From contig JBBRSP010000044.1 of NCBI GenBank assembly GCA_038245295.1, forward strand, positions 1-35,187: 35,187 nt of DNA, in the 5' to 3' direction. Below the pieces are notes generated by a model. It did no database searches. It was not told the DNA's origin and worked only from the letters and a program-made list of their open reading frames with translations. Source of the stretch: Candidatus Binatia bacterium (GTDB lineage Bacteria; Desulfobacterota; Binatia; HRBIN30). Positions 1 through 35,187 of the stretch are shown here, one piece after another (the stretch's first letter is position 1; each line of letters opens with the position of its first letter). The position numbers and the translations under genes were made by a program.

Positions 1-152
1 CAGGCTTTAGAGGCTGTCTCAAAACCTTGCGGAGCCGGCTTCGACAGGCTCAGCCTGAGCGGGTGCTTGGTTGATTTTCAAAGACATTTTGTCCGCTCGC
101 CCTGAGCCCGTCGAAGGGTGAGCCTATGTTTTGAGACAGCCCCTTTAGCCTG
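1..152. repeat. Nested palindromic element (MITE/REP-like)
   Basis: Outer inverted repeat caggctttagaggctgtctcaaaac ... gttttgagacagcccctttagcctg. It encloses an inner pair cttcgacaggctcagcctgagcgg ... ccgctcgccctgagcccgtcgaag. Confidence 0.8.
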
Positions 153-187
153 CGGCGCATCTGGCGGCGACTCCAAGGCAAACGGCC

Positions 188-1447
188 TCACGCGGCGAAA
201 CGTCCCTTCAACCACGCCACCACTTGTTTGAGCGCTTCGGGTGCGCCGCTGCGTTCCTGGGTACCGACACCAAAGCCGTAGTGATCGCCCGGCGCCGAGG
301 CGAAGGTTTTGTCGCTGGCGGCCAGGGCATCGAAGACGCTGCGCGCCGCGCTCGGGTAAATCGCGTTGTCGCCGCGATAGTAGATGACCATCGATGGCAG
401 CGTGATGTGCGCCGCATTCTTGACGACGTCGGCGTTCGACGACAGGCCCGACCATGTGCTCAGCCAGGCGCGCGGTGTCTGGACGCGGCCGAAACCGAAC
501 TCCATGTAGTTGGTCAGATCGGGACGATAGGAGAACAGCGATCCGGCGTCGCGCTCCGAGGGGTCCAGGGAGGTATCGAACATGCGCAGATCGGCTTCCG
601 TGCGATAAATGATCATATACGGACAGACGACGGCATGACGTTGGATCTTGGCGCGCTCCGACCATGGTCGCTTGGGGAAGTCGGGAAGAATCATCGCCAT
701 ACGCGCTTCGTTGCGGTGCTCGATATACTGATGCGCGATGGCATCCAGACGGCCGACGCGGGCGCGCTGAGCCGCACGGTAATGGGCGACGAACTCGGGG
801 GAGTAGTGGCTCGACTCGGGGGCGAGGCGATAGCCATTGTCGGGATTGAACGGGTCCAGACTCTCGTCGGTAGAGAGCGGATCTTCGTCGTCGACCACCG
901 ACGGATCGATCATGTCCATGAGGATCTTGCCCTCGCCGAGATGCGCCGCGAGGTTGATGTACCCGTCGACCAGCGGCAGGTCGTAGGCGTTCAGGTCGAC
1001 GAAATCACCCGCCGGAGTCTCCTTGAGACGCCCGGGCGGCGGCGTCGACGACTGGGCAATATAAAAGGCATAGAGGGAGCCACCGCCACTATTGCCGCAC
1101 AGGAGGATGTTCTCGAAACCGCGCTCGCGCAGCAAACGCACACCCGCCGCGACGTCCAGCAGCAGGTTCTCGTGCACACACAACTCGTCGTTGTTGATCC
1201 AGCGGCTGTTCTGCCCGAAGGCGGCATAACCCGCATCGAGCAGCGCCGGGATGGCGTAGTGGCGGCTCATGTCCGCCTTCGGATGCATGAAGCAAATGAC
1301 CGTCTTCGATTTGCCCTTCGTATGCAACAAGCCGCTGCTGAGGCCGCCGTCAGCCGCCTCGAGTTGAACCGACTCCTGGCGCACGGCCGGATCGATCGAC
1401 GCATAGTGGACACACTTGTACGGATTGTCGTAGCGGCCAAGTCGCAT
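188..1447 (-). CDS. Alpha/beta-fold hydrolase
   Basis: 419 aa ORF with nucleophile elbow CGNSGGGS, a later Asp (RGDNAI) and a C-terminal His (PGDHYG), the typical Ser-Asp-His layout. Confidence 0.8.
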   Translation of the reverse strand: MRLGRYDNPYKCVHYASIDPAVRQESVQLEAADGGLSSGLLHTKGKSKTVICFMHPKADMSRHYAIPALLDAGYAAFGQNSRWINNDELCVHENLLLDVAAGVRLLRERGFENILLCGNSGGGSLYAFYIAQSSTPPPGRLKETPAGDFVDLNAYDLPLVDGYINLAAHLGEGKILMDMIDPSVVDDEDPLSTDESLDPFNPDNGYRLAPESSHYSPEFVAHYRAAQRARVGRLDAIAHQYIEHRNEARMAMILPDFPKRPWSERAKIQRHAVVCPYMIIYRTEADLRMFDTSLDPSERDAGSLFSYRPDLTNYMEFGFGRVQTPRAWLSTWSGLSSNADVVKNAAHITLPSMVIYYRGDNAIYPSAARSVFDALAASDKTFASAPGDHYGFGVGTQERSGAPEALKQVVAWLKGRFAA

Positions 1448-1570
1448 TCCCGGGCTCCTTCCAAGGGGCGCGCCAACCTGTGACGAAACGCCGCTGGGGT
1501 CAATACGGGGGGCTACGCGGTAGTGTCTCCGTTTGACATGTTGGCGGCTGGTGGGTGGTGGATCTCATCG

Positions 1571-1662
1571 CGGAGCGCGCCACGCCGTGGCGCCCAACGC
1601 TGGAATCCAAACCCGTAGCAGGTACGGTTCCGTCTCCGGGCGCCACGGAGTGGCGCGCTCCG
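1571..1662. repeat. REP-like inverted pair (GGAG-type)
   Basis: cggagcgcgccacgccgtggcgccc (1571-1595) and gggcgccacggagtggcgcgctccg (1638-1662) form a 25-bp inverted repeat with 1 mismatch. Confidence 0.8.
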
Positions 1663-1722
1663 ATTAGAGACCATCGGTGGGCGTGGGCCCCAAAGACACA
1701 ACCGGCTGGGCGGATGGAAAAG

Positions 1723-1750
1723 GTAGGGGCGGTTCGCGAACCGGCCCCTA
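1723..1750. repeat. GTAG-type REP palindrome overlapping the GNAT stop codon
   Basis: gtaggggcggttcgcgaaccggccccta. The final cta (1748-1750) is the TAG stop of the GNAT ORF. Confidence 0.7.
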
Positions 1751-2551
1751 TGACGCTGCTACCAGCTCGTCGCCGCTGAAGATGTTGAACCCTGACGTCT
1801 CCACGAAGCCGAGGCGCGCATAGATACGCGCTGCCTCCTCCGTATTCGGATTGAGATGAACCAATCGGGCACCGGTGGCGAGGGCGCGTTCGACCAGCCA
1901 GCTCGTCAGCGTCGCGCCGATACCGCGGCGACGCATCGCGTCGCTCACACAAACGCCGAAGATTCCGACGCTGGGGCCGGCGCTTTCGTCGGTCGCGACG
2001 CCGGTAGCGACACCAACAATCGCATCGTCCACGGCGGCGACGACGGTCGTAAAACCGACAGCCCCGAGTTGTGGCGACACCCAACGCCGCGTCAGTTCGG
2101 GAGGATCTTCGAACGCCGCGGCGTCGACCGTAACAATGGCGTCGAGATCCTCAGGGGTTGCGATACGAAATCGCGCCGCCTGCCGCTGCTCCGGCAGAAC
2201 CGGCGCAAAGTGCTCCGGCAGCAACGCCATGCAGCGCTGGGCGAACACAAAACGGCCGTACGGCCAATCGACACCCAGCGGCACACGCACGCCCCACGGA
2301 ACACCAACGCCGTCGGCACGCCGGGCATACCAATCGCGCACGGCGGCCATATCGATCCGAGAGGCGTCGATGACATCGCCATTGTTCCACTGTGGCGCCG
2401 GAATACCGGAAGCCATCAACGAAATGCCGGGCAGAATGACGGCGCCGCCACCGAACGCGGTGCGTAGGCGTCCCTGCAGCTGCCAGGTGTCAGCGTGGGC
2501 GGCGCGAACTTCTGCGGAAAGCTTTTCGTGGTCGGTGGGCACCGTGACCAC
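1748..2551 (-). CDS. GNAT family N-acetyltransferase
   Basis: C-terminal GNAT acetyl-CoA motif VCVSDAMRRRGIG and AARIYARLGF. Start codon uncertain. Confidence 0.85.
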   Translation of the reverse strand: MVTVPTDHEKLSAEVRAAHADTWQLQGRLRTAFGGGAVILPGISLMASGIPAPQWNNGDVIDASRIDMAAVRDWYARRADGVGVPWGVRVPLGVDWPYGRFVFAQRCMALLPEHFAPVLPEQRQAARFRIATPEDLDAIVTVDAAAFEDPPELTRRWVSPQLGAVGFTTVVAAVDDAIVGVATGVATDESAGPSVGIFGVCVSDAMRRRGIGATLTSWLVERALATGARLVHLNPNTEEAARIYARLGFVETSGFNIFSGDELVAAS

Positions 2552-2559
2552 AAGAGAAC

Positions 2560-2596
2560 AAAGCAGCCCGCGCCGTCAAGCGACGCGGGCTGTTTC
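2560..2596 (-). terminator. Probable intrinsic terminator after the DEAD-box helicase
   Basis: Hairpin cagcccgcg...cgcgggctg, followed by a T-rich stretch (ctttgttc) on the minus strand, just after the stop at 2607. Confidence 0.6.
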
Positions 2597-2606
2597 GAAG
2601 GATCGA

Positions 2607-3854
2607 TCAGGCGTAGCGGGCGACGCGCGGGCGATCGTCGTTACGCTTGCTGAAGCGCGACGGAGTGAAGCGACGCGGTGCATCCGCCGAGGCTGGGCGC
2701 AGCGCCATCGGTGCGGCGCCTTCTGGTCTCGCCAGGTCATGTGCCTGACGCGGCAACGGCTTGCCGATGTGACGCTCGATGGCGCGCAACTGATTACGCT
2801 CGTCGGCCGAAGCAAAACTGGTGGCCCGGCCGCTGGCGCCGGCGCGTGAGGTACGGCCGACACGGTGGACATAATCTTCCGCCGTGTGCGGCAGGTCGAA
2901 GTTGACCACGTGGTTGATGCCGGTCACGTCGATACCGCGCGCCGCGATGTCGGTGGCGATCAGGATCCGGTAGCGACCGTCCTTGAACCCTTGCAGAGCG
3001 GCACGCCGCTGCGCCTGGGTGCGATCGGAGTGCAAACGCTCGACGGCATGGCCGGCGTTGCGAACGGTCTTGGCGAGACGGTCGGCGCGATGCTTGGTGC
3101 GCGTAAAAATCAGCACCGTCCCGTTGGACTCGCCCATCAACGAGAGCAGCAGAGGGGTCTTCTGTTGCTGCTCGACGAGATACACATCCTGATCGGTCTG
3201 GCTCGGCGGAATCGCCTGCTCGCCGACCGAGATCTTGACGGGACTGTTGAGGTGCATGCGCACGATGGCATCGAGATCCGACGGCATGGTGGCCGAGAAC
3301 AGTAGCGTTTGGCGCGTCTTGGGGAGCACCGCCATGATGCGATCGAGCTGCGGCTTGAAGCCCATGTCGAGCATACGATCGGCTTCGTCGAGGACGAAGA
3401 TGCGCACATCCGACAGCGACATGGTGCGGCGTTCGAGGTGATCAACCAGCCGCCCGGGGGTAGCGATGATCAACGACGGACGGCGTCGCAACGCGTCGTA
3501 CTGCGGTCCGTAACTGACGCCGCCGACCACCAGGGCCGAGCGCGCCGAACCGCCGAAACGTTGTGCCCATTGATGAATCTGCTCGGCGAGCTCGCGGGTC
3601 GGGGCCAGCACCAGCGCGCAACCGGGTTGCGGCGATGCCTGCTGCTCACGAAGCCGTTCGAAGATGGGAACCAGAAATGCTGCCGTTTTGCCCGTTCCGG
3701 TCTGGGCAATACCAATCAGATCGCGCCCTTCGAGGGCGGGTGGGATCGCGGCCGCCTGTACGGGGGTAGGCGTCTCAAACTTGGCTGCCTGCAATGCCGC
3801 TTGCATCGCTGACGACAGCTGTAGCTGTGCAAATGAACTGACGATTTGACTCAC
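2607..3854 (-). CDS. DEAD-box ATP-dependent RNA helicase (RhlE-like)
   Basis: Motifs Q (TPVQ), AQTGTGKT, PTRELA, TPGRL, DEAD, SAT, ARGID and HRVGRTSR. GTG start with upstream aagga. Confidence 0.95.
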   Translation of the reverse strand: MSQIVSSFAQLQLSSAMQAALQAAKFETPTPVQAAAIPPALEGRDLIGIAQTGTGKTAAFLVPIFERLREQQASPQPGCALVLAPTRELAEQIHQWAQRFGGSARSALVVGGVSYGPQYDALRRRPSLIIATPGRLVDHLERRTMSLSDVRIFVLDEADRMLDMGFKPQLDRIMAVLPKTRQTLLFSATMPSDLDAIVRMHLNSPVKISVGEQAIPPSQTDQDVYLVEQQQKTPLLLSLMGESNGTVLIFTRTKHRADRLAKTVRNAGHAVERLHSDRTQAQRRAALQGFKDGRYRILIATDIAARGIDVTGINHVVNFDLPHTAEDYVHRVGRTSRAGASGRATSFASADERNQLRAIERHIGKPLPRQAHDLARPEGAAPMALRPASADAPRRFTPSRFSKRNDDRPRVARYA

Positions 3855-3902
3855 AAATTTTCCTTACTGGGTGAAGCGAACGAGGAGGGTGTTGAAGGCA
3901 GG

Positions 3903-3938
3903 AAAAACGGCGGCGCGCCGAGGTCGGCGCGCCGCTGT
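3903..3938 (-). terminator. Intrinsic terminator between the RRM gene and the helicase
   Basis: Minus strand acagcggcgcgccga-cc-tcggcgcgccgccg-ttttt: a long GC stem plus U-tract. Confidence 0.75.
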
Positions 3939-3968
3939 ATTCGTTTATTTTTCGAGGTGTTGCGGATC

Positions 3969-4328
3969 TTAGTAACGGCGATTCCAGCCGCCACCACCAC
4001 CACCGCCGCCGCCCCCACGGCCACCGCCGCCGCCGAAGCCGCCGCGGCCACCGCCGCCGCCGCCGCCGCCGCCGCCACCTTCGCGCTCACGCGCTTCGTT
4101 GACGTTGATCGCGCGGCCCTTCAGTTCGTACTTGTCAAACTGTTGGATGGCGCGTTGGCTCTCATCATTGGAGCTCATCTCGACAAAGCCGAAGCCGCGC
4201 GAGCGACCCGTCTCACGATCAGTGATGACCGTGGCCGATTCGCAGACGCCTGCCTGGCTGAAGAGATCCTGCAGATCCCGGTTGGTAACTTCGAACGACA
4301 AATTTCCTACGAACAATTTACGTCCCAT
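3969..4328 (-). CDS. RRM (RNP-1) RNA-binding protein with Gly-rich tail
   Basis: RNP2 KLFVGNL, RNP1 RGFGFVEM and a C-terminal Gly/Arg tail. Upstream RBS aaggag. Confidence 0.95.
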   Translation of the reverse strand: MGRKLFVGNLSFEVTNRDLQDLFSQAGVCESATVITDRETGRSRGFGFVEMSSNDESQRAIQQFDKYELKGRAINVNEAREREGGGGGGGGGGGRGGFGGGGGRGGGGGGGGGGWNRRY

Positions 4329-4623
4329 GATGGCACGTACTCCTTGAACTGTGGCCGCCTAAGCAACCGGTTTACGGATAGAGTCCACGCATTGCGAACC
4401 CCGGTGGGCCAGCCTTCTGGCTTCACCTGCGGGCCCCGGCACCTGTTGCCGTCGCCCGTTTTGGCTGAGTGTGTGAGCGGAATTGCGCGGTCGTTCGAGA
4501 GCGCTGAGATTAACGAAGGGACAGGCCATTGCGCCAAACAGTCAGACGTCAAGCCTCTAGCAAGACGTCAAGAGCAGTACAAGCCTCAAATCGAAGAAAA
4601 CCCACAGCACCCTTCCGCACGGC

Positions 4624-5283
4624 TCAACAAACAAGGGCCAACAGCTCGGCCGGTGTCGCCAGCAACCTGTCCGGCCGGGTCTCCTGCAACGCGGCAACAT
4701 TGAAGCAACCCCAGGTGGCGCCAAAGGCGGTAACACCGGCGGCCCGGGCTCCGAGAATGTCGGCGGCGCTGTCGCCGACCGCGACGGCCTGTGACGCATC
4801 GATCGCAAGTCGATCCAAGGCCAGGCGAAATGGCTCGGGATCGGGCTTCGGGCGCGTGCACTCGTCAAACCCGACGACCGTTTCGAAGCACTCGTGCAAG
4901 CCGACGCGCGCCAACTGGCGCGTCGCCACGGCGCGCATCTTGGTCGTCACGATCGCCAGACGCACGCCGCGTTGCAGTAACTCCCGCAACACAACATCCA
5001 TGCCGGCACACCACACGATGCTTGCCTCACGCTTCTCTTGATGGCGGCGATAGGTCTGCACCATCGCCTCGACCGCGGCGTCGCCATCGCCAGGCTCACA
5101 CACCAGGCGAAACAGATCGGCCAGGGGTTGCCCGACGTTGTTTTCCAGAAGCTGACGCGGGAAGCCAATGCCGCGATGCAAATTGGTGGCGTAGTCGAGA
5201 CACGAGAAGATGAGCTCGTTGGTATCGAGGACCGTACCGTCGAGATCAAAGAGCACCGCCTTGATATCGTCGCTTGATTGCAC
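4624..5283 (-). CDS. HAD-IA hydrolase (PpaX/Gph-like phosphatase)
   Basis: Motif I FDLDGTVLDT, motif II VTTK, KPDPEP and motif IV VGDSAAD. Confidence 0.9.
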   Translation of the reverse strand: MQSSDDIKAVLFDLDGTVLDTNELIFSCLDYATNLHRGIGFPRQLLENNVGQPLADLFRLVCEPGDGDAAVEAMVQTYRRHQEKREASIVWCAGMDVVLRELLQRGVRLAIVTTKMRAVATRQLARVGLHECFETVVGFDECTRPKPDPEPFRLALDRLAIDASQAVAVGDSAADILGARAAGVTAFGATWGCFNVAALQETRPDRLLATPAELLALVC

Positions 5284-5291
5284 AATGGCTT

Positions 5292-6500
5292 CTAGCGCGG
5301 GGTCGCCTCGGGGGTTGCGTAGTCGATGCGATAGATCGCCCCGGTTGTATCGTCGGAAACGTACAGATTGCCGTCCGGACCGACGGCGACATCGACGGGC
5401 CGGCCGAAGACGGCGTCATACTCCGTAAATCCCGTCGCGAATGGTTCTTCGCGGATCGTCCCGTCAGTTCCGAAAAACAGAGCCACCACAGCGTAGCCGC
5501 TCTTGGCCAAGCGATTCCACGACCCGTGCTGCGCCACAAAGGCGGCGCCCCGATAGAGCGGCGGGAATCGCTTGGCGTTATAGAAAGTGATGCCGAGAGG
5601 TGCGACGTGCGCCCCGAAGGAATGCGCCGGCGAAATCGAGGTCTCGATCTGCGCCTCATGCCCCGTACCCTGATCGGGGTCCGTAACTCGATTGCCATTG
5701 GTAAAAGGCCAACCGTAAAAGCCGCCCTCGACGATCCGATTCAGCTCGCATGGCGGGAAATCGTCACCAAGCCAGTCACGGCCGTTGTCGGTCGCAAACA
5801 TTTCGCCGTTGGCCGGATTCCAGGCCATACCGACGGAGTTGCGCAGGCCGGACGCAAAAATTGTGGCCCCCGTGCCATCGAGCTCACTGCGTAGGATCGT
5901 CGCCCGCCACGGATGCTGTTCGATACAAACGTTGCAACTCGATCCGATCGAAACGTAGAGCTTGTGATCGGGCCCGATCGCCACCGATCGCGTCCAATGC
6001 CCCCCGGTTGGAATGTCCCGCAGCACGTATTCGGGAGCCCCGAGAACCGCCCGGTTCTGGCCATCGAAGCGAATACGAAACACGGCGGTGGCTTCGGCGA
6101 CGTAAAGCCAACCGTCAAACAGGGCGAGGCCATGCGGATTGTTCAATTTGCTCAACAACACGTCGATACCGTCGGGACTGCCATCGCGATCGGCGTCATT
6201 GTGCAGGAGAAAGACACGCCCTTGCTGCGGCGAGCTCACGAGCAAGTCGCCACGTCCAGTGAACCGCATGATACGCGCCCCGGCTAAACCGAGAGCATAG
6301 ACCTGAATATGAAAACCGTCGGGCAAGTGCACTTGCTGCTCGAGCTGGGCCTGCGGCAAAGGCTCCGTGCGCGCCGCGTGCAGCGGTCCTGGAGCCGAGT
6401 AGAAGGCAATCAGGGCAAACGTGAGCAAGCAGGTAAGCACGGTCAAGCCGCGCACGAACCGATGCAACATTCCACTCGCCGTGACAGGTCGTCGTATCAT
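5292..6500 (-). CDS. Exported PQQ-dependent sugar / L-sorbosone dehydrogenase family beta-propeller
   Basis: Motifs LPDGFHI, IGSSCNVC, GLRNSVG, DNGRDWLGDDFPPCELN, HGSWNR and GRPVDV, with an N-terminal hydrophobic segment. Real start is likely 6500 or 6470, not the ORF-track 6995, which overlaps cca. Confidence 0.85.
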   Translation of the reverse strand: MIRRPVTASGMLHRFVRGLTVLTCLLTFALIAFYSAPGPLHAARTEPLPQAQLEQQVHLPDGFHIQVYALGLAGARIMRFTGRGDLLVSSPQQGRVFLLHNDADRDGSPDGIDVLLSKLNNPHGLALFDGWLYVAEATAVFRIRFDGQNRAVLGAPEYVLRDIPTGGHWTRSVAIGPDHKLYVSIGSSCNVCIEQHPWRATILRSELDGTGATIFASGLRNSVGMAWNPANGEMFATDNGRDWLGDDFPPCELNRIVEGGFYGWPFTNGNRVTDPDQGTGHEAQIETSISPAHSFGAHVAPLGITFYNAKRFPPLYRGAAFVAQHGSWNRLAKSGYAVVALFFGTDGTIREEPFATGFTEYDAVFGRPVDVAVGPDGNLYVSDDTTGAIYRIDYATPEATPR

Positions 6501-6651
6501 CCGCAAGCCTGCTTCACCCACCTTCCAGGCCACATGGTAGTCGGAGCGCGCCGAAGAATCGATGCAAAACGCTCCGGGAAGCGCCAAGCGTGGAATCGAC
6601 GCCGCCTTGGCGAGCTTGACCCTCCGCCGAGCGGTTGCGAGCATGCGCCGC

Positions 6652-7968
6652 ATGACACGCGCCGAAGCCGCCGCTCGCTCGATCGCTGAGCGCTTACACA
6701 CGGCCGGGCATACCGCCTTGCTGGCAGGCGGCTGCGTGCGCGACCGGCTCCTCGGCCGCGAGCCCAAAGACTTCGACATCGCTACCAGCGCCCCCGCCGC
6801 CGTCGTGCAGCTGCTGTTCGACAAAACGATCCCTGTCGGCGTGCAGTTCGGCGTCGTCATCGTCGTCGTCGACGAGCAACCCGTCGAGGTGGCAACCTTT
6901 CGTGCCGACGCCGAATACGTCGACGGGCGCCACCCGGTGAGCGTACGCTTCAGCTCACCGGAAGAGGACGCCCAACGCCGTGATTTCACCATCAATGGGA
7001 TGTTCCTCGATCCGCAAACCGATGCGGTGATCGATTACGTCGGCGGCCAGGCCGATCTGCAAGGCGGCATCATTCGCGCCATCGGCGACGCGCGCGCCCG
7101 TATCGCCGAAGACCGTTTGCGCATGTTGCGGGCAGTCCGCTTCTCGGCGCGACTGGGATTCACCATCGAGCCAACCACCTTCTCCGCCATTCGCGCCGCC
7201 GCCCTGACCATCGCCGATATGTCGTGGGAAAGGATCGGCGACGAGATCACCAAGATGTTGACCGATGCCGCCAACGGCAGCGCTCGACGCGCTTTCGAAT
7301 TGCTCGACCAGACTGGTCTGCTGGCTCCGATCCTGCCGGAGATGATGCGCATGAAGGGCGTCGAGCAGTCACCGGACTTTCATCCGGAAGGCGACGTCTT
7401 TGTCCACACCCTCTGCCTGCTGCAGCAACTCGAGCGCCCCAGCGAGACACTCGCCTACGGCGCCCTCTTGCACGACATCGCCAAGCCGCGCACCGCCAAC
7501 AAGACGGAAAAGCGGATTACCTTCTACGGACACTGCGAGATCGGCGCCGAGATGGCCGTGACGATCTGCCAACGCCTACGCCGCAGTCGCGAGACCTGGG
7601 AGCGCGTATCGGCGCTGGTGCGCGACCACCTCAAGATGACGATGGCGCCACAGATGCGACTCAGCACGCTGAAACGCTTCCTCGCCAGCGAGCATCTCGA
7701 AGAGCTGTTGGAACTGGGCTCCTACGATGCCCGGGCCTCGAGCGGCGATCTCGGCTTCATTGAATTCTGCCGCGCCAAGCTGGTCGAGCTCGCCAACGAC
7801 GTGAAGCCGGAGCCGCTGGTGCGTGGACGCGATCTGCTAGCCTTGGGGTTTCCGCCCGGGCCGCGCTTCGGCGAGATCCTCGCCGCCGTCTCCGAGGCGC
7901 AGCTCGAAGGCGAGCTCGCCGATCGTGATAGCGCCCTCGCCTGGGTCCGCAAACGCTATTTCATCTGA
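6652..7968 (+). CDS. cca: CCA tRNA nucleotidyltransferase with HD domain
   Basis: Class II NTase motifs GGCVRD..DFD, RRDFTIN and EDRLRMLR, an intact flexible loop (YVDGRHP) and HD motifs HPEGDVFVHT/LLHD. It lacks the poly(A) polymerase G[RK][RK]F signature. Start taken as ATG 6652. Confidence 0.85.
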   Translation: MTRAEAAARSIAERLHTAGHTALLAGGCVRDRLLGREPKDFDIATSAPAAVVQLLFDKTIPVGVQFGVVIVVVDEQPVEVATFRADAEYVDGRHPVSVRFSSPEEDAQRRDFTINGMFLDPQTDAVIDYVGGQADLQGGIIRAIGDARARIAEDRLRMLRAVRFSARLGFTIEPTTFSAIRAAALTIADMSWERIGDEITKMLTDAANGSARRAFELLDQTGLLAPILPEMMRMKGVEQSPDFHPEGDVFVHTLCLLQQLERPSETLAYGALLHDIAKPRTANKTEKRITFYGHCEIGAEMAVTICQRLRRSRETWERVSALVRDHLKMTMAPQMRLSTLKRFLASEHLEELLELGSYDARASSGDLGFIEFCRAKLVELANDVKPEPLVRGRDLLALGFPPGPRFGEILAAVSEAQLEGELADRDSALAWVRKRYFI

Positions 7969-7998
7969 TCGACGCGCAAGCCGGCGCTGCGCCACCGT

Positions 7999-10569
7999 TC
8001 AGTCGCCGCTCAACGCCGCCGGCACCGACACGTGGGAAGCACGCCACGCTGGCAGGAGCGACCCGGCCAGACACAACGTAATCGCTAACGCTCCGGCGGC
8101 CGCCGCAAGCAACGCTGGGAAGTGAAGATCAAGCTTCCAGCCGAGAATCACCGGGAACTGGACATTGACCCAGAAGACTCCGAGGGCGGCACCCGCTGCC
8201 GCAGCGAGCAACAACCCCAACAGTCCAATCGCGGCTCCTTCGACGAGAACGACGCGAAAGATACTCGGACGCGTCATGCCAAGCGCGCGCAGCGTGCCGA
8301 ACTGCCTGGTACGTTCCAACACACCGGTGGCCAGGGTATCGCCGATGGCAACGACAACGAGCAGGAAGATGATCGCCTCTGTCAGATACAGAATGCCAAA
8401 GGCCTGGTGCACGAGGCTGGCATAATACTCGACCACCTCGGCACTCGAACGGACGCGGATTCCGCGGGGCACACCGAGCTGACGACGGATGGCCGTCGCG
8501 ACACGATCACTCGCCGCGTCGGGCGCCAGGTAGACGTGCACCTGCCACACCAACTCGTCGCCCGAGATCGAACGGTAGAGCTCGCGACTCATCAACACCA
8601 CATTCGCCGGATCGTTGAGTGTGATCGCCGCCACCGGTAAGCGCAGCGATCGCGCCGTTCCCTGAATCTCGAGGATGTCACCCACCTTTGTCTCGTGCTG
8701 ATAGGCAAACGCACTCGACACCATGAGCGTCGTGCCGGCAGCGGTGGTTTCGGTGGCATCGGCTGTCGCCCCGTCGTCGAGACGCCAGACGAAGCGCGAG
8801 GGATCACGGATTCCCGCCGCGTCATACGCGTCGATCCGCACCGAGCCATCCCCCGACCTCAAGTCCCCCTGCTGAATGGCGGCCACGGCGCGAATCCCCG
8901 GGATGCGCCGCAACTCGTCGAGAATCTCCTCATGTAAGCCGGCTTCGCGGGCCCCGTACGCCACCCGCGCCGAGGTAACGACCAGCGCCGAGCGGAAACG
9001 GCTGGTCAGACGCGTCGCCAGCGTTCGCTCAAAGCTCCATCCCAATAGTCCGAACAGCAACACCGCTCCCAGCCCGACACCCAACGTCGCCACCGTCAGC
9101 GTGGTCTGCCGCGCGCGCTCGCCCAGGTGGTGAATCCCCATGCGGCCGACGAAGCCAAACCAACGGCGCCACAGCGGCGCGGCGGTATGCGTCGCCACAT
9201 GCACGATACGCGGCGCCAGCAAACACGTCGCGGAAATCACCAAGCCCGTCGCCAGATGCCCCAACCACACCGAACGCAGATGCGTATCGGCCAGAACCAC
9301 GAGGACCAACGCCACAATCAACAGCGCCACCCATAGGCCGCTACGTGGTTCGTGCGGGACAACACCACGCTTGGCAAGAACACGCGCCGGTTCAACGTTG
9401 GCGACACGCACAGCCGGAACCAGGGCAGCAAGCAGCGCGGCGATCAATCCGACGCCCATACCCAGCCACACGGCACGCATCTCGGTGATCACCTGCGCCG
9501 ACGGTTCCGGCAACTTGAGGGCAATTGCCGTCGTCGCAGCCAGCACCGGTAAGGCATAACGACCAATGACCATGCCCAGAACGACGCCCAGGAACGAGCC
9601 GGCCGCCCCCAGCAACAGGCTCTCTTTCAAGAGCTCGACAACCACCTGGAAGCGCTCGAGGCCAATGGCGCGCAGGAGACCGACCTCCCACAGGCGCGCC
9701 TCAAACACGGCGTTGAGGCGCGAGTAACAGATGACGAATCCGGCGACGACCGCCAGGATGCTAAACGCCGACAGGATGGCTTGGATTCCGGCAAGCGTCT
9801 CGCGCATCAGCGTCTTGCGCAACGTCGGCTCTTCGACCCGCAACCCGGCCGGCAGCACGCGAGCGATCGCACCACCGACCTCGTCGGGACGCATCGTGTC
9901 GCCGACGACCACGTCGATCTGATTGATCTTCTGCTCCGAAGCAAAAGCGCGCTCGGCGGCGAACAGATCCATGACGACGAACCGTCCGCGCAACGTGCGC
10001 GCAACACCCTTCGGCTCGAGCAGCCCTTGAACGACGAACCGCTGCAGACCGGTAGGTGTGACCAGCGACAACGCATCGCCCGTGCGCAGACCGCGGCGCT
10101 CGCCGAACTCGCGGCCGACGAGAATGGCGGCGGGCGCATTGAGAAATTTGCCGAGGTCTTCGACGACATCGTCGTCGCCTTCTGAGCCCGCCGCCGCATC
10201 GTGATACAGCCGCACGGCCGCCTCGTTTGCGAGGTCGACGCCATGGACGGTCAACATCTCGCCGGAATCGTCGTCGGGGAAGGCAACGCTGCGCACCAGC
10301 GGGACGGCCAGCTTGACGCCCGGCACGGCTTGGATCTCGTCGACCAGCGCCTCGGGAAACGTCAGCCCTTCCCCCGCCGAGATGGTGAGAGAGGCTCGGC
10401 CGACCATGGCGTCGATCGAATCAAGGAAGGAGCGCTGCACCGCCGCGTTCATCAGCTGCAGCGCGACGACCAGAGCGACGCCGAGCGCGATGGCGACCAC
10501 GCTCAGCAGCATACGACCAACTTCGGCGCGAACATGGCGCCGGGCGAACTTGAGGGAAAGGGCGCTCAT
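7999..10569 (-). CDS. ABC transporter permease, tandem MacB-PCD/FtsX domains
   Basis: Two repeats of periplasmic domain plus TM block (EVGLLRAIG; QFGTLRALG). ATG 10569 overlaps the ATPase stop (ATGA). Confidence 0.9.
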   Translation of the reverse strand: MSALSLKFARRHVRAEVGRMLLSVVAIALGVALVVALQLMNAAVQRSFLDSIDAMVGRASLTISAGEGLTFPEALVDEIQAVPGVKLAVPLVRSVAFPDDDSGEMLTVHGVDLANEAAVRLYHDAAAGSEGDDDVVEDLGKFLNAPAAILVGREFGERRGLRTGDALSLVTPTGLQRFVVQGLLEPKGVARTLRGRFVVMDLFAAERAFASEQKINQIDVVVGDTMRPDEVGGAIARVLPAGLRVEEPTLRKTLMRETLAGIQAILSAFSILAVVAGFVICYSRLNAVFEARLWEVGLLRAIGLERFQVVVELLKESLLLGAAGSFLGVVLGMVIGRYALPVLAATTAIALKLPEPSAQVITEMRAVWLGMGVGLIAALLAALVPAVRVANVEPARVLAKRGVVPHEPRSGLWVALLIVALVLVVLADTHLRSVWLGHLATGLVISATCLLAPRIVHVATHTAAPLWRRWFGFVGRMGIHHLGERARQTTLTVATLGVGLGAVLLFGLLGWSFERTLATRLTSRFRSALVVTSARVAYGAREAGLHEEILDELRRIPGIRAVAAIQQGDLRSGDGSVRIDAYDAAGIRDPSRFVWRLDDGATADATETTAAGTTLMVSSAFAYQHETKVGDILEIQGTARSLRLPVAAITLNDPANVVLMSRELYRSISGDELVWQVHVYLAPDAASDRVATAIRRQLGVPRGIRVRSSAEVVEYYASLVHQAFGILYLTEAIIFLLVVVAIGDTLATGVLERTRQFGTLRALGMTRPSIFRVVLVEGAAIGLLGLLLAAAAGAALGVFWVNVQFPVILGWKLDLHFPALLAAAAGALAITLCLAGSLLPAWRASHVSVPAALSGD

Positions 10570-11297
10570 CGGTGCGTCATCTCGACGACGTTGTTTTTCG
10601 GCGGACACGGCGGTGCCGTCACATCGCGAACAATGGCCCCGTCACGCAGTTCGATGGTGCGATGCCCGTAGGTCGCCGCGAAGACATTATGCGTAACCAT
10701 CAACACGGTCACCCCCTGCGTCCGGTTGAGCAGGCGCAAGAGATCGAGAATCTTCTCGCCGGAATGCGAGTCGAGGTTGCCGGTCGGCTCGTCCGCCAAC
10801 AGCAGCCGCGGCTTCGTGGCGATCGCCCTGGCCACGGCGACGCGCTGCTGCTCACCTCCCGACAACTCGGCCGGATAGCGGTGATCGCAGTCGCGCACGC
10901 CGACACGCTCGAGTGCATCAGCAACCCGCCGTGCGACTTCGGCGCGCGGATGGCCGGCGAACTCGAGCGGCCACGCGACGTTTTCACTGACGTTGAGCGA
11001 CGGCAGCAGATTGAAGGATTGAAAGACGAAGCCGATGCTCGTCAACCGCATGTGCGACAGTTCGCGATCTCTCATCGTCTTGAGGTTGACGCCGTTGACG
11101 ATCACCACGCCCTTATCCGGACGGTCGAGCCCGGCGATCAGGTTCAGCAGCGTTGTCTTGCCCGTTCCACTTGGCCCCATCAACGAAACGAACTCACCCG
11201 GCGCGAACGCGGCACTAAGATCGTTCAGCACCGGCGCATCGCGACGTTCGTACGTCTTGCTGATGTTGCGCAACTCGATCATTGCCTGATGTTCCAC
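10566..11297 (-). CDS. ABC transporter ATP-binding protein (LolD/MacB-type)
   Basis: Walker A GPSGTGKT, signature LSGGEQQR, LLADEPTGNLD and the H-loop. Start could be 11282, 11297 or 11342. Confidence 0.95.
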   Translation of the reverse strand: MEHQAMIELRNISKTYERRDAPVLNDLSAAFAPGEFVSLMGPSGTGKTTLLNLIAGLDRPDKGVVIVNGVNLKTMRDRELSHMRLTSIGFVFQSFNLLPSLNVSENVAWPLEFAGHPRAEVARRVADALERVGVRDCDHRYPAELSGGEQQRVAVARAIATKPRLLLADEPTGNLDSHSGEKILDLLRLLNRTQGVTVLMVTHNVFAATYGHRTIELRDGAIVRDVTAPPCPPKNNVVEMTHR

Positions 11298-11418
11298 AGC
11301 CGCTCGCTCCTTCCGTGCCGTCGCCCTGCCACGACGCGACACGGCTCCGAGCTATCTCCAGCCGGGCCGCCTATTCAATGACTGCAACGTATGACTGCAA
11401 TGCATCGATGCAAACCAG

Positions 11419-11536
11419 ACCCTCACCCCAGCCCTCTCCCGCGACCGGCGATCCGCTCGAGGCGGGAGAGGGAGCAGATGTCCCCTCTCCCACTTCCAAT
11501 GGAATCGCCGGCGGTGGGAGAGGGTTAGGGTGAGGG
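11419..11536. repeat. Two inverted CCCTCACCCC/CCCTCTCCC REP units
   Basis: ccctcaccccagccctctcccgc...gcgggagagggagc, then cccctctccca...tgggagagggttagggtgaggg. Same family as 15691-15837 and 25414-25472. Confidence 0.85.
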
Positions 11537-11599
11537 CACCGCAGCACCGCAGCCACAACCCTCATTGACTCACCCCACGCTTTTCAGCAGCCTTGGTCG

Positions 11600-12421
11600 G
11601 TGAAAGACACGCCATACTATTTGCCGATCGGCGACGAGGTCGAAGTGTTCAAAGCGGCCTACGATTGCCGCCTTCCCATTCTACTCAAAGGCCCGACGGG
11701 CTGCGGAAAGACCCGCTTCGTCGAATACATGGCCGCGACCTTGCGCGGCCAGCAGGCCGAGCGCGCCGGTGATGCGGCGGGGCTCCCGGAAGAGTTGATC
11801 ACGGTGGCATGCCACGAAGATCTGACCGGCAGCGACCTGGTCGGACGTTATTTGATCAAAGGCGACGAGACCGTCTGGATCGACGGGCCGCTGACGCAGG
11901 CCGTGCGTACCGGAACGATCTGCTACCTTGATGAAATCGTCGAGGCGCGCAAAGACACCATCGTCTTGATCCACCCGCTCACCGATCACCGACGCATTCT
12001 GCCGATCGACAAGAAGGGAGAGATCCTCGATGCGCACCCCGACTTCCTCTTGGTGATCTCCTACAACCCCGGCTACCAGAGTGTGCTGAAAGATCTCAAA
12101 CATTCGACGCGCCAACGCTTCGTCAGCATCGACTTCACCTACCCGCCACGCGACAAGGAAGCGCAGGTCATTGCGCACGAGAGCGGCATCGACATGGATA
12201 CGGCGCTTGCCCTCGCCAAGCTCGGCGAGAAGGTGCGTCATCTGAAGGCCGGCGGCCTCGAGGAAGGTGTCAGCACCCGATTGCTCATCTACGCCGGCCA
12301 GCTCATCAAGCAAAACATCGCGCCACGACGGGCTTGCCGCGTCGCGATCAGTACTTCGCTGACCGACGATGTCGAATCGCAACGCGCCATCGACGCGCTG
12401 GTGCATTCGATCTTCGAGTAG
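11600..12421 (+). CDS. CbbQ/NirQ/NorQ family MoxR-type AAA+ ATPase
   Basis: [54 protein letters not shown] and EGVSTRLL. Confidence 0.95.
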
Positions 12422-12443
12422 TCGGCACTGTTCGTCCGCACAC

Positions 12444-15400
12444 ATGGCTGTTCGTTCCCTATGGTTTGAATCGCACCTGCTCGGCGAACGCGCCGGCAAG
12501 CGCGCGCGTGACGCCGCCACCAAGCTCGGCCCGGCGGTCCACGAGCGCATCTTGACCGCCGGCGACACGCTCGCCGCGGTATCGCCGGCGATTGCCCAAC
12601 AGTTCTACCGGCAGGCGGCCGACGCCTGGAACATTCTGGGCGCCGACACCTTCGCGCGTTGGCTTGGGCTCGGCACCGAGCTGATCACCGATCATGCGAC
12701 ACCGCGCGACGCCGGCTTCGGCTTCTTCGCCATCGCTCCCAAGGCGATCGAACGCGCCGGCTTCGAAGCACTGCAGCGCTGGTGCGAACACGGCCGCGCC
12801 ATCTCACAACGTTCACGCAAGCTCGGCGCGGCCTTCTTCACCTCTACCGCCACCTGGGTCGGGCGCGCCGATATCGCACTCCTCGAGGCATGGGCGACGC
12901 ACGGATTGGCCCTGCTGTCCGTCTCCGGCTGGCGCGGTGAGTTCCTGGCGCACGCCTATCTCTCCGGCGCCGACCAGGCCCTGCCGGTATTCAGCGCCGA
13001 CGACTGCCGCGATTGGGCCAGCCTCGGCGCGGCACTGCAAAGCGCCGTCAAGGAACAACAGTTCTTCGCGTCGCTACCAGCCGGCATCGCCTCGCTGAAA
13101 CCGCACGAGCGACGCTGGTTCTTCGGCGCCGCCATCGCCATGGCCCACGTGAGTCCGGGACCCGCGGCGACATTTTACGCCGAACTGCCACCGGCGATTC
13201 GCCTGCTCCACACCAATCATCGCACCAAGCTGCTCGAAGCCATCGGCCTCGCCGCGCCGGTGATCCCAGGGCCGCTGGCCGACATCGCCCCGGTCGCCGG
13301 CGCCCTCGTCCGCGATCTGCCAACCGCCGTGCGCGGCGACGCGCTCGATCTGCTGGTGCGGGTGGCACGGCAGTTCCCAGCCGCAATCGCCGCGCTGCTA
13401 CGTTCTCTGCCGATGGCGTATGAGGATGCACGCCACGAAGCTGTCGTCGAATGGATCACACGCGGGCTGCAGATCGCCGCCACCAGCGAGGAAGCGGGTG
13501 CCGCTTACTTTGCGCTCGAATCGCGCACCAGCCTCAAGGTGCTGCAGGCGTCGTCGACCGCTGTGCAGCTCACCGACGTGCAGGGCTTGCTGCGCAAGTA
13601 CATTCAGATGCTGAGCGCACAACCGGTGTCGATCCGCGGCAGCGACTTCATCGAGATTCCGCCGCCGCTCGAAGCGGCGCCGCGCGAGTTGGAAGTCGAG
13701 TTGCCGCTGCGCATCGACCTCTGCGAGACACACGAAGAGAATGTTCGCCTCTATCGTTTTCTTTCGGCTCACCTGGCCGGCCGCCGCGAGTTCGGCACCT
13801 ACGCCATCACGCTGCCCGAATCGGCAAAGGGCAATCTCCCCGAATACCTGCAAGCTCCGGAACAACCGAAGTTGCTCGAGCGCATCTTCATCGTGCTCGA
13901 AGGCTACCGGGTCGGACGGGCTCTCACGCGCGGTTATCCCGGATTCGGGCGTGAGCAGCGGCAGGTATGCCGCGATACCTTGGAGCGTTACCGGCGCGAG
14001 ACCGATCCCGGCCTGGATCAGGTGTTCGATGCCTTGTTCGTGTGGCTGCTGGCGGAGCAACCGCTCGATGACCTTCCCGACTGGCTTGCCGTGCTCGCCG
14101 CCATCGTCGAACCGTGTACGCCGGCACTCGCGTTTGCCGGAGCCACGGCCAACGATTCTCTGCAGTTGGCACAGACGCTGGCCCGCGAGCTCGAGCAACG
14201 CATCAACACGGTCCAACCGGGAGCGCGTGGCGAGATGCTCGGCGAAGGACTGACCGGCGACGCCCTGATCGCCGCTTACCTCTATGACGATGACGATGCG
14301 CCGTCGGTGCCGAACGATATGCCCGGCACCACCAACCCGACCGACAAACCGCCGCCGGATAAACCCGCCGACCCAATGCAGTTGAAGGTCGAAGAGGAGA
14401 CCGACGACGGCGAGGGTGTGACGACCGCGATGTCCGCCGAGGAGTTGCAGAAGCTGATTGAGGCCGGCGTCGAGCTGCAACTGAAGCAGGGCCGCGCCAC
14501 CGACATCGAGGGATTGGGGATGTACATCACCGATCTCATCGGCAAGGTGCCGACCGAGCAACTCCAGGAGCTGCGCAATCTCGTCGAAGAAGCGTCGAGC
14601 CAGACCGCCATGCCGCCGAAACGCTGGCTCGAGCAGCGCGTCGCCGGTCGCTCCTACTATTACGACGAGTGGGATTTCCACATCAGCGACTACCGCCAAC
14701 GCTGGTGCCGACTGCTCGAGGCGTCGATCGAGGGCGACTCGGGCGAGTTCTTCAACCGCGCGCTGCAGGACTACGCAGCGATGATCCCGGAAGTGCGGCG
14801 GCAGTTTCAGAAGATCCGGCCCGACATGTACCGCGTCGTGCGCGGCCTCGAAGACGGCGAGGATTTCGATTTCAATGCAGTCGTCGACGCGCGCGTCGAT
14901 CGCCGCGCCCGCCGCGCTCCATCAACCAAGCTCTACGTGGCGCGCCATCGCGAGGAGCGCGATGTCGCCACATTGTTCCTCATCGACATGAGCGCCTCGA
15001 CCGATGAGCCGATGGAGAAGCTGCGGCCGAGCAGCGTGACACACGAAGATCCTCTCGATGCCATCGTCGGGACGATGTCGATGCCGAGCGTCGTCGCACG
15101 CCCCGGCCGCCGCATCATCGACGTCACGAAAGAAGCGCTGGTGATCATGGCCGAGGCGCTCGAAGAGATCGGCGACGCCTACGCCATCTACGGCTTCTCC
15201 GGACACGGCCGACACAACGTCGAGTTCTACTCCGTCAAGCACTTCAACGAATCGCTGACCACCGCGGTAAAGGGCCGCATCGGCGCCATCGAACCGAAAC
15301 GCAGCACGCGTATGGGCACCGCGCTGCGCCATGCGGTCGAGAAGATGTCGAACATCACGGCGCGCTCGCGTCACATCATCCTCCTGAGCGACGGCTTTCC

Positions 15401-15638
15401 GCAGGATTTCGACTACGGACAAGATCGCCGCAGTAATGTCTATGGGTTGCGCGACACCAGTGTCGCGCTGCGCGAGTGCGAGGCGGCCGGGATCACGCCA
15501 TTCTGCATCACCGTCGACAAGGCGGGACATGATTACTTGCGCGTCATGTGCGACACGTCGCGGTACATGGTGATCGACGACATCGCCGAGTTGCCGCGCG
15601 AGTTGCCGAAGATCTATCAGCGAATTGTAGTAACCTGA
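12444..15638 (+). CDS. NorD/CbbO-like VWA-domain protein with long helical N-terminus
   Basis: YDEWDF..DYR, GEDFDF, MIDAS DMSAST, STRMG.ALRHA and LLSDGFPQD. Directly follows the CbbQ/NorQ gene. Start taken as ATG 12444. Confidence 0.9.
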   Translation: MAVRSLWFESHLLGERAGKRARDAATKLGPAVHERILTAGDTLAAVSPAIAQQFYRQAADAWNILGADTFARWLGLGTELITDHATPRDAGFGFFAIAPKAIERAGFEALQRWCEHGRAISQRSRKLGAAFFTSTATWVGRADIALLEAWATHGLALLSVSGWRGEFLAHAYLSGADQALPVFSADDCRDWASLGAALQSAVKEQQFFASLPAGIASLKPHERRWFFGAAIAMAHVSPGPAATFYAELPPAIRLLHTNHRTKLLEAIGLAAPVIPGPLADIAPVAGALVRDLPTAVRGDALDLLVRVARQFPAAIAALLRSLPMAYEDARHEAVVEWITRGLQIAATSEEAGAAYFALESRTSLKVLQASSTAVQLTDVQGLLRKYIQMLSAQPVSIRGSDFIEIPPPLEAAPRELEVELPLRIDLCETHEENVRLYRFLSAHLAGRREFGTYAITLPESAKGNLPEYLQAPEQPKLLERIFIVLEGYRVGRALTRGYPGFGREQRQVCRDTLERYRRETDPGLDQVFDALFVWLLAEQPLDDLPDWLAVLAAIVEPCTPALAFAGATANDSLQLAQTLARELEQRINTVQPGARGEMLGEGLTGDALIAAYLYDDDDAPSVPNDMPGTTNPTDKPPPDKPADPMQLKVEEETDDGEGVTTAMSAEELQKLIEAGVELQLKQGRATDIEGLGMYITDLIGKVPTEQLQELRNLVEEASSQTAMPPKRWLEQRVAGRSYYYDEWDFHISDYRQRWCRLLEASIEGDSGEFFNRALQDYAAMIPEVRRQFQKIRPDMYRVVRGLEDGEDFDFNAVVDARVDRRARRAPSTKLYVARHREERDVATLFLIDMSASTDEPMEKLRPSSVTHEDPLDAIVGTMSMPSVVARPGRRIIDVTKEALVIMAEALEEIGDAYAIYGFSGHGRHNVEFYSVKHFNESLTTAVKGRIGAIEPKRSTRMGTALRHAVEKMSNITARSRHIILLSDGFPQDFDYGQDRRSNVYGLRDTSVALRECEAAGITPFCITVDKAGHDYLRVMCDTSRYMVIDDIAELPRELPKIYQRIVVT

Positions 15639-15690
15639 GCACGACGCGCGACAAGATCCTCGGTCCCGCCCATCCGTGATGGAAAGCAGC

Positions 15691-15837
15691 GCTCCCTCTC
15701 CCGCATCGGTTGGACACGTGTATGGCGGCAGAGGGCCGGGGTGAGGGTGCATCAGAGTCCAGATGGCTCCGCAGACCAACCCTCATCTTAACCCGCTCCC
15801 AGATGTTGCCAATCCGTTCGAGCTGCAAGAGGGAGCG
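15691..15837. repeat. Pair of CCCTC-family REP units (second degenerate) between convergent genes
   Basis: gctccctctcccgc...gagggccggggtgagggtg (15691-15749) and the inverted accctcatcttaacccgctccc...agagggagcg. Confidence 0.7.
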
Positions 15838-15884
15838 TCTTGCCCACCACCAGTTCTGTTCAAAGAATTGTAGGGCGAGGCGCG

Positions 15885-16610
15885 CTACGAGCGGCGCAGA
15901 AGCCAACGTTCGAGCAAGCTCGAGCCGTTCATATCGAAATCGACATTCGCCAGCGCTGCCAGGACATCTCCATGGCAGGCCAGCGGCGTGCAGCGACAAC
16001 CAAGACGCTTCTCACGGATACGCAAGACGCTGCGCAGCATTCCGGGTTGGCGGATCAGCCACACCAGGTACTTGTGATTGACCTGATCACGCGTGCCGTC
16101 CGGCCCGATGTGGAATGGATTCGCCCACCCCGATGGCCGGCCGATGAAGACGTCGAACTCCTCGCGGCGACAGTGCACCACCGTCGTTCGTGTGGCGCCA
16201 CTGCCGCCTTCGTGTTGCAACGTGTAGCGCCACGCCAGGTCGAAGGAGCGCCAATAGGCTTCGGTTTCTTGCGACCAGATGATCGGCAACGAGCGCCGCA
16301 GAAGAGCCGCCTCGGCTTCGCGAATCGTGTATCGACGCCCGGGGAAGTATCCGACGGGTGGCGCATGGGGGCTGACGTGCGGGGCGTACGTTGGGTCGAT
16401 CACCTTGCCGTCGATCTCGCACCAACCGTGTTCAATGACGAAGGGAGTCTGATGATCGGTAACGATCCATCCTTCGACGTAGCTCGCACTGCGGCCCAGA
16501 TGACTAACGGAAAGAGCCGCATTCCGCCAACAACGCCGATGCTGCGCCCGTACCTTACGAGCCATCTCCACCGACGATTGATGGTCGAAATCTTCTAAGC
16601 CACGCAGCAT
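15885..16610 (-). CDS. DUF4326-containing fusion protein
   Basis: C-terminal VVHC...DVFIGRPSGWANPF...LGCRCTPLACHGDVL matches my recollection of DUF4326. N-terminal CWRNA...YVEG...EHGW...IDPT. Start 16610 or 16643. Confidence 0.75.
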   Translation of the reverse strand: MLRGLEDFDHQSSVEMARKVRAQHRRCWRNAALSVSHLGRSASYVEGWIVTDHQTPFVIEHGWCEIDGKVIDPTYAPHVSPHAPPVGYFPGRRYTIREAEAALLRRSLPIIWSQETEAYWRSFDLAWRYTLQHEGGSGATRTTVVHCRREEFDVFIGRPSGWANPFHIGPDGTRDQVNHKYLVWLIRQPGMLRSVLRIREKRLGCRCTPLACHGDVLAALANVDFDMNGSSLLERWLLRRS

Positions 16611-16748
16611 GTAGACGCAGGGGATACTCTCAAAAGATGGCAATGGTCAACCCGGGCGCGGGGGTGTCTCCACTTTTAGGGGTGGTTGGCCAGTGGAAAT
16701 TTCATCGGGGGGGGGCTCGGTTGATCCTCGGTGGCGCCGGTGCCCTGT

Positions 16749-16795
16749 GGGGACTGCAGAGACTACAAGGACTGCGGGAACGGAAGGGACTGAAA
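16749..16795. repeat. Degenerate 9-bp tandem repeat
   Basis: gggactgca gagactaca aggactgcg ggaacggaa gggactgaa, just downstream of rluD. Confidence 0.55.
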
Positions 16796-16807
16796 TGCCT
16801 TTGGCGG

Positions 16808-17722
16808 CTATTTGCCTCCGCAGGCTACCCACAGTTGGTGCATGTCTTCGGGTAGGGGGGCGTCGAATTGCATTCTTTGCCCGGTCCTCGGGTGATCGAA
16901 GGCCAGGTGCGCCGCGTGTAGCGCTTGTCGCGTGATGAGTCCGCGCGCTGTGCCGTGGCCGCGCCCGTAGAGGGCGTCACCGACGATCGGGTGTCCGATA
17001 GCCGTGAGGTGAACGCGGATCTGATGTGTGCGGCCGGTCTTTGGCAACAGGCGGACCATGCTGAAACGATCGCTGGTGCGCAGGACTTCATAACTGGTCA
17101 ACGCGGCGCGTCCGTCGCTGCGCACCGCCATCTGTTTGCGATTCGTCGGGTTGCGGCCGATCGGCTTGTCGATGGCGCCGCGCGGGTTCTGTAAGTGCCC
17201 CCACACCGCCGCGACGTATTGCTTCTCGACAGTGCGATCGCGGAACTGTTGGCCGAGAGAGGTCAGCGTATCGGGATCCTTGGCGATCACCAACACTCCC
17301 GACGTATCCTTGTCGAGGCGGTGCACGATCCCCGGTCGCAACGGATCCAGCCCCGGCCGCGTGCCCTGCCAATGATAGAGGAGCGCCGCGACCAACGTAC
17401 CGCGCGAGTGGCCGGGTGCCGGGTGCACCACCAGGCCCGGCGGCTTGTTGATCACCATGACCCACTCGTCCTCGAACAACACCGCGAGCGGAATCGCTTC
17501 GGCTTCGACATTAAAAGGATCGTCTGGTCCGGCCGGATCGATATCGATGTTCTGCCCGAGCCGCAGAATCGTACCGGGCTTGGCGCTCTGCCCTTCGACT
17601 CGCACACCACCGCCTTCGATGAGCTTCTGCACCCGCGCCCGCGAGCCCCAGCGCGCCAGCAAGGCGAGGTAGCGATCCAGACGTTGGCGTCGGCCGCGCT
17701 CGTCAACGATGATCTGATCCAT
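16808..17722 (-). CDS. rluD: RluA-family 23S rRNA pseudouridine synthase with S4 domain
   Basis: RLDRYL S4 domain, INKPPGLVVHP, catalytic HRLDKDTSG, TGRTHQIRVH and GD.LYG. Confidence 0.9.
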   Translation of the reverse strand: MDQIIVDERGRRQRLDRYLALLARWGSRARVQKLIEGGGVRVEGQSAKPGTILRLGQNIDIDPAGPDDPFNVEAEAIPLAVLFEDEWVMVINKPPGLVVHPAPGHSRGTLVAALLYHWQGTRPGLDPLRPGIVHRLDKDTSGVLVIAKDPDTLTSLGQQFRDRTVEKQYVAAVWGHLQNPRGAIDKPIGRNPTNRKQMAVRSDGRAALTSYEVLRTSDRFSMVRLLPKTGRTHQIRVHLTAIGHPIVGDALYGRGHGTARGLITRQALHAAHLAFDHPRTGQRMQFDAPLPEDMHQLWVACGGK

Positions 17723-17734
17723 CCACCACCGTGT

Positions 17735-18682
17735 TCAGCGCGTCAGGATCTCGCGCGCCGCGGTAACGTCGCGGCCGATCTGCTCGATCAGAGCCTCTGG
17801 TCCGGAGAACTTCACTTCGCCGCGCAGTCGGCGGACAAACTCGACATGCATGCGACGGCCATAGATGTCTTCATCGAAGTCGAAGAGATGCACTTCGAGT
17901 GATCGCTGCACTTCCTGGAAGGTTGGGTTCGTACCAATGTTGGCGACTCCCGTGAGGTCACGCCCATCGACGCAACTGTGAACGGCATAAACCCCATCGG
18001 CCGGAAGGGCCAACGAAGCGGCTCTCAGGTTCGCGGTGGGAAACCCGAGAGTGCGTCCACGATGACGGCCGTGCATCACCCGGCTCGACAGCGCGTGCGG
18101 GCGGCCGAGGAGTTTCTCGGCACGCACCAGATCGCCGGCCAACACCGCCTCGCGAACCGCGCTGCTGCTCACCGGCAGGGCGTCGAGACTCACCGGTCCA
18201 ATCACTTCGACATGGATTTTAAATTTGCGCCCAAACTCTTCGAGCAAGGCGACATCGCCGCGCCCGCCGCGCCCGAAGCGGACCCGATGCCCGACAATGA
18301 TGGCGACGGCGCCCAGCCCATCGATCAGCAGCTTACTGACGAAATCTTCGGCTTCGGTATTGGCGAAGTCGCGCGTGAACTTCTGCACGATCACGTTCGG
18401 CACGCCATGGTGCGCGATCAGCGCCGCCCGATCGCGCCAATCGGTGAGCAGCGGCGGCACGTTGGCTGGCGCCAGAATCGCCGCCGGGTGTGGCACGAAG
18501 GTCAGGGCAACCGGCGTCCCGCCGATCACCCGCGCCTGTTCGGCGACACGTCGCAGGATGGCCTGGTGTCCGAGATGAACCCCGTCAAAAACACCCAGCG
18601 TCAGCACCGGCGCCGAGAAGCGCCGGCCGATGCGGCCGAGATGACGATAGACCTTTGCCTTCACGATGGGTGTTACTGACAT
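17735..18682 (-). CDS. ribF: Bifunctional riboflavin kinase/FAD synthetase
   Basis: GVFDGVHLGH, SSS.VR, GRTLGFPTAN, NIGTNPTF, EVHLFDF and RLRGEVKF. Start approximate. Confidence 0.95.
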   Translation of the reverse strand: MSVTPIVKAKVYRHLGRIGRRFSAPVLTLGVFDGVHLGHQAILRRVAEQARVIGGTPVALTFVPHPAAILAPANVPPLLTDWRDRAALIAHHGVPNVIVQKFTRDFANTEAEDFVSKLLIDGLGAVAIIVGHRVRFGRGGRGDVALLEEFGRKFKIHVEVIGPVSLDALPVSSSAVREAVLAGDLVRAEKLLGRPHALSSRVMHGRHRGRTLGFPTANLRAASLALPADGVYAVHSCVDGRDLTGVANIGTNPTFQEVQRSLEVHLFDFDEDIYGRRMHVEFVRRLRGEVKFSGPEALIEQIGRDVTAAREILTR

Positions 18683-18779
18683 AGCGGCGGCCGTGATGCC
18701 ACGGGTGGGGGACGCATGCCGCCGGCGGCCCGGTAGGCGCAAGCTTCAGCTTGCGGCGGATAACGTGAGGACCAGAAGG

Positions 18780-19592
18780 CTACTCCCCAAGCGCCTGCAA
18801 CTTGGACTTGGCGCGCTCAGCTTCTTCCGACTTCGGATGCTCCGCCAGGAGCTTTTTCAGGACCAGCTTGGCGTCGATCGGGTCACCCGAGTCGTTGAAC
18901 GCGTCGGCCAGCATCAACAGCGCCGCCGGCGCCTTGTCGGCTTTGGGGAAACGCAGCATCACGTCGCTGAGCTCGCGGATCGCCTGGTTGTACTGGCGCT
19001 GCGATTGGTAACACGCACCGATCCAGTACTGCGCGTTGTCGGCAAGGTCCGACTTGGGATTACGGCGACCAAAGTCACGCAGCTTGGCACCGGCTTGCGG
19101 GCACTGCCCTTGGCGCACCAGGGCGAGACCTTCCTTGAAGTCCGGGTCGACATGCACATCGCGCAGCGCCGCTTCTTCTTTGTTGAGAGACTCTTCGAGC
19201 GGGCTGGCCGCACGTGCTTGGGGTGCCGGAGCCGGCGGTGGCGGGGCGGCCTCGCCGCCGGCGTCGTCCGGAGGCGGTGTGGCGGCGGCCCCGGGAGCCA
19301 TCGCCAGTCCACGCGATTGTTCGACCGTTTGGATCCGCGCCTCGATGTCGTTCAGCTTCTGCAGCACCTGCGCCGAGGTCACGCCACCACGTGCCGCACC
19401 CTTCTCGCTCATCTCGTTGCGGATGATATCGAGGCGGCGCTTCAGGCCATCAATCGTGACACCCTGGTCGGCCAGCAGATTGCGCACATCGCGCTGCTCT
19501 TTGGCGAGCTTGTCGACCGAACTACGCGTGGCGCATCCGCTCAGAGCCGCCAGAACGGCAACGCCGATGATCCTGAGAAAATGCGTTTTCAC
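18780..19592 (-). CDS. cpoB: Tol-Pal system TPR protein YbgF/CpoB (lipoprotein-type signal)
   Basis: Lipobox LSGC, coiled coil and C-terminal TPRs (ADNAQYWIG, KAPAALL). Lies downstream of pal. Confidence 0.85.
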   Translation of the reverse strand: MKTHFLRIIGVAVLAALSGCATRSSVDKLAKEQRDVRNLLADQGVTIDGLKRRLDIIRNEMSEKGAARGGVTSAQVLQKLNDIEARIQTVEQSRGLAMAPGAAATPPPDDAGGEAAPPPPAPAPQARAASPLEESLNKEEAALRDVHVDPDFKEGLALVRQGQCPQAGAKLRDFGRRNPKSDLADNAQYWIGACYQSQRQYNQAIRELSDVMLRFPKADKAPAALLMLADAFNDSGDPIDAKLVLKKLLAEHPKSEEAERAKSKLQALGE

Positions 19593-19593
19593 G

Positions 19594-20112
19594 TTAGTCC
19601 CCAAGCAAGACGAAGTGATCGCGGCGATTACGCGCCCAGCAATCGTCCGTGTGTTCCGTACACAACGGCAGCTCTTCGCCGTAGCTGATCGTGCTCAACC
19701 GGTCGTTCGGCACACCCAATGTCGCCAGATAGTCCTTGGCGGCGCGAGCCCGCTTGGCACCAAGCGCCAGGTTGTATTCGACCGTGCCACGCTCGTCGCA
19801 GTGGCCTTCGACTTCGACGCGGCCCTTGGTGTTGTCTTTCAACCAGGCCGCGCCTTCACGCAACGAGGCGCGCGCCGCGTCGTCAAGCTCGTAGGAATCA
19901 AATCCGAACGCGAGGTCGCGCAACGGACCATCTTTGGTAGACCCGGGACCGCCACCCTTGCGGGTTGCGTCCAGACTACCGACACTGTCGACAGGTTCGT
20001 CGCCCAAGCCACCGTCTTTACCGGGTTTCGTACCCTTTTTGCTCGGACAGCCGGTCGCAAACAGCGCCACCATCAGCACCAAGCCGCCAACGGACAGCCA
20101 CCGCTTACCCAT
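19594..20112 (-). CDS. pal: Peptidoglycan-associated lipoprotein
   Basis: Lipobox ATGC and OmpA-like domain EGHCDERGTVEYNLALG..RA, SYGEE, NRR. Confidence 0.95.
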   Translation of the reverse strand: MGKRWLSVGGLVLMVALFATGCPSKKGTKPGKDGGLGDEPVDSVGSLDATRKGGGPGSTKDGPLRDLAFGFDSYELDDAARASLREGAAWLKDNTKGRVEVEGHCDERGTVEYNLALGAKRARAAKDYLATLGVPNDRLSTISYGEELPLCTEHTDDCWARNRRDHFVLLGD

Positions 20113-20154
20113 CGTACCCCTCCTCCACTGCAACAAACGCGTTGTAGGAACGCT

Positions 20155-21468
20155 TTAATCGAGCCATCGCGACCACGCAGGCGAGCTATCATCACCGTTT
20201 CCGGTAGTCAATTGAACTTGGCTGATCCCTTGGGCGTCGGAAATCCACAATTTGCGCTTTCCGCCGCGCGTCGAGCTGTAAACCAGGTAACGCCCGTCGG
20301 GTGACCAGCTCGGATCCTCACAGTTGCCCGATGACTGGGTGATCTGCCGTACGTCGGTGCCGTCGGTCTTCACCGTGAAGATATTGAAGCCACTCTCCCA
20401 GCGGCTGACGTAGGCAATGCGATCCCCCTTGGGCGACCAGGACGGCGAGGTATTGTAATCCCCGGTCGTCGTAACCCGCCGCGCCGTGCCGCCTTCGGTG
20501 CCGACCACGTAGATCTGCGGTCCGCCGGAACGGTTCGAGCAAAACGCGAACTGATGGCCGTCGGGCGACCAACTCGGCGACACTTCGATCGACAGATTAT
20601 CGGTGGCGCGCCGCACCAGATCACCGGCGCGATTGATCAGGACGATGTCGGTATTGCCGTCGTTCTCGACCGACAGGGCAATGGTCGAACCGTCGGGCGA
20701 CATTTTGCCGCCGAGGTTGAGGCCGGCCTTCTGCGACAATCGGCTCTCCCGCGACGTCAGCGGATCGAGCAAGTAGAGATCCGGATTGCCACGCTTGTAG
20801 GAGGTGTAGAGAAGCTGGCGCGCGTCGGGACTCCACGACGGCGAAACGTTGATGGTGTTGTTCTTCGTCACCTGCTGCATGTCGCCGCCGTCGAGGCTCA
20901 TGACGTAGACTTCCTTGAAGCGCCCCTCGCGGTTCGACAGGAAGGTGATGCGCGAATCGAACGGACCGCGCTCGCCGGTGAACTGCTGCATGATCTCGTC
21001 GGCGAAGCGATGCGCCATGCGCCGCACCAGATCGACCGAGCCGCGGTAACGCCGGCCGGTGAGCTGCTTGCGCTGGTAGACGTCGAACATCTTCGCCTCG
21101 ATGACGAGATTGTCGCCCTCGAGGGAAAAGCCGCCCTTCACCAGCGCCGCCGCACCAATCACCGACCAGTTGTCGAAGTTCGTTTCCTCGACCGTCAGGC
21201 CGGATGTTTCCGGCTTCTCGATATAGGCGGAGCGATCAAGCACCTTGAAGAAACCCGACAAGGTGAGATCTCGCGCCACGATATCAGCAAACTTGGTGGC
21301 AACGTCCTTGGTGGCTCCGCCGTCGAGATTCTTGAGCGGCGCAATCGCAATCGGGTAGCTGCGCGAGCCCGGATCGAGCACCTGCAGATGCACCTGAGCA
21401 CTGGCCAACCGCGGCGGGGCGACGGCGAGGATCAGGAGAAGTAGTAATCGGTTCCAGCGCGCGGTCAT
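20155..21468 (-). CDS. tolB: Tol-Pal beta-propeller protein TolB
   Basis: Signal peptide, TolB N-domain (DLTLSGFF, AHRFADEI) and repeated PSWSPDG PD40 motifs. Confidence 0.95.
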   Translation of the reverse strand: MTARWNRLLLLLILAVAPPRLASAQVHLQVLDPGSRSYPIAIAPLKNLDGGATKDVATKFADIVARDLTLSGFFKVLDRSAYIEKPETSGLTVEETNFDNWSVIGAAALVKGGFSLEGDNLVIEAKMFDVYQRKQLTGRRYRGSVDLVRRMAHRFADEIMQQFTGERGPFDSRITFLSNREGRFKEVYVMSLDGGDMQQVTKNNTINVSPSWSPDARQLLYTSYKRGNPDLYLLDPLTSRESRLSQKAGLNLGGKMSPDGSTIALSVENDGNTDIVLINRAGDLVRRATDNLSIEVSPSWSPDGHQFAFCSNRSGGPQIYVVGTEGGTARRVTTTGDYNTSPSWSPKGDRIAYVSRWESGFNIFTVKTDGTDVRQITQSSGNCEDPSWSPDGRYLVYSSTRGGKRKLWISDAQGISQVQLTTGNGDDSSPAWSRWLD

Positions 21469-21483
21469 TCTTCCTCCAAGCAA

Positions 21484-22683
21484 CTACCGTTGTAGTTTCT
21501 TTCCAAGATCCATCAAGAAGCCTTCTTCAGAGAAGAGCTTCAGATGCTTCTCCGGCGGCGGCGGCACCGGATTGATTCCCCGCACGGCGCGCTCGACCGA
21601 GGCGTCGAACGCCTTGTCACCGCTCGATCGCGCCAGATGAATGTCGAAGACCTCGCCGGTTTCCGAAACCTTGAACGAAACCGCCGCGCTCAGGTCTTCG
21701 TTGCCGGCCCAATGCCAGGCTTCGCGGGCGCGATCCTGCAGCAAACGCGTATAGAGGATGAAGTCGGGATCCGCCTGCAGGCCACCGGCACCCGCCCCCG
21801 GACCCATCGAAATCGCCCCGCCGGGCCGTTCGCCAGGATGGTTGCCCTCGCTGCCGCCCGCAACGCCTTCCTGCGTTTGCTGCTCCTTGCGTTTGACCGC
21901 GTTCATGATCTTGGCGTCGATGTCACGCGCCTCGGCTTCGCGCTTCTGATCTTCGGCGGCATGCTTCTTTTCTTCGGCTTGCGCCTTCTGCCGCGCCAGC
22001 TCGACCGCCTTCTTGAGCTGATCCGCCTCGGCCTGCTTCTTGGCCTCTTCGGCGGCCTGCTTCTTTTCCAGCTCCTCGGCCTTCTTGGCCGCGGCGATCT
22101 CCGACTTGGTCATCGTCGGCGTCTTCTTCGGGGCCGGCGTCGGCGTCTTCACGATCACCGTTGGCGTGGCGCGTTTGGTTGGCTCGGCCTTCGCTGCCGG
22201 CGGCGCTGTTGCTGTCGCCGCCGAACGCGCTGTGGCCGTGGCAGCCAGGCGCGGCGTCGCCGTGAATGTCGCCGGGGCATTCACTTTCAGAGCATTCGGA
22301 TCGTCGGGCTCCGCGTCGGGTACGACCGGCACCACAGGCTCGGCCTTGGCAACTTCCTTTGGCTTCTCCTCTGGAGGCGGTGGCGGCGGTGGAGGGGGCA
22401 CCTTCTCTTCCGGCGGCGGCGCTTTCTTCTCCTGCGCTAGTGGTGGGGCATCGACCTTACCCTTGCTGCCGGCGACCAGGTTGGTTCCACCCAGCTTGTT
22501 GGGATCGACGAGATCAACCGTATACGAGACGAGCGGCGGAGACGGCTGCACGAACAGGTTCTGCGGCAGCAGCAGGACGACGACGAGAACGCCGACGTGC
22601 AATGCGGCGGACAATAAAACCGTCCACCATAGGCCGCGTTCCCATTCGCCCTTGTAGATTTCGATCGGTGGCTTGCGGTCCAT
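21484..22683 (-). CDS. tolA: TolA / TonB-C family envelope protein
   Basis: N-terminal TM with SxxxH (SAALH), Pro-rich and KEA helical linkers, C-terminal RSSG..FD..V.RAV. Sits between tolR and tolB. Confidence 0.85.
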   Translation of the reverse strand: MDRKPPIEIYKGEWERGLWWTVLLSAALHVGVLVVVLLLPQNLFVQPSPPLVSYTVDLVDPNKLGGTNLVAGSKGKVDAPPLAQEKKAPPPEEKVPPPPPPPPPEEKPKEVAKAEPVVPVVPDAEPDDPNALKVNAPATFTATPRLAATATARSAATATAPPAAKAEPTKRATPTVIVKTPTPAPKKTPTMTKSEIAAAKKAEELEKKQAAEEAKKQAEADQLKKAVELARQKAQAEEKKHAAEDQKREAEARDIDAKIMNAVKRKEQQTQEGVAGGSEGNHPGERPGGAISMGPGAGAGGLQADPDFILYTRLLQDRAREAWHWAGNEDLSAAVSFKVSETGEVFDIHLARSSGDKAFDASVERAVRGINPVPPPPEKHLKLFSEEGFLMDLGKKLQR

Positions 22684-22721
22684 GTTACGGGCGCTTCGGT
22701 TCTAAGTGCAGCACTCGGGAG

Positions 22722-22829
22722 CAATGGACAACGGACCACCCAGAACCGACAGCCGACAATGAACAGCTGGATCGCGCTCCATTGATTGGTTGTCCGTTGT
22801 CAGTTCTGGGTTGTCGGTTTTCCATTGTT
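22722..22829. repeat. Heptamer-repeat inverted hairpin inside the tol operon
   Basis: aatggacaacggaccacccagaaccgacagccgacaa pairs with ttgtccgttgtcagttctgggttgtcggttttccatt, with 7-bp periodicity (GACAACG-like). Confidence 0.75.
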
Positions 22830-22864
22830 TCCGGCAGCCGGCCGGGCTGGGAAGAGTCGCTTCA

Positions 22865-23305
22865 TCACCCCTTGGGGGCAGAGGGAGCGGAATCCTTGGG
22901 CGGCTCGGTGACCATGCCGACCCGCTCGATGCCGGCCGCTTTGATGGCGGCGATCAGGCGCATCACTTCGCCGTAACGCACATCCTGATCGGCGCGCACG
23001 AACACCTGCTTGTCCGGCTTCAGCTTGAAGATCGCCTGCAGCTTCGGCGCGATCTCGTCGACCTTCATCAACGTGTCGTTGAGATAGAGCTGGCCGGCCT
23101 TGTTGATCGACAACACGAGTTGTTGATCGTCGCCGGTGAGCGCCGCGGACTTCACCTTCGGCAGGTTGAGGCTGACCCCCTGCTGCAGGATCGGCGCGGT
23201 CACCATGAAGATGACCAGCAGCACGAGCATGACGTCGACCAGCGGCGTCACGTTGATGTTGGAGATCGTGCCGCCGCTGTCGCCAGATTGATCGTCAAAG
23301 GCCAT
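22865..23305 (-). CDS. tolR: TolR
   Basis: INVTPLVDVMLVLLVIFMVTAP and RADQDVRYG. Confidence 0.95.
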   Translation of the reverse strand: MAFDDQSGDSGGTISNINVTPLVDVMLVLLVIFMVTAPILQQGVSLNLPKVKSAALTGDDQQLVLSINKAGQLYLNDTLMKVDEIAPKLQAIFKLKPDKQVFVRADQDVRYGEVMRLIAAIKAAGIERVGMVTEPPKDSAPSAPKG

Positions 23306-23311
23306 AGACGC

Positions 23312-24052
23312 TTACTTGAGGAAGTGACGCTCGGCGATGTTGAGGAATTCGGAAGAGAAGTTCTCCATGTCCGCGTGCAGCACACGAATCTGGCGCGCGA
23401 AATGGTTGAAGGCGATGACCGCCGGGATCGCCGCGACGAGGCCGGTCGCCGTCGCGATCAATGCTTCGGCGATGCCGGGAGCCACGGCCTGGATACTCGA
23501 CGACTGTGTCGTACTCAGACCACGAAAGGCATTCATGATGCCCCACACGGTGCCGAACAAGCCGATGAACGGCGTCGCACTGGCGGTTGTGGCGAGGAAG
23601 GTCAGGGCGCGTTCGAGCTTGGTGACTTCCTGGCGAATGGCGCGTTTGATGGCGCGTTCGACGTTCTCGACACCACCAAGATCCGTGTCTTCATTGTCAC
23701 CCGTAGCTGGACCGGCTTGCCGGCGCGAGCGTGTCAGCCGCACGAGCTCCTGGTACCCGGACCGGAACACCTGGGCCACCGGGCTGTCGCGCAGCTCCTG
23801 ACTGGCCGTATGGATCTGCGTCAGATTCTTCGTATCCCAAAAGATTTCGATGAAGCGCGCCGATTGTTTGCGCGCCACGCTGAGCTGTCGCAGCTTGTAG
23901 AAAATAACTCCCCAACTGACGATCGAGCTGAGGATCAGAATGTACAACACGCCCTGGACGACAAGCCCGGAGCCCGACACCATCGACAAGATGCCTTCGT
24001 GTTGTTGGAGCGTGCCCTCTGTTTGTGCCAGCGCAGTGGACACGAAATTCAT
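23312..24052 (-). CDS. tolQ: TolQ
   Basis: FLATTASATPFIGLFGTVWGIMNAF and VAPGIAEALIATATGL. Start 24052 or 24058. Confidence 0.95.
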   Translation of the reverse strand: MNFVSTALAQTEGTLQQHEGILSMVSGSGLVVQGVLYILILSSIVSWGVIFYKLRQLSVARKQSARFIEIFWDTKNLTQIHTASQELRDSPVAQVFRSGYQELVRLTRSRRQAGPATGDNEDTDLGGVENVERAIKRAIRQEVTKLERALTFLATTASATPFIGLFGTVWGIMNAFRGLSTTQSSSIQAVAPGIAEALIATATGLVAAIPAVIAFNHFARQIRVLHADMENFSSEFLNIAERHFLK

Positions 24053-24337
24053 CGACATACCTCGACCCTTCCACCACCCCATGCCCGACTCGCCTAGATA
24101 CGCGTCGGACCAAGCTCGACGACTACCGGAGCAACCTCGCGTAGTCAACGCGCGAAGATGTACCCATACTTCCTATTCCCTCCCATACTTCCCAAGCCCC
24201 GAGCGAGAGACGCACCGGCAAACCACAACGCGGAGCCCCACCAACCGCAGCCAAGCCCCGCCACATCCTTGACTGCCCAGAACGATCATGTTTTAGGCGA
24301 CCCTTTCAACCGCCGACATTTTCTTCAAGGAGATCAG

Positions 24338-25342
24338 ATGGGCATCAAGATCGGAATCAACGGTTTTGGGCGTATCGGGCGCAATGTGTTCCGCGCCAAT
24401 GCGCTGGGGGCCGACTTCGACGTCGTCGCCGTCAACGACATCACCAATGCCGCCATGCTGGCGCACCTGCTGAAGTACGACTCGGTACACGGGCGCCTCG
24501 ACGAAGACGTGAAGGCCGACGGCGATTCCTTGATTGTCGGAAGTAGGAAAGTCCGCGTGCTCAGCGAACGCGACCCGGCGAAGCTCCCGTGGAAGGATCT
24601 CGGCGTCGATATCGTCCTCGAGTGCAGCGGCCTGTTCACCGACCGCGACAAGGCGGCACTGCATCTGACCGCCGGCGCCAAGAAGGTGATCATCTCGGCT
24701 CCCGCCAAAGGCGCCGATCTGACCGTCTGCTTCGGCGTCAACCACACGACCTACGACAAAGACAAACACCACGTGTTGTCGAATGCCTCGTGCACGACCA
24801 ACTGCCTGGCCCCCGTCGCTAAGGTTCTGCACGAGAGTTTCGGGATCAAACGTGGCCTGATGACAACCGTGCACGCCTACACCAACGATCAGCGTATTCT
24901 CGATCTTCCACACGAAGACCTGCGCCGCGCCCGCGCCGCCGGCTTGTCGATGATTCCGACCACCACCGGCGCCGCACGCGCCGTCGGCGAGGTGCTGCCC
25001 GAGCTCAAGGGCAAACTCGACGGCATGGCCATCCGCGTCCCAACCCCGAACGTTTCCGTGGTCGACCTCTCGGCCGAGCTCAACAAGAAGACGACCGAAA
25101 AGGAAATCAACGCCGCCATCAAGGCCGCCTCCGAAGGCGCGCTAAAGGGCGTGCTCGGCTACACCGAAGAGCAGTTGGTTTCGATCGACTTCAACGGCAA
25201 CGGCCACTCGTCGATCTTCGATGCGCCGAGCACCAAGGTAATGGACGGCGACTTCATCAAGGTCCTATCGTGGTACGATAACGAATGGGGCTTCTCGAAG
25301 CGCATGGGCGACGTGACGCGTTACATCGCCAAGTCTCTCTGA
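24338..25342 (+). CDS. gap: Glyceraldehyde-3-phosphate dehydrogenase type I
   Basis: [18 protein letters not shown] and WYDNEWG. RBS aaggag before ATG 24338. Confidence 0.98.
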
Positions 25343-25362
25343 ACACATGGCTACACACGCAC

Positions 25363-25516
25363 GTCGTCCCGGCGAAGGCCGGGATTCAGTGCTGGAATCG
25401 AAACGCCGCATACGCTCCCTCTCCCGCATTGGACGGAACCATCGATGGCGGGAGAGGGTCGGGGTGAGGGTGATACGATTCCACTACTGGATACCGGCGT
25501 TCGTCGGCATGACGAC
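25363..25516. repeat. Nested REP: GTC..CCGGCGAAGGCCGG outer pair enclosing a CCCTC unit
   Basis: gtcgtcccggcgaaggccgggattcagt ... actggataccggcgttcgtcggcatgacgac, with inner gctccctctcccgc...gcgggagagggtcggggtgagggtg (25414-25472). Confidence 0.85.
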
Positions 25517-25570
25517 CACCGGTTCGGGGACAATCGAAGGCCTCATCCGAACGACGGGCCCTGGATCCAG

Positions 25571-26743
25571 ATGAGAACCATCGACCAACTCTCACTTTCA
25601 AACAAACGCGTCTTCATCCGCGTCGACTTCAACGTCCCGCTGAAGAACGGCGCCGTCGCCGACACCACCCGCATCACCGCCGCCCTGCCGACCATCGAGC
25701 ATGCTCGCCAGCACGGCGCGCGCATCATCCTCGCGTCGCATCTCGGACGCCCCAAGGGAAAGGTGAATCCAGAGTACTCCCTGGCTCCGGTGGCAAAGAA
25801 GCTCTCGGAGATACTCGGAGCGCCGGTCGCTCTGGCACCCGACTGCATCGGCACCGCGGTCGAAGCACAGGTCGAGGCGCTCAAGAGCGGCGAGGTCCTA
25901 CTCCTCGAGAACCTGCGTTTCCATGCCGAGGAGGAAGCCAACGAAGAGGGCTTCTCGAAAGCCTTGGCGCGCCTCGCCGATGTCTACATCAACGATGCCT
26001 TCGGCACGGCGCATCGCGCCCACGCCTCGACCGCCGGCATGGTCCCGTTCGTCAAAGAACGCGCCGCCGGCTTCCTGCTGCAGCGCGAGTGCGAATATCT
26101 CGGCAAAGTCGTCGGCGCGCCGGCACGCCCGCTGATCGCCATTCTCGGCGGCGCCAAGGTGTCGGACAAAACCGCCGTCATCGACAATCTCATGAACACC
26201 GTCGACGCCCTGCTGATCGGCGGCGCCATGGCCTATACATTTTTGAAGGCGCAGGGCATCGCGGTCGGTAATTCGCTGGTCGAACCCGATCGCCTCGAAA
26301 CCGCGGCGCGTCTGCTCGATGTCGCCAAGAAGGCCGGCAAGGAGATCCTGCTGCCGGTCGACCATCGCGTCTCGACCTCGATCAAAGGTGACGCCCCCGT
26401 GCAGATCGTCGGCCAGGCGATCCCCGACGGCATGCTCGGCGTCGACATCGGCCCGGCCACCGAGAAACTCTTCGCTGCCGCAGTCGCCAAGGCAAAGACG
26501 GTTTTCTGGAATGGCCCGATGGGAATCTTCGAAGTCGAGCCATTCAGCCACGGCACCATGGCGATGGTCGATGCCCTGGTTGCGAGCCAAGCCCTGACCA
26601 TCGTCGGCGGCGGCGACTCCGTGGCGGCAGTCATGCAGTCGGGCAAGAGTGGAAAGATCACCCACATCTCAACCGGCGGCGGCGCTTCGCTGGAGTTCCT
26701 CGAAGGCCGCGAGCTACCGGGAGTCGAGGCGTTGCGCTCTTGA
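25571..26743 (+). CDS. pgk: Phosphoglycerate kinase
   Basis: [41 protein letters not shown] and [13 protein letters not shown]. Confidence 0.98.
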
Positions 26744-26760
26744 TGAGCGCAACGCCTCGA

Positions 26761-26837
26761 AGGCTTAGGCAAGGGCTGAGGCTGAGATTGAGAGCCAACC
26801 GTTACCCGAGCCTGAGCCTACGCCCTTGCCTAAGCCT
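26761..26837. repeat. Solo AGGCTG/CAGCCT hexamer-repeat hairpin
   Basis: aggcttaggcaagggctgaggctgag ... cctgagcctacgcccttgcctaagcct, with a perfect outer 16-bp inverted repeat. Same family as the arms flanking the four-helix-bundle genes. Confidence 0.85.
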
Positions 26838-26858
26838 CCCAAAGAAGAGGAACCCAAG

Positions 26859-27617
26859 ATGAAACGCACCCCACTAATCGCCGGCAACTGGAAGATGCAC
26901 TGCACACGCGCCGAGGCCGCGGCCCTCGCCGAGGGCGTCAAGGCGGCCGTCGGTGGCGTGTCGGATCGCCAGGTGCTGTTTGGCCCGCCCTACACGGCCC
27001 TGGAGACGGTCGCCAAGATCATCGCCGGCACGCCGCTGTTGCTGGCCGGGCAGAACCTGCACTGGGAGCCGAAGGGCGCGTATACCGGTGAGGTCACCGG
27101 CGTCATGTTGAAGGATGTCGGCTGCACGCATGTGATCATTGGTCACTCGGAGCGCCGGCAATACTTCGGCGAGACCGACGAGACGGTGGCCAAGCGGACC
27201 GTGGCGGCGCAGGGCGCCGGACTGATTCCGATTGTTTGTGTGGGCGAGACCTTACAGCAGCGCGAAGCGAACGAGACGATAGCGGTTGTCGGGGAGCAGC
27301 TGCGTCGCGGGTTGCTCGCCCAAAAAGGCGCTGCTATTGCCGCGCTAGTTGTGGCGTACGAGCCCGTGTGGGCCATTGGCACGGGCAAGGTTGCCACACC
27401 CGAGCAAGCGCAGGAAGTGCATGCCTTTATCCGTCGGACGCTGGCGGAGATAGGCGGGCAAGAAGCAGCCGACGGCTGCCGGGTGTTGTACGGCGGCAGC
27501 GTCAAGCCTGACAATGTGGATGAGCTGATGCGTCAGCCGGACATTGACGGAGCGCTGGTGGGTGGTGCGAGCTTGCAGGTTGAGTCGTTTGTGCGCATAG
27601 CGAAGTTCGAAGCGTAA
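26859..27617 (+). CDS. tpiA: Triosephosphate isomerase
   Basis: AGNWKM, GHSERR, AYEPVWAIGTG, YGGSVK and GALVGGASL. Confidence 0.98.
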   Translation: MKRTPLIAGNWKMHCTRAEAAALAEGVKAAVGGVSDRQVLFGPPYTALETVAKIIAGTPLLLAGQNLHWEPKGAYTGEVTGVMLKDVGCTHVIIGHSERRQYFGETDETVAKRTVAAQGAGLIPIVCVGETLQQREANETIAVVGEQLRRGLLAQKGAAIAALVVAYEPVWAIGTGKVATPEQAQEVHAFIRRTLAEIGGQEAADGCRVLYGGSVKPDNVDELMRQPDIDGALVGGASLQVESFVRIAKFEA

Positions 27618-27626
27618 GAGGTCCGC

Positions 27627-28064
27627 ATGTACGTAGTTATCGTCACCATTCACGTGATCGCCTGCCTGCTCCTGATCGGCGTGGTGCTCCTGCAGCAGGG
27701 CCGCGGCGCCGACATGGGCGCGGTCTTCGGCGGCGGCAGCAGCCAGACCGTTTTCGGCGCCAGCGGCGCCGGCAACTTCCTGACCCGCCTCACAACCGGC
27801 CTGGCTGTCACGTTCATGATTACATCGTTGACCCTGACGGCGATGTCCGGCCGCCGCATGAGCGCCACCGTGTTTGATGATGCCCCGCCGATCGAAGCCC
27901 CGGCCCCAGCCGGCGGCGCCCCAGCGGGAGCCCCCGAAGCAGCAGTTCCAGCGGCACCAGAAGCGGCAGCCCCGGCAGCACCGGAAGCAGCCGCTCCGGC
28001 GCCACAACCACAAGCAGCAGCTCCGGAAGCAGCGGCCCCAGCCGAAGCCCCGGCCCAGAACTGA
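27627..28064 (+). CDS. secG: Preprotein translocase subunit SecG with Ala/Pro-rich tail
   Basis: VLLQQGRGADMGAVFGGG and NFLTRLT. Conserved tpiA-secG-tRNA-Leu order. Confidence 0.95.
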   Translation: MYVVIVTIHVIACLLLIGVVLLQQGRGADMGAVFGGGSSQTVFGASGAGNFLTRLTTGLAVTFMITSLTLTAMSGRRMSATVFDDAPPIEAPAPAGGAPAGAPEAAVPAAPEAAAPAAPEAAAPAPQPQAAAPEAAAPAEAPAQN

Positions 28065-28110
28065 TCCCCAGGACCCGGAGGCGGATCCAGAAGAGCTGAC
28101 AGAGTTTCAA

Positions 28111-28168
28111 TCCACCACAGACCGAGCTCGCGCCAATCCCTCTGCGAGCTCAACGCCTCTGCGGTGGA
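28111..28168. repeat. Degenerate palindrome (ACCGCAGAG/CTCTGCGGT-like) just upstream of the tRNA
   Basis: tccaccacaga..gagctcgc ... gcgagctc..ctctgcggtgga. Confidence 0.5.
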
Positions 28169-28173
28169 AATAT

Positions 28174-28254
28174 GCGAGGGTGGCGGAATGGCAGACGCGC
28201 CAGTTTGAGGGACTGGTGGGTAACACCGTGGGGGTTCAAGTCCCCCTCCTCGCA
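28174..28254 (+). tRNA. tRNA-Leu(GAG), CCA not encoded
   Basis: Acceptor GCGAGGG/TCCTCGC plus discriminator A, D-arm GGCGGAATGGCAGACGC, anticodon arm CCAGT-TTGAGGG-ACTGG, long variable arm, T-arm GGGGGTTCAAGTCCCCC. Followed by TCA. Confidence 0.97.
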
Positions 28255-28354
28255 TCATCCTCAGCCTCAGCCTCAGCCTACGCCCTTGCCTAAGCCTTTG
28301 ACGGCTGATGCTGAGGAAGGCTCGGGCAGAGGCATAGGCTCAGGCATGAGCTGA

Positions 28355-28738
28355 TCAGTCACTCGCTGTCTGCTCGAGGCACTGCCGCTCGCAGTGCTTA
28401 ACCAACCCAATCAACATCGCGACGATCATGCGCAGTTGCTCTCTGCCAATCTCGAGCTTGGCTTGCTCAACCAGTTCCAGTTCACGGAGGATGTCGAGGA
28501 TCCCGGCGCACTCCGTCGCTGAACGTCTCGCGATCCGATAGAACCTCGCCTTCTCTCGCTTGGAGAATTCTCCCGCTCCTTCGGCAATGTTGACCACGAT
28601 GGATGCCGAGGCGCGATCCATTTGGTCGGCGAGCCCGCCGCGCCGCCGCAGGATCTGCGGGCGAACCTGGTCGGCGAACTTCACAAACTGCAGGCCGCGT
28701 CGATACACTTCCATTCGTTCGTGATCAAAATCTCGCAT
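28355..28738 (-). CDS. Four helix bundle protein (23S rRNA IVP-like family), copy 1
   Basis: FDHERMEVY, LADQMDRASASIVVNIAEG, RFYRIARRSATEC and IVAMLIGL are typical of this family. Confidence 0.9.
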   Translation of the reverse strand: MRDFDHERMEVYRRGLQFVKFADQVRPQILRRRGGLADQMDRASASIVVNIAEGAGEFSKREKARFYRIARRSATECAGILDILRELELVEQAKLEIGREQLRMIVAMLIGLVKHCERQCLEQTASD

Positions 28739-28878
28739 CCGTGAAGTTTGGCGCGTTCCAGTGATCGATCAATGACTGCACGGCAGTCAGCCTCAGCCGA
28801 AGCCTTGCCTCCGCCTTTGACGGCTGAGGCTGAAGGCTGGGGCAAAGGCAGGGGCCCAGGCAAAGCCATGATTTCTGC

Positions 28879-28891
28879 CAACGTCTTGATA
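28879..28891 (-). promoter_or_regulatory. IHF consensus site
   Basis: Minus strand TATCAAGACGTTG is an exact WATCAANNNNTTR match. The copy 2 counterpart at 34503-34515 has 1 mismatch. Confidence 0.5.
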
Positions 28892-29401
28892 ACTTCCTCT
28901 CCCGCATCCACGGCGCCGCCCCTCCGACGCACCAGGAGCCCCAGGATCGCTTCCCAAGCCCTGGGATGACCTCCCCTACGCACGCAAACTCAACGTTTTT
29001 CAGCAATCTCAGGATGGAACCCCTGAAAACAAAGGAGTTTCTCAGCATCAAGCGTGCGCGCCGGTAGTGATTTGCGGTTCCCAACGATCCACCCGTCGAA
29101 CGCGTCCGAGAATCGTTAGGCAAGCTCGACTCAGCGCTGGCGCGGTGAACGGGGAAGAGACGCGGGGGGAAGAGACGGGACATCCACTCCCCATCGCTCG
29201 CCGAACGTCAGGAACGTTAGTGATTTGACGGTCATCGATCGGGGCTGGTTGGCTGTGGTTGGCCGACGCCGTCGACCGGTGGATGTCCTGCCAATCAACT
29301 CGGAACATGCTCAACCAACATCGAGGTCAAGAACAGCTCGGGACCGGGATCCTTCTCCAGAACGGCTCCAACATCGATCTAGTTGCCCGGTGTTGCGCCG
29401 A

Positions 29402-29430
29402 TTGACGGGGTCTATCCCTTCTGTCAGGCT
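29402..29430 (+). promoter_or_regulatory. Candidate sigma70 promoter for the cargo operon
   Basis: TTGACG-N17-CAGGCT with TGn before the -10, 56 nt upstream of ATG 29487. Confidence 0.35.
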
Positions 29431-29486
29431 TCGCCGGCTCATCGCGACCGGGCGACGTCGCAGCAGCAGAACGGGGGCGGGGCCTC

Positions 29487-32400
29487 ATGGATAATCCGAA
29501 AAGGCGACCGGCTTGGCGAGGAACAGCGCTCGCTTCTGTTGTTGCCGCTCTGATGATCGCTGCTGCACCCGCCAGCGCGACGCATTTCAATGGTGCTTCT
29601 ATCAGTTGGTACAGGGACGTGTCCTACACCGTCCCCAATATGATCCGCATCGTGGTCACCTACGATTCCACTTGGCGCTGGTCGTACTCCGCCTTTACCC
29701 CTACCTTTCCAAGCGTCGGCCAGACCTTCAGCGGAATCGGAGGCCTGGCGACCTACGATCTCAACGGGACACAAGTGGGGTCCGTGCAACTCACCCCAAC
29801 CGTACTCTACGTCGATGCAGCGGAAGACCGCTTCTACGCGCGCAGCGTCGTGACTCTGGACCTCCCGGCTTCAGGCTTCCCTTACACGGTCCAACAAACC
29901 GGCGGCAATCGGCTGAGCAGCCTAGAAGAGGGGAATCACGACACTTCGTGGCTGCAGCAAACCACCATCAACTTGCCCTCTGGCCCGCCAACCAATCCGC
30001 TCCGCTCCGCGGCTCTCACCGTGCCCTATCCGCAACGCATTCACTTGCCGGTGAACACGCCGGCATCCATACTCCTGCCGATCAAACCTCACGACAACCT
30101 GGTCGATGTCGTGCGCTTTGCGCCATCACTCAACTCTCTCCTGGTTCAAACGCGTCCCATGTCGCTGGCGTCGGGGTACTGCCCGTACGCAAGCGGGTGC
30201 ACGGATTGCAACACCAGCTTCACCGGCTCGTGCAGTGGCGGCATGACCATCACCGGGCAAAGACTCAATTGGACCCCGACCCGCACGTCGGCTCAGTTTC
30301 CCACGGCGGGCTTTGGGCTCTACGCTGTGCAGTTCACGTTCGACAGTATTGATTTTAACGGGATATCGAGGGCGACTGCGCCGTTCGACATCGTCTTCGA
30401 GGTAGAAAACCAGTGTCCGACCGGTTCGCCGTGCCGCACTCCCGCCAGTGTCTCGGTAGCGGTACAGCCGACTTACTCGGTGGTGTCGGGAAACACTCTC
30501 GAGATTCCAATCACCGCAAGCTCCAGCGATACGACGGTCAATCTCCTGAATACGACTCTGCCAGGCAGCGCCACCTTGAGTCCGCTCACCGGCTCCGCAC
30601 CGCTCAGCTCAACCCTCACCTATACTCCTCAAGCATCGGAGGCCGGCGTTCACCAGGTATGCTTCCAGGCGATCACCAACGGCGGCGACCTCAGCAGCAT
30701 CCAGTGCACCGATATCTCGGTGGTTGCCGCGGCAACCCCGACACCGACTGTAACTCCGACGATGACCAACTCACCCACGCCCGGGAATTTCTGGTCGGCC
30801 CTTCCCACCATTGCCCTGGCGCGGACTTCTCACACCGCGACCACCTTGGCCAACGGTAAGGTTTTGATTGCGGGTGGCCAGGACAGTAATTCGTATCCGA
30901 CCGCGGCTGCGCTCTATGATCCCTCTACCAATAGTTGGAGTGCCGCAGGGGTCCTGGCCACCGGCCGCAACGGCCACACGGCCACCCTGTTGAACGACGG
31001 TAAGGTTCTCGTTGTCGGCGGCCGCGGGGCGGCCGGCTTCCTCAACACTGTCGAGCTATACGACCCGATTACCAACAGTTGGAGTCCCGCGGCCCCCATC
31101 GGCACCCCGCGCGATTTCCACCGGGCAGTCCTGCTGGCGAGCGGCAAACTGCTGATCACCGGCGGGCGTAACTCGTCCGGTGTGGCCCTGAAAAATGCCG
31201 AATTGTACGATGCGGTGGCCAACAGCTGGAGCGCTGCGACCGACATGAACTTCGCCCACTTTAGCCATAGCGCCACACTCTTCGCTGACGGCAAGGTGTT
31301 GGTGGCGGGTGGCCACAACACCTATCGCAATGCCGAGCTCTACGACCCCATTGCGAATAGTTGGAGCGATGCCGGTCAGATGATCAACGGGCGAAGGGAA
31401 CACACCGCAACGCTGATCGGCGGTGGCAAAGTTCTGGTCGTCGGTGGCGCGAATCTCACCACTATCGGGTTGGACAGCGCCGAATTGTACGACCCGCTCG
31501 CCAATAGTTGGAGCGCCGCCGCCACAATGCCCGAGCCGCGCGATCTCCACACCGCCACGCTGTTGGGGAATGGCAAGGTACTGGTCGTCGGCGGCTATAC
31601 CCCCACGCAGTATCCAACGAGCTCCCTGCTCTATGATCCGTGGCACGATACCTGGACTGGCGATGCGCCGTTGATCCCTGGCCGCGTCGCCCACACCGCG
31701 ACCTTGATCGCGTTCGATAAAATCCTGGTTGTCGGCGGCAACAACAACGGTCTGCTGAATGACGCGAATCAATACACTTCGATCTTCAACGACCCGACTC
31801 CGACCGCGACACTGCCACCTACCCAGACGGCGACGGTAGCGCCGACTCAAACCCCGCCCCCGACCCAGACCGAGACCCCGACTCAAACTCCAACGCAAAC
31901 TCCGACCGAAACGCCGACCGAAACAGTGGCCGCGGTGGCGACGCAGACTCCGACCGGTATCGCTACGAATACTGTAACCAACACGGCGACGGTCACCCCA
32001 ACCAACACAACAGCGGCCACCCCGACCGGTACGGCGACGCAGTCGGCAACCCTGCCCCCGACTGTCAGCCCAACCGCCACCGCGGCAAGTGCTTTCGTTC
32101 CACCGGATGCAGCCACGGGGAAATGCGAGAAGTCGGTGGCGGCTTTGCGCAGCAAGCTCTTTGCGTGCACGACCAAGTGCAAGACGAAGCAAGCCGCCGC
32201 GGCACTCGACGGCAAATCGTTCGACATCACCGCGTGCGAGCAAGCAGCGGAGAAGTCCTGTCGCGCCTCGTTCGATGCCAAAGGCGCCAAGTTGCTCGCC
32301 AAGGTGCCGGCTCTCTGCCCGGCCTGCCGGAACGCAAGCGCACAAGACGAGGTTGCTGATCTCGTGTCGGCTTTCCTGTCGAGCAACAATGGCCTCATCT

Positions 32401-32768
32401 ACTGCGCCGGGACGACGAGCTTCGGCGGCGGCAATAGCGGCTTCATTCCTCCGGATGCGAACACGGCGAAATGCGCCAGCAGGGTCATCGCTAAACTCAA
32501 GAAGCTGTCGTCGTGCGTCGACAAGTGCGAGATCAAGCGCGCCAACGCCGCATTCAAGGGCAAGAGTTTCGACGCCGCCGGGTGCAAACAGACCGGCTGT
32601 CGCGCCCGCTACGACGGCAAGGTCGCCAAGTTGCTGGCGCAGCTCCCAGCTCTCTGCCCGCCTTGTTTCGACGCCAGCGCACAGAGCAACGTCGCTGATC
32701 TCGTCGTCGGGTTCAGTGAGGCCAGCGCCGCTCAGATCTACTGCGCCGGGACAACACCGTTGCCGTGA
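29487..32768 (+). CDS. Large secreted protein: N-terminal domain, 7 Kelch repeats, Thr/Pro linker, two Cys-rich C-terminal repeats
   Basis: Signal peptide (..APASA|THF), seven xxxH.A.LL..GKVL..GG blades, a TPT-rich linker, and a duplicated F[VI]PPDA...IYCAGTT domain with 8 Cys each. Confidence 0.9.
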   Translation: MDNPKRRPAWRGTALASVVAALMIAAAPASATHFNGASISWYRDVSYTVPNMIRIVVTYDSTWRWSYSAFTPTFPSVGQTFSGIGGLATYDLNGTQVGSVQLTPTVLYVDAAEDRFYARSVVTLDLPASGFPYTVQQTGGNRLSSLEEGNHDTSWLQQTTINLPSGPPTNPLRSAALTVPYPQRIHLPVNTPASILLPIKPHDNLVDVVRFAPSLNSLLVQTRPMSLASGYCPYASGCTDCNTSFTGSCSGGMTITGQRLNWTPTRTSAQFPTAGFGLYAVQFTFDSIDFNGISRATAPFDIVFEVENQCPTGSPCRTPASVSVAVQPTYSVVSGNTLEIPITASSSDTTVNLLNTTLPGSATLSPLTGSAPLSSTLTYTPQASEAGVHQVCFQAITNGGDLSSIQCTDISVVAAATPTPTVTPTMTNSPTPGNFWSALPTIALARTSHTATTLANGKVLIAGGQDSNSYPTAAALYDPSTNSWSAAGVLATGRNGHTATLLNDGKVLVVGGRGAAGFLNTVELYDPITNSWSPAAPIGTPRDFHRAVLLASGKLLITGGRNSSGVALKNAELYDAVANSWSAATDMNFAHFSHSATLFADGKVLVAGGHNTYRNAELYDPIANSWSDAGQMINGRREHTATLIGGGKVLVVGGANLTTIGLDSAELYDPLANSWSAAATMPEPRDLHTATLLGNGKVLVVGGYTPTQYPTSSLLYDPWHDTWTGDAPLIPGRVAHTATLIAFDKILVVGGNNNGLLNDANQYTSIFNDPTPTATLPPTQTATVAPTQTPPPTQTETPTQTPTQTPTETPTETVAAVATQTPTGIATNTVTNTATVTPTNTTAATPTGTATQSATLPPTVSPTATAASAFVPPDAATGKCEKSVAALRSKLFACTTKCKTKQAAAALDGKSFDITACEQAAEKSCRASFDAKGAKLLAKVPALCPACRNASAQDEVADLVSAFLSSNNGLIYCAGTTSFGGGNSGFIPPDANTAKCASRVIAKLKKLSSCVDKCEIKRANAAFKGKSFDAAGCKQTGCRARYDGKVAKLLAQLPALCPPCFDASAQSNVADLVVGFSEASAAQIYCAGTTPLP

Positions 32769-33676
32769 TCGCGTGCCGGCTATTGGCGATCCCGATCCTG
32801 GCGCTGATCGCGGCGTGCGACCAGCGCCAGGCGTCACCGCCGTCATCCGCGGTTGGTGCGCGTCTGTCGCCCACCTCGGTGCGGATGTCCATGGACGCAT
32901 TACACCAGCTCGGCGGAGTTCCGCCCGGTTGGCAGGTGAGTCCGTTGCAGGGCGATGTCGCCGCCGGACGCCGCAGTTTCAAGGATCTCGGTTGTGCTTC
33001 CTGCCACAAGGTGGCCGGCGAAAAATTTTCCGAATCCCCGCCCACTGGTCCCGGGCCCGAGCTCACAGGCATGGGTGCGCATCACCCGGCGGCCTACTTT
33101 CTCGAATCGATCATCAACCCCAACGCCATCGTCGTCGACGGCCCGGGATGGATCACCGAGCAGGGGCAGTCGATGATGCCCGTCTATCCGGACCTCACCG
33201 TGACGCAGCTCGAAGACCTGGTCGCCTACCTCATATCGCTTACGTCCGGTGACCCGCATGCCGGGCACTCCATGCCGCCGGCGGCCAACCCGGGAGAAGG
33301 TAGCATCGAGCGCCCGCTACCTCCCGCGACCCAGGCCAGCGCCTTCCTGACTCAGCGCTACGAGGTCTTGCCTGGGCGGGTCCAGGCGTTTGAGGCGTGG
33401 TTCCGCGACGAGGGCGCGCGACGCCTGCTCGCCGTCGACGGATTGCTGACGATCGAAACCTTCGTCGATGCGACACGCGGCTCGCCCTCGGTGACCACTG
33501 TATGGGGCTTCCGCGACAACGCCGCGCTACTCGCCTTTGTGAATTCAAACGATGCTGCCACCATTGCTCTCGGCACCGAATTCGACCGGTTCATTACCCC
33601 GCACGACCACAAGGTCTTCCGCACTCCGCCCGTCTACCGAGCCGAGGACCTGTCGCGTCAAAGAGTTTCTCGGTAG
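32765..33676 (+). CDS. Lipoprotein monoheme cytochrome c fused to a C-terminal alpha/beta domain
   Basis: Lipobox LIAAC, heme motif CASCH, GPGPEL, ESIINP and a SMMP axial-Met candidate. GTGA overlap with the upstream stop. Confidence 0.85.
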   Translation: MIACRLLAIPILALIAACDQRQASPPSSAVGARLSPTSVRMSMDALHQLGGVPPGWQVSPLQGDVAAGRRSFKDLGCASCHKVAGEKFSESPPTGPGPELTGMGAHHPAAYFLESIINPNAIVVDGPGWITEQGQSMMPVYPDLTVTQLEDLVAYLISLTSGDPHAGHSMPPAANPGEGSIERPLPPATQASAFLTQRYEVLPGRVQAFEAWFRDEGARRLLAVDGLLTIETFVDATRGSPSVTTVWGFRDNAALLAFVNSNDAATIALGTEFDRFITPHDHKVFRTPPVYRAEDLSRQRVSR

Positions 33677-33767
33677 TCGCACTCACAGCGGTTTCCCCGA
33701 CCAATCGTCGCCATTGATGGTTGGCGTTGTTGTGCCCAAGGTGCGGGAGTTTGAGGATCTCAGTTCT

Positions 33768-33861
33768 GGTTGCCCCCCGGGGGGCCAACCTACGCCACGC
33801 AGTGCCACACGGTGCAACACTGCCCCAAGAAAAGCGTAGTCATTTCAACTTTTTCTTGGGG
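33768..33861. other. attP-arm-like segment: palindrome, three 10-bp direct repeats, inverted repeat
   Basis: ggttgccccccggggggccaacc; tacgccacgc/agtgccacac/ggtgcaacac; ccccaagaaaa...ttttcttgggg abutting the tRNA fragment. Confidence 0.5.
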
Positions 33862-34744
33862 TTCCCCCCTCCTCGCATCATCCTCAGCCTCAGCCTACGC
33901 CCTTGCCTACGCCTTTGACGGCTGAGTCTGAGGAAAGGCTTGGGCAGAGGCATAGGCTAAGGCATGAGCTGGTCAGTCACTCGAGGGCTGCTCGCGGCAC
34001 TGCCGCTCGCAGTGCTTCACCAACCCAATCAACATCGCGACGATCATGCGCAGTTGCTCTTTACCAATCTCGAGCTTGGCTTGCTCGACCAGGCCCAGTT
34101 CACGGAGGATGTCTAGAATCCCGGCGCACTCCGTCGCCGAACGTCTCGCGATCCGATAGAACCGCGCCTTCTCGCGCTTGGCGAATTCTCCCGCTCCCTC
34201 GGCGATGTTCAGTACAATGGAGGCAGAGGCACGATCCATCTGATTGGCGAGCCCACCGCGTCGGCGCAGGATCTGCGGGCGGATCTGGTCGGCGAACGTC
34301 ACAAACTGTAGCGCACGTCGATACACTTCCATTCGTTCGTGATCGAAATCTCGCATGACTGGACCTTGGCTCGTTCGAGCCCCCGATCAATGACTGCACG
34401 GCAGCCATCCTCAGCCTCAGCCTCCGCCCTTGCCTAAGCCTGTGACGGCTGAGTCTGAGGAAGGCTTAGGCAAAATGGCAGAGGCTAAGGCAAAGCGATG
34501 GCCCACGTCTTGATAACTTCCGTTTCCGCCTCCGCGGCGCCGCTCCTCCAACGCACCAGGAAGCCCCAGGATCGCTTCCCAGGCCTCAGGATGACTTACC
34601 CTACGTACGCACACTCAACGTTTTTCGGCGACTCCCGGATGGGACCATTGAAAACAAAGGGGTTTCTCAGCGACAAACGAGGGCGCCGGCAGTGATTTGC
34701 GGTTCCCGTCGCTCCAGTCGTCGAACACGTCCGAGAATCGTCAG
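33858..34744. repeat. Module copy 2, starting with the duplicated tRNA-Leu 3' end (attR-like)
   Basis: ggggttc-ccccctcctcgcatcatcctcagcctcagcc matches the tRNA 3' end and its downstream sequence. The rest is colinear with 28231-29119. Confidence 0.95.
33973..34356 (-). CDS. Four helix bundle protein, copy 2
   Basis: 127 aa, with 11 substitutions versus copy 1 (~91% identity) by manual comparison. Confidence 0.9.
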   Translation of the reverse strand: MRDFDHERMEVYRRALQFVTFADQIRPQILRRRGGLANQMDRASASIVLNIAEGAGEFAKREKARFYRIARRSATECAGILDILRELGLVEQAKLEIGKEQLRMIVAMLIGLVKHCERQCREQPSSD

Positions 34745-35059
34745 AACAGCGCGCACCCCACCGACGCGCTGAATACTCACCATCCCCCAAGAGGCAGTCA
34801 GTAGAGTCCACCGGCTGCGCTCGTTCTCGCCCTGCCCCGCGGCCGGGCTCCCCTCCGGTCCGTCAGCGAAGGAGGGATGCGATCCCGACATCCCATCGGC
34901 GCCGATCGCCCCGCCACGAAGCGAGGACGAATGGATCACCCCGATCCAAGAGACCGTTTATTCTCACCGACCGGCGACAGTCGCTTCGCGGGAAGGCCGC
35001 AAAAAGGGACATAGAGGTTATTCGGGTGATTCCAGACGAATCGCGCGAATCGCCGCTAC

Positions 35060-35187
35060 GAGCTTGTGAAAAAATCGCCTCCTTCCACGAGAACCATGCG
35101 ATACACATCGTGACGCGATGGGTTGTGGCGGGAGGTGACGAGGATGGGGCAGAGCGGAGCGCGGGTGGTCGAGGCAGATCGGAGTCA
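35060..35187 (+). mobile_element. Possible left end of an IS1182-like element (truncated by the window)
   Basis: gagcttgtgaaaaaatc resembles an IS terminus. RBS ggaggt precedes ATG 35144, giving MGQSGARVVEADRS(Q), reminiscent of IS1182-family transposase N-termini (from memory). Only 14 codons are visible. Confidence 0.35.

Follow-up and report, generated by a model that had tools for sequence, protein, structure and literature searches.

The window, by which we mean the whole stretch of 35,187 nucleotides analysed here, belongs to a metagenome bin of 129 contigs that is 96.6% complete. Behind secG lies a tRNA-Leu(GAG) gene (28173-28256, forward strand), identified by ARAGORN and Rfam and recognizable as an integration hotspot from the islands of relatives at the same tRNA. 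It is followed by a hexamer-repeat hairpin (hairpin A copy 1, 28261-28346) of a genome-wide family, a four-helix-bundle gene on the reverse strand (copy 1, 28355-28738), a second hairpin (hairpin B copy 1, 28787-28865), and a non-coding arm that holds a dispersed, phased element (copy 1, 28884-29112, forward strand). This copy of the element has a weak left XerC-like box (28884-28892), a right XerC-like box (29104-29112), and a conserved core at about 28925-29050, and it lacks a XerD arm.

Two forward-strand cargo genes come next. One encodes a secreted Kelch-repeat protein with a Cys-rich tail (29487-32768), parts of which have paralogs elsewhere in the genome; the other encodes a cytochrome c protein (32765-33676) with a 65% paralog on contig C9. 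Beyond them are an attR arm belonging to the family of tyrosine-integrase islands at tRNA-Leu(GAG) (33770-33863, forward) and, by alignment, a displaced 3' core of the tRNA that has lost 4 T-loop bases (33858-33879, forward). The flank series then recurs: hairpin A copy 2 (33880-33964), the four-helix gene copy 2 (33973-34356, reverse), hairpin B copy 2 (34405-34495), and element copy 2 (34508-34737, forward; left box 34508-34516, right box 34729-34737). A tail in common with contig C34 (34745-34991, forward, 88%), parts of which match the leader of DUF2958-RadC in relatives' integrative and conjugative elements (ICEs), precedes the start of an IS1182-like insertion sequence (35056-35187, forward), where the contig ends. 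For a sister copy of the latter, on contig C20, the partial match to NF033551 reaches 268.9 bits (cut-off 270).

A duplicated tRNA flank around an integrase-less islet

The two flank copies (28231-29119 and 33858-34744) are 84.5% identical over 903 alignment columns, with identical runs of at most 42 bases. Each contains, in order, a hairpin, the four-helix gene, a hairpin, and the non-coding arm, so that the colinear, diverged module of the preliminary description is upheld. Past gtccgagaatcgt identity drops from 84% to 46%; the end of similarity is thus abrupt as described, apart from a possible weak continuation of 35 bases (155/5000 random stretches score equally against copy 2, and 416/5000 against C34). 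The four-helix gene matches PF05635 (73.8 bits, cut-off 33.8) and TIGR02436 (72 against 24 bits), and its two copies differ with a dS of 0.39 and a dN/dS of 0.105. In the available part of PMC4990558, 23S rRNA intervening sequences (S23p/IVP) likewise carry a hairpin-framed gene of this protein family, but the gene in the window sits behind a tRNA rather than inside 23S rRNA, and its hairpins fold locally. Hairpin B copy 1 has a folding z of -1.2, the other three hairpins values of -4.1 to -5.0. The hairpin family has about 21 sites in the genome and the element family about 56. The module is assembled from genome-wide repeats, and the supposed shared left arm, rather than a dedicated att arm, consists of these two families; the "IHF-like site" within it corresponds to the element's left XerC-like box.

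The right end, in contrast, is a true attachment arm, although not the one proposed at 33680-33877. Relatives' arms and a profile place it at 33770-33863. It is 72-81% identical to the arms of relatives, with homologs in 8 of 16 fetched stretches, and an HMM built from 13 relatives' attR arms matches 33774-33857 (E 9e-13), its sole strong match in the genome. The arm carries arm-type and IHF-like sites, as do tRNA tyrosine-integrase islands. The tRNA 3' end does recur at the far end of the islet, as had been noted, but this second core is without 4 T-loop bases (28238-28241 of the tRNA) that relatives' cores retain. With the crossover placed in the T loop, the overlap for excision would not be intact, and the islet is probably immobile given this loss.

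No integrase lies between the copies, as stated earlier, and none of the 11 PF00589 matches in the genome is on the window's contig, C44. The idea of mobilisation by an integrase encoded elsewhere in the genome finds no cognate enzyme there, the best candidates being 22-29% identical to relatives' integrases. No third tRNA core was found in the assembly, and the attR HMM found no second arm on any contig. An attL arm was found in neither window nor assembly, an absence that is soft, since the attL model recovered just 5 of 11 held-out arms at E <0.005. Among the comparison genomes, which are relatives outside the genus, 18 tRNA-Leu(GAG) loci have neither the hairpin nor the four-helix gene. 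In several of these relatives an integrase end (3 translated) and an attL arm lie directly behind the tRNA, and short integrase-less relics at this tRNA are common. The islet thus resembles tRNA tyrosine-integrase ICEs, IMEs, and their relics in its duplicated 3' core, attR arm family, and variable cargo, and differs in that a 0.86-kb copy of the tRNA flank stands in for the attL arm and integrase. The longest flank extension among relatives' islands is 48 bases (in G026).

The same layout occurs at two other tRNAs, with other modules. After 4 of 50 tRNA calls were discarded as false, flank duplications were found in which identity reaches +381 at tRNA-Leu(TAA) and +88 at tRNA-Glu, while at an integrase-bearing tRNA-Arg island it extends to +3. 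The different modules duplicated at tRNA-Leu(TAA) and tRNA-Glu indicate that whatever follows the tRNA gets copied. The arms at these two tRNAs have no clear homolog in 60 relatives, just a short repeat, and a tRNA-plus-hairpin pattern had 0 matches in metagenomes. A literature search returned no description of flank-duplicating islets. Of the cassette array envisaged at the outset, the lack of an integrase, the genuine attR arm, and the recurring layout are supported; an array as such is improbable, with one attR arm and no third core in the assembly.

Readings of the tandem

The locus is most likely one dead integrase-less islet with a copy of the tRNA flank on either side. Our favoured account of its history, which we hold to be somewhat more likely than not, is an ICE insertion followed by the re-entry of a circle or fragment, or else by an unequal crossover. 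An ICE would have integrated at tRNA-Leu(GAG), pushing the flank away to become copy 2. A circle or fragment containing the ICE right end, attR, and the flank of a related lineage would then have re-entered at the tRNA, unless an unequal crossover had the same effect. The outcome would be the order tRNA-flank-cargo-attR-flank without an attL arm or integrase, and the core would have lost its 4 bases afterwards. The arm and tail have homologs in relatives' ICEs, one of them at tRNA-Leu(GAG) itself. These homologs fit two related ICE remnants equally well.

Such remnants bear on the reading that two related non-autonomous units, each consisting of core, module, cargo, and right arm, are stacked at the tRNA and served by an integrase in trans, with the right end of unit 2 lost or unassembled. 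The true attR arm is consistent with this, as are the ICE-derived arm and tail in the same order as in relatives' ICEs, a dS suited to separate lineages, and a contig that ends at an insertion sequence, where a second right end may be lost. Nevertheless, we think it improbable: a second arm, a third core, an attL arm (with the reservation above), and a cognate integrase are all absent from a nearly complete assembly, the core is damaged, and other tRNAs duplicate different modules. A hairpin-four-helix cassette that reached the tRNA 3' sequence in two separate homing events, a reading already disfavoured, would account for a hairpin family present after 5 tRNAs here and for related cassettes after tRNA-Leu(CAG) in G004 and G038. 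However, the shared stretch also takes in the unrelated element, and hairpins that share a tRNA are more similar (90-99%) than hairpins of different tRNAs (74-81%), making double homing very unlikely. Finally, a bin from a metagenome could join two strains, and in run X1, which may be the source sample, unitigs do break at the shared core-hairpin start. Yet a single undivided unitig of that run covers 28413-33894 with zero differences at a depth of 11.9, close to the 10.6 of the secG-tRNA unitig. Together with the shortness of the identical runs and the recurrence of the layout at other tRNAs, this leaves misassembly, which the preliminary description had named as grounds for refutation, with hardly any probability. 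That no joint of a circle or empty site appears among the 15 of 78 joints listed is uninformative, since unitigs break at the shared start and run X2, from the same study, covers the stretch in pieces.

The dispersed element

The element is an intergenic sequence of about 230 bp with 56 matches in the genome and 0 in the reversed genome. Four of the 56 copies have no anchor and were dropped, leaving 52; tests on 47 independent copies omit 5 more, three recent sisters and two broken by insertion sequences. Its geometry is fixed: the distance from box to anchor is 52 in 45 of the 52 copies, and that from anchor to second box is 36 in 37 copies and 47 in 9. AT content is periodic at 10-11.25 bp (0/2000 shuffles reach the signal), and indels are of 11 bp. 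In the core, 41 of 92 columns are at least 90% conserved, against a spacer mean of 0.41; motifs conserved while spacers are saturated require selection in place. The core may resemble conjugative transfer origins. Relatives' ICEs hold single homologs of the element, without a box.

Several familiar classes do not describe it. As a structured non-coding RNA it has no Rfam match, mean fold z values of -0.13 and -0.66, and 4 pairs with 0 compensatory changes. The terminal inverted repeats of a MITE are not there, boxes being present at both ends in 8/47 copies and then mostly direct, and integron attC sites do not fit copies without a paired box or hairpin. No target-site duplication was evident by eye in 7 pair alignments. 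An autonomous partner was not found: the full two-block patterns had 0 matches in viral contigs, metagenome contigs, and plasmids, and the 21-base first motif alone occurs at 6 genome and 9 viral loci that have no gene in common. A literature search gave no description of a dispersed element of this kind.

At least one box like the XerC (left) arm of the genome's own dif is present in 41 of the 47 independent copies (8 on both sides, 13 left, 20 right, 6 neither; negative association, Fisher p 0.016). Right boxes are found in 30/52 copies, at +107, 117, 128, or 139, compared with 148/3000 random windows. Behind these 30 boxes there is no XerD arm at a 6-base spacer, and two copies score above 3 at a spacer of 7. 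By analogy, the box is a putative XerC-type half-site. It is followed by TC above chance (25 and 28 of 43), a hint of a palindrome. Dif-like sites in G002 were set aside: they are IS91-type ends, carry both arms, and are not homologous to the element. The genome encodes XerC, XerD, GyrA, a ParC-like second subunit, SMC, PepA, and four HU/IHF proteins.

Copies lie about 110 kb apart. Over 19 gaps the spacing has a CV of 0.49 where 0.95 is expected (0/5000 draws are as even), the conditional P for short gaps is 0.0004, and the evenness is stable under 5 other nulls; three other repeat families have CVs of 1.1-1.5. The element is enriched in convergent gaps (18/49 versus 290/1439, p 0.005). No copy is present on the dif contig or on one 250-kb contig. 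Replichore polarity was rejected, with 20 of 51 copies on the G-rich strand. So was purging of close direct repeats as the cause of the spacing, both close pairs being direct; the 8 inverted pairs are all at least 50 kb apart. In 51 other genomes of the order the element is almost wholly missing, which is odd for a core function.

A candidate role in chromosome organisation

Together, the geometry, boxes, and spacing point to a likely undescribed signal that organises or untangles the chromosome. By analogy with E. coli dif, we tentatively suggest that XerC at the element may scaffold the loading of a type II topoisomerase. In the parts of PMC4865107 and PMC10117906 available, the E. coli dif-XerC-Topo IV hot spot uses a XerC box and can dispense with the XerD box, XerC being a non-catalytic scaffold, with a topoisomerase site beside the box such as the element may also have. 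E. coli has one such site, at the terminus, whereas here there are 56 even sites away from dif, with long phased arms. A central bend in the element would bring the two box positions, left and right, next to each other, so that one box on either side would suffice.

The arms, with a period of about 10.75 bp, agree with strong gyrase sites. For type IIA cleavage determinants there is a peak at one site, equalled by 330/2000 column shuffles. A two-armed, gyrase-type dyad symmetry was not found in the element (best r 0.22, null mean 0.26; the published 130-base Topo-Seq motif was compared by eye) and was rejected. As far as the available text of PMC6379681 goes, the strong gyrase sites of Mu and pSC101 and BIME-2 resemble the element in their wrapped DNA with a 10-11 bp period, mobile-element ancestry, and enrichment downstream of genes. 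The element differs in having no dyad symmetry or REP palindromes, and in its even spacing and the XerC-like box at a phased distance.

A selfish mini-element moved by Xer, cer/psi-like or a minicircle of about 220-240 bp, with target immunity to space it evenly, seems an unlikely alternative, though several features fit it. The accessible sections of PMC5357621 describe an accessory region of about 180 bp in cer, and the distance from first motif to XerC arm here is about 178 bp, a length that, like the phasing, would suit accessory sequence bound by PepA/ArgR; with bioRxiv 10.64898/2026.02.23.706985, equally seen in part, they place phased sequence of this length beside the XerC arm in cer/psi. 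Similarity between sister copies ends at the boxes in several pairs, the window copies have the first bases of a would-be central region in common, one copy lies 57 bp behind pepA, and the family is lineage-restricted; the two window copies could even excise the islet by XerC-first exchange. On the other hand, relative to cer/psi in the same two partial sources, the element is chromosomal and multicopy, has its box on either side, and lacks the XerD arm, at a 6-base spacer behind all 30 right boxes. Few copies have boxes at both ends, two sister pairs remain alike for 130-250 bp past the box, the sole close pairs are direct repeats that Xer deletion should remove, and conserved motifs amid saturated spacers need selection in place. 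Less probable again are barriers or unloading points for SMC, or docks for a different nucleoid protein; the box would then bind XerD or some other dimeric protein. The spacing, the presence of SMC, and the TC with its possible palindrome would suit such sites, and Bacillus XerD, as cited in the portions of PMC9226527 and PMC11840125 available, binds dif-like XDS without XerC and unloads SMC, a Xer half-site used without recombination. But the XDS of these sources have the XerD arm and lie at the terminus, whereas the element matches the other arm, has a long accessory part, is missing from the dif contig, and shows no replichore polarity.

We return to topoisomerase loading by XerC. A single islet remnant at the tRNA combined with such a XerC-scaffolded element is a reading to which we give slightly less than an even chance. 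A wider version, possible but doubtful, is that a wrapped-DNA site of ICE origin was domesticated into a grid of about 55 stations, one per roughly 110 kb, where XerC, without recombining, anchors a type II topoisomerase or some other folding machine. In either version the core would descend from a single ICE site, would have acquired an IHF-like centre along with a XerC box, and would then have multiplied; selection would keep it at about one copy per 110 kb, and XerC would load the topoisomerase at regular intervals.

To our knowledge, bacteria seldom have organising sites that are encoded in the sequence and evenly spaced, and those known lie at the origin or terminus or are irregular repeats. 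The tandem shows tRNA-flank modules of hairpins and a four-helix gene being copied and carried along with island remnants, a way to spread without a transposase. If the grid is real, the dif hot spot would have been made a chromosome-wide organiser, propagated by an element that has no genes and follows a spacing rule. With its fixed geometry, one Xer half-site, and measurable spacing, the element lends itself to testing whether Xer proteins act at places other than dif, and the family lets one ask whether topological domains can be hard-wired.

Duplication of the tRNA-Leu(GAG) flank

The source genome, G000, is assembled to 6.63 Mb in 129 contigs (96.6% complete), and the window is its entire contig C44, on which tRNA-Leu(GAG) (28173-28256) lies downstream of secG. 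As the preliminary description had it, two diverged copies of one module stand beside this tRNA: positions 28231-29119 and 33858-34744 are 84.5% identical and contain the same gene family. Identity between the copies is 0.89 in the tRNA core, 0.90 in hairpin A and in the gene, 0.84 in hairpin B, and 0.76-0.84 in the non-coding arm. The abrupt stop claimed for this similarity is a real drop after gtccgagaatcgt, identity being only 0.46 over the following 81 bases, although a weak 35-base continuation is possible. Both four-helix genes belong to PF05635/TIGR02436 and are 91% identical, with a dS of 0.39 and a dN of 0.04, indicating that both were under selection throughout a long separation. The cargo between the copies, a Kelch protein and a cytochrome c, has paralogous parts elsewhere in G000. 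Copy 2 is followed by a 250-base tail and a further repeat, after which an IS1182-like element begins and is cut short by the contig end. Misassembly of the tandem is unlikely, because one unitig from a sequencing run that is possibly the source sample (X1) covers 28413-33894 with zero differences and flank-like depth, and the longest stretch identical between the copies is 42 bases.

The module consists of parts dispersed through the genome. Its hairpin family occupies about 21 sites in G000 (37 strand matches) and follows 5 of 46 tRNAs; one member lies between pgk and tpiA (window 26755-26842, z -7.0). The same kind of flank duplication is present at tRNA-Leu(TAA), where the hairpin differs, the gene is on the opposite strand, and identity runs to +381. 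This locus (C1:451056-456631 plus C53:1-411) opens with the tRNA, a C-rich hairpin, the four-helix gene, and a second hairpin; 5.4 kb of cargo lead from there to an att-like arm and a 45-base core, behind which stand another hairpin and a four-helix fragment of 74 codons. At tRNA-Glu (C4:263875-266805), where identity reaches +88, a hairpin and a toxin-antitoxin-like pair separate the tRNA from an att-like arm and a core; behind the core come a hairpin, what is left of the 3' end of a four-helix gene, CSLREA cargo, and one more hairpin. No integrase lies inside either duplicated interval; at a tRNA-Arg island with an integrase, identity stops at +3. Hairpins are 90-99% alike between partners at one tRNA versus 74-81% across different tRNAs. 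Thus, in place of the same shared left arm originally proposed, any sequence behind a tRNA gets copied, and there is no single common left arm.

Related arrangements occur elsewhere. A 49.6-kb tRNA-Val island (C10:104627-154464) has defence-like genes, no PF00589 match, and, 147 bases beyond attR, another short core accompanied by a hairpin. Tandem hairpin arrays with a four-helix gene are found in relatives G004, G038, and G027, in two of these genomes downstream of tRNA-Leu(CAG); G038 has a gene pair between two arrays, and in G004 the repeat unit takes in the last tRNA bases.

An island remnant and the origin of the tandem

The secG-tRNA-Leu(GAG) loci of 18 relatives lack the hairpin and four-helix gene; a tyrosine integrase ends directly behind the tRNA in 3 of the 18 (translated) and in 2 more by eye. 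Of 16 stretches from relatives, 8 have an arm before their second core that matches window positions 33770-33863; for 7 of these the match covers 50-96 bases at 72-81%. An HMM built from 13 such attR arms has a single strong match in G000 (33774-33857, E 9e-13; next best 0.87). An HMM from 11 tRNA-side (attL) arms found no match in the window, but its sensitivity is limited: just 5 of the 11 arms were regained at E <0.005 when held out. The tRNA 3' core is present twice in G000, both times within the window, and the second core is missing four T-loop bases that relatives retain. The genome has 11 PF00589 matches, none on C44. A mobilising integrase elsewhere in the genome, as first suggested, fails to appear: the best identity to the relatives' integrases is 22-29%, and no cognate was found. 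The islet therefore has one attR and a damaged core, without attL or integrase. Of the tandem integrase-less islets described, the attR arm and the lack of an integrase on C44 stand, but the damaged second core and the single strong attR match genome-wide tell against a stack. Att-only relics of about 110 bases lie behind tRNA-Leu(GAG) in G003 and G010.

Att identity can run a short distance into terminators, and a short extension beyond the core is also seen in relative G026. The 863-base extension without an attL arm may have arisen by re-entry of an attR-bearing piece at the tRNA, for which lambda bio transducing particles offer a parallel, or, alternatively, by unequal crossover; either source fits the tandem. 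The preliminary description's two related elements would instead both descend from ICE remnants, and they may: the tail after copy 2 matches the DUF2958-RadC leader of relatives' ICEs, including the G002 ICE at tRNA-Leu(GAG), and single arm-core homologs lie upstream of that leader in G007 and G019. However, there is one attR, and other tRNAs copy other sequences. The tandem is best regarded as ordinary island decay in a variant form.

A dispersed element with a XerC-type box

The arm belongs to a family of about 230-bp elements, of which a family model finds 56 copies in G000 and 0 in the reversed genome; no further weak cores were found in G000. Nearly all first-pass copies (53 of 54) lie between called genes. 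The first box is 52 bases from the anchor in 45 of 52 copies, and the second follows the anchor by 36 bases in 37 copies and by 47 in 9. AT content has a period of 10-11.25 (0 of 2000 shuffles). Median pairwise identity is 0.57. Of the 92 core columns, 41 show conservation of at least 90%, with a spacer mean of 0.41; conserved core columns beside diverged spacers are not a pattern that neutral decay from one master copy would leave. A structured RNA is ruled out by the absence of an Rfam match or conserved fold. G000 contains 49 instances of the central 18-mer, and none of 51 other genomes of the order has more than one; in 40 relatives, the model gives 0-2 partial matches in 9, mostly in mobile-element contexts and without the terminal box. 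Phages and other genomes contain single occurrences of the first 21-base motif, which in one case (L063) forms an inverted pair. In two copies of the element (C13:166 and C5:260750), one and the same insertion end interrupts the sequence at an identical position; another copy (C1:177034) lies 57 bases downstream of pepA, perhaps by chance.

A dif-like pattern seeded from G000 (two mismatches allowed) matches 40 of 41 genomes, a tally that overstates, since the reversed control matches 21. A single clear site is present in most genomes, and these sites have a spacer in common though the pattern did not require one. The probable G000 dif is C26:21384-21404, across which third-position skew flips sign. 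In the clade, the left arm is invariant and the right (XerD-type) arm varies in its outer half; by likeness to E. coli and Vibrio dif, the arm resembled by the box is probably that of XerC. G000 encodes XerC and XerD. A left-arm matrix (10 relatives plus the G000 dif) finds a match at the right end of 30 of 52 element copies versus 148 of 3000 random windows, and 9 of the genome's 30 best-scoring 9-mers fall at elements, which span 0.3% of it. Right boxes lie at +107/108, +116-119, +125-128, and +138-140, with no XerD arm after them. The boxes have in common with dif the A two bases upstream. Left boxes, found in both orientations (background rate 44/423), lie at -102 to -111, roughly as far from the centre, which we liken to an IHF motif, as the right ones. 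Among 47 independent copies, 8 have both boxes, 13 the left only, 20 the right only, and 6 neither (Fisher p 0.016). Many IS91-type element ends in G002 contain a full dif-like site some 27 bases away from the terminus, and similar ends occur in G021; an attC-like site in G019 (L118:1143) has an end resembling the XerC arm.

Possible role and even spacing

No description of such a family was found in the literature searched, most subscription journals lying outside the search. Passages of one report describe gyrase as wrapping DNA with 10.75-bp periodic arms, favouring regions downstream of transcription, and having strong sites derived from mobile elements (PMC6379681). These likenesses, together with GyrA and a ParC-like subunit in G000, favour, tentatively, a role as stations where XerC would anchor a type II topoisomerase. 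Two tests failed to bear this role out: gyrase-type dyad symmetry was not found in the element, and type IIA cleavage determinants score no better than shuffles (330 of 2000 equal). In addition, the E. coli cut, as part of PMC10117906 gives it, is much closer to the box than in the element. Rival readings, drawn from portions of their sources, are a cer/psi-like or minicircle Xer element (PMC5357621; bioRxiv 10.64898/2026.02.23.706985; PMC9226527) and an XDS-like SMC site.

The copies are evenly spaced: 19 within-contig gaps have a CV of 0.49, where placing copies at random between genes gives 0.95 (0 of 5000 draws), and only 2 gaps are below 40 kb versus 12.9 expected (conditional P 0.0004). 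The result holds under five other nulls, and three other repeat families have CVs of 1.1-1.5. The two window copies form the shortest gap, consistent with an element that hitch-hiked on the duplication. Deletion between direct repeats is rejected as the cause, because both close pairs are direct and inverted pairs are at least 50 kb apart. Elements favour convergent gaps (18/49 vs 290/1439, p 0.005), have no replichore polarity, and are absent from the dif contig and the 250-kb contig C6, which bears the only Replic_Relax-bearing ICE of G000 (172000-224000). Two parS-like palindromes lie at C9:148328 and 148506. Two processes could each account for the even spacing of the elements: target immunity of the Tn7 type, or selection that keeps a single site in each domain.
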